Origin: a virus
IMG/VR virus record: IMGVR_UViG_3300045988_176838
Span: 1-32,577 of that record
Length of the DNA stretch: 32,577 bases
Reading direction: 5' to 3' (one strand)
This document shows positions 1 through 32,577 of the stretch, piece after piece. The stretch's first letter is position 1. Every line of letters begins with the position of its first letter. The notes under the pieces are model-generated. The model ran no database searches, was not told where the DNA came from, and worked only from the letters and a program-made list of their open reading frames with translations. The position numbers and the translations under genes are program-made.

Positions 1-55
1 GGAAGTTTAGCTGATGTTTACGCTAAGTTGAACGAAAAAGTTGATTTAACCACAA
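1..55. repeat. Terminal redundancy of the window, identical to 32523..32577. It marks a circular or circularly permuted assembly.
   Basis: Exact 55-nt identity between the window start and end. It lies inside the tail-fibre coding frame, so it is not a biological terminal repeat carrying regulatory sequence. Confidence 0.9.
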
Positions 56-1509
56 CGCAGCTTATTAACGGGCAAAAAATTTTTGTAGAGCCATTAGATA
101 TGCAAAAAGGGAGTAAGAGAGTTACTCTTAATTATGGCAACATTAAATACAATGATTTAACTTTTGCATTCCCTAAAGTAACAGGCGGTTTAGTAGTAGA
201 AGACCAAGTATTCTTAAAACCTAGTACTTCTGTGGAATTTTTATTAGTCGGCTTTGAACCTACAGGAAGTGGCACTCAAGTATCGGTTAAGTTAGGTAGT
301 AATTTAAGCTATGATAACGTAACTAAAACATTAAATGCTGAAGGTGGCGGCTCTGACTTACCTGGTTATATACAATTTCCAACTGGAGATATAGAAAGGG
401 CTAGCTATACAAAAGGTGTATATGAATATTTAGCAGTTTTTGAAATGTTTGACACACTAGACGGAACTAAACTAAATGAAGGCGAAATGACCTTTATGTT
501 GCCTATAAAAGCTGGTAATTACTTAGCAGTAGATCTTGATAGTGATAATAAAACACTGAAAGTTGCTTTAGATGATACAAAAATTGATAAAACACCTACT
601 AAAGATAGTACAAATCTTATTACCAGCGGTGCGGTATATAACATTCCTAAACCAGTTATAATTTCTTTTGAATATGCGGACAGCACAATTCTTACTGATG
701 AGCAAATAGCACAAATAAAGAATAATGATATAGTTGTACTAAAAATTTCAGACACTGACGTTAACGAAACAAATATTTGCTATAAAATGTATAATTACAG
801 CACTTATTATGTGTTCATTGGTAAACAAACCGAAGATGAAGTCGGCACAATATGCTATGTAGTAGTAAACACAACTACTAAGACTGCTCAGTGGAATAGT
901 TATACCTTGCTTTCACAAGAAGATTTCAGCGACGATTTCTCTTATGCTAGTGGGCAAATGTATTTGAGCAACGCTATTAAGACTGCTATAAATAATTCTC
1001 TAAAGCTAGAAAGTAATATTCCTGAAGAATTTGAATTAGTAGGTATAAATCACAAGAATTATCAAGAAAACATTACTCTTGGTGATAATCTTAGTTATGA
1101 CGCAATTACTAAGAAACTTAACGCTTCTGGTGGTGGTGTTCCAATACTAGAAGAATTACCTACAGAAGTTACAGACAATACACCTAAAGTCTTTTATTGT
1201 AAAAATGAATTATATATAGTACAAGAAATCATTGTTAGTGGAAACAAACTAATGCTAGCTAATGCAGTTAGCAATAAAGTTAATAATTCGCTACAAGTGC
1301 CTGCAACGGCTCCTACAGCAACGGAATTAGTCGGCATAACAACTAATAAAGCCCAGGTCAATATCGAGCTAGAAGATAGCTTAGAATTAGTTAACGGGCA
1401 TTTAGGCGTAAAGAACAAGATAGTATCACTTACACAAAACGAGTATGACGCTCTTACTACAAAAGATAGCAATACTTTATATGTAATTGTAGAGGGGGGG
1501 GCGGAGTAG
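1..1509 (+). CDS. Tail fibre protein, C-terminal part. The frame is open from nt 1; the ORF track lists 28..1509 from an internal Met.
   Basis: The frame is continuous with 31608..32577 through the 55-nt terminal overlap. The region holds two copies of an internal repeat, LG(S/D)NLSYD(N/A)(V/I)TK(T/K)LNA(E/S)GGG, and ends VEGGAE* inside a G8 tract. Confidence 0.75.
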   Translation, partial: GSLADVYAKLNEKVDLTTTQLINGQKIFVEPLDMQKGSKRVTLNYGNIKYNDLTFAFPKVTGGLVVEDQVFLKPSTSVEFLLVGFEPTGSGTQVSVKLGSNLSYDNVTKTLNAEGGGSDLPGYIQFPTGDIERASYTKGVYEYLAVFEMFDTLDGTKLNEGEMTFMLPIKAGNYLAVDLDSDNKTLKVALDDTKIDKTPTKDSTNLITSGAVYNIPKPVIISFEYADSTILTDEQIAQIKNNDIVVLKISDTDVNETNICYKMYNYSTYYVFIGKQTEDEVGTICYVVVNTTTKTAQWNSYTLLSQEDFSDDFSYASGQMYLSNAIKTAINNSLKLESNIPEEFELVGINHKNYQENITLGDNLSYDAITKKLNASGGGVPILEELPTEVTDNTPKVFYCKNELYIVQEIIVSGNKLMLANAVSNKVNNSLQVPATAPTATELVGITTNKAQVNIELEDSLELVNGHLGVKNKIVSLTQNEYDALTTKDSNTLYVIVEGGAE

Positions 1510-1772
1510 TGCATACGCTTACTACAACAACCCCTTCCGATTATCTTTCATTCTATATCAATGATACGAGCGTATCGCTTCCACAAAATATAAAGAATGG
1601 AGATATTATAAAAATCAATTCCGCAACAAAAGGCGTAACAATTAATGGAACGCAATATCTTAATCGTGAAGAAACTTACAACATAAGTATTAGTAACCAA
1701 GATATTGTTGTGGAATTGATAGAAGGAGTACAAAAACATCAATGTGTTGTAATAATTAATTACACAGAATAG
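1509..1772 (+). CDS. Hypothetical 87-aa protein, possibly a fibre C-terminal extension or tip module.
   Basis: A GTG start overlaps the fibre TAG stop (taGTG) with no usable RBS spacing. It lies in the +1 frame relative to the fibre, immediately after the G8 tract at 1494..1501. Confidence 0.4.
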   Translation: MHTLTTTTPSDYLSFYINDTSVSLPQNIKNGDIIKINSATKGVTINGTQYLNREETYNISISNQDIVVELIEGVQKHQCVVIINYTE

Positions 1773-1780
1773 GAGGCAAT

Positions 1781-2215
1781 ATGCCAATACTTTTACCTGA
1801 AAAAAATCTCGACACTAACCTGCTATATATGGGCAATTCTCAGCCCTCTAGTGTGTATTATGGTGGTAATGAAATATATAAAATCTACTTTGGCAGTACT
1901 CTTGTATATGAGAAGTCAGCACCTGAAGGTGAAACTTGGGTGTTGAATGAAAGTCCAAATGCTCCATCAGCTAATATTGACGTTAATATTGATTTCAAAA
2001 GTAATAATGAAAATTTTAAATCTATTTATATTCCTAGACTTCCACAATTTGCTAGAGACGGTATAACATATTATAATATTGATGGTAATGCTATTATTGT
2101 TTATGGTAGTAATACTAGTTCGTGGGCAAATAATGCTTATCGTACGCTCACATTTGAAACAGCACCTACAGGTGCATTACTTACTTGGTTACAAGCTAAT
2201 GGTACAAAACAATAA
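1781..2215 (+). CDS. Hypothetical 144-aa protein, likely tail-associated.
   Basis: A strong RBS (AGGAGG) sits 7 nt upstream of the ATG. It is the last gene of the rightward block. Confidence 0.55.
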   Translation: MPILLPEKNLDTNLLYMGNSQPSSVYYGGNEIYKIYFGSTLVYEKSAPEGETWVLNESPNAPSANIDVNIDFKSNNENFKSIYIPRLPQFARDGITYYNIDGNAIIVYGSNTSSWANNAYRTLTFETAPTGALLTWLQANGTKQ

Positions 2216-2390
2216 AGAAGATACTTAAGTATGGCAATAGTAAAATGGAATTGAACAAATGCTTTTAACCCATAGACCGCTTATTATTCATACTAGCTTA
2301 GGCGGTTCTGATAATAATAAAAAATGTTGCTATTGACACAGTAAATATTCAATAATTAATAGTTTTATTCTCCCTTATTATTTTTTATTG

Positions 2391-2410
2391 TTAAAAAATG
2401 CATTTTTTAA
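2391..2410. promoter_or_regulatory. 20-bp perfect palindrome TTAAAAAATGCATTTTTTAA in the convergent intergenic region.
   Basis: Read directly from the sequence. Its function is unknown. Confidence 0.3.
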
Positions 2411-2464
2411 AAAAATCTATATTTTTCATTTATTTGCAAATTTTTAATTTTCAAAAATGTAGCA

Positions 2465-2549
2465 ATGTACATTAAAGTACATTTTTTAACTTTTATAATC
2501 TAAAAATTAAAAGAAAAGAATTTATAAATGTACATTTATGTACATTGGA
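2465..2549. repeat. Copy A of an 85-bp element carrying two pairs of the 8-bp palindrome ATGTACAT.
   Basis: The first pair is ATGTACAT-TAA-AGTACAT at 2465..2482. The second pair is ATGTACAT-TT-ATGTACAT-TGGA at 2528..2549. The near-identical copy lies at 15965..16049. Confidence 0.8.
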
Positions 2550-2553
2550 GCAC

Positions 2554-2584
2554 AAAAAAGAGGGTAATTTCTTACCCCCTTTTT
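2554..2584. terminator. Bidirectional rho-independent terminator at the convergence of the two transcription blocks.
   Basis: An A6 run, then the stem GAGGGTAA/TTACCCCC (7 of 8 bp) with loop TTTC, then a T5 run. It overlaps the stop of the leftward 139-aa gene. Confidence 0.6.
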
Positions 2585-2991
2585 GCTATGAATTTGCCTT
2601 TTTTCATAGCTTCTTCTGGGAAATCTTTCTCCCAGCCAACTATGTATTTGCTAGTGTCAACTTTGTCCATCTCTTCTTGTGTAATTGTACTTGTACGATC
2701 TAATAGTTCTTTAAATATCTTATCAGTATCGCCATTGAATTTCTCATACAAGCAACATAGTACTTTCTTTTCTACATCCATTCTTCTTTTTCTCCTTTCT
2801 TCACAATACATTATTATAATTCCATTGTCTAAGTTTCGCCACACAACATAGTTGCTCCCGCCTATTCTAACGAAAGATAGCGCTAGTTTCGTTTTTAAGT
2901 CGCTCTCTAGCGCTATTCTTTCCCTTTGTGTGTTATTTACTATGTGCAACCTAGAAACGCCTCTATTGGGCTTTATTTTGATTACACGCAT
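2572..2991 (-). CDS. Hypothetical 139-aa protein, the last gene of the leftward early block.
   Basis: ORF on the minus strand. It is basic (RRKRR) and I recognise no motif. Confidence 0.5.
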   Translation of the reverse strand: MRVIKIKPNRGVSRLHIVNNTQRERIALESDLKTKLALSFVRIGGSNYVVWRNLDNGIIIMYCEERRKRRMDVEKKVLCCLYEKFNGDTDKIFKELLDRTSTITQEEMDKVDTSKYIVGWEKDFPEEAMKKGKFIAKRG

Positions 2992-3082
2992 ACTCTATCT
3001 TTATTAAAGCATTAACAATGTCTTTCATAGTGAAAAGCATAATTTTTTGTGCTTCTAGGCTTTCTGAAGTTAGCCTTAAAAT

Positions 3083-3193
3083 TTATTCGATGTCAAAATT
3101 ATTATCGTTTCTTAATTCACCTAATTTAGCTATTGCTTTTATCGCTTCCCATAAATACTTGACAAATAAATCATTGTTGTTTAATTGTTCCAT
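3083..3193 (-). CDS. Possible 36-aa small protein (MEQLNNNDLFVKYLWEAIKAIAKLGELRNDNNFDIE).
   Basis: The ATG is embedded in GAGAGGTAAAAGAATGG and overlaps the stop of the upstream ligase-like gene. It is below the ORF-track size cut-off. Confidence 0.2.
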   Translation of the reverse strand: MEQLNNNDLFVKYLWEAIKAIAKLGELRNDNNFDIE

Positions 3194-3822
3194 TCTTTTA
3201 CCTCTCTCCATTTACATTTACATTTAATAATATCACCATTTTTATCATATAATTTTGCAGCCAATGGCGAAAGTACTAAGCCTTCCATTTCGTGTGTACC
3301 ACCATTTAAGTATGAATTAGGATGTTGCTTTACATAGGTTATAGCTTCTTCTAGTGTACCATGGAACACAACATCTACCATAGAAAGACCAAGTTTTAAA
3401 GCAACATCGCTTATATTCACTAGTGATAATTCATTACCATCAACAGTTACATCAAAGACAATGAATTTTGGTGCTTCTGAATACAGCTCACCATTTTTTT
3501 GTATTTTTGCTCCATAACCTTCACCAAAGATATATGCTTCTTTATCGCCAAAGGTTTGTTCAAATAGGCTTTCCATTTCTGGTGTTAAAAACAAATCGGA
3601 CAAGTACTTATATAAGTGTGGTGGAATTTTCGCTTTATCAGTTCTACCAGCTATAGAAATTCTATAGCCGTCCCAATACACACGAATGTTTGTTCCATCT
3701 ACTTTTTCTGTGCCGACCCATTGAATGTCTTTTAAAGTCAAAAATGGCTCAGCTATTCTTATTGGCTTTCTTGTTAAGTTATCAAATTCAAATATATTTG
3801 GTATTTTTCTATAAGTTTTCAT
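3181..3822 (-). CDS. ATP-dependent RNA-ligase-like nucleotidyltransferase (Rnl2-type adenylyltransferase domain only, 213 aa).
   Basis: Motif I TEKVDGTN (KxDG), motif III FIVFDVTVDG, motif IV EGLVLSP and motif V KCKCKW appear in the canonical order. There is no OB or C-terminal domain. Confidence 0.55.
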   Translation of the reverse strand: MKTYRKIPNIFEFDNLTRKPIRIAEPFLTLKDIQWVGTEKVDGTNIRVYWDGYRISIAGRTDKAKIPPHLYKYLSDLFLTPEMESLFEQTFGDKEAYIFGEGYGAKIQKNGELYSEAPKFIVFDVTVDGNELSLVNISDVALKLGLSMVDVVFHGTLEEAITYVKQHPNSYLNGGTHEMEGLVLSPLAAKLYDKNGDIIKCKCKWREVKEWNN

Positions 3823-3968
3823 ATTTCCTCACTATTTCTAACATTTTATTTATTTTAGGGTTATCAAGATCAGCGTTAGTTAGATCTAATTCTTTAATAC
3901 CCTTAATTAATATTGCTCTTTCTTTTTCTAGCCTTTTTGTGGCTTTAATAGCCTCCATAATTAATTCT

Positions 3969-4400
3969 TTATTCATCTAGTCCAAGCTCCTTTAAGGAAT
4001 ATCTATGAAGTTTTTTCATATTTTTATACATTGAACCTTCAACAAAAACTGGCAAGTTTATATTCTCATCCAGTCCATTATCATATGATTTAACACAAAT
4101 TTGTATATATACCTCATTAAGGGCACATAAATTTGTATATTTAATAATATAACGTACTCTATTTTTAAAAGGTTTAATTACATTGCTTAAATATTCTTTT
4201 TCTTCTTTGGTTAGTATAGGCTCTTTATAGAGTTCCCATGTTCCATAATTTAAGTCAGTAATATTTATATTTTTTACGAAACATGGATCACTAAAGCAAA
4301 TAGCTTCATTATCTTCATATAGATATATTGCATCTTTCCACTTTGTATTTCTGACTTTATTTCCTTTTTCTAATTCTTTCATTGCTTCAAAAAAATTCAT
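3969..4400 (-). CDS. Hypothetical protein with a DUF2829-like N-terminus.
   Basis: MNFFEAMKELEKGNKVRNTKW…TDLNYGTWELYK resembles the pattern of the phage DUF2829 family (FGEALEALKxGKKVxRKGW…DWEI). Confidence 0.45.
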   Translation of the reverse strand: MNFFEAMKELEKGNKVRNTKWKDAIYLYEDNEAICFSDPCFVKNINITDLNYGTWELYKEPILTKEEKEYLSNVIKPFKNRVRYIIKYTNLCALNEVYIQICVKSYDNGLDENINLPVFVEGSMYKNMKKLHRYSLKELGLDE

Positions 4401-4417
4401 ATTTATTTTTCCTCCTT

Positions 4418-4807
4418 TTATAAATCTAATTCTTGCAACGTATAATCTTTATCTTTAATTAAGCCTTTAAATTTAAAGCGTTTCTTTATTTTACATGGGT
4501 AATTATTTTTAAGTTTAATCCATATGCAGTCATTTGTAATTCTTATAGTTTTTACTATACCCTTAAAGAATTCTATTGTCGCTCTTAAATACAACCATTC
4601 TTCTTTTGTTAGAATGCTAATTTCGGTAAGACTATCTATTTGTTTTAAATGTCCAATAAAATTTGGAATGTCAAAGCAATTAATAGATAACTTTTCTGAA
4701 AAATCATATAAAGGACATCTATTACACCAATGTACATCACAATAGTAGTTTAGTGTTTTTTTTTTATCTAAATCTTTAATCTTCATATTTTTCGATCTCC
4801 CATTCAT
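4418..4807 (-). CDS. Hypothetical Cys-rich protein (CDVHWCNRCP), possibly a zinc ribbon.
   Basis: ORF. The cysteine cluster is the only feature. Confidence 0.4.
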   Translation of the reverse strand: MNGRSKNMKIKDLDKKKTLNYYCDVHWCNRCPLYDFSEKLSINCFDIPNFIGHLKQIDSLTEISILTKEEWLYLRATIEFFKGIVKTIRITNDCIWIKLKNNYPCKIKKRFKFKGLIKDKDYTLQELDL

Positions 4808-5003
4808 CTACTGCCCAAGTTTTTTGGTAATTGTACCAATCTTCTTCTCTTCCATCAATATTAAATTCTTCACGATAGAAATTTATACTTACGTTTTCTG
4901 GGTTAAATCTTATTTCTTCCCCTTTGTGGCAATAAACTCCATTATGTATAAGACAATCATATACATACAGCATTTCTTCTAGATCTATTTCATAAAATTT
5001 CAT
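4776..5003 (-). CDS. Hypothetical 75-aa acidic protein.
   Basis: ORF in the operon, overlapping its neighbours. Confidence 0.35.
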   Translation of the reverse strand: MKFYEIDLEEMLYVYDCLIHNGVYCHKGEEIRFNPENVSINFYREEFNIDGREEDWYNYQKTWAVDEWEIEKYED

Positions 5004-5004
5004 A

Positions 5005-5385
5005 TCAATAACTGTCCGTCCATACTATTTCATAATCTTTGTGTATTTTGTATTTCTTACTATAGCTTAGAAAAGCAGAAAGCTGAGTTAAGAGAATAAT
5101 ATTTCCTAAATAATCATATGCTGTCAAACGTATATCATCTTTTATGACCTTATCTATAAATTTTTTCTTATATAAATCAGTTAGTCTAATAATTACTCTA
5201 TTAAGTTCTTCAACGCTTTTAAATTCAATTTCGGGCTCACTGAAAATTGGGTCTGTATCTGTTACTTCATAAAGCATATTATGAATTTCCCAGTCATTCC
5301 GATACATTATTTCTTCAATAATTGGACATTCTTCAAGTATTTTTTCATTGTTAGTTTTTAATTTAATCGTGTTACTTAAGCCCAT
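5005..5385 (-). CDS. Hypothetical 126-aa protein.
   Basis: ORF. Confidence 0.4.
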   Translation of the reverse strand: MGLSNTIKLKTNNEKILEECPIIEEIMYRNDWEIHNMLYEVTDTDPIFSEPEIEFKSVEELNRVIIRLTDLYKKKFIDKVIKDDIRLTAYDYLGNIILLTQLSAFLSYSKKYKIHKDYEIVWTDSY

Positions 5386-5827
5386 TTAGCACCTTCTTTC
5401 TTATTTCTATTGTCTTTTCTCTATTTAATATTTTTTCTAACCATTTGGGCTGTATAGAAATTAACACATATTCATTATCATACCAATCATATGCGTACAT
5501 CATATTTTGTGGTGCACGATCTATAATGTCTTCTTCGTTTCTTTCCTTTCTTTTATAGAAGCAAGACAAATCGAGCATTGTATAATATTCACTTAAATTG
5601 CTAATGCGTAATGCGTAGCCTATTTTATCGCCTAAATATTTATTGTATTGCTCTACCGTTAAACAGCTTTCTTCTAGCTTCCAGTCTTCTGTCAGTTCTA
5701 TATCGCAAAGTGCAATTATAGAGCCGTTTGCTGCGTTATACGGATCATTATCAACGTACCATTCGTTACAGCTCTTTAATTTATGCAAGTAAGGCTTACC
5801 CTTTGTACAATATAATAATGCTTTCAT
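5372..5827 (-). CDS. Hypothetical protein with an ASCH-like GxKxxExR-type motif near its C-terminus (ILNREKTIEIRKK).
   Basis: The motif resembles the start of an ASCH/PUA-like domain, but the ORF ends 10 aa later. The domain may be split or permuted. Confidence 0.4.
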   Translation of the reverse strand: MKALLYCTKGKPYLHKLKSCNEWYVDNDPYNAANGSIIALCDIELTEDWKLEESCLTVEQYNKYLGDKIGYALRISNLSEYYTMLDLSCFYKRKERNEEDIIDRAPQNMMYAYDWYDNEYVLISIQPKWLEKILNREKTIEIRKKVLNGLK

Positions 5828-6018
5828 TCGTATTCTATCTCCATATTAAATAATTCTTTAAATCTTGTTTTATAGAAGTTCTTTAGTGTTCTGTAAGATT
5901 TGCCAGTTGCTAGATTTTTGATTTCTATATCGTCTCTTTCCCACATTTTATTAGGAATAAAGCTCGCTAATACTACTATAAAGTCGATAATATCTTCACC
6001 CTTTTCAATTCGCTCCAT
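5824..6018 (-). CDS. Hypothetical 64-aa protein.
   Basis: ORF with an ATGA start/stop overlap to the next gene. Confidence 0.35.
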   Translation of the reverse strand: MERIEKGEDIIDFIVVLASFIPNKMWERDDIEIKNLATGKSYRTLKNFYKTRFKELFNMEIEYE

Positions 6019-6227
6019 TCTATTAATGTCATCCTTTCTCCTTCATCAATATACATGTCCCAATGAGTAGTAGCTTTTGCTTTGCAAAGCCTTGTAGAAT
6101 AAACTTTTGTTTCTGAAGGTGTAACTATTCCTTCTAAGGTTTTGTCTCTAATACCCCATTTAGTGTGTTGCTTGTAAGTAATTTTTATCTTCTTACCACT
6201 TAATCTTTGTACTTGTGTTTCTGTCAT
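5976..6227 (-). CDS. Hypothetical 83-aa protein.
   Basis: ORF. Confidence 0.35.
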   Translation of the reverse strand: MTETQVQRLSGKKIKITYKQHTKWGIRDKTLEGIVTPSETKVYSTRLCKAKATTHWDMYIDEGERMTLIEWSELKRVKILSTL

Positions 6228-6463
6228 TTTTCCCCTTTCTTATACAGTCTTGTTACGTCTATATTTTCTTTACCTAGCAAATCGCGAATTTCGTACATTG
6301 TTAAATCGTAAATGCTATCTTTTGTTATGCTAATAACGTTTTCTAAGTCGATATAATCTTTACCAATTACATGGATCATATCTATATTTTCACATAAGAT
6401 TATTGGGTCAGTAGTTGTAATTTCTTTTTCTTTCCCCTTTTCTAAATATTTTATTCTAGTCAT
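6224..6463 (-). CDS. Hypothetical 79-aa protein.
   Basis: ORF. Confidence 0.35.
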   Translation of the reverse strand: MTRIKYLEKGKEKEITTTDPIILCENIDMIHVIGKDYIDLENVISITKDSIYDLTMYEIRDLLGKENIDVTRLYKKGEK

Positions 6464-8591
6464 TTTGCTTTATAATCCTCTTTCTTTTTTTGTAACACCC
6501 CATACAATATGGAATGTTCTCGTCGACATAATCATAACATATTGGTGTTTCTTTGCCTTCTATGTTCCTTTCTATGCGCCCTATAGCTTGTATTGTTACA
6601 CTTTCATTCTTTTGTGGACTTGCTAGGTGTAACGTATCGAGCGCTGGTATATCAAGTCCCTCTTTTGCTAAAGCGTATGTAGCAATAATAACGCTTGCGT
6701 CATAATTTCTATCTTTTTCTTTTACCTTTCCTACTAATATCGAAGTTTTCACTCCCCTTTCTTCCAACATTTTTGATAACATTTCACACTGCGCTACTCG
6801 ATGGCACAACACAAGCTGACTATGCGGTACACGTTCCACTATGTTATTTACTATTTCTTCATTTCTTTGTGTGTTGTCAGCTAACAAGCTAATCAATTTT
6901 GTATTATTGATAGTTCCATCGAAGTCGGTATAGTCCATAACGTTATATTCTTGACTAAGGAATATCGGTTTATATTCAGCGGTTATTCGCTTATCTTTTA
7001 CCGCTTCTTTAGGAATTTCATAAACAATATCACCAACTAATGCAAATAATGAAGGTATCATTCCATCCGTTCTTGTCAATGTAGCACTCATTCCGAATTT
7101 GTAACGGCAATTTATACTATTGATTACTTTGTAGAATTGCATTGCTTTTGTGGGAGAGCCTACTAAGTGGTGGCAATTATGAACTAAATAGTTATTAGCA
7201 AAATAATTATGATTATCTTCTACTTCAAGATTATAGACAGTACATTTTCTATATTGTTTAGTATCTCCGCATTTTTGAAGTGAAACACTTTCCAACCCAT
7301 AGAATTTAAGAACTCGCTTTTCTTTTTGTCTCTTTCTTGACCTAAGATTGAACGATGGCTGGCACCATCTATTTCTATTGCTATTTTGGCATTCGGTATT
7401 GCTAAATCTATTTTGTAGCAAGGTGGGTAGCCACTTCCTCTTGGCATTTTTGTTGGTATCACGTATTCTGGAATTACACGAATTTGCTTGTCTAATAATG
7501 CTAACTCTAATTTTATTTGTGGTAATGTTTCTCCCGTTCCATTTCCTCCTCTTTCTTTTGGCTTCCAATTCATTCCTTTTAATGTTTTTGAAACTTTTTT
7601 TCTTTTTTGAGGGTCTGACATTGGTTTTTTTTTCTTCATTCGTATTGAAGAAAGTTTGTAATAGCATTCTTGAGAACATGTTATTCTTGTTTTGCTTTTT
7701 ACTTCCTTTCCACACACAACGCAATATTTTGTCATTTTTGTTTATTTCCTCCGCTTTTACCCATCCTCTTTGCGTAAACCAAGGATGATTTGAAGTACAA
7801 TACGTATCGTTTATACACGTTACTTCTCTATCTTGATGTATCATTGTTTTTAAAACTTTTTTCCACTCAATTCTATGTGTGTTCTCGTTGTAGGAAGCGA
7901 CAATATCACCTTCTTTTATATCTTTTATTTGTTTGTTTCCTTTGTTAGTTTTAATAAGTGTTTCCCCTGCAAAACACTCGTCTACTACTACCACTGAAAA
8001 TTCGTTTTTGTATAATTGTGGATCTATTTTGCTCATCGTTTGCACGGTAGCGAATGTTATATCGCTTCCAATGTTTACTGCACCTTCTGTAATCGTTCCG
8101 AAATCGCCCTCGAAGTAGCTTTCGCATCTAGCTTTGCTTTGCTCTAGAAGTTTCTTTGTGTGCGTTAGCCATAACGCCTTACCGCCTAGCTCTTTTATAA
8201 GCTGCAATGCTATATTTGTCTTACCGCTACCGCAAGGAGCTTTTAAAACCCCATTCTTTGCTTTTTTAAGCACTTCTAAGGCTGGTTTTTGATATTCATA
8301 AAGATTTATACATCCGTGCATATGTGAAGCTATAAATGGTGCAAATTGCAAATCTATATCGATATGCTTATCTAGTCCCCATAAATGTCGAATGCAACCA
8401 AACGGAAGTATCAAGTCATTTCCGCTTTTTGCGTAAAGACTTAACTTAGGTTCAATGTTTCTTGAGTAAAGCCCCAGTCGTTGTGCGTTGATATAGTCGG
8501 GATTATCTATAACTAATTCTTTCTTGCAATAGTCTATAACTGCTTGTGTTGGCTGTTTTACACGAATACTATTACTAATAATTAATCGCAT
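6456..8591 (-). CDS. SF2 DExH-box helicase precursor (about 444-aa extein) interrupted by a 267-aa intein in motif II.
   Basis: Motif I APCGSGKT. Motif II VVVDE|C…HN|CHH reconstitutes DECH after intein removal. Helicase motifs follow downstream (SAT-like MSATLT and others). Confidence 0.75.
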   Translation of the reverse strand: MRLIISNSIRVKQPTQAVIDYCKKELVIDNPDYINAQRLGLYSRNIEPKLSLYAKSGNDLILPFGCIRHLWGLDKHIDIDLQFAPFIASHMHGCINLYEYQKPALEVLKKAKNGVLKAPCGSGKTNIALQLIKELGGKALWLTHTKKLLEQSKARCESYFEGDFGTITEGAVNIGSDITFATVQTMSKIDPQLYKNEFSVVVVDECFAGETLIKTNKGNKQIKDIKEGDIVASYNENTHRIEWKKVLKTMIHQDREVTCINDTYCTSNHPWFTQRGWVKAEEINKNDKILRCVWKGSKKQNKNNMFSRMLLQTFFNTNEEKKTNVRPSKKKKSFKNIKRNELEAKRKRRKWNGRNITTNKIRVSIIRQANSCNSRIRDTNKNAKRKWLPTLLQNRFSNTECQNSNRNRWCQPSFNLRSRKRQKEKRVLKFYGLESVSLQKCGDTKQYRKCTVYNLEVEDNHNYFANNYLVHNCHHLVGSPTKAMQFYKVINSINCRYKFGMSATLTRTDGMIPSLFALVGDIVYEIPKEAVKDKRITAEYKPIFLSQEYNVMDYTDFDGTINNTKLISLLADNTQRNEEIVNNIVERVPHSQLVLCHRVAQCEMLSKMLEERGVKTSILVGKVKEKDRNYDASVIIATYALAKEGLDIPALDTLHLASPQKNESVTIQAIGRIERNIEGKETPICYDYVDENIPYCMGCYKKRKRIIKQND
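7176..7976 (-). other. Intein, corresponding to host residues 206-472.
   Basis: Block A CFAGETLI, block B TSNHPWFT, block F VYNLEVEDNHNYFANN and block G LVHN followed by extein Cys. The central roughly 140 residues in the host frame are a low-complexity K/R/N-rich linker. Confidence 0.7.
7220..7735 (-). CDS. Nested free-standing homing-endonuclease-like gene (zinc ribbon plus DUF559/Vsr-like endonuclease domain, 171 aa), encoded out of frame inside the intein.
   Basis: Its own SD GGAGGAAA lies 12 nt upstream of the ATG. It has an N-terminal CVVCGKEV…CSQEC zinc ribbon. The C-terminal region reads GYPPCYKIDLAIPNAKIAIEIDGASH…RDKKKSEFLNSMGWKVFHFKNAEILNNIENVLSIIL, typical of DUF559. Its last roughly 75 nt are dual-coded with the intein C-terminal region LESVSLQKCGDTKQYRKCTVYNLEVE. 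Confidence 0.65.
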   Translation of the reverse strand: MTKYCVVCGKEVKSKTRITCSQECYYKLSSIRMKKKKPMSDPQKRKKVSKTLKGMNWKPKERGGNGTGETLPQIKLELALLDKQIRVIPEYVIPTKMPRGSGYPPCYKIDLAIPNAKIAIEIDGASHRSILGQERDKKKSEFLNSMGWKVFHFKNAEILNNIENVLSIILK

Positions 8592-9001
8592 ATAATTTTC
8601 TCCAATGTTGGCAAGTATTCAACTGCTATACTAGCGTTTTTATATTTTTGTAAAGCTTGCAAAGTCTCAAACGATAGCCAACGCCAATCTTTTGTTACTC
8701 CACTATATATTGCAAAGCCTGTTTGTCTTATCTCAGCAACAGTGTTTGCATACTCGAAGCAACTAGCTTGATTAGGTCGAACGTTAGAGAAAGAGAATAT
8801 ATGCGTACTAGTGTGTTTTGCGTCCATTAAGAACGCTTTATTACGTTTGATAGCTATTACATCGCAAGGCTGCCCATTGGGATTATATGGCGTTAAGAAG
8901 CACCAATAGCCTTTGCTTTTTAGATATTCACACAACTGCTTTTCATAGCTGGTGCCGAGTGATTTATTACACAAGTTCTTTTTCATAAGTATAACTTTCA
9001 T
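8582..9001 (-). CDS. VRR-NUC/Hjc-like PD-(D/E)XK nuclease, a putative Holliday-junction resolvase.
   Basis: The D…D-A-K arrangement (QPCDVIAIKRNKAFLMDAKH) sits in a 139-aa protein adjacent to the replication genes. Confidence 0.5.
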   Translation of the reverse strand: MKVILMKKNLCNKSLGTSYEKQLCEYLKSKGYWCFLTPYNPNGQPCDVIAIKRNKAFLMDAKHTSTHIFSFSNVRPNQASCFEYANTVAEIRQTGFAIYSGVTKDWRWLSFETLQALQKYKNASIAVEYLPTLEKIICD

Positions 9002-11306
9002 CTAATATATCAAGCGTTATGCCTAAATAATAGACCCCCGAAGATAACCGCTTTTTCTCGTAGCGTCTACTCATTTCAGAGCAGAACTGGCGCGGTGTAA
9101 GAATTATCTCTACTTCGTTTTCCTTACACCATTGCTTATATCTTTCGTGCGCTTCCTTGTTAGATATTATTCCTTTTTTTACTTCACATACACAAGCATT
9201 ACAGAATTGCTTTACGCTGTCCATTTCTTCTTTGTATTTAGTATTTTCTTCTTTAATAATTTGTGGTACTCCTAGACCTTGCTTTTGCCACATTATACAA
9301 CCTTTTACTGCCCACCCTAGTATTTGTGGTAATTCTTCTTTTAGCTTTTCGGTAAGATCTTTATCTTCCCTGCCTTCAAAATTAGCTTTAAAAGGTATCA
9401 ATACATTTCTTCGCCATACTGCTTTATTAGCAGCTTCAATTCCAATTTTGTAATTGGTGGCAATCCACAATTTTAATTTTGGCTTGAATTCAAAGTCATT
9501 GCCGTACAGAAACCGAGCTGTTACTGGATCGCCAGCAACTATCTTTTTCATAAGTCCTTCTTTAAATCTACTTTTTTTATCAGGCTCATTCGTTTGTACA
9601 AATCTCGCGCCGCTCATTCTCGCTATATCTGGGTTAGCGTTTCCAGCGCTAACATTAGCCACACTTAGAATGCTTTTAGGTTCAATATTCATGCCATAAT
9701 CGCCTAAAATATCGCGAATAATATCGAAGAATACGCTTTTACCATTACTACCATCGCCATAACATTGGAAATAGACTTGCTCTTTATTTGTGCCAGTCAA
9801 TGAATACCCAACTGCTTTTTGAACATATGTAATGAGTTCTTGGTCTTCTAAGAAGATTTCATTTAGGAACTTTAGCCATTTTTTAGGCTCATGATCAGGG
9901 TCATATTCAATGTGTGTACTTTTACTTATCATTCTTTCTTTATCGTGAGGAAATAGCTTCCCACTTTTTAGGCTGATTATTCCGCTTTCACAATTAAGAG
10001 CGAATGCTTCACGGTCAAAATCTCTATTTTGCTTCGGTACATTAGGCAAGTGCATTGCTTCTTTGAGCATTGCTTCCTTGCCAGCGCTACTTGCTAGGCG
10101 CTTTATATTAGCGGCTTTTGCTTTGCTGTAATATTCATCTTCTATTTCAGCTAACTCAAGCTTCATATCATTGATAAGTTGATCAGCTAATAGCTTTATT
10201 TCTTGTGTACTATCGGTCTTCCAATATTTGCCGTTGTAAATCATCCATTGTTTATTGTCGAAGTTATAGCACACACTAGATCCGAACTTGTCTATAAATG
10301 CTTCCGCATTACCTGTGTCGGTCAAATCGTATTTTTTGTCATAAGCATATTTTCCTGTGCGGACTTCAAATATTTTCTTAGCTTTTTCAGGATCGTATAC
10401 TTCTTTGCAATTCGCTATAGCTTGAGCAATAGTTATATTGCCATAAGTATCAGTTCCTCGCATTTCATTCCACTTATCACGATACAAGTTTGATGAGCGA
10501 AATATTCTGTCCATTTGTTCTGGGTTCTTTCTAGTCCAGAACGCCAGAAGCATGCAGAAAGCCATATCAGCTTCACTTTGGCTATTGTACAAGCCTTGCC
10601 ACTTGCCATAGAACAAACAATTAAACAAGTTGCCGTTCTTGCTATTAACAGCTTTCATAATGATTTCATTATCATTTAGAATAGTTGTTGCGTACATTTT
10701 GTTATTGACGTAAATGTATTCAGCTACTGGATTTGTCGGCTCGACTGGCTCGGCAATTATCTTTTTAGCTATAGGGCTTTGAGTACCACCTAAATATTTA
10801 CTATACAAGTCGGTTATCTCGAATGTTCTTTCTTCTACTGTTGTGCAATTTCCAAGCATATTGCCCGTAACTGTAAAGAAACGCAAGTTATCGTACATTT
10901 CTATATTGCCTTTTCTTCGCCCCCCAGCTGGAAGATGTCCTTTGCATAAAATGTGTATGCCTTTTCCGCTAGGTGTGATCTCTGCATAAGAATTGAGTAC
11001 TGAAATAAATTCATTGAACAACACATTCATAGCATTAGGATCTCTATCGTCGTGGTTGTCAATATCTACTCCGAAGTACCCATCGCCTAAGACAAAGCCT
11101 AGCCCCTCGCATTCGTCAGTTTCTTGTGCGACTGCTAAAGCCTTATCAAAAGTTGACCAGGTTTTGCTATCGTTTACTTTTGCCCCCTTTAGGTTATTAG
11201 GATTTAATGGCATTTTCGAACCATCTATTTTCTTTTTCCACAATATCCAGCGAGGCTCAAGTTTTAATTCGTTTGGTATATTTTCTATATTGATTTTTTG
11301 TTTCAT
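8967..11306 (-). CDS. Bifunctional primase-polymerase (prim-pol N-domain) fused to a P4/D5-type SF3 helicase.
   Basis: The N-terminal prim-pol signature is GLGFVLGDGYFGVDIDNHDDRD. The C-terminal SF3 Walker A is CYGDGSNGKSVFFDII, with downstream P4-type C-terminal motifs. Confidence 0.8.
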   Translation of the reverse strand: MKQKINIENIPNELKLEPRWILWKKKIDGSKMPLNPNNLKGAKVNDSKTWSTFDKALAVAQETDECEGLGFVLGDGYFGVDIDNHDDRDPNAMNVLFNEFISVLNSYAEITPSGKGIHILCKGHLPAGGRRKGNIEMYDNLRFFTVTGNMLGNCTTVEERTFEITDLYSKYLGGTQSPIAKKIIAEPVEPTNPVAEYIYVNNKMYATTILNDNEIIMKAVNSKNGNLFNCLFYGKWQGLYNSQSEADMAFCMLLAFWTRKNPEQMDRIFRSSNLYRDKWNEMRGTDTYGNITIAQAIANCKEVYDPEKAKKIFEVRTGKYAYDKKYDLTDTGNAEAFIDKFGSSVCYNFDNKQWMIYNGKYWKTDSTQEIKLLADQLINDMKLELAEIEDEYYSKAKAANIKRLASSAGKEAMLKEAMHLPNVPKQNRDFDREAFALNCESGIISLKSGKLFPHDKERMISKSTHIEYDPDHEPKKWLKFLNEIFLEDQELITYVQKAVGYSLTGTNKEQVYFQCYGDGSNGKSVFFDIIRDILGDYGMNIEPKSILSVANVSAGNANPDIARMSGARFVQTNEPDKKSRFKEGLMKKIVAGDPVTARFLYGNDFEFKPKLKLWIATNYKIGIEAANKAVWRRNVLIPFKANFEGREDKDLTEKLKEELPQILGWAVKGCIMWQKQGLGVPQIIKEENTKYKEEMDSVKQFCNACVCEVKKGIISNKEAHERYKQWCKENEVEIILTPRQFCSEMSRRYEKKRLSSGVYYLGITLDILDESYTYEKELV

Positions 11307-11365
11307 ATCTTTTATAATAAGACTAGGCTTAATCCTCCTGAATTATTTTAAATCTTTTCGTCGAA

Positions 11366-11393
11366 AGAGCAACCTAGCTAGTTGCTCTTTTTT
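11366..11393 (+). terminator. Perfect 8-bp hairpin (AGAGCAAC-CTAGCTA-GTTGCTCT) followed by T6 on the plus strand, between the SSB and primase genes.
   Basis: The orientation favours termination of plus-strand (antisense) transcripts. On the minus strand it is preceded by A6 and followed by only TTT. Confidence 0.4.
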
Positions 11394-11399
11394 ATTGCT

Positions 11400-11846
11400 T
11401 TAGAATGGCAAATCATCGTCTGTAGTTGCTTCAGGTATGCCAGTTTTTACTTCTAGTTTCTGCGGTTTATTTTTAGAAGATTTATAAAACTTAACTGAGT
11501 TTTTATCTTCTTCGTAATAGTCATCATAGACTTTTACAACGTGCACGATAATAGGTTTGCCAACTAAGAAATCGATAACGTTTTCAATACCATTAAATTT
11601 AGTTCCATTTTCTATATCTTGTGTACCAAGAAGCTGATTAATTCTCTTTGGATTAAATCTAGTTGGATTATCTTTCGGCTTCCAAATATCTTCAAAAATT
11701 TTTCTACCATTTTCAAGCCTAAAAGTAATTGCTAATTTTTCTTTGCCTGAAGTTGGAAGAGTTCTTACTTCCATTGCTTCGATAATTGCTTCATAGTCCC
11801 CCTCAGGCAAGAGAGAATATTCTTTTTTGTATTCGTATTCAGCCAT
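11400..11846 (-). CDS. SSB-like single-stranded-DNA-binding protein with a C-terminal acidic tail.
   Basis: It ends …TTDDDLPF, the canonical SSB protein-interaction tail. It is 148 aa and adjacent to the recombinase and nuclease genes. Confidence 0.55.
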   Translation of the reverse strand: MAEYEYKKEYSLLPEGDYEAIIEAMEVRTLPTSGKEKLAITFRLENGRKIFEDIWKPKDNPTRFNPKRINQLLGTQDIENGTKFNGIENVIDFLVGKPIIVHVVKVYDDYYEEDKNSVKFYKSSKNKPQKLEVKTGIPEATTDDDLPF

Positions 11847-11851
11847 ATATG

Positions 11852-12487
11852 TTATTTAATCCTCCATTTTTCTATATATGTTTGCCATAAATCGTTTTCT
11901 TTTAGCCAATTCATAAATTTAGATATAACTGCATGTATTGGCTCTTTTTCTTTTCTATAATAAGTTTCTGTATGTAAGTTCACACCATCAAAAGCTAAAT
12001 AAGTAAAGTACTTTGCTCGTGGAAATAGCTCTAAGTAGAAATCGTGTTGGTAACTATGTACGTACTTACCAGGAACATATTTTGTAACTTTCTTTATGTC
12101 ATATATTACGCCCCCTTTTAGTACATCTAATCTACCATACATTAAGAAGTTTGTGTTATCTACTTTTATATTTTTTCTTCCAACTATTTGAAAAGCCCCT
12201 CCCTCTATAATAGGGCTTACGCAAGTAGTGCCTTCGTAACATTCTTCTTCAAAGTCTATTCCAGCTTGCATATATTGGTTTGTTCCGGTAGGTTCTCGCT
12301 TAAGCGTTTTTAAGAACGTTTCTAGCGCTTCTTTTTGCTTATTAGATATTTTATCTTCTAAACTAATTGTGTCGCTCTCAGCTTCCTTTACGTTCTCTAC
12401 ACAAAGCCATATATATTGCCAAGCATTTAATAAAGATGGTGTAACTAAGTAGCTTTCACTATTTGAATTGTTTTGCTGTTTTATCAT
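11852..12487 (-). CDS. PD-(D/E)XK exonuclease of the RecB/lambda-Exo type.
   Basis: GRLDVL…VIYDIKKV gives the D/(D/E)xK residues, and SYQHDFY gives the QxxxY motif. Confidence 0.55.
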   Translation of the reverse strand: MIKQQNNSNSESYLVTPSLLNAWQYIWLCVENVKEAESDTISLEDKISNKQKEALETFLKTLKREPTGTNQYMQAGIDFEEECYEGTTCVSPIIEGGAFQIVGRKNIKVDNTNFLMYGRLDVLKGGVIYDIKKVTKYVPGKYVHSYQHDFYLELFPRAKYFTYLAFDGVNLHTETYYRKEKEPIHAVISKFMNWLKENDLWQTYIEKWRIK

Positions 12488-13373
12488 AAGTAAGTTTCAA
12501 TTCTAGCGCTTTATTATTAAGTGCAAACCATAATTCATCTTTAGAAGTAAGGTAGTGTGTAGCTTTGGCTAAGTCCGTAAAAATATTATTGAGTTCGGTT
12601 GCCCCTTTAGCTTCATTAATTTTAGGAGTGAATTCTTCCATAACTACTTGATACTTCTTCAATTCTTCAACTTCAGCGTTCATATCGTCTTGAATTGACT
12701 TAAAAAGCTTTGCTACAAAATCATTTTTAGCGCCTTTTTCTAGTACTGGAATTTCGTAAGTCCCGTGTACACCGTGAGTGCCTTTAGCGTAGAAGCGTTC
12801 ACAATTAGAGAATGAGATAGTACGATTTTTCCCGACCATTTCAACAAAACCGCCGATGTCTACATCGTCCCATATTTCATCTTTTGTGCCACCTTCCATG
12901 CGAATTCTAAGACCTGTTACATCATTAGCAAGTGCAACTTCTGTAGCGTGAAATATGATAATAAGATGTTTATTTAAAGATTTCACAAAGGAAATGAAGG
13001 ATCTGAATTCTCTTTTTAAAGCGCCGAAGCCCTTTAATGATAATGAGCCGTCTCTTTGTCCGTTCTTTGCTTCTTTAGCAATGAGATAAGGCTTTATAAG
13101 CTCGGAAAGCTTGCCCCCAGTATCAATTACGATAGTTTCATATTCGCTCAAATCGCTGTTTTGCAAATCTTCTTTTAATTCTTCATAAGAGTTTACTTCG
13201 TCAACATCTTTTCTATATCTTGCTTCAACTCGGCTAACCCCCCTATCAAGATCAATTAATAACGGGCTTGGTGCTGATAGTGCAAGAGTAGTTTTTCCAA
13301 TTCCTGGAACACCTGCAATTATCATACAAAGTCTCTTTCCTGTGAAGTTTAATTCTGTTGGTTTCTTAATCAT
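12459..13373 (-). CDS. Sak4-like (AAA_24) RecA-fold ATPase.
   Basis: Walker A AGVPGIGKTT and Walker B IVIDT. It is 304 aa and sits upstream of the nuclease and SSB, the usual arrangement of a phage recombination module. Confidence 0.6.
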   Translation of the reverse strand: MIKKPTELNFTGKRLCMIIAGVPGIGKTTLALSAPSPLLIDLDRGVSRVEARYRKDVDEVNSYEELKEDLQNSDLSEYETIVIDTGGKLSELIKPYLIAKEAKNGQRDGSLSLKGFGALKREFRSFISFVKSLNKHLIIIFHATEVALANDVTGLRIRMEGGTKDEIWDDVDIGGFVEMVGKNRTISFSNCERFYAKGTHGVHGTYEIPVLEKGAKNDFVAKLFKSIQDDMNAEVEELKKYQVVMEEFTPKINEAKGATELNNIFTDLAKATHYLTSKDELWFALNNKALELKLTYDKTAKQFK

Positions 13374-13398
13374 TTTGTTTATTCTCCTTTTCGTTTAG

Positions 13399-13530
13399 CT
13401 ATTCTACAGCTCTTTTTATCTCTTCTATAATTTCATCAGTTGTCCATTTTTTGCCTTCAAAATTTTGGCCTTTATATGTTGCATAGTCGACAAAGTGTCC
13501 GTAGTCCCAGCCAATATAGTACTTTTTCAT
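13399..13530 (-). CDS. Possible 43-aa protein (MKKYYIGWDYGHFVDYATYKGQNFEGKKWTTDEIIEEIKRAVE).
   Basis: It fills the gap between the HTH gene and the ATPase. It is below the track cut-off and has a weak RBS. Confidence 0.2.
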   Translation of the reverse strand: MKKYYIGWDYGHFVDYATYKGQNFEGKKWTTDEIIEEIKRAVE

Positions 13531-13593
13531 TTTCTCTTCATTATTCATCGAGTTCATTTGGTGTGTTAAACGTTTTTGTTTTCATTTTTCTTT

Positions 13594-13824
13594 CTATTCT
13601 CCGATCCAATCTTCTTTAAAACGTAATAAATCTTGTGGCTCAATTTTTAAAGCTTTAGCAATTTTGTAAAGCGTTCTCCAACTAACATGTGGTACTTTTC
13701 CTTTTTCAATATTACACAATGTAGCTATTGAGATATGTGCTTTAGTCGATAACTGCTCTAAAGTCCAATCTTGCTCAACTCGCAAGTGTTTAATATGTAA
13801 ACCAAGTTCTTGCTCTGTTGTCAT
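13594..13824 (-). CDS. XRE-family HTH transcriptional regulator (Cro-like).
   Basis: The HTH reads WTLEQLSTKAHISIATLCNIEKGK. It has a strong RBS (AAGGGGGTG) and a candidate promoter TTGATA-N16-TATAGA upstream at about 13870..13900 on the minus strand. Confidence 0.75.
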   Translation of the reverse strand: MTTEQELGLHIKHLRVEQDWTLEQLSTKAHISIATLCNIEKGKVPHVSWRTLYKIAKALKIEPQDLLRFKEDWIGE

Positions 13825-13921
13825 TTTTCACCCCCTTTCTATCGAAAAACAATTTTAATGTTTTTCTCTATAATAGCGCTTGTCTCGCTATCAAATACCC
13901 CCCTAGGTGCTTTCTATTTTA

Positions 13922-14649
13922 TTATATTCTTTTATCATTGTCAATAAAAAAGTTTAACTTTTCTATTGTGTTAAAAATTTCTTCTAAAACTGAAACAACA
14001 ATACTATTACCTGCCATTTTATATAGCAGTGTTCTTGGCATATAGCTAACTTTTTCGTATACGGAGCTTTTATACCTTGTTCAATAAAAATTTAGATTTT
14101 TTAAATATTTCACGCCTTGAAAAAGTTTCTACGTCTTTCACATAAGGTGAAGAGATCATAAAAAGCCTTTTTCTATTTTGAGGTATGCCAAAATTTAAAG
14201 AATTTAAAATAAATATTTGATTAAAATAACCCATTTCCTCTAATTTTTTTTGCCAAATTTCAAAAAGCGGTGCAAATTTTGGAGATAAAAGAGTTGCAAC
14301 ATTTTCAAGTAGCAAAAATTTAGGCTTTTCTTCCATTTCTTCCATTTCTTCCAAAATTCGCCCAACTTCCCAAAGTAGCCCAGATCTAGTGCCTTTTTCT
14401 AACCCTTTTTGCTTTCCGCTCATTGATAAATCTTGACATGGAAAAGAATAAGTAAGAATATCTATATTTTTTGGCATATCTTGTCCTCGAATTTTAGTGA
14501 TGTCTCCATAATTTTTAGCCCCGTTATTGTGGCTTTTATAGTATGCTTCAAAAATTTTGCTATCAATTTCAGAACCCCCCCATCACCTCTCCTTTTTTCA
14601 GAGCTTTTGCTTGCGCCCCAATTTCTGCGAACATTTCAAAAAGTCTCAT
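13922..14649 (-). pseudogene. Decayed HhaI-like C5-cytosine methyltransferase with a degenerate motif I, a frameshift in a G7 tract, a deleted TRD and motif IX, and motif X retained in another frame.
   Basis: The N-terminus MRLFEMFAEIGAQAKAL (ATG 14649, SD GGGGGAG) corresponds to motif I with both glycines replaced. A stop follows the G7 tract at 14575..14581, and G6 would restore the frame. ORF 14070..14477 carries PCQ (SFPCQDLSMSGKQKG), ENV and QNRKRLF, then ends. A third frame at 14080..13922 encodes …SVYEKVSYMPRTLLYKMAGNSIVVSVLEEIF (motif X). About 95 aa are missing between motif VIII and motif X. Confidence 0.7.
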
Positions 14650-14688
14650 TTTTTCTCCCCCTTCATTTTATTATTTTTTATTATCGTT

Positions 14689-15048
14689 TTAGTTTAGCCA
14701 ACGTAATATTGGTTCGGTTTTTGAGCCTTTGAGCCAGACAAACCAGGCATAAGCGACCGCAGGCCCCCCCACAGGCTTTGAAATTCCATTTTTAAAGCAT
14801 GCAAAACAAATTCGAGCACCTTTAAAAAAGTCTTTTACTTCTCCATACCCTCGCGGGACCAGGTCGGAAGATTTTACGCAATAATGGACTTGTTTTAGCG
14901 TTTCAGAAATCGCACCACCGCCACAAGCAGGTTCTAAAATATTAGTGTTGAATTTTTCGACAGCCAAAAGCGCTCGAACACTGTCGGGATCTGTGCTGTA
15001 ATAGTCCAGCTCTGCTCTCTCTTCTTTCTTATGTCTTATATTATACAT
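14689..15048 (-). CDS. Truncated gamma-class N6-adenine methyltransferase fragment carrying motifs X, I, II and III only.
   Basis: STDPDSVRALLAV…ILEPACGGGAI matches the M.TaqI-type motif X and motif I. There is no (N/D)PPY motif in any frame. A G7 tract lies within the coding sequence at 14764..14770, and the RBS itself is GAGGGGGGG at 15060..15068. Confidence 0.45.
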   Translation of the reverse strand: MYNIRHKKEERAELDYYSTDPDSVRALLAVEKFNTNILEPACGGGAISETLKQVHYCVKSSDLVPRGYGEVKDFFKGARICFACFKNGISKPVGGPAVAYAWFVWLKGSKTEPILRWLN

Positions 15049-15337
15049 CTAAAAAAATACCCCCCCTCTATGTGGTTTTTTTGTAATAAACATATGAATA
15101 AAAACTCATATATTTATTTTTAAAATACTAAAGCGGAAGCAATGCCTTCGCCTTATTGTTTATTATATCTGTTAAAATATTGATAGGCAAAATCTCTTAT
15201 TGTTGATTTAATTAATATTTCAGCTTGAAACAATGCTTGAGCTTGGACCTCCAACCAGCTCTCGCGGCTGTTTGGCTCTTTTTCCCCTCCTTTAGTTTTT
15301 CGATACTCGGAAGGGGTGTTTTTTCTCCTTTTAATTA

Positions 15338-15790
15338 TTAATCTATTTCTTTGTTCCAATCTTTCCAATGGTTTTTATACCCTCGGCGCTCGAGTTCATA
15401 TTGACCATCAATTATATTATTGTAAATGCCGCTTAAAAAAAGCGCTGCTATATTATATGTTTTTGCCGCTTCTTTTTCGCTTTTAAAGCCGTCGACTTGC
15501 CACCATTCGCGCGCGAGATAGTCCCCCCCTGTATAGTTTCTAAAAAAATAATTAATCAGATATAAGCGGTTCGGTTTTATTTCCCAATCATGAGCTCTTT
15601 CAAAACGTTTTTGAATAATGACATATGCCTGGCGCCAATCTTTCCGCATGTTCTTGCGGCAATGATAATTCAATTCAAAATCGACATGTAAAAGAATCGC
15701 CTCTCGCAATGTCAAAGTGCTTTCTTTTTTTGCTTGTTGCAATAAAATTTCTTGTGTAAGTTTTTTCATTTTTTTTACCTCCATTTTCAC
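15338..15790 (-). CDS. Hypothetical early protein, the first gene of the leftward block. The start is more likely the internal ATG at 15769, giving 143 aa.
   Basis: The track starts at a GTG. The ATG at 15769 has GGAGGT 9 nt upstream. A G7 tract lies inside the coding sequence at 15523..15529. Confidence 0.5.
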   Translation of the reverse strand: MKMEVKKMKKLTQEILLQQAKKESTLTLREAILLHVDFELNYHCRKNMRKDWRQAYVIIQKRFERAHDWEIKPNRLYLINYFFRNYTGGDYLAREWWQVDGFKSEKEAAKTYNIAALFLSGIYNNIIDGQYELERRGYKNHWKDWNKEID

Positions 15791-15830
15791 AAGGGGAAAT
15801 AGCTCTTTTTCCCTATAATTATTTTATCAA

Positions 15831-15859
15831 ATCGCTTTAAAGAAGTCAATAAAAAACAA
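15831..15859 (-). promoter_or_regulatory. Candidate early promoter TTGACT-N17-TAAAAT reading leftward.
   Basis: The minus-strand -35 element is at 15859..15854 and the -10 element at 15836..15831. A short hairpin (GGGAAA/TTTCCC) lies in the leader. Confidence 0.4.
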
Positions 15860-15964
15860 TAAAAAATAATAAAATTTTTTAGAGTTATTACTTTTTATTC
15901 GATTATGAAAATAAAATAATATTTTTTAAAGCAAAATAAAAAATAGTAAAAAAAAAGCTCGATC

Positions 15965-16049
15965 ATGTACATTAATGTACATTTTTTAAATCTTTTATAT
16001 ATAAATTTTATATGCAAAAGTTTTTAAATGTACATTTATGTACATTGGA
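15965..16049. repeat. Copy B of the 85-bp element with two pairs of ATGTACAT palindromes.
   Basis: The first pair is ATGTACAT-TA-ATGTACAT, an 18-bp perfect palindrome, at 15965..15982. The second pair is ATGTACAT-TT-ATGTACAT-TGGA at 16028..16049. The 24 nt AAATGTACATTTATGTACATTGGA are identical to copy A. Confidence 0.8.
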
Positions 16050-16228
16050 AAATTTTATTATTTTTTATTATAAACGAAAGGAAAAAATCATTTCAAAGAG
16101 GAAAAAACGCTCCAGTTTTCAGTCCTAAAATGTAAAAAATCTTGAAAAAATGTAAATGTTTTCATTGCTTACACTTAGCTAAAAACAAAAAAACATCTAT
16201 CTTGTGTGGCTTTTTAAGTACGCATTTT

Positions 16229-16300
16229 ACGCGCGCATTTGCGCACAATGCGCAAGTTGAGCGAACTGCTTGCGCATTTGCTTATTTTTGCGCATTCGTT
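16229..16300. promoter_or_regulatory. Cluster of TGCGCA palindromes upstream of terS, including TTGCGCA-N3-TGCGCAA.
   Basis: Perfect TGCGCA copies sit at 16240, 16249, 16271 and 16289, with the related GCGCGCA and ACGCAT nearby. It is GC-rich in an AT-rich intergenic region and overlaps the -35 element and spacer of the promoter below. Confidence 0.5.
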
Positions 16301-16306
16301 TATAAT
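16278..16306 (+). promoter_or_regulatory. Near-consensus sigma-A-type promoter TTGCTT-N17-TATAAT for the packaging and structural operon.
   Basis: The hexamers and their spacing were read directly from the sequence. It sits 26 nt upstream of the terS RBS. Confidence 0.45.
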
Positions 16307-16331
16307 ATTAAAAATGATGGAGGTTTTTTTA

Positions 16332-16673
16332 ATGGCAATTACAAAAGAACAGCTCGAAAAGCTTTGTAAAATGTTTTGTACAAAAACGGAAATAAAAGCA
16401 TTTTTTAACGCTAGCGATAAAAAACTCAATGAATTTTGTTTAAAAAATTACGGAGCGGATTTTTCAAAAGTTTATGACACTCTTCTTGAGTGTGGCAAAA
16501 TTTCACTGCGTAGAAAACAATTAAAAATGGCTGACAAATCAGCGCCAATGGCTATATTTTTAGGAAAAAATTATTTAGGTCAAAAAGAGCAAATAGAAAA
16601 TGTAGCAATGCAAAAAATAGAAATAGTAAGCAACATTCCAAGCGATGAGGAGAACGGCAGCGAATGCAACTAG
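16332..16673 (+). CDS. terS: Terminase small subunit (113 aa). The track ORF 16239..16673 starts too early.
   Basis: A GGAGG lies 9 nt upstream of the ATG at 16332. The protein carries a TerS-like pattern (ITKEQLEKLC…GKISLRRKQLKMADKSAPMAIFLGKNYLGQKE). Its stop overlaps the terL start (ATGCAACTAG). Confidence 0.6.
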   Translation: MAITKEQLEKLCKMFCTKTEIKAFFNASDKKLNEFCLKNYGADFSKVYDTLLECGKISLRRKQLKMADKSAPMAIFLGKNYLGQKEQIENVAMQKIEIVSNIPSDEENGSECN

Positions 16674-18127
16674 ATCTCTATTCCCTAACTGGGCATGGCT
16701 ACGAGCGCGGCTGGTTCACAAATTGCCATTGCCGATACAGGGCTTTTAAGGGCGGAAGAAACACAAAAAAAAGCTACGTAATCGCTGGTTATGAGGCTCT
16801 TATAAAAATTCTTACTTGCCCACTTCGAAATGTACTTTTTGTTCGTGCCGTTAACAAATCCAATCGGCTTTCAACTTTTTCGACAATGTGCAAAATTATT
16901 GAAAATCCAGATCTTTCTCGTCCTGAAATCTCTTTCCGCGATTATTTTAAAATAAATTATACAGAAATGGTTATAACTTATCGACCAACAGGTCAGGTCA
17001 TTTTATTCAGCGGGTGTGATAATCCGCAAAAATTGCAAGGAATTAGAACTGTAAAAGGTTATTTGACTGACATTTATATTGAAGAGGCTTTCGAGCTAGA
17101 CAGCTGGGATGATTTCAGGAAAATTGACGGAAGTATTAGAGGTCACTTGCCGCAAGGGTATTTTTTTCAAATAACATTTTTATTTAATGCATGGAACCAA
17201 GATCATTGGCTTTACGAAAAATTATTTAAAGGACGTCTTGAGGACGATTTTGGCTCATTAATGACTCATAATTATATCGACTATAAAAACGAGAATGAGT
17301 TGTGGGGACTTGGCCGTGGAATTTATCTTCACATATCAACTTACAAAATAAATGAGTTTCGCGATTTTGAAAACTACGACGCAGCAATGCAAGAATTGCT
17401 CGAAAAAGCGCCCGAAATCTTCAAAGTAGAAGCGCTCGGAATGTGGGGCAACGCTTCCGAGACTACTTACTTAGAATTTAACGAAAGTATGATAAAACCG
17501 CAACAAATCATTAATAATATGAGCTTTGCTTGTTATGCTATCGGAATTGATACAGGGCTAAGCGACGGAGAAGGAAAGCCCAAAAAAGATGGACGCATAC
17601 GCAGCGCAACAACAATGCAAATGGCAGCAATAACAAGCGACTATACAAAGCTTTGCTGCATTGATGAATTTTTTTATAGCAACGAGCGCGAGATAAAGAA
17701 AAAAACAGAGCCAGAGCTAATGGAGGACATCGTAAACACGCTTATAGAGTGGTGTAAAAAATATTATTTGCACCCAACACTTATGAAAGGTACAATATTA
17801 GTGTACGTAGATTGCGCCGACATAGGTTTTAGGCAAGGTTTAGAGCTTGTAGCGCGATATAAGGGGCTTACAAACGTTAGATTTATGCCGAGTACTAAAA
17901 TACGCATACAAACGCGCGTTGACTTTATACGGCTTATAATGGCAATGGGCGAGTTCCTGATAAGCGACAACTGCAAGGACCTAGCGCGAGAAATCAAGAA
18001 CAGCCGAAAAGGCGATAACGGGAGACCTAGGGAAGACCTGGACGACCACGCAATAAATGCGAATGAGTACGCCTGGGCACCAATTATCGGAAGGCTGAAA
18101 AGATGGAGTAAATATAAGGAGCATTGA
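16664..18127 (+). CDS. terL: Terminase large subunit, PBSX/Terminase_3-like.
   Basis: It is 487 aa with an N-terminal ATPase region and a C-terminal nuclease-like region. Its position between terS and portal fits. GC content is noticeably higher than the genome average. Confidence 0.8.
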   Translation: MQLDLYSLTGHGYERGWFTNCHCRYRAFKGGRNTKKSYVIAGYEALIKILTCPLRNVLFVRAVNKSNRLSTFSTMCKIIENPDLSRPEISFRDYFKINYTEMVITYRPTGQVILFSGCDNPQKLQGIRTVKGYLTDIYIEEAFELDSWDDFRKIDGSIRGHLPQGYFFQITFLFNAWNQDHWLYEKLFKGRLEDDFGSLMTHNYIDYKNENELWGLGRGIYLHISTYKINEFRDFENYDAAMQELLEKAPEIFKVEALGMWGNASETTYLEFNESMIKPQQIINNMSFACYAIGIDTGLSDGEGKPKKDGRIRSATTMQMAAITSDYTKLCCIDEFFYSNEREIKKKTEPELMEDIVNTLIEWCKKYYLHPTLMKGTILVYVDCADIGFRQGLELVARYKGLTNVRFMPSTKIRIQTRVDFIRLIMAMGEFLISDNCKDLAREIKNSRKGDNGRPREDLDDHAINANEYAWAPIIGRLKRWSKYKEH

Positions 18128-18131
18128 TAAA

Positions 18132-18326
18132 ATGAAGATATTAAACACAATAGGAGCAGTACTAGCGCTTGCAGTATGTGTGTTGTTTGTATTAATTGGA
18201 GTAGGAGTACTGCACGACTACAGCCTCACTGTAGGGTATATATTATCAGGCTTACTAATCGGACAACCTATTTTTACTCTTCTCGTTTGTGGAATTAATA
18301 TATTTTATAAAGGCGGTAAGAAATGA
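18132..18326 (+). CDS. Small membrane protein with two predicted TM helices.
   Basis: It has hydrophobic stretches and lies between terL and portal. Confidence 0.4.
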   Translation: MKILNTIGAVLALAVCVLFVLIGVGVLHDYSLTVGYILSGLLIGQPIFTLLVCGINIFYKGGKK

Positions 18327-19843
18327 ACATATTAGAAGCTATACGGCAAAGACTGCTAAAATTTTTAAAAATCGACAAAGTGCCATACGACCCGACAAGC
18401 GATAGACTTACTTTTATAAACGATTTGGAAGCTATCGAAAGTGAAAAGCTCAAGGAGTATAAAGCCTGGTATATCGGAAATGGTAGCGAGTTGCTGAACT
18501 TGTACACAAATAAGCAGTTGTGGGACAACGCGAAAAATCCGATTTATAACAGAAATAAGCAAAACTATTTCTGGGGTCTTTCTTCTACAGAGTGTGACAT
18601 AAAACGCGTACATAGCGGAATACCTAAAGAGATTATAAATACTCTAGTAAATTCTATCGGCGATCCTAAAATAAATTGCGATTTGTACAATGATAAATTA
18701 AACAAAATTATAACTCAAAATGATTTGCTCAATATTATAAAGCAGCAACAACTACCGCTCACTTGCGTTGAAGGTTGGGGGGCTTTCAAAATCAATATAA
18801 ATAAAGAATTGCGGAACGTTCCTATAATTCAATACTACGAGGCGGAAAACGTAGAATTTGCATATAAAAGCAACGTTCTTTGTGGTGTGATTTTTAAAGA
18901 TTATTACAAACAAAATAATAAAGATTATGTACTAATCGAAACTAGAAGACGCGAAAACGGAAACTCTAGAATTGAGTATGAGCTTTTCTTACTAAAGCCT
19001 AATAAAGACGTTAATCCAGTTCCACTAGATACTATCGAAGGACTAGAAGGGCTGGAAAACGTAGAAATAGTAGGACTTGATGAAGTTCTAGCTGTTCCTA
19101 GTAAGTTTTTCTATGATCCATACGCACCTAACTATGGTCGCAGTATTTTCTCTAATAAAATAGACTTGTTCGATGATTTAGACCAGATACTCTCACAAGA
19201 TAGTCAAACAGTGCGAGTTTCTACACCTGTTGAGTACTACCCAGAAGATTTGCTCGAGCACTTACCAAACGGCGATAGAAAAGCACCAAGCGCATATAAT
19301 AGACAATACGTAAAAAAGCCTAGTATTCCTGGACCTAATGGAGAAATTGACGGAACTATACAAACCACACAACCTGAATTGAACTTTGCGCAATATAGCG
19401 AAGAAGCAGTACAGAAATTGAAGCTTATATTAACAGGGCTTATCAGCCCAGCAACTTTGGGCTTTGATGTTTCGGCAAAAGATAACGCGGAAGCACAAAG
19501 AGAAAAAGAAAAAGTTACTATTAATACTCGTAATAATATTATCGATAGAGAAACACCATTATTGAAACATCTTCTTAAGTTGTGCCTTATGTGCCAGGAA
19601 TATATGGAAAAAGGTTATATATTAAACTTTGACTATGATATTTCAATTACTTATAATGAATTTGCAAATCCTAGCTTTGAAAACGAACTAAAAATACTAG
19701 GACCAGCATGGACCAGTGGGCAAATCTCCACAGAAAGATATGTCGAGTTATTGTGGGGAGATAAGCTAAGTGATAAAGACAGATTGAAAGAAATAGAGGC
19801 GTTAGAACGTGAAAGAACAGCTGGAAGATATACTTTCGAGTAA
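18323..19843 (+). CDS. Portal protein, SPP1 gp6-like.
   Basis: It is 506 aa, lies immediately after the terminase, and is followed by a MuF-like gene. Confidence 0.75.
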   Translation: MNILEAIRQRLLKFLKIDKVPYDPTSDRLTFINDLEAIESEKLKEYKAWYIGNGSELLNLYTNKQLWDNAKNPIYNRNKQNYFWGLSSTECDIKRVHSGIPKEIINTLVNSIGDPKINCDLYNDKLNKIITQNDLLNIIKQQQLPLTCVEGWGAFKININKELRNVPIIQYYEAENVEFAYKSNVLCGVIFKDYYKQNNKDYVLIETRRRENGNSRIEYELFLLKPNKDVNPVPLDTIEGLEGLENVEIVGLDEVLAVPSKFFYDPYAPNYGRSIFSNKIDLFDDLDQILSQDSQTVRVSTPVEYYPEDLLEHLPNGDRKAPSAYNRQYVKKPSIPGPNGEIDGTIQTTQPELNFAQYSEEAVQKLKLILTGLISPATLGFDVSAKDNAEAQREKEKVTINTRNNIIDRETPLLKHLLKLCLMCQEYMEKGYILNFDYDISITYNEFANPSFENELKILGPAWTSGQISTERYVELLWGDKLSDKDRLKEIEALERERTAGRYTFE

Positions 19844-20555
19844 GCAAGAACTAAAAGAACGATTATTTAATAGCCGTAACTTTATAGTTAAGTTAATTGT
19901 TGTGAGTTTGCTAGAACATGCAAATATAAAGCGAATTATTAAGTATCACTATCGTGAAGAAAAAGAGCTAATAAAATACGCAGTAAAAGTAGAAAAGCAA
20001 ATCAAGAAAGAAACGAAAAACGAAGAAGGAACATTGCTCCTAAATCTTATATTTTCTAAACTTGAGCAAGCTAAATTCTACGAAATAACAAATAAAATGA
20101 TTAATCATATGTGCAATGATTACGAAAGTAAAGCTAAAATTAAAGTGCTGAAAAATCTAGAGATAGGCTATTATTTGTGCAGTACACACGAAGACTGCGC
20201 AGAAGATCATAAGTCTTGGCAAGGCAAGGTGTATTATAAAGGAAGTGCTACTAAGCACGGCTTAGTTTCTCTAGATTATATAGTCTCTTCTCCTGTGTAC
20301 TTGTTTACTCGACCGAATTGTAGACATTACTTTAAAAAGATAAGTGAAGAAGAGCTGGAAAGCAATTCTATAGAAGAGCTTATCAAGAAATACAACATGT
20401 CTTCGCCTGTAGGTAATGAGCTTACTAGAACGAAATATAGCGGATTAGAGCAACGTTTTAAGTACCATAAGGAATTATACAAAGTTCTTAAAAGTTCTCT
20501 TCTAAAAAGTGCTATTGAAAAAGAGCGATACTTGCTATACAATAAGGGTACTTGA
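19809..20555 (+). CDS. Minor head protein with a Mu F / SPP1 gp7-like domain.
   Basis: The signature CSTHEDCAEDHKSWQGKVYY…RPNCRHYF is present. It has a GTG start. Confidence 0.75.
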   Translation: MKEQLEDILSSKQELKERLFNSRNFIVKLIVVSLLEHANIKRIIKYHYREEKELIKYAVKVEKQIKKETKNEEGTLLLNLIFSKLEQAKFYEITNKMINHMCNDYESKAKIKVLKNLEIGYYLCSTHEDCAEDHKSWQGKVYYKGSATKHGLVSLDYIVSSPVYLFTRPNCRHYFKKISEEELESNSIEELIKKYNMSSPVGNELTRTKYSGLEQRFKYHKELYKVLKSSLLKSAIEKERYLLYNKGT

Positions 20556-20570
20556 TAGTGAGGTTATACT

Positions 20571-21080
20571 ATGACTGATGAAGAAATTTTACCAGAGAAA
20601 GAAAACAAGGAAGAGGGAGAACCTGACGAATCTGGCGGCAAAGAACCCGAAGCAAAAAAATTTACACAAGAGGAAGTAAACGAAATAGTCAAGAAAAGAC
20701 TAAGCAAGTTTTACAACCGATATGGAGTAGAGGGAAAAGATGAACTCGATACTATGGTTGGCAAATCTCAAGCATATGGAGTATTAGAAGAGCGCTATAA
20801 TACTGCAAGTGAAGAATTGAGAAACACTAAACAAGAATTGATGTTTATTAAAAACGATATTGATACCAATAAGTATAGCGATGTACAAGCATACTTTAGC
20901 GGTAAAGGTATTGAGCTGACACCAGAAAATTTAGAAGCTGAACTCGCAAATCACAACGAATGGAAGAAAAAGGTCGCTGAAGTTAAGAAGATAGGACCAG
21001 ACAACAAGCAAGAACAATCAGGACCCGATGAAAAGAGCATGGCTGCTAAATTATTTGGACTGAATTACTTTGTGAAATAA
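20571..21080 (+). CDS. Scaffolding protein.
   Basis: It is acidic, helical and charged, sits before the capsid gene, and ends …AAKLFGLNYFVK. Confidence 0.5.
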   Translation: MTDEEILPEKENKEEGEPDESGGKEPEAKKFTQEEVNEIVKKRLSKFYNRYGVEGKDELDTMVGKSQAYGVLEERYNTASEELRNTKQELMFIKNDIDTNKYSDVQAYFSGKGIELTPENLEAELANHNEWKKKVAEVKKIGPDNKQEQSGPDEKSMAAKLFGLNYFVK

Positions 21081-21096
21081 AGGAGAAAAAATTTCA

Positions 21097-21285
21097 ATGA
21101 ATATTGAAGAATTAATTAATGACTTTAAGCGCAGAGAAATGTCAGATGAAGAAATTATGAAAGCTCTTGAAGAATTAACAAGAGAAGGTAAGATCACACC
21201 TGAAGATTTTGAACACGCTAAAGAATTATTACATGATGATGACAAAGCCAAAGCAGAAAAATTATTTGGCTTAAAATTCAATTAA
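21097..21285 (+). CDS. Small acidic head-assembly protein sharing the C-terminal KLFGL motif with the scaffold.
   Basis: It ends …AEKLFGLKFN. It has an RBS AAGGAGAAAA. Confidence 0.45.
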   Translation: MNIEELINDFKRREMSDEEIMKALEELTREGKITPEDFEHAKELLHDDDKAKAEKLFGLKFN

Positions 21286-21303
21286 AAAAGGAGAATTTAA
21301 AAA

Positions 21304-22542
21304 ATGAATACTTTTGCATTAATTGAACGTTATATAACCTCTGCCATTGATACTGTCTTTGCTGCTGAAAGTAAGACAAGAATTTTAGAAAATGGTCAAC
21401 GTTATATCGACGTTAATTTTAAAGAAGCTGGTTATGTAAAAATCATGTCTTTATTAATGGACGGACTTTCCGACTATTATAGAGCTAATGGACCAGAAGG
21501 CGACGCAGGCTATACAAACTACCATACTTCAGAAGCCACAAGAGACGGGTATAAAGTTGGTAATGCTGACGGCTCTTGGGAATTATTCAAATTGCAATAT
21601 GATCGTGGTAGACAATTCCAAATCGATAGTGCAGACAATGAAGAAACAGCTGGCTTAGTTATTGGGAACTTATTAACTGAATTTTTACGTACTAAAGTTG
21701 TACCTGAAGTTGACGCAACACGTTTCTCTATTATGGCAAGTAAATGTTCCACAACATTAGGTAACTTAGTTAGTGAAACTATTACTGCAAACAGCATTAT
21801 ATCTAAATTTAATGGTGTCTTTGAATGGTTAGCTGAACATGAAGTTCCAGCTGAAGATCAAGTTATATTTGTCAACCCAAATATCATGACACTTATTAGA
21901 AATACTGATGAAATCAAGAAATACTTAGGACAATCCGATTATAGAAATGGTGATGTTAATTTCACTATTGAAACATATATGGGAAGACCTATTATTGAAG
22001 TTCCATCTAATCGTTTCTATACAGACGTACAAACTGGTGCAAATGGCTACTATGCTTCTGCAACTTCTAAAGTTATTAACTTTATGGTTGCTTCCAAACG
22101 TTGCATTGTCCCTATTGTGAAATTGAATAAGTCTAAGATCTTCGGACCTGACGCAGTTCAAGATTTCGATGGCTATAAAGTAAACTTCCGTATCTATCAC
22201 GGCGTTGTTGTTCCAAAAAACAAAATTGCAGGTATCTATACCTATTTAAGTGCTACTAACGCAACAACTAAATCTAATAAGCTCGATTTAAACATTGTAA
22301 AGAATGGCGATAAATACAAAGTTATGGAATACTACACAATGCCTGCTGGCTTATTCGGAACATTAGTACATAGCACTACAGCATTTACCGCTGGAACAAC
22401 TTATAAAATTTCTGATAAAGTAGTTGCAATTACTCCTGGAGTAGATTATACTAAATTAAATACTGAAGAACACTACGCATTACTTGATGGTAATGGTATT
22501 GCAACAGCAGTATCTGGTGAGATTACTCTCCCTACAGCTTAG
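21304..22542 (+). CDS. Major capsid protein, with a probable C-terminal Ig-like (Big_2-type) decoration domain.
   Basis: It is 412 aa, follows the scaffold, and is followed by a terminator. The C-terminal roughly 70 aa are β-rich and read …ITPGVDYTKL…ATAVSGEITLP. Confidence 0.7.
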   Translation: MNTFALIERYITSAIDTVFAAESKTRILENGQRYIDVNFKEAGYVKIMSLLMDGLSDYYRANGPEGDAGYTNYHTSEATRDGYKVGNADGSWELFKLQYDRGRQFQIDSADNEETAGLVIGNLLTEFLRTKVVPEVDATRFSIMASKCSTTLGNLVSETITANSIISKFNGVFEWLAEHEVPAEDQVIFVNPNIMTLIRNTDEIKKYLGQSDYRNGDVNFTIETYMGRPIIEVPSNRFYTDVQTGANGYYASATSKVINFMVASKRCIVPIVKLNKSKIFGPDAVQDFDGYKVNFRIYHGVVVPKNKIAGIYTYLSATNATTKSNKLDLNIVKNGDKYKVMEYYTMPAGLFGTLVHSTTAFTAGTTYKISDKVVAITPGVDYTKLNTEEHYALLDGNGIATAVSGEITLPTA

Positions 22543-22583
22543 TAATTAAATTCGTGTTTATTCATACCTAATCTCTTTTCTAA

Positions 22584-22612
22584 GGGCGGAGATTGTATTC
22601 CGCTCTTTTTTG
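22584..22612 (+). terminator. Rho-independent terminator after the capsid gene.
   Basis: Stem GGCGGA…TCCGCT followed by T6. Confidence 0.5.
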
Positions 22613-22646
22613 TGTTATCATTTTTAATGAAATAGGAGGTATTAAT

Positions 22647-22895
22647 ATGGCACTAGCAAATAAAGAACAAATGGAGAAACTTTTATCTACAAACGAAGGG
22701 AAAGATTTACTTATTAAGATTTTTTCTATACCTCAAAAAGAATTTGAAGAAAGCTATAGTAAGCTGTTTTCTCCTGAACCAGCACCAGCAAAGCAAAGTA
22801 TATACGAGAAGTACCATGATATTGCTAAAGAAGTTATAGATGATATAAGAGCCTATAAGGAAGAAGAAGGCGGAACTGACAATGCTGAAGAGTAA
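22647..22895 (+). CDS. Hypothetical 82-aa protein, possibly head-tail connector-associated.
   Basis: The internal ATG has AGGAGGT 8 nt upstream. The track start at 22593 is unlikely. Confidence 0.45.
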   Translation: MALANKEQMEKLLSTNEGKDLLIKIFSIPQKEFEESYSKLFSPEPAPAKQSIYEKYHDIAKEVIDDIRAYKEEEGGTDNAEE

Positions 22896-23313
22896 ATATA
22901 TAACTAAAGAAGATTTTAAAGAGTATTGGGGACAAGATCTAGAAAACCTTATTAAGGAAGATGACAACCCTAGTGCAACTACTGAGCGATTACTTTTTAG
23001 AAATGAAATACGTATGCAAGCATGGCTGAACTATAAGACACATAGAAATATCGATAGAATTTACCCCAATTTTACAGATTATCAAAAGCAATGCTATAAA
23101 TTTGCACTCTTAGAGCAACTTATGTACACAATAAGAAGTGGAGATTTATTTCAAGATAGTGGTTATGATATGGAACGCGGCATTATCATTGAAAACAATA
23201 AAAAGAAAGACATTCTTGTATGTGAGCCAGCAATAGAACAGCTTAGTAATTGTGGCTTATTCTCAAGAAAAGTTAAAAAAGGTGGTTGGGTAGATGGCAC
23301 GTGGTGGTATTAA
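22882..23313 (+). CDS. Hypothetical 143-aa structural protein, a head-tail adaptor candidate.
   Basis: Position and overlapping start. Confidence 0.45.
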   Translation: MLKSKYITKEDFKEYWGQDLENLIKEDDNPSATTERLLFRNEIRMQAWLNYKTHRNIDRIYPNFTDYQKQCYKFALLEQLMYTIRSGDLFQDSGYDMERGIIIENNKKKDILVCEPAIEQLSNCGLFSRKVKKGGWVDGTWWY

Positions 23314-23665
23314 CATATTTACATCTAGAAGAGTATATTTTCACGAATGTAAATATTGGAAACAAGATAAGAACTATGATGATGTCGAAAAATTAGTACA
23401 AGAGAAAGCATACGAGGGTTCTTTTTATGCAAAAGAAGAAGGAAGCTTCAGTCAAGATAATAATAAAATCAGCGGCGATTTTATGTTTGACAAGAACAAT
23501 GTTACTATATCGACTATGGACAGCATTTCCATAGCAACGAATGATATTGTGTATTTTGATGATACTTACTGGATTGTAGAAAACGTACAATGGCGAGAAA
23601 TACATAAAAATAATGAATTTATGCGTTACGCTGATAGAAAAACATATATTCGTATGCGGAGATAA
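23294..23665 (+). CDS. Hypothetical 123-aa structural protein.
   Basis: ORF. Confidence 0.45.
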   Translation: MARGGINIFTSRRVYFHECKYWKQDKNYDDVEKLVQEKAYEGSFYAKEEGSFSQDNNKISGDFMFDKNNVTISTMDSISIATNDIVYFDDTYWIVENVQWREIHKNNEFMRYADRKTYIRMRR

Positions 23666-23668
23666 CTT

Positions 23669-24025
23669 ATGAGAAACCAAGAAGACTTAGCTAGAGAAAT
23701 AGTAAAAGCTCTAGAAGAAGAATTCGAAGACAAGCATTTAGCACATAACTTAATAGATACATTAGTTATAGAACGGCTGAATAAAAATACTTGCGTTATA
23801 AAAATCTCAGCTCCAATATATGATCAACAAAAGTTTGTAGATGAAGGTATTATACAATATACTGGAGAAGGTAGCTATGCTGATAATCTAAATCGCGGTG
23901 GTTCTTGGGTATTAGGAAAATATATTGGAAATCATATTGGTTATGTTGAACAAGCTATACTTAAAGGCATAAGAAATTGGCAAAAAAGCAAGAACGACAA
24001 ATTTATAGAGGTCGAGGTGAATTAG
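23669..24025 (+). CDS. Hypothetical 118-aa structural protein.
   Basis: ORF. Confidence 0.45.
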   Translation: MRNQEDLAREIVKALEEEFEDKHLAHNLIDTLVIERLNKNTCVIKISAPIYDQQKFVDEGIIQYTGEGSYADNLNRGGSWVLGKYIGNHIGYVEQAILKGIRNWQKSKNDKFIEVEVN

Positions 24026-24789
24026 TGAAAAATATTAACTATGAAGAAATAGAAGATTTGCTCAGAGAACAAATAGGAAAAATAATGCTTGATTATAAAG
24101 ACTATTCTTTTGTGTTGACTACTGAACGTCAATTTAACGGAATGGAACGCACAAAGAATACGCTTTATTTTATCGTTAAGTTTTTGCCTGCAACTATAGA
24201 TTTTGGACAAATTACATTGCCTTTTCTTATTAATGCAGTAAGTGAGCAAAATAAGTTTGATGTCTGCAGACAAGTTATGACCACATTGGCTGAGGAATAT
24301 AACTTAAAATACAATGAAGAAAATACTATTTTGCAAGCATACACAACACCGAATGTAAATGAAAGTTTTGGTGAGATATATAATGGCTTTAGAGCTGTTT
24401 TGTCTATGTCTGGAACTATGCTTATTTCTCAGCAAACAAACCCCTTTACTTGTGTTTATGAAAATGAAAATTTGCCGACTATAACAAGTAATTTTTCTTT
24501 CTCTAACGATTTAGATCCTAGAGGAATATTCAACAATGGAAATATGACTAAATCGGAAGCAAAAGTCGGAACAAGAATGCTGAATATTTCTTTGTATTTA
24601 ACCGATAGTGATTTGATCAATAAATGCTTACAAATTGTTAATAAGGAAATAAGCAACAACACTATATTTCCTATAACTATTAATTTTAAGAATGGAAAAA
24701 CAATTAGCACAAATATGAAACTATACAGCATAGATATGTCAAAAGAAATAGCCGCAATGCCTTTGTGTGTAATTGTATTTACGGAGTAA
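24025..24789 (+). CDS. Hypothetical 254-aa structural protein, a tail tube/tubular candidate. The likely start is the GTG at 24025 overlapping the preceding TAG.
   Basis: GAGGTG lies upstream. The track ORF 23977..24789 overlaps the previous gene by 49 nt. Confidence 0.45.
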   Translation: MKNINYEEIEDLLREQIGKIMLDYKDYSFVLTTERQFNGMERTKNTLYFIVKFLPATIDFGQITLPFLINAVSEQNKFDVCRQVMTTLAEEYNLKYNEENTILQAYTTPNVNESFGEIYNGFRAVLSMSGTMLISQQTNPFTCVYENENLPTITSNFSFSNDLDPRGIFNNGNMTKSEAKVGTRMLNISLYLTDSDLINKCLQIVNKEISNNTIFPITINFKNGKTISTNMKLYSIDMSKEIAAMPLCVIVFTE

Positions 24790-24793
24790 TACT

Positions 24794-25285
24794 ATGAGTG
24801 TATCGGAAGTCCACATAACCATTAGCGATAAAAGCGGAAGAAACAGTGCAGTATCAACTAGAAAAACAGCAAAGCCTGAAATAGCCGAAGAAACTAAGGA
24901 AGATGGTCTTTCTCAGTCCGCTAGAACTGCTCTGCTTATTTATGCTGGAAATAAAGCTAAAAAGGCGTTAACAAATGTAGTAGAGCGAGAATTTGCACAT
25001 AGTCTTTCGCTAAAAGAAGACTATATGGGTGAAAACATTTATAGAAACACTGTCACTACGCTTTCTAAGTTCGCTAGCCTTGGCGGAGCTATTGTAGCTG
25101 GAGCGAATATTGGCGGACCTGTAGGAGTGGCAATAGGTGCAGGAGCTTGGACTATTAATGAAGTAGTTTCTTACAATTCTAGAATGTCGGAATATTACCA
25201 AAGAATAAACGCCGCTAATATAGAAACTTCTTTTCAAAGAACAAGAGCTGGTCTTACGGACGGAAGTCGAGGAACGGAGAATTGA
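24794..25285 (+). CDS. Hypothetical 163-aa protein with a Gly/Ala-rich hydrophobic segment (GGAIVAGANIGGPVGVAIGAGAW).
   Basis: ATG at 24794 after ACGGAG. Confidence 0.4.
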   Translation: MSVSEVHITISDKSGRNSAVSTRKTAKPEIAEETKEDGLSQSARTALLIYAGNKAKKALTNVVEREFAHSLSLKEDYMGENIYRNTVTTLSKFASLGGAIVAGANIGGPVGVAIGAGAWTINEVVSYNSRMSEYYQRINAANIETSFQRTRAGLTDGSRGTEN

Positions 25286-25286
25286 T

Positions 25287-28200
25287 ATGAATTTAAAATG
25301 CAAAATAAATGGAAAAGAATATCAAATAGAACAGGGCATACCTTTTGCTGAAGAATTTAACGAAAAATTAGATAGTATGGCTATCTTAATTCCTCACGTA
25401 AAGAAAATAGATATGCAGCCCTTTGATGATGTATTTATTTATGATGGCGAATTTAATGGCTATTCTACTGAAGATACAATTAGTGTCAAAGTTATTTATA
25501 ACAATTTAACCGGTAGAAGAAGAGTTAATATTTCTTATAGTGCTAAGACTATCTTTGAAGAGCAAACTATCACTGCACAAGATATACAAGCTAGAATACG
25601 CACAAATTCTAGCGATATTTATGTTAAATATAATTTAACAAAGCGAAATAATACTTTTTACTTAACTCCTAAAGATAGTCAATATGATGAAATAGAACTG
25701 CAAGATGATGGCTTATTTTTATATTTCACATATACAACTAATGAAGTTATTTTGCTTACTAAATTTATTTTAGAATATTCACAAAGTACGATTTCACTTC
25801 CAGACTTTTATAGACATTACCTTGTAGATCAATATGTTGAAGAATTAGTAAATATTGATGAGCAAACATACAATTACAAAATAGAATTATTTAGTGAAAT
25901 AAAAGCATTAGAACGCATACAGTTACCAAACTTCTCAATTACACAAGCTAGAGATATTGCTAAGAAGAAATCGGTTTGGGAATATTTGAATATGCTTGTA
26001 GAGCAATATTCACCACTAGAAAAAATAGCAACTGACCCAGAAGCTAAGACTTGGAAATATAGAAAGAAATATAAACTTTCTAGCAGTCTAAGAAAAATAT
26101 ACGAGAATGTATATTCACCTGATTTTACTTTGATTTCGCCTTCTTTAAGAGATGTTTTAACACAATTATTCTTAACTAAAGATAGAATTCCTTATGTGTA
26201 CAACAATGTTATTTATGGTTTAGATATTTCTTCTGGCACTGCACAATTTTATGATACTAAAGGTCAAATAATAACTATTGTCGGTAGTATGAGCAGCGAT
26301 AATTATTGTGACGGACTAAAGCGCACATATAATAGTGCTTTAACACAAGAAAACAGTGCTAGACTTGTAGAATATATAGGCTTTAGAAATAGAGATAACT
26401 CACTTATGACAATAGGCACAATGAGAGTAGAAACTAAATTTCCGATTTATAAAATTAACAAAATATATTTATGCTACTACAAAAAAGGAAATGTTGTTAA
26501 AGATGGAGCTTCTACTGGTCAAAAGGTTTTCTTATGCAAGCAAGATATAACTAAACTTATAAAGATTAACAATGAAAGAAACTTACTAGTTAAGGACTGG
26601 GACAACTTCACTACTACACCACCAACTAGCATAGATGAGATGGCTCAATATCGTTTGTGTACTTTAGGTTACGATATAGGAGCTAGAACTATTAGTGGTT
26701 GGGGAGAAAGCTATAAATATCAAACTGCCCCTTGGTTTTCTACTGAAAAAACCTATGTAGAAAATATTATTAACTTAGTTGATAGTTTTACACCTTATGG
26801 AATTTATGAATATGGTTATATAACTAAATTAGGCAATTTAGCTGATGGTGAAGAATTTTCTATCACTGGCGGTAATGTTGTAGATAATATTGTTAACCCA
26901 TTTAGCAATAATAGTCTTGCTATGAAATCATTTTTCTTCATTGTGGACTATCAAGCATTCTATAATGGAACTATCGTTCATTCTAAAGACAATGCTAGAG
27001 ATGATATTATTACTAATGATAGTACTAGCAATTCACTTATGCTTCTTGAACATGATGGAATGTTTGAAAAAGAAAAAGCTAACCGCTTTGGAAATCCAGC
27101 TATAGTTATTCAAGCTAGATATTCTAACTATAGCGATATTCAACCATTAGGCAGTGTGTATAAAGACAATATTATTATTTATCATCGAGAATATGCGATA
27201 TACGACAATTACATTGAATGTACTTATTTTGGGACTAAAAATTATGTTTTGAAGAACTATTATACAAGCGTATATGCAAAGATAAGACCATATAGCTTGC
27301 TTACTTATGATGAAAGCACAAGAAGAAGCGACAACAAAAAAGAGTTTATATTGCTTTCTAAAGACAAATCTTACTATGAAAAAGATATAACTTTCTTATT
27401 TAATAATTTCAATGGAGATAGCCCACTCGGAACTATAATGAGCTTCTTAAAGCCTAGCCCACAAGCTATAACTATTGATTACTTCGACTACAAAGACAAA
27501 ATTAATTATAGCTATTTTGTGCATAACAATAAATATTATGCTTCCGATATAAACGCTTTTGTTAGTGGCAATTCCTTGTGTTTCAATATCACAATGGAAG
27601 ATAACGTTTCTATGGGTGTATTCATTAAGACACCAGAACCAACTATAAATCCTATTGTTGCACCTACCGATGATGATTACACAGGAAGCGTGCAAAGTTG
27701 GACAATGTTAGTAGATGATCCCGAAATAGGATTTGCTGAAAATTATGGAATATATGTAGGGCATATAGACCAAAAAGAAGCATTCTTAGATGGAGTTTAT
27801 AACTATAGTGAATATCAAAAAGAGCAAATCGATGAAATATACAGTGATAGAATATTTGGACTTCCTACAATTACTGCGTTTAATGAATTGAATGTTACTA
27901 ATATCATCGGCAATGAATACAAAGTCAATAAAGATAATAAAGAAATGCTCGATATGACTTTTCAATTTGAGCCAATTACAGAAAACAACGATATTTTATT
28001 CTCACCTTGGGTAATGAAGTTAAGCGATATGCTTTCTACTTATAACAAAGTAGCTGAAACATATATTACTACTGATGTTAGAGGCTATGATATAGAAGCT
28101 AATGTGATTTACTTTGACGCTAAAAGAGCTGGGGAAAATGGTCTTATAACAAATCGACCTGGAATAATCATAGAAATTAACGAAAGCGATTTATCTAAAC

Positions 28201-29138
28201 TAGAATTAGCACAAACACAATGCTTTATAGATTACCCAAAAAGTACTTTAAATGCGTTAGATGATGCCGCTGGTGGTTTTACTAATTATTTCTCATATAA
28301 CATTAACAAAATCGTTATTGTTAGCAATTCGGAAATCGTTACTTCTGGTACAAGCGTTGTAAAAGTTAATAGACCATTCTGGAGTGGAGAAGATAGCTAC
28401 ACAAATGATGATATTCAATATATATTTAGAAAAGTTACGAAAATTGGAAACAATGCTCCAGCAACTGGAAAACTATGGTTTACTAACTTAAAAGTAGAAA
28501 ACGAGCAAGTTCAAGAATTAGAAATAGGTTCTGGAAATGCCCTGATTTACTACGATAGCAATGGAAATAGAAAATTAGCTGTTGGTTATGCTTTCTCTTG
28601 TGATAAGGAATTCTATATTAACCAAACTATTAACTCGAATACAGCTAACTATAGAAAAATGTACTTGAATTCGGCGCAAGAAACTAAGACTAAAACATAT
28701 AGAAAAAATATGTATCTAGTGTTATCACAAAATAAAATGAAGAAAACTCTTGTATATTCTGAATTTGCACAGCTAAATACTTCTACACTAGCAGTCGATA
28801 GTGTGTTTTCCCTAAAAGAGCATGAAAATGGTACTATTTCAATTCGTACTGATTTAGCACAAGTTCCTAGTAAAACTAAGTCAATTCAATATTGGTACTT
28901 CGACCAAGTTGACAACTGCTACAAGTTTGTATTTGGCGTAAACGCCGTTTCTAGCGATTTTGAGCGAGGTTATATAGATATTTATATGTCTTTGCTTTCT
29001 AAACGCGATACGAGGGTTTATGACACACTACACAACCTTATAGGAAGCAACTATAACTATGTTGCTACTGGTAGTGATAAAAGCTATGGCGAAAATCAAT
29101 ATTATAGTGATATAATTATTAATGAGGTGAACAAATAA
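25287..29138 (+). CDS. Large virion protein (1283 aa). It is β-rich and Asn/Tyr-rich, and is not a tape-measure protein. It is a candidate tail tube-B, nozzle or internal protein of a short-tailed architecture.
   Basis: Its size and its composition (many Y, N, F and W residues, with no heptad or helical low complexity). Position before the fibre. Confidence 0.5.
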   Translation: MNLKCKINGKEYQIEQGIPFAEEFNEKLDSMAILIPHVKKIDMQPFDDVFIYDGEFNGYSTEDTISVKVIYNNLTGRRRVNISYSAKTIFEEQTITAQDIQARIRTNSSDIYVKYNLTKRNNTFYLTPKDSQYDEIELQDDGLFLYFTYTTNEVILLTKFILEYSQSTISLPDFYRHYLVDQYVEELVNIDEQTYNYKIELFSEIKALERIQLPNFSITQARDIAKKKSVWEYLNMLVEQYSPLEKIATDPEAKTWKYRKKYKLSSSLRKIYENVYSPDFTLISPSLRDVLTQLFLTKDRIPYVYNNVIYGLDISSGTAQFYDTKGQIITIVGSMSSDNYCDGLKRTYNSALTQENSARLVEYIGFRNRDNSLMTIGTMRVETKFPIYKINKIYLCYYKKGNVVKDGASTGQKVFLCKQDITKLIKINNERNLLVKDWDNFTTTPPTSIDEMAQYRLCTLGYDIGARTISGWGESYKYQTAPWFSTEKTYVENIINLVDSFTPYGIYEYGYITKLGNLADGEEFSITGGNVVDNIVNPFSNNSLAMKSFFFIVDYQAFYNGTIVHSKDNARDDIITNDSTSNSLMLLEHDGMFEKEKANRFGNPAIVIQARYSNYSDIQPLGSVYKDNIIIYHREYAIYDNYIECTYFGTKNYVLKNYYTSVYAKIRPYSLLTYDESTRRSDNKKEFILLSKDKSYYEKDITFLFNNFNGDSPLGTIMSFLKPSPQAITIDYFDYKDKINYSYFVHNNKYYASDINAFVSGNSLCFNITMEDNVSMGVFIKTPEPTINPIVAPTDDDYTGSVQSWTMLVDDPEIGFAENYGIYVGHIDQKEAFLDGVYNYSEYQKEQIDEIYSDRIFGLPTITAFNELNVTNIIGNEYKVNKDNKEMLDMTFQFEPITENNDILFSPWVMKLSDMLSTYNKVAETYITTDVRGYDIEANVIYFDAKRAGENGLITNRPGIIIEINESDLSKLELAQTQCFIDYPKSTLNALDDAAGGFTNYFSYNINKIVIVSNSEIVTSGTSVVKVNRPFWSGEDSYTNDDIQYIFRKVTKIGNNAPATGKLWFTNLKVENEQVQELEIGSGNALIYYDSNGNRKLAVGYAFSCDKEFYINQTINSNTANYRKMYLNSAQETKTKTYRKNMYLVLSQNKMKKTLVYSEFAQLNTSTLAVDSVFSLKEHENGTISIRTDLAQVPSKTKSIQYWYFDQVDNCYKFVFGVNAVSSDFERGYIDIYMSLLSKRDTRVYDTLHNLIGSNYNYVATGSDKSYGENQYYSDIIINEVNK

Positions 29139-29374
29139 TGAAAAAAATTGTTATTTCTGTTGAAGACAACTATAAGCCGAGAAATGGTGATGTAATTGTC
29201 TACAACAATGATAAAGCATTCTTTGAAGTTATCAGCAAGGAAGAATTCCTAGCTAGTATCAAAAAAGAACTTAAAAACATAAATATTAGAATTGACAATG
29301 TTAATGAAAAAGCCGACAAAAACATTGAAAATATAGGCAATTTAGCCAAAATCATAAAGGGGAATATAAAATGA
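29138..29374 (+). CDS. Hypothetical 78-aa protein.
   Basis: ORF. Its ATG overlaps the upstream stop (TAATG). Confidence 0.4.
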   Translation: MKKIVISVEDNYKPRNGDVIVYNNDKAFFEVISKEEFLASIKKELKNINIRIDNVNEKADKNIENIGNLAKIIKGNIK

Positions 29375-29997
29375 TAGCATTATTATTACTTACTTCCGCT
29401 GTTAGTACACCAATAAGCACACCTGTTACTAGTACAAGTCAGCCAACTTCTATAACTAGTATTGATACTTCCACTTCTAGCTCTAGTTCCATCGAGATTA
29501 TAGAGCCTGAAGAATTTGACTTTGGGGCTTGGCTTTCTGAGTATTTCACACCAGAAATTGTAACTGTTATAGTTTCTGTGTGTACTGCCTTAGGAGCTGT
29601 TATAAAAATGGCTAGTTCGCTTAGAGAATTAGCCAAGAAGCATGCTGTTACTTCTGAAGAAATATGCGAACAGGTCAAGAAAGTTCTTAAAAACGGAATT
29701 GACGATAATACACAAAAAGCTATAAACGATTTGATTTTACCATTAAATGATAGCGTTAATGAAATTAAACCTTACTTAGAAACATTCGCAAAAATCTTAG
29801 CTTTAGCACAGGAAAATACACCTGAAAGCCGTTTAGCTATTTTGGAACTTATACAAAAAATGGGGCAAACTGATCAAGAAACAATAGATCACGCTAAAGA
29901 AGAAGTAAAAAATCAAGTTATAGCGGAAGAAACTAAGAAAGAAGAAGCTATCGCAAAATTAGAAGATATGTCTTCTAACATAAAGCCTGTAGAATAA
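29371..29997 (+). CDS. Hypothetical protein with an N-terminal Ser/Thr-rich low-complexity tract and one TM segment.
   Basis: STPISTPVTSTSQPTSITSIDTSTSSSSS, then IVTVIVSVCTALGAVI. Confidence 0.45.
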   Translation: MIALLLLTSAVSTPISTPVTSTSQPTSITSIDTSTSSSSSIEIIEPEEFDFGAWLSEYFTPEIVTVIVSVCTALGAVIKMASSLRELAKKHAVTSEEICEQVKKVLKNGIDDNTQKAINDLILPLNDSVNEIKPYLETFAKILALAQENTPESRLAILELIQKMGQTDQETIDHAKEEVKNQVIAEETKKEEAIAKLEDMSSNIKPVE

Positions 29998-29998
29998 T

Positions 29999-30199
29999 AT
30001 GAACAAGAGCAAGAAAATAACTATTTTTCTATCTTGTGTATTTCTAGTCGTTGCCTTAGGTTTATTCCTTTGGGGCGGTTATATGCAAGGTTGGGACATA
30101 AAAGGGTGGTTCACTACACCTCAAGCATACTTGATTTATGCTTTAGTTGTTGTTTTTGCTCTTGCTATAGGCTTTTTTATAGTAAATAGTAGGAACTAA
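29999..30199 (+). CDS. Small two-TM membrane protein, holin-like.
   Basis: It is 66 aa with two hydrophobic helices and a charged C-terminus. Confidence 0.4.
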   Translation: MNKSKKITIFLSCVFLVVALGLFLWGGYMQGWDIKGWFTTPQAYLIYALVVVFALAIGFFIVNSRN

Positions 30200-30202
30200 G
30201 TA

Positions 30203-31180
30203 ATGAAAAAACTAAATAGAAAAACTTTTCTTACAGGAATTAGTGTACTTTTTGCAATTATCATCATTATTATTACTTCCGTTCTAAATGCTGGACTTAA
30301 CCCAGATAATTGGAATAGTACTGAATTTCTTAGTAATTTGATAATCACAATAGCAATAGGTATATTCGGCGTTATATCAGGTCAAGGAATGGGCGATAAT
30401 TACTTTAGAACTAATGAAAAAGGCTTATTCGTAAGTACTTATAATTCCTATAATACTATGAGAACTAAAATAAATGTTCACATAGATAAATTCGAGGACT
30501 GGAACAAGCGATTATATGCTAAAGAGTACTATCAAAAATGCGTAAGATATTTAAAAAATAACTATGGAATAAAGCAAGCGGAACTAATCTTAGAACTAGA
30601 TAAGAACCAAGTACTTTTGCTAGAACAGCCTAGATTTTTTGAAACATCTAAAGGAAAAACTGCTTTTAATTCATTGACTAAAGAACAAATAAAAGCTGCA
30701 AGAAAAGTACTTACTGGTAAAATCAAAATGAAGTACGTTCACGATAGCTATTTCTTAAACGCTTATTCTAAAAATAAGACACAATCTATGTATGAGATAG
30801 CTAGTGAGCAGTCTAAGAAACAAAGACAAAAATATTTAAGTCTTATGTTTTATAGAGTTATGTTTATTATCGTATTTGGCTTTATTATGTCAGGTCTTGT
30901 AATTGATACTCAAGATCCAGGAGGATTTAACCAAGCAATGATAAATCTTATTTCAAGGTTATTTACGTTATTTACTTCCCTTGCGTTTGGAACGCTTGTA
31001 GCAAGCGATTTAATAAAAGACGAATGTATTTACCTAGACTATAAAACAACAACGCTAGAGCGCTTCTTGATAGATGTAGAGACAAATAAATTCACTACTA
31101 AATCAGAAGAAGAAAAAGCAATAGAAAAAATGGAGGTAATAAAAAATGGACAAAAATCAAAAGATAATATTCTATGTTAG
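30203..31180 (+). CDS. Polytopic membrane protein (325 aa).
   Basis: It has several hydrophobic helices at the N- and C-terminal ends. Confidence 0.45.
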   Translation: MKKLNRKTFLTGISVLFAIIIIIITSVLNAGLNPDNWNSTEFLSNLIITIAIGIFGVISGQGMGDNYFRTNEKGLFVSTYNSYNTMRTKINVHIDKFEDWNKRLYAKEYYQKCVRYLKNNYGIKQAELILELDKNQVLLLEQPRFFETSKGKTAFNSLTKEQIKAARKVLTGKIKMKYVHDSYFLNAYSKNKTQSMYEIASEQSKKQRQKYLSLMFYRVMFIIVFGFIMSGLVIDTQDPGGFNQAMINLISRLFTLFTSLAFGTLVASDLIKDECIYLDYKTTTLERFLIDVETNKFTTKSEEEKAIEKMEVIKNGQKSKDNILC

Positions 31181-31604
31181 ATTAGCTCTTTTTATATTAA
31201 TTGGCTGTGTTGCACCATTCGCTTTTATTGCTTGGCGCTTTGGCTTATTTACAAGCGCTACTAAAGCTTCTTTAAGCGGTTGGGGCATAGTTGGTATATT
31301 AATTATTTTCTTCTTCCTAAGATACGTTTATTCAATTCTTAGAAGCGGTATTCCTTATTCATTTATTACACAAATACTTGCGGGTGTATTTAAAATTATC
31401 GTTCCATTACTTTTGATGTACGTTGCATTAAATGTAATTGGAAGAAACATAGACCAATTTATGCAAGTAATTGTTTGTGTAATTCTTTGTGAGATAGTTG
31501 CAATACCTATTAACCCGCTTCCTAAATATATGCACGATAATAATATCGAAAAAGTAGAAAGCCTTATGGACACTTTTTGGAAGAAAAGAAAGGAGCACGA
31601 ATAA
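31146..31604 (+). CDS. Membrane protein with four TM helices (152 aa).
   Basis: Hydrophobicity pattern. Confidence 0.45.
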   Translation: MDKNQKIIFYVRLALFILIGCVAPFAFIAWRFGLFTSATKASLSGWGIVGILIIFFFLRYVYSILRSGIPYSFITQILAGVFKIIVPLLLMYVALNVIGRNIDQFMQVIVCVILCEIVAIPINPLPKYMHDNNIEKVESLMDTFWKKRKEHE

Positions 31605-31607
31605 AAT

Positions 31608-32577
31608 ATGGCAATGTATGTATATTTTGATAAAAATGGCGTTTTGCAAGAAATAGTGCAAGATAAATCGGTTAGAGTCGGAGACTACAAAGCTAATAGA
31701 ATTTATATGTATTTTGACACTTCAGCTACTATTTCTGATGTGTGGTTTATAATGCAAAGCCCTGATGGCGTTTTATCTACTGAAGTTTCTATTAAAGATA
31801 ATCAAATAGATCTTTCTATTCCTTATCAAAAAAATAGAGATTTACACTTCTTCCAGGACTACCAAACATATCATTTTTATTACTATGATTTAGATAGCGT
31901 AGAAGTACAATATAGCGGTTTGGCGTATGCCACTGTCAGAGCCAATGTAGACAACTCTTTATATGCACAAGGGCTTATTACCTTTAACGTAGAAAGCAAC
32001 GTTATAAAGCTCGATAACGGCATTACACAAAGCCAATATGATTATTTGCTTGTTACTTATTCTAAGACTAAAGAGCTTACCGAAGAATTGCAAGCAAAAG
32101 TCAATGAATTAGAAGCTAATCTCAACGCTGAAATTGAACGTGCTACAAATGAGGAAACTACGCTCAATACAAAAATCAGCAATGAAATTACTAGAGCACA
32201 ACAAGTAGAAAGCTCTATTAATCAAGCTCTTAATACACATATTGATAATAAGGAAAACCCTCATAGCGTTACAAAAGAACAAATAGGCTTAGGCAACGTA
32301 GATAATACAAGCGACTTAGACAAGCCTATGTCTACAGCAACTAAAGACTATATAGATACAAAAGTAAGCGGAGCTATGGTATATCGTGGCTCAGTACAAA
32401 AGTTTAGCGATTTGCCTACTGACGCACAAAATGGCGATGTTTATAATGTAGTAAAAGCTTACTTAGCTTACCCACCTAATACAAACTATGCTTGGAACGG
32501 CACGAGTTGGGACCCTTTAGGAGGAAGTTTAGCTGATGTTTACGCTAAGTTGAACGAAAAAGTTGATTTAACCACAA
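31608..32577 (+). CDS. Tail fibre / receptor-binding protein, N-terminal 323 codons. The gene wraps across the window end and continues in frame at nt 1..1509, giving 808 aa in the circular genome.
   Basis: ATG at 31608 preceded by GGAGCACGAATAAAAT. My own translation runs open to the window end (…GGSLADVYAKLNEKVDLTT), identical to the translation from nt 1. It contains a coiled-coil segment and the motif NPHSVTKEQIGLGNVDNTSD that is common in phage fibre proteins. It is absent from the ORF track because no stop falls inside the window. Confidence 0.75.
   Translation, partial: MAMYVYFDKNGVLQEIVQDKSVRVGDYKANRIYMYFDTSATISDVWFIMQSPDGVLSTEVSIKDNQIDLSIPYQKNRDLHFFQDYQTYHFYYYDLDSVEVQYSGLAYATVRANVDNSLYAQGLITFNVESNVIKLDNGITQSQYDYLLVTYSKTKELTEELQAKVNELEANLNAEIERATNEETTLNTKISNEITRAQQVESSINQALNTHIDNKENPHSVTKEQIGLGNVDNTSDLDKPMSTATKDYIDTKVSGAMVYRGSVQKFSDLPTDAQNGDVYNVVKAYLAYPPNTNYAWNGTSWDPLGGSLADVYAKLNEKVDLTT
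32523..32577. repeat. Second copy of the 55-nt terminal overlap.
   Basis: Identical to 1..55. Confidence 0.9.

Follow-up and report, generated by a model that had tools for sequence, protein, structure and literature searches.

Organization of the helicase locus

The window, that is, the whole 32,577-nucleotide stretch of viral DNA analyzed here, carries on its minus strand a single uninterrupted reading frame for an SF2 helicase whose DExH box is split by an intein, and a second, shorter gene is nested within the intein-coding part in the +1 frame. The elements of the helicase frame are as follows.

6456–8591, minus strand: helicase precursor ORF, 711 aa, SF2 helicase plus intein in one open frame (sequence; at least 76 near-identical 711-aa cluster members)
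7977–8591, minus strand: N-extein, aa 1–205, ending in ...VVVDE (motif II/Walker B; AF2 pLDDT 80–95; dN/dS 0.05)
7176–7976, minus strand: intein, 267 aa, aa 206–472, with Cys1, TSNH block B, VYNLEVEDNHNY block F, and LVHN block G, followed by the +1 Cys (Pfam Intein_splicing/PT-HINT; exactly these 801 nt are missing from the empty allele L010)
7707–7976, minus strand: folded N-terminal half of the intein, aa 206–295 (AF2 beta strands, pLDDT ~70–80; dN/dS 0.11)
7323–7706, minus strand: host-frame "linker", aa 296–423, a frame-shifted reading of the endonuclease gene, predicted to be disordered (pLDDT 24–42; composition)
7176–7322, minus strand: folded C-terminal part of the intein, aa 424–472 (AF2 strands 425–432, 436–440, 450–457, and 462–471; alignable to the mini-intein L015)
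6456–7175, minus strand: C-extein, aa 473–711, starting with CHHLVGSP (Helicase_C)

A sequence-only reading of this DNA had placed the helicase ORF at exactly these coordinates, with a 267-aa intein bearing Hint blocks in the DExH box, and both assignments are borne out by Pfam, which matches the host ORF to ResIII (5e-19), Helicase_C, Intein_splicing, and PT-HINT, with PF14890 Intein_splicing at 37.4 bits (cutoff 35.8) and PF07591 at 44.5 bits (cutoff 27.7) above their curated thresholds. The intein boundaries, VVVDE|CFAGE...LVHN|CHH, put the insertion exactly at DE|CHH. The class-1 intein residues C206, T-S-N-H, and VYNLEVEDNHNYFANNYLVHN|C473 are present, and the splicing-motif columns are at least 90% conserved among 54 relatives; of the non-redundant host ORFs, 51 of 54 match Intein_splicing and 48 of 54 match ResIII. 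Judging from these conserved residues, from the selection for an open frame described below, and from the presumed essentiality of the helicase, the intein, which is of the class-1 HINT type, would undergo protein splicing. No endonuclease domain was detected in frame within the intein, as had also been claimed: the 128-residue linker contains no Pfam domain in the host frame and has a markedly basic composition (K+R 38, N 21, and D+E 6 of 128 residues; charge +32). Between aa 318 and the intein end, the host frame has neither a stop nor a Met, so that no split product is possible via internal restart.

The nested endonuclease gene

The start of the nested ORF is offset by 856 nt from that of the 711-aa ORF, which places it in the +1 frame and agrees with the earlier description of a 171-aa ORF in another frame. 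It comprises the following features.

7220–7735, minus strand: nested +1-frame gene, 171 aa, with a zinc ribbon, a conserved RM..NPM/RGGNG region, and an EDxHD (DUF559, Vsr-like) nuclease domain (Pfam; invariant residues; Foldseek; dN/dS 0.24)
7748–7752, minus strand: GGAGG Shine-Dalgarno-like core within the intein codons A-E-E, 12 nt before the ATG (sequence; identical in five of five close relatives)
7664–7723, minus strand: zinc-ribbon cysteines C5, C8, C20, and C24 of the nested protein (sequence and alignment)
7328–7375, minus strand: catalytic E..D...H........D motif (EIDGASH...D) of the nested endonuclease (invariant in the alignment; EDxHD motif as defined in PMC3239194)

The nested ORF matches DUF559 (PF04480) at 1.6e-13 and 50.9 bits (cutoff 20.6), and in an alignment of eight diverse nested ORFs the residues E121, D123, H127, and D136 are invariant together with the Cys residues. 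In the AF2 model, the C-terminal domain reaches pLDDT 74–90, the N-terminal 68 residues being of low confidence because the alignment had three sequences, and the top Foldseek match of the model is 3r3p (I-Bth0305I; E 9e-5, TM 0.73), with 3hrl also found. Sequence similarity to I-Bth0305I is marginal (E 0.89), and no NUMOD family is matched by Pfam at E ≤ 1, a Cys4 zinc ribbon and the RM..NPM/RGGNG segment being found instead; the missing NUMOD repeats do not bar membership in the EDxHD catalytic family because the N-terminal region varies within it. Motif and structural model together thus assign the nested protein to the EDxHD/Vsr-like endonucleases of the I-Bth0305I type. The zinc ribbon and the DUF559/Vsr domain proposed from the sequence are thereby supported, and the arrangement, for which no described family could be named from sequence alone, can now be placed, both as to the endonuclease and as to the layout, which is that of the published "non-canonical" inteins.

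The nested ATG is preceded by two stops in its own frame, one of them a TAA two codons upstream. The Shine-Dalgarno-like sequence in intein codons, noted earlier, is present, although its spacing of 12 nt is longer than optimal; family-wide, such a core occurs at 33% of nested starts as against 10% in the control. Searches for an internal promoter or terminator of the nested gene gave nothing above shuffled expectation, and where an RNA hairpin masking the Shine-Dalgarno sequence was looked for, a feature known from some phage endonuclease genes, the predicted fold lacks significance (z = −1.56).

Instead of starting at this ATG, the endonuclease might be made only as an N-extein–IntN–endonuclease fusion through +1 ribosomal frameshifting, for example at C-AAA-AAT-G just before the ATG, where tRNA-Lys could re-pair from AAA to the AAA one base downstream (AAC AAA AAT G). 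The database proteins P0173 and P0265 are indeed in-frame ResIII-(Hint)-DUF559 fusions ending at the endonuclease stop, but they are two among 150 matches and may be indel mutants or errors. In addition, the TAA upstream of the ATG leaves a shift window of only two codons, the A-run is not conserved in L001–L005 whereas the ATG with its upstream (G)AGG is, and a fusion would waste the helicase precursor. We therefore regard frameshifting as a very improbable route.

An open host frame maintained by synonymous codon choice

In the stretch of 172 codons that the nested ORF occupies, the host frame contains no stop, as compared with 23 in the third frame. When synonymous codons of the nested ORF were resampled, the mean number of host-frame stops expected was 17.3 under genome codon usage, or 9.1 when the codons present in the ORF were permuted (P(open) ≤ 1e-5), so that the earlier argument that the open frame is not due to chance holds. 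The same is seen in the five GenBank phages L001–L005 (no host-frame stops against 4.7–19 expected; P 0–0.002). The openness has a simple codon-level basis: among the Y-ending endonuclease codons that precede AA, AG, or GA, none of 761 ends in T, whereas T accounts for 60% of Y-ending codons elsewhere in nested genes and for 70% in ordinary genes of the window. The host frame is thus kept open solely by the synonymous choice of C over T at endonuclease third positions before AA, AG, or GA. In the alternative register, 2.6 stops are on average forced by the amino acid sequence, and +1 is the only register in which purely synonymous changes of the nested gene can keep the host frame open. This register rule combined with common descent would explain the +1 arrangement in every relative examined, although the "+1 only" rule could also come entirely from common ancestry of the composite. 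The non-random openness, here and in about 100 loci, implies that read-through is required.

A 146-codon antisense ORF (7348–7788, plus strand) was also considered and was put down to the richness of the sense strand in purines (63%); the three antisense frames, of which it occupies one, have 3–16 stops, and nothing was found in its support.

Asymmetric selection and dual-coded ends

Among five close relatives, dN/dS is 0.05 in the exteins, 0.24 in the endonuclease frame, 0.77 in the host frame of the overlap (calculated over the whole 172-codon overlap, linker included), and 0.68 in the third-frame control. Variable sites fall preferentially on the third position of endonuclease codons (40, as against 24 and 19 at the other two). 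Family-wide, identity over the same nucleotides is 0.47 in the endonuclease frame and 0.25 in both the host frame and the third-frame control, so that it is the endonuclease frame that is conserved among homologues. The variable-site density, 0.185 in the core of the overlap, is lower in two terminal stretches.

7220–7322, minus strand: 3' dual-coded stretch of ~100 nt, encoding the C-terminal strand and helices of the endonuclease (aa 139–171) and the C-terminal strands of the intein (aa 424–457) (structure models; variable-site density 0.127)
7707–7735, minus strand: 5' dual-coded stretch of ~30 nt, encoding the endonuclease start with the first CxxC and the last N-intein strand (DKILRCV) (AF2 strands; variable-site density 0.067)

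Selection is accordingly asymmetric: the endonuclease frame is selected for its sequence, and the central 128 host-frame codons only to stay open. The proposal that both frames are under selection is therefore correct for the endonuclease sequence and for the openness of the host frame, but not for the host-frame sequence in the central part, which is as unconstrained as the control. Likewise, dual coding at the 3' end does exist, but extends by structure over ~100 nt rather than the 75 nt first suggested, and the ~30 nt at the 5' end have to be added. Only these two ends are truly dual-coded.

Recurrence and allele states of the element

Nesting in the +1 frame at the DE|CH site was found in all five GenBank phage loci (L001–L005), each with a single helicase ORF, in 75 of the 80 best-matching IMG/VR loci out of at least 396 relatives, a survey hence biased toward the top 80, and in 18 of 20 loci from GTDB metagenome-assembled genomes, which were scanned with a four-sequence endonuclease alignment as the query. 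No +2-frame nesting occurred among these 5 GenBank loci, the best 80 of at least 396 IMG/VR loci, and the 20 metagenome-assembled loci. Relatives were missed by a megablast of the gene against GenBank phages (no match), by a single-protein scan of IMG/VR, and by a GTDB genome scan with the empty-allele helicase.

That two compensating assembly or sequencing indels mask an ordinary intein with an in-frame endonuclease, a possibility for which nothing speaks other than homopolymer runs in the region, is refuted by these comparative data. The five close relatives, which are independent assemblies of 91–96% identity, give a gap-free alignment with both frames preserved; the same +1 offset is shared by the genomes of the isolate phages CP-T1, MR14, and phi673 and of Vibrio phages, and the layout recurs in about 100 distant loci; an endonuclease in frame on both sides was found in none of the 100 survey loci (the best 80 of at least 396 from IMG/VR and 20 from GTDB). 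Furthermore, the C-terminus of the endonuclease and intein block F lie on shared nucleotides, which no pair of indels could resolve. We accord an indel artefact practically no credence.

In the nearest-relative sample, which includes the best 80 of at least 396 IMG/VR loci, 93 loci are contiguous and 3 are fractured. The fractured ones are the distant relatives L041, L042, and L049, in which a stop follows IntN and a Met-initiated IntC begins inside the 3' end of the endonuclease gene, with the same frame relationships. By analogy with these, and with the precedent of Vsr-like genes in Dassa 2009 (PMC2677866), the locus in the window might function as a fractured gene, the helicase halves being made separately and joined in trans by a split intein while the open frame is incidental. 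In the window, however, the host frame contains no stop and lacks the Met from which a C-terminal half could be initiated, and its strongly non-random openness makes sense only if read-through is needed, which renders a trans-spliced helicase extremely unlikely.

Alleles without the intein or the endonuclease, which had been suggested as a check, were both found. The empty allele L010/P0011, from a syntenic, 96% identical phage, reads VVVIDE|CHHLVGSP and is exactly 801 nt shorter (insertion-site sequence ...GTAGTAATCGATGAA|TGCCATCATTTAGTAGG...); the precise removal of the insert in L010 restores the conserved helicase motif. L015 has a mini-intein at the same site. The N-extein of the intein-plus L008 is nearly identical to that of L010, with 8 differences in 500 nt. 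Such patchy presence and absence of the intein among near-identical exteins is indirect evidence for the predicted site-specific cleavage of the element-free allele by the nested protein. Compared with the empty allele, the window shows a cluster of synonymous differences around the junction (18% vs 8%), which was considered as a sign of a cleavage-resistant site; this reading was rejected because L008, although intein-plus, has the flanks of the empty allele.

Several relatives carry damaged endonuclease genes: L011 has a premature stop (W148stop) with the host frame intact, L006 and L007 have lost a zinc ligand (C5 to F), L116 retains a remnant with the 5' two-thirds deleted, and in L016, L096, and L097 the endonuclease frame is disrupted while the host frame is open. 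The damage in L011 and L006/L007, together with an endonuclease dN/dS five times that of the exteins, means that the copy in the window could itself be decaying. The element would then effectively be a mini-intein, with a non-functional endonuclease gene persisting because stop-creating or frame-breaking changes would kill the helicase. Nevertheless, the window copy is of full length and has all the invariant catalytic and zinc-binding residues, and its Shine-Dalgarno sequence and ATG are conserved. The value of 0.24, relaxed as it is relative to the exteins, remains well under the neutral controls (0.68–0.77), with substitutions concentrated at third positions. Moreover, the 3' overlap would account for the retention of ~100 nt, not of 516 nt. 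Decay is thus an unlikely explanation for the window copy, though the likeliest of the alternatives to the main reading.

Proposed function of the composite element

We consider it quite likely that the locus is a composite selfish element, in which a class-1 intein and a homing-endonuclease gene overprinted in the +1 frame reside together in the DE|CH codons of a phage replication helicase. Since nothing interrupts the helicase frame within the endonuclease gene, a single 711-aa precursor could be made, in which the HINT halves (aa 206–295 and 424–472) would be held apart by 128 basic, unconserved, predicted-disordered out-of-frame residues. The intein is presumed to fold around this loop and to splice, yielding a 444-aa helicase, on the assumption that splicing can proceed across a loop of +32 charge. 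The 171-aa endonuclease would be translated separately from its internal ATG with the GGAGG Shine-Dalgarno sequence and, by analogy with I-Bth0305I, may act as a dimer. In co-infections, it is expected to cut intein-less helicase alleles near GAYGAR|TGYCAY, and repair of the cut would copy the intein and the endonuclease gene together, that is, bring about homing.

We lean, though only slightly, toward a broader view. When a free-standing gene of the EDxHD/Vsr-like kind colonizes an intein, the stable outcome may predominantly be same-strand +1 overprinting and not fracture, with the register dictated by the genetic code through silent T-to-C changes alone. The composite may then be a widespread, largely unannotated mobile element, whose precursors routinely contain more than 100 "wrong-frame" residues and which moves among unrelated P-loop ATPases (SF2 helicases of diverse kinds and at least one DnaX clamp loader) via the shared hhhhDE|CH Walker-B coding sequence.

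Comparison with known systems

The arrangement is worth comparing with the fractured genes, in which a Vsr-like or GIY-YIG endonuclease gene stands free between the halves of a split intein (Dassa et al. 2009, PMC2677866). In both, a phage DNA-metabolism gene is concerned, a free-standing Vsr-like gene that has a start of its own interrupts the intein where the endonuclease domain usually lies, and the 3' end of the endonuclease gene overlaps the C-intein coding region, by 6–69 bp there and by ~100 nt here. The host frame is unbroken here, forming a single 711-aa ORF with a contiguous intein predicted to splice in cis, whereas the fractured genes consist of two ORFs with split-intein halves; the host, an SF2 helicase interrupted at DExH, also lies outside the eight host types of that paper. 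The suggestion that the locus is a contiguous variant of the fractured layout is thus upheld, the locus being the unbroken counterpart of Dassa's fractured genes.

Inteins with an endonuclease gene in another frame or strand have likewise been published, namely the actinophage "non-canonical" inteins with antisense LAGLIDADG, antisense VSR-like, or frame-3 EndoVII-like genes (Gosselin, Arsenault & Gogarten, bioRxiv 10.1101/2025.01.02.630785) and a cyanobacterial dnaX intein with a LAGLIDADG gene in the +2 ORF (Phillips et al., bioRxiv 10.64898/2026.09.14.751524), the idea being credited to Gorbalenya 1998 by Phillips et al. These resemble the present locus in being contiguous, in having a central in-frame region without a recognizable fold and a separate overlapping endonuclease ORF, and in showing a low dN/dS in the endonuclease frame and an inflated one in the host frame. 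The combination found here, a same-strand, +1-frame EDxHD/Vsr-like gene, is different: in the actinophage survey (10.1101/2025.01.02.630785), VSR-like genes are only antisense, and the hosts are DNA polymerase, minor capsid, terminase, and thymidylate synthase, with no helicases, and the non-canonical inteins are not described as abundant in many phage and host groups, as following a strict +1 rule, or as bearing a codon-level signature. A literature search, outside which most subscription journals lay, found no description of a helicase/Vsr-like +1 arrangement. What is new is hence the same-strand +1 Vsr-like form in a contiguous intein, and not the out-of-frame endonuclease or the association of Vsr-like endonucleases with fractured genes.

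The endonuclease I-Bth0305I, from a group I intron in recA (2011, PMC3239194; PDB 3r3p), shares with the nested protein a C-terminal Vsr-like domain with E, D, H, and D, an N-terminal DNA-binding region, and a phage-borne association with a self-splicing element, but has two NUMOD2/HTH repeats where the nested protein, a predicted endonuclease, has the Cys4 zinc ribbon and the RM..NPM/RGGNG region. With canonical LAGLIDADG or HNH inteins, the locus has in common the HINT blocks, a position within the conserved catalytic motif of an essential enzyme, and a presumed cycle of homing that passes through empty, full, decaying, and mini states; in contrast to those, the intein polypeptide does not include the endonuclease and carries the 128 "wrong-frame" residues instead.

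As an unbroken counterpart, the element ties together three forms in Dassa's model, namely mini-inteins, inteins that bear an endonuclease, and fractured genes. All stages (empty, mini, full, 5'-deleted, and stop-mutated) are represented within a single helicase lineage. The element also provides a clean natural case of overprinting, with selection on one frame acting only against stops and leaving a simple, testable signature (0/761). Possible uses include protein engineering with inteins whose predicted splicing spans a long loop that is disordered and highly basic, and the development of the compact 171-aa endonuclease, whose predicted target is the DExH-box codons, as a nuclease scaffold. 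Because such elements are invisible to standard annotation, censuses of phage inteins and homing endonucleases that are based on called genes could miss them. The two-frame layout goes unannotated in the public phage records that were checked: CP-T1 gp10, MR14 gp44, phi673 gp43, and the proteins of the Nahant Vibrio phages each appear there as one product, either "helicase" or "coil containing protein". The cluster record DAO33218.1 (MAG TPA Caudoviricetes sp.) is mislabelled as a type I R-M protein.

Architecture of the nested gene and predicted structures

The helicase gene and its components are arranged as follows.

6456–8591 (−), helicase–intein ORF, 711 aa
7220–7735 (−), nested ORF, 171 aa, inside the 711-aa ORF at an offset of 856 nt, i.e., in the +1 frame
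aa 206–472 of the 711-aa protein (−), intein, 267 aa, with borders VVVDE|CFAGETLI...NNYLVHN|CHHLVGSP

The ORF listing and Pfam reproduce exactly the nesting described in the sequence-only reading, and the profile searches that it proposed were positive for both partners: the 711-aa protein matches ResIII/DEAD at aa 95–206 and Helicase_C at aa 585–675, with Intein_splicing and PT-HINT sited between them, and the 171-aa protein matches DUF559 (E 1.6e-13). PHROGs, consistent with Pfam, place the 711-aa protein in DNA helicase families, and the 171-aa ORF in families labelled HNH/homing-endonuclease. In the endonuclease frame, stops lie 2 and 7 codons upstream of the nested ATG. The Shine–Dalgarno sequence ascribed to the nested gene is present as GGAGG, although its 12-nt spacing to the ATG is long, and the dual-coded 3' stretch exists, but is nearer 100 nt than the 75 nt originally estimated.

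In the AlphaFold2 model of the precursor, built on a 72-sequence alignment, the helicase lobes are confident (pLDDT 80–95) and the intein forms β-rich segments at residues 211–295 and 424–472, while residues 296–423 have a pLDDT of 24–42; these 128 residues include 38 K+R, 21 N and only 6 D+E. The endonuclease model is confident over residues 70–171, and its closest PDB match is the catalytic domain of I-Bth0305I (3r3p, E 9e-5, TM 0.73), the other top match being the DUF559 protein 3hrl. When eight diverse nested proteins are aligned, the residues of the EDxHD motif (E121, D123, H127 and D136; PMC3239194) prove invariant, as do the RM..NPM and RGGNG motifs and the zinc-ribbon residues C5, C20 and C24, with C8 absent only in P0002. 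At the sequence level, the locus shows one continuous helicase–intein frame and a separate +1 EDxHD endonuclease gene.

The helicase is part of a replication module, the neighbouring genes of which lie at 8582–11306 (−) and were also viewed in the gene table of the relative L008. Encoded upstream are a primase-polymerase/D5-type protein of 779 aa and a DUF669 protein. A 139-aa ORF overlaps the helicase start by 10 nt in the window, and a RecU/Hjc-like gene occupies its position in the related loci L015 and L117. The relatives' contigs are 33–37 kb long, presumably the whole phage genome.

Selection on the two frames

The window gene was compared by the Nei–Gojobori method with four metagenomic relatives (L008, L009, L011 and L012; 91–96% protein identity, gap-free alignment). 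The dN/dS was 0.05 for both exteins and 0.11 for the N-intein; over the nucleotides of the nested ORF, for which this calculation had been suggested, it was 0.24 in the endonuclease frame versus 0.77 in the host (helicase–intein) frame, the latter being indistinguishable from the 0.68 of the non-coding third frame. Variable sites at endonuclease codon positions 1/2/3 numbered 24/19/40, and their density was lowest at the two ends (0.067 and 0.127 per nt; core, 0.185), the stretches with folded elements encoded in both frames. Among distant members (1,711 pairs), identity over the same nucleotides reached 0.47 for the endonuclease frame, and was 0.25 for the host and third frames alike; the pairs were aligned in the endonuclease frame, and the fair contrast is that between the latter two. 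Since the host frame equals its control in both dN/dS and identity, selection on the middle part of the intein polypeptide is, on this comparative evidence, for the absence of stops only. The proposal of selection on both frames therefore holds in a modified form, in which the endonuclease frame is selected for sequence and the host frame for openness, but the centre of the latter not for its sequence.

The claim that such an open host frame would hardly arise by chance was borne out by a null model, in which the endonuclease protein was held fixed and synonymous codons were redrawn in 100,000 trials. A mean of 17.3 host-frame stops was expected with window codon usage and 9.1 with the gene's own codons permuted, as against 0 observed (the third sense frame has 23), and at most 1 of the 100,000 redraws left the frame open. 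A host-frame stop requires an endonuclease codon ending in T followed by a codon starting with AA, AG or GA. In 59 nested genes, none of the 761 pyrimidine-ending codons before AA, AG or GA ends in T, compared with 60% in other contexts, whereas the window's ordinary genes use 70% T in both. NNT and NNC being always synonymous, the host frame can be kept open in the +1 register while the endonuclease protein is left unchanged; in the other register, a Met before any codon that begins with A creates a TGA, and stops of this unavoidable kind average 2.6 per nested protein. Opposite the nested gene lies an antisense ORF of 146 codons (7348–7788, +), the other antisense frames containing 8–14 stops. 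Purines make up 63% of the sense strand in this region, so that stops are rare on its complement, and this ORF was rejected as a gene, being probably a by-product of composition.

Empty, reduced and damaged alleles

Both intein-less and endonuclease-less alleles, which the sequence-only reading had proposed to look for, were found in the helicase family to which the window gene belongs. The empty allele L010 (protein P0011, 444 aa) is syntenic, 96% identical, and lacks exactly 801 nt, showing, as judged from the aligned alleles, a presence/absence polymorphism at a precise site. It differs from the intein-plus L008 at 8 positions in the first 500 extein nt, whereas the divergence among intein-plus alleles is ~8%; the closeness of L008 and L010 points to a recent gain or loss. 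At the same site, L015 carries a 131-aa mini-intein without the nested ORF, and a further locus carries a form of intermediate length.

L116:730–2556, 166-aa intein at the same site, in which the +1 endonuclease gene is reduced to 67 codons at its 3' end (catalytic half, no start)

The part retained in L116 contains the stretch shared with IntC (the C-terminal part of the intein), and this locus looks like a deletion intermediate from the full to the mini form. Elsewhere the endonuclease is damaged by a premature stop (W148stop in L011:3001–5136, the 711-aa host frame being intact), by loss of a zinc ligand (C5F in L006:62–577 and L007:49–564) or by disruption of its frame (L016, L096 and L097), and the helicase–intein frame is still open in every one of these copies. 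Full +1 endonuclease genes occur in L013 and L117 (helicases 47% and 38% identical), and the intein is absent from most more distant homologues (438–451 aa).

Distribution and variant layouts

A tblastn search of GenBank phages with the 171-aa protein gave 41 records at 36–40% identity, and all 40 matches listed fall under a single CDS annotated 'helicase', or 'coil containing protein' in Nahant Vibrio phages. The match is +1 relative to the CDS in Pseudomonas phage MR14, Vibrio phages 1.194.O, 159E43-1b and CP-T1, and Corynebacterium phage phi673, with nested ORFs of 203–260 aa and a host frame open in all five versus 4.7–19 stops expected. MT104474 (MR14 gp44), NC_019457 (CP-T1 gp10), NC_042354 (phi673 gp43), MG592563 (NVP1194O_69) and OZ196825 present single ORFs of 836–993 aa labelled 'putative helicase', 'DNA helicase' or 'coil containing protein', with no intein or nested endonuclease annotated in these five records; DAO33218.1 (NCBI), near-identical to the window protein, carries the label 'Type I site specific restriction modification protein'.

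A scan with the endonuclease alignment yielded at least 396 IMG/VR relatives. Among the surveyed loci, which are those most similar to the query, a single long ORF contains the gene at +1 in 75 of the best 80 from IMG/VR, and at +2 in none of these 80; 18 of 20 loci in GTDB genomes, MAGs of many phyla, have the +1 layout. Junctions are nearly all hhhhDE|CF...VHN|CH(H/R/K) in the 38 loci with both borders found by motif, the common DNA context at the insertion being nTnnTnnTnGAYGAR|TGYCAYCA, and the 54 non-redundant host ORFs match Intein_splicing (51), ResIII (48) and Helicase_C (47). One host is of another kind.

L034:2792–4873 (IMG/VR UViG_3300045988_145459), DnaX-type clamp loader (AAA, DNA_pol3_delta2, DNAX lid), split at IIDE|CHSL

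As L034 contains both the intein and a +1 Vsr-like endonuclease, the composite is not confined to SF2 helicases, and its distribution seems to track the codons for the Walker-B 'DE|xH'. Two inteins per host helicase were observed in L017:1820–5215, L080:1667–5302 and L069:1910–6421, the first near the N-terminus (Hom_end_hint, with in-frame LAGLIDADG/Hom_end detected in L017 and L080), and the second at the DExH site with the +1 Vsr-like gene.

Several loci depart from the contiguous layout.

L041:2501–4987, fractured SNF2-like helicase gene, DEAHS|C site
L042:2555–4984, the same
L049:194–2452, the same
L055:3355–3996, free-standing endonuclease gene, homologous to the nested one, immediately preceding an intein-less SF2 helicase gene and running into its start
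L063:1513–2148, the same

In L041, L042 and L049, the helicase N-half plus IntN (the N-terminal part of the intein) is closed by a stop and followed by a +1 endonuclease ORF of 257–263 codons from stop to stop. The frame of the N-half is then resumed by an ORF for IntC plus the C-half, which begins with its own Met and shares ~135 nt with the 3' end of the endonuclease gene; by this gene order, the three loci are genuine fractured genes. The state of L055 and L063 may be an 'intronless homing' precursor. Two of the 150 best protein representatives, P0173 (496 aa) and P0265 (557 aa), have ResIII, a Hint N-part or zinc finger, and DUF559 joined in a single frame that closes with the endonuclease stop; each could be a natural IntN–endonuclease fusion, a +1 layout altered by a single indel, or the result of a sequencing error.

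Relation to published arrangements and proposed mechanism

Split inteins flanking free-standing Vsr-like genes, with overlaps of 6–69 bp, were described by Dassa et al. (2009, PMC2677866); according to these authors, no Vsr-like domain was known from an intein. Gosselin et al. (bioRxiv 10.1101/2025.01.02.630785) reported actinophage inteins that are contiguous and contain LAGLIDADG or VSR-like genes in antisense, or EndoVII-like genes in frame 3, and noted that, apart from these, VSR-like genes had been known only alongside split inteins; the hosts listed were polymerase, capsid, terminase and thymidylate synthase. A dnaX intein (Phillips et al., bioRxiv 10.64898/2026.09.14.751524) shows the same dN/dS asymmetry as here, but has a +2-ORF LAGLIDADG instead of a +1 Vsr-like gene. 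Since these related forms are published and a full-text literature search of incomplete coverage revealed no report of a helicase DExH intein with a Vsr-like gene in the +1 frame of the same strand, the present form is regarded as a variant of known intein–endonuclease arrangements, of which the abundance, the strict register and its codon-level explanation appear to be new.

In the proposed mechanism, the intein would be spliced in cis across a loop predicted to be disordered, and the endonuclease would be translated separately by low-level initiation at the internal ATG and would then cleave empty DE|CH alleles, leading to homing. In the intein frame, the Shine–Dalgarno codons read A-E-E in the window and D-E-V or G-D in other loci. 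SD-like cores occur at 33% of nested starts versus 10% for the control, a threefold enrichment, but are far from universal, and the starts of distant nested genes were assigned crudely. No in-frame intein–endonuclease–intein fusion was found among the 150 best protein representatives. I-Bth0305I is a homodimer with a footprint of ~60 bp (PMC3239194), and we speculate that such a fusion may be lacking because the enzyme would act as a free dimer and its gene shares 100 nt with IntC.

Follow-up and report, generated by a model that had tools for sequence, protein, structure and literature searches.

On the window, meaning the whole 32,577-nt stretch of DNA that was analysed, a minus-strand locus (termed gene C) was identified that is very probably a pseudogene, no longer functional, of an orphan phage C5 methyltransferase of the HhaI/MpeI type, decayed by five disabling lesions. 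The original prediction had offered an inactivated anti-restriction methylase as one of its readings of this locus, and this is borne out by the intact 324-aa orthologues that occupy the same slot in related genomes together with the five disabling lesions of the window copy, the anti-restriction role itself being presumed. The remnant is an ordinary pseudogene, and the repeated breakage of the gene across its clade is the most interesting part of the finding.

A direct repeat of 55 nt was found at the termini of the window (1..55 and 32523..32577), indicating a circular assembly of a genome of 32,522 bp. Two human-gut metagenome contigs (32,649 bp and 32,641 bp) were 100% identical to the window over the 10-13 kb compared and, along with the terminal repeat, identify it as the genome of an uncultured gut phage, complete and assembled as a circle. 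The GC content of this genome is 33%, and no tRNA genes were found on it. Megablast of positions 13500..15200 against GenBank phages gave no match, a protein search against phages returned identities of at most 50%, and the terminase shared at most 26% identity with that of any GenBank phage; these protein and terminase values indicate that there is no cultured relative. Scans of IMG/VR and of JGI metagenomes likewise recovered nothing close, identities reaching 47% and 38% at most, respectively. A scan of genome contigs located relatives of the capsid protein (at most 52% identity) in bins of metagenome-assembled genomes that carry the label Lachnospiraceae, Clostridia or 'bacterium'. An RNA ligase domain (PF09414, E 6.7e-14) was identified in a 213-aa ORF of the early region (3181..3822, minus strand).

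Parts and lesions of the gene C remnant

The remnant, its residual ORFs and its changes in length relative to intact orthologues are as follows.

13922..14649, minus strand: gene C as a whole, a C5-cytosine DNA methyltransferase pseudogene of 728 nt that begins with the ancestral ATG and ends with the ancestral TAA, with matches to Pfam PF00145 on both pieces
14569..14649, minus strand: 26-aa ORF with the mutated motif I (FAEIGA), the sole translation from the ancestral start
14070..14477, minus strand: residual internal 135-aa ORF with motif IV (FPCQ), motif VI (ENV), motif VIII (QNRKR) and a surviving island of target-recognition-domain sequence
13922..14041, minus strand: 39-aa ORF with motif X (AGNSIVV), out of frame relative to the upstream piece; homology to the intact gene starts at 14059
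14575..14581, minus strand: G7 run, net +1 frameshift (G7TT, 9 nt, in the window against 8 nt in all ten relatives)
14345..14353, minus strand: 9-nt in-frame tandem duplication TGGAAGAAA, changing EEMEE to EEMEEMEE, its placement within the repeat being ambiguous
14120..14126, minus strand: junction of an in-frame deletion of 111 nt that takes 37 codons from the target-recognition domain (reference nt 514-624), inside a 7-nt microhomology (ACTTTTT) present in two copies
14078..14079, minus strand: junction of a 91-nt frameshifting deletion (reference nt 673-763)
14059..14060, minus strand: junction of a 55-nt frameshifting deletion (reference nt 783-837), by which motif IX (RYLTPRECFLLMGF) is removed

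Three residual ORFs of 26, 135 and 39 aa are thus left of gene C. The minus strand from 14649 to 14569 encodes MRLFEMFAEIGAQAKALKKGEVMGGF followed by a stop, and as translation from the original start ends after 26 codons, no methyltransferase can be made. With one G removed from the run (G6), the N-terminal 192 aa match positions 1-161 of the 324 positions of PF00145 (E 3.8e-46), and the 39-aa ORF matches positions 299-324. Descent from this family is further reflected in a nucleotide identity of 93-98% to intact orthologues in the same syntenic slot. The collinear arrangement of HhaI-like C5 methyltransferase motifs on the minus strand that had been described from the sequence was recovered in full, with FAEIGA, FPCQ, ENV, QNRKR and AGNSIVV all being located, and the pieces of the gene, their order and their frame breaks are real and far beyond chance.

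Like C5 methyltransferases of the M.HhaI and M.MpeI type (PF00145; PDB 10mh, 4dkj), the remnant has motifs IV, VI, VIII and X arranged in canonical order, and the P-C-Q of motif IV with its catalytic cysteine, LLENV and QNRKR were all found in the 135-aa ORF. This ORF is devoid of the AdoMet-binding motifs I-III and of motifs IX and X and has lost most of the target-recognition domain, and the window copy as a whole differs from enzymes of this type in possessing a mutated motif I in place of F-x-G-x-G, a target-recognition domain that is mostly deleted, no motif IX and no single frame running from motif I to motif X, the last of these being out of frame. It is a descendant of such enzymes and not a working member.

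Lesions were resolved by DNA alignment to five and then nine relatives, using the intact 975-nt orthologues as reference, and the length of the remnant was fully accounted for by the events identified (975 - 257 + 10 = 728 nt). Motif I carries a Gly9Glu substitution (GGA>GAA, base 14624) that converts FAGIGA to FAEIGA. Among ten relatives the motif reads FAGIGA, or FARIGA in one, with codon 9 being GGA in nine and AGA in genome L034, so that the earlier description of motif I as degenerate holds. The frame was also correctly said to break within the homopolymer, the run being exactly G7 and the frame being lost there. At this position relatives possess G5TTT, G5TCT or G4TTTT, and among the 11 genomes only the window differs in the length of this block.

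Alignment to intact homologues did not uphold a single clean deletion of about 95 aa. Three separate deletions (111, 91 and 55 nt) were found instead, amounting to 257 nt or about 86 codons and separated by two retained islands (14079..14124 and 14060..14078). The predicted loss of motif IX was complete, as read for the 55-nt deletion from alignments to relatives, but that of the target-recognition domain was only partial: most of it is gone, with the two islands kept, and SRREIFKKSKFLLN following motif VIII is retained target-recognition-domain sequence. The left edge of the 91-nt deletion abuts the second G-run of gene C (G5-G8 in relatives), which has been removed. Three frame breaks therefore exist, namely the +1 at 14575..14581 and the 91-nt and 55-nt deletions, and the motif-X segment (ORF 13922..14041) does lie in a different frame from the piece preceding it, as originally proposed. 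The 9-nt duplication had been missed by the original prediction; the intact 327-aa allele P0122/L041 also carries it, and it is therefore a harmless polymorphism and not a lesion.

Ten synonymous and six non-synonymous substitutions were unique to the window within the remnant, against 8/4 and 4/5 in intact relatives. On these few changes, the window copy is not clearly more relaxed than intact genes, which implies that the decay is recent; the substitution data alone do not prove a loss of constraint, being too sparse to demonstrate either relaxed or purifying selection. An alternative genetic code with TGA read as Trp was also considered and rejected, as the frame following G7 additionally meets a TAG and intact relatives read normally in table 11.

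Intact orthologues and the methylase cassette

A search of 5.8 billion proteins with the G6-repaired N-terminal half as query, still carrying the 111-nt deletion, identified intact orthologues of 324 aa with identities of 78% (P0001 and P0002) and 68% (P0004), aligned almost to the end of the query. These are encoded on contigs of 35-37 kb with the gene order of the window, in which the terminase side is followed by methylase genes, an ORF of 88-98 aa, a 76-aa Cro-like HTH gene, three small genes, AAA_24, DUF669, primase and helicase. P0002 was found to align over its full length to M.HhaI (E 1.7e-29), with its best match being PDB 4dkj/8c56 (E ~2e-45), and this full-length alignment to solved structures indicates that the ancestral gene was an ordinary C5 methyltransferase of single-domain architecture. 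As a separate observation, the DEAD/ResIII helicase (6456..8591 of the window, minus strand) is 711 aa long with PT-HINT/Intein_splicing matches in the window, L025 and L026, and 444 aa without such matches in L028/L029, which indicates presence and absence of an intein within the clade.

Orphan phage methylases are textbook material, and methylases placed in the early region without an adjacent endonuclease represent their usual layout. The genomes of relatives show that the ancestral cassette consisted of three methylase genes, A, B and C. In L025, L026 and L028 no nuclease gene was found beside the cassette, and its genes are co-oriented with the HTH and replication genes. In this the clade resembles phage orphan anti-restriction methyltransferases (PHROG families 116, 799 and 67), with intact relatives having as many as three methylases, of differing classes, among their early genes and no endonuclease gene next to them. 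The window phage departs from these in that all three of its methylases have been destroyed, and the anti-restriction role is putative.

Gene A, which is intact in L026 with 181 aa, belongs to phrog_799 (E 8e-63) and possesses the motifs EPACGGG and NPPY. Gene B (217 aa, PF01555/phrog_67) is of the N6/N4 type with the motif DPPY and is intact in L025 (9337..9990) and L034. The state of both genes in the window, and the deletions on the other side of gene C, are as follows.

14689..15048, minus strand: remnant of gene A, a 119-aa ORF with 47-nt and 139-nt deletions relative to relatives
14657..14661, minus strand: junction of a 667-nt deletion between two G-rich ribosome-binding regions, by which gene B is wholly removed
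13898..13905, minus strand: junction of a 197/198-nt deletion between two copies of TAGGGGGG, removing most of the 88-98-aa ORF that lies between gene C and the HTH gene
13541..13542, minus strand: junction of a 1113-1125-nt deletion relative to L025/L026, by which a 138-142-aa gene is lost entirely, a 174-aa gene for the most part and a 133-aa gene in its first part

The 47-nt deletion of gene A (junction 14820/14821) removes NPPY, while its 139-nt deletion lies between 13-nt repeats of ATGCTTTAAAAAT (14788..14800). A G7 run in gene A (14764..14770) is G7 in alleles that are in frame, with G8 in L025 and G6 in L030, both of which are frameshifted. The 1113-1125-nt deletion leaves a 52-aa ORF (13399..13557, minus strand) that matches the C-terminus of the 133-aa protein. 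In total, approximately eight deletions with a loss of about 2.4 kb were identified, all within a span of 1.3 kb (13541..14821), and this loss is close to the difference in size from the contig of L025 (34,964 bp). The flanks, by contrast with this span, are nearly free of indels: replication genes (8.3 kb) aligned at 97% and structural genes (7.5 kb) at 95%, and the few gaps measured 1-4 nt.

No (D/N/S)PP(Y/F/W/H) motif and no second PCQ motif was found among the ORFs of at least 80 aa in the window. With gene C dead, gene A devoid of NPPY, gene B deleted and no replacement motif identified, the phage appears from its sequence to encode no working DNA methyltransferase.

Several variations of the cassette were noted among relatives. 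A 1-nt loss within an A-run divides gene A of L025 (8749..9302) into 57 + 127 aa, and G8 near the 3' end shifts its frame once more; genes B and C of this genome are intact although gene A is broken, and the subset of methylases kept differs by genome. Gene B is reduced to a stub of 55-59 aa in L026 and L041, P0121 has this stub joined in frame to the C5 gene (381 aa), and L030 has the beginning of gene B joined to gene C (MIFEMFAGIG). Elsewhere on the window, a 143-aa ORF (3969..4400, minus strand) has 78% DNA identity to the 138-aa gene (L026 7388..7829) of the block that has been deleted, indicating that the window retains a paralogue of this gene elsewhere; its Tad2-like (anti-Thoeris) Pfam match is weak and below the cutoff (E 0.0026).

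Repeated breakage of gene C and the question of selection

Alleles were tallied from a listing of the 90%-identity clusters around the orthologues, which were found to hold many members of odd length on contigs of near-genome length. Twenty alleles of gene C were resolved, 13 being full length and seven broken, with three more being fragments on short contigs that were not classified. Besides the window copy, the broken alleles are as follows.

L034: GGA>AGA (Gly9Arg, the codon altered in the window at another base), Ser68Phe, a +1 T insertion and loss of the target-recognition domain and motif IX in a single 250-nt deletion
L036: in-frame 48-nt deletion excising QDMPKNIDILTYSFPC with the catalytic cysteine
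L039: stop codon in place of Gln72 of PCQ (CAA>TAA)
L040: two deletions, of 1 nt and 59 nt
L030: T5>T4
L031: 1-nt loss beside a G8 run

The seven broken alleles share no common lesion and no common set of residual ORFs, and the absence of a shared lesion indicates at least seven independent inactivations, that of the window included. Alleles within a subclade differ by only ~3%. Genes A and B are equally patchy across the clade, and L031, L036 and L040 possess no intact methylase. The six genomes that were fetched had been chosen partly for ORF lengths that looked abnormal.

A course of events may be proposed from these comparisons. The intact 324-aa enzyme of the early leftward operon presumably pre-methylates phage DNA against host restriction. 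In the host of this lineage the cassette would have become dispensable or harmful, either with the cognate restriction enzyme being absent or with methylation-dependent restriction being present, and it would then have been eroded by polymerase slippage and microhomology-mediated deletion. The pattern resembles the erosion of bacterial pseudogenes by deletional bias, with small deletions, some of which lie at microhomologies of 7-13 nt, accompanied by homopolymer frameshifts; it differs in occurring on a compact phage genome of 32.5 kb, the rest of which is nearly indel-free.

The loss may have been either neutral or positively selected. Methylation by the cassette may have sensitised the phage to Type IV restriction of the host, in which case a knock-out of all three genes would have been favoured and later lesions would have been neutral. 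This is possible, if on balance unlikely. It would account for all three methylases being dead in the window and none being intact in three of the relatives, for the number of independent inactivations (at least seven among 20 resolved alleles that differ by so little within a subclade), and for catalytic sites having been struck repeatedly, with Gly9 hit twice at different nucleotides and PCQ hit twice (the 48-nt in-frame deletion and Q72*). However, neither a host nor a Type IV system was identified, the fetched genomes were chosen in part by abnormal ORF length, and relaxed selection together with a high indel rate would look similar.

A broader reading is that the three-methylase cassette might be a disposable, fast-switching module in which G-tracts drive inactivation and the loss of methylation is selected under methylation-dependent restriction, with the window phage being an end state. 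It is advanced here with considerable doubt. G-tracts of 7-9 bases do occur in otherwise intact alleles (G7 in gene A, G7-G9 in gene B and up to G8 in the second run of gene C), and the pattern in favour of this reading is that of the at least seven independent knock-outs, with the motif-I glycine codon mutated in two ways and PCQ hit on two occasions.

Residual ORFs, the G7 run and the 3' end

The original prediction had also entertained a domesticated fragment devoid of its target-recognition domain, in which the 135-aa ORF (motifs IV-VIII) or the 39-aa motif-X ORF would have acquired a new role, for example in DNA binding or as a decoy. The 135-aa ORF does persist with a possible ribosome-binding site, its internal fragment may be expressed judging from the sequence, and the remnant has not been wholly deleted despite larger deletions alongside. 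Such a role is nonetheless very unlikely. The truncated product is not conserved, the seven broken alleles differing in both lesions and residual ORFs: the architecture of the window was seen in no other genome, and other broken alleles leave 177+39, 229, 71+223, 144+103 or 308 aa. Furthermore, the fragment is without the AdoMet-binding half of the fold, and DNA alignment showed the plausible ribosome-binding site (GAGGA) to be merely ancestral coding sequence.

It is likewise very unlikely that the frameshift and deletions are errors of assembly or sequencing, or a collapsed mixture of variants. G-homopolymers are error-prone and the assemblies may all stem from the same reads, but three assemblies, for which a k of 55 was inferred from the terminal repeat and k values of 119 and 127 were read from the names of the contigs, agree at 100% identity over 10-13 kb, deletions with flanking homology of 0-13 nt cannot come from k-mer collapse, discrete events explain the length of the remnant fully, and the independent phage L034 has a comparable multi-lesion allele.

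The homopolymer had further been put forward as a slipped-strand switch, with G6 restoring the frame. Such tracts are known from phages: polyG tracts or contingency loci have been described for receptor-binding genes of Fletchervirus and for loci of T2/T4, and a polyG tract for the BPP-1 methylase gene (bioRxiv 10.1101/2025.10.21.683753). With contingency loci of phages and a methylase gene carrying a polyG tract already on record there, the remnant adds to known kinds. The clade resembles these systems in its G-homopolymers within phage genes, in the gene A tract that varies between G6, G7 and G8 among relatives, and in frameshifts beside G/T runs in gene C alleles. It differs from them in that the G7 of gene C is derived from a G5 site and the gene is inactivated by other lesions in any case. 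A G7 run is long enough to slip, and G/C runs of at least seven bases are ~30-fold more frequent in the window than expected (five observed, 0.15 expected), four of them lying in 14575..15529.

G6 would indeed rejoin the first two pieces, but it cannot revive the gene: the product keeps Gly9Glu, lacks most of the target-recognition domain and motif IX, and meets a stop after the 91-nt deletion, before motif X, which stays out of frame. Nor did comparison of other isolates for G6, G7 or G8 at 14575..14581 reveal a switching tract, as ten relatives possess G4-G5 within a block of G and T that is constant at 8 nt, intact alleles included, G7 occurs in the window alone, and the ancestral state was G5TTT or G4TTTT and not G6. 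As intact alleles carry G4-G5 and the product of a G6 allele would still be dead, the G7 run is a derived lesion and not an evolved switch, and phase variation of the methylase by toggling between G6 and G7 can be dismissed as next to impossible.

Further G7-G8 runs on the coding strand were observed at 1494..1501 (plus strand), where a 493-aa tail-tip ORF ends and the following one starts; at 15060..15066 (minus strand), in the ribosome-binding site of gene A; and at 15523..15529 (minus strand), encoding Gly-Gly within an intact 150-aa ORF.

The 3' end of gene C was found to behave differently from the rest of the gene, and two features were identified there.

13916..13944, minus strand: sigma-70-like sequence TTGACA-17-TAAAAT (11/12 matches) within the 3' end of the remnant, conserved in all relatives
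13942..13968, no strand assigned: near-perfect 13+13-nt palindrome with arms 92% complementary, abutting the -35 hexamer; a possible operator

This candidate promoter is followed by the Cro-like HTH gene (13594..13824, minus strand, 76 aa). The proposal that the promoter of that gene sits in the 3' end of gene C fits both the consensus match at 13944..13916 and its conservation, and the promoter is regarded as putative. A second palindrome, with 15-nt arms that are 80% complementary (13837..13873), is also a possible operator and flanks the promoter-like site together with that at 13942..13968, both being AT-rich. Between subclades, identity is 98-100% over the final 135 nt of gene C and 77-95% over the rest of it; no lesion was found beyond reference nt 849 in any genome, and all broken alleles keep the last ~126 nt or more. 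These last ~135 nt may have been kept for the promoter/operator region of the downstream Cro-like gene that they would hold, and a recombination boundary would produce the same conservation.

For annotation, the pseudogene reading means that the 135-aa ORF, labelled 'DNA (cytosine-5)-methyltransferase 1' by one source, cannot be an enzyme. The locus also provides a well-resolved case of a compact phage genome shedding an anti-restriction cassette by slippage and deletions, several of them at short repeats, with the losses being confined to accessory genes and recurring independently in sister lineages. If these losses were selected, the clade would represent a natural system for studying the trade-off between evasion of classical restriction and the triggering of methylation-dependent restriction in the gut.
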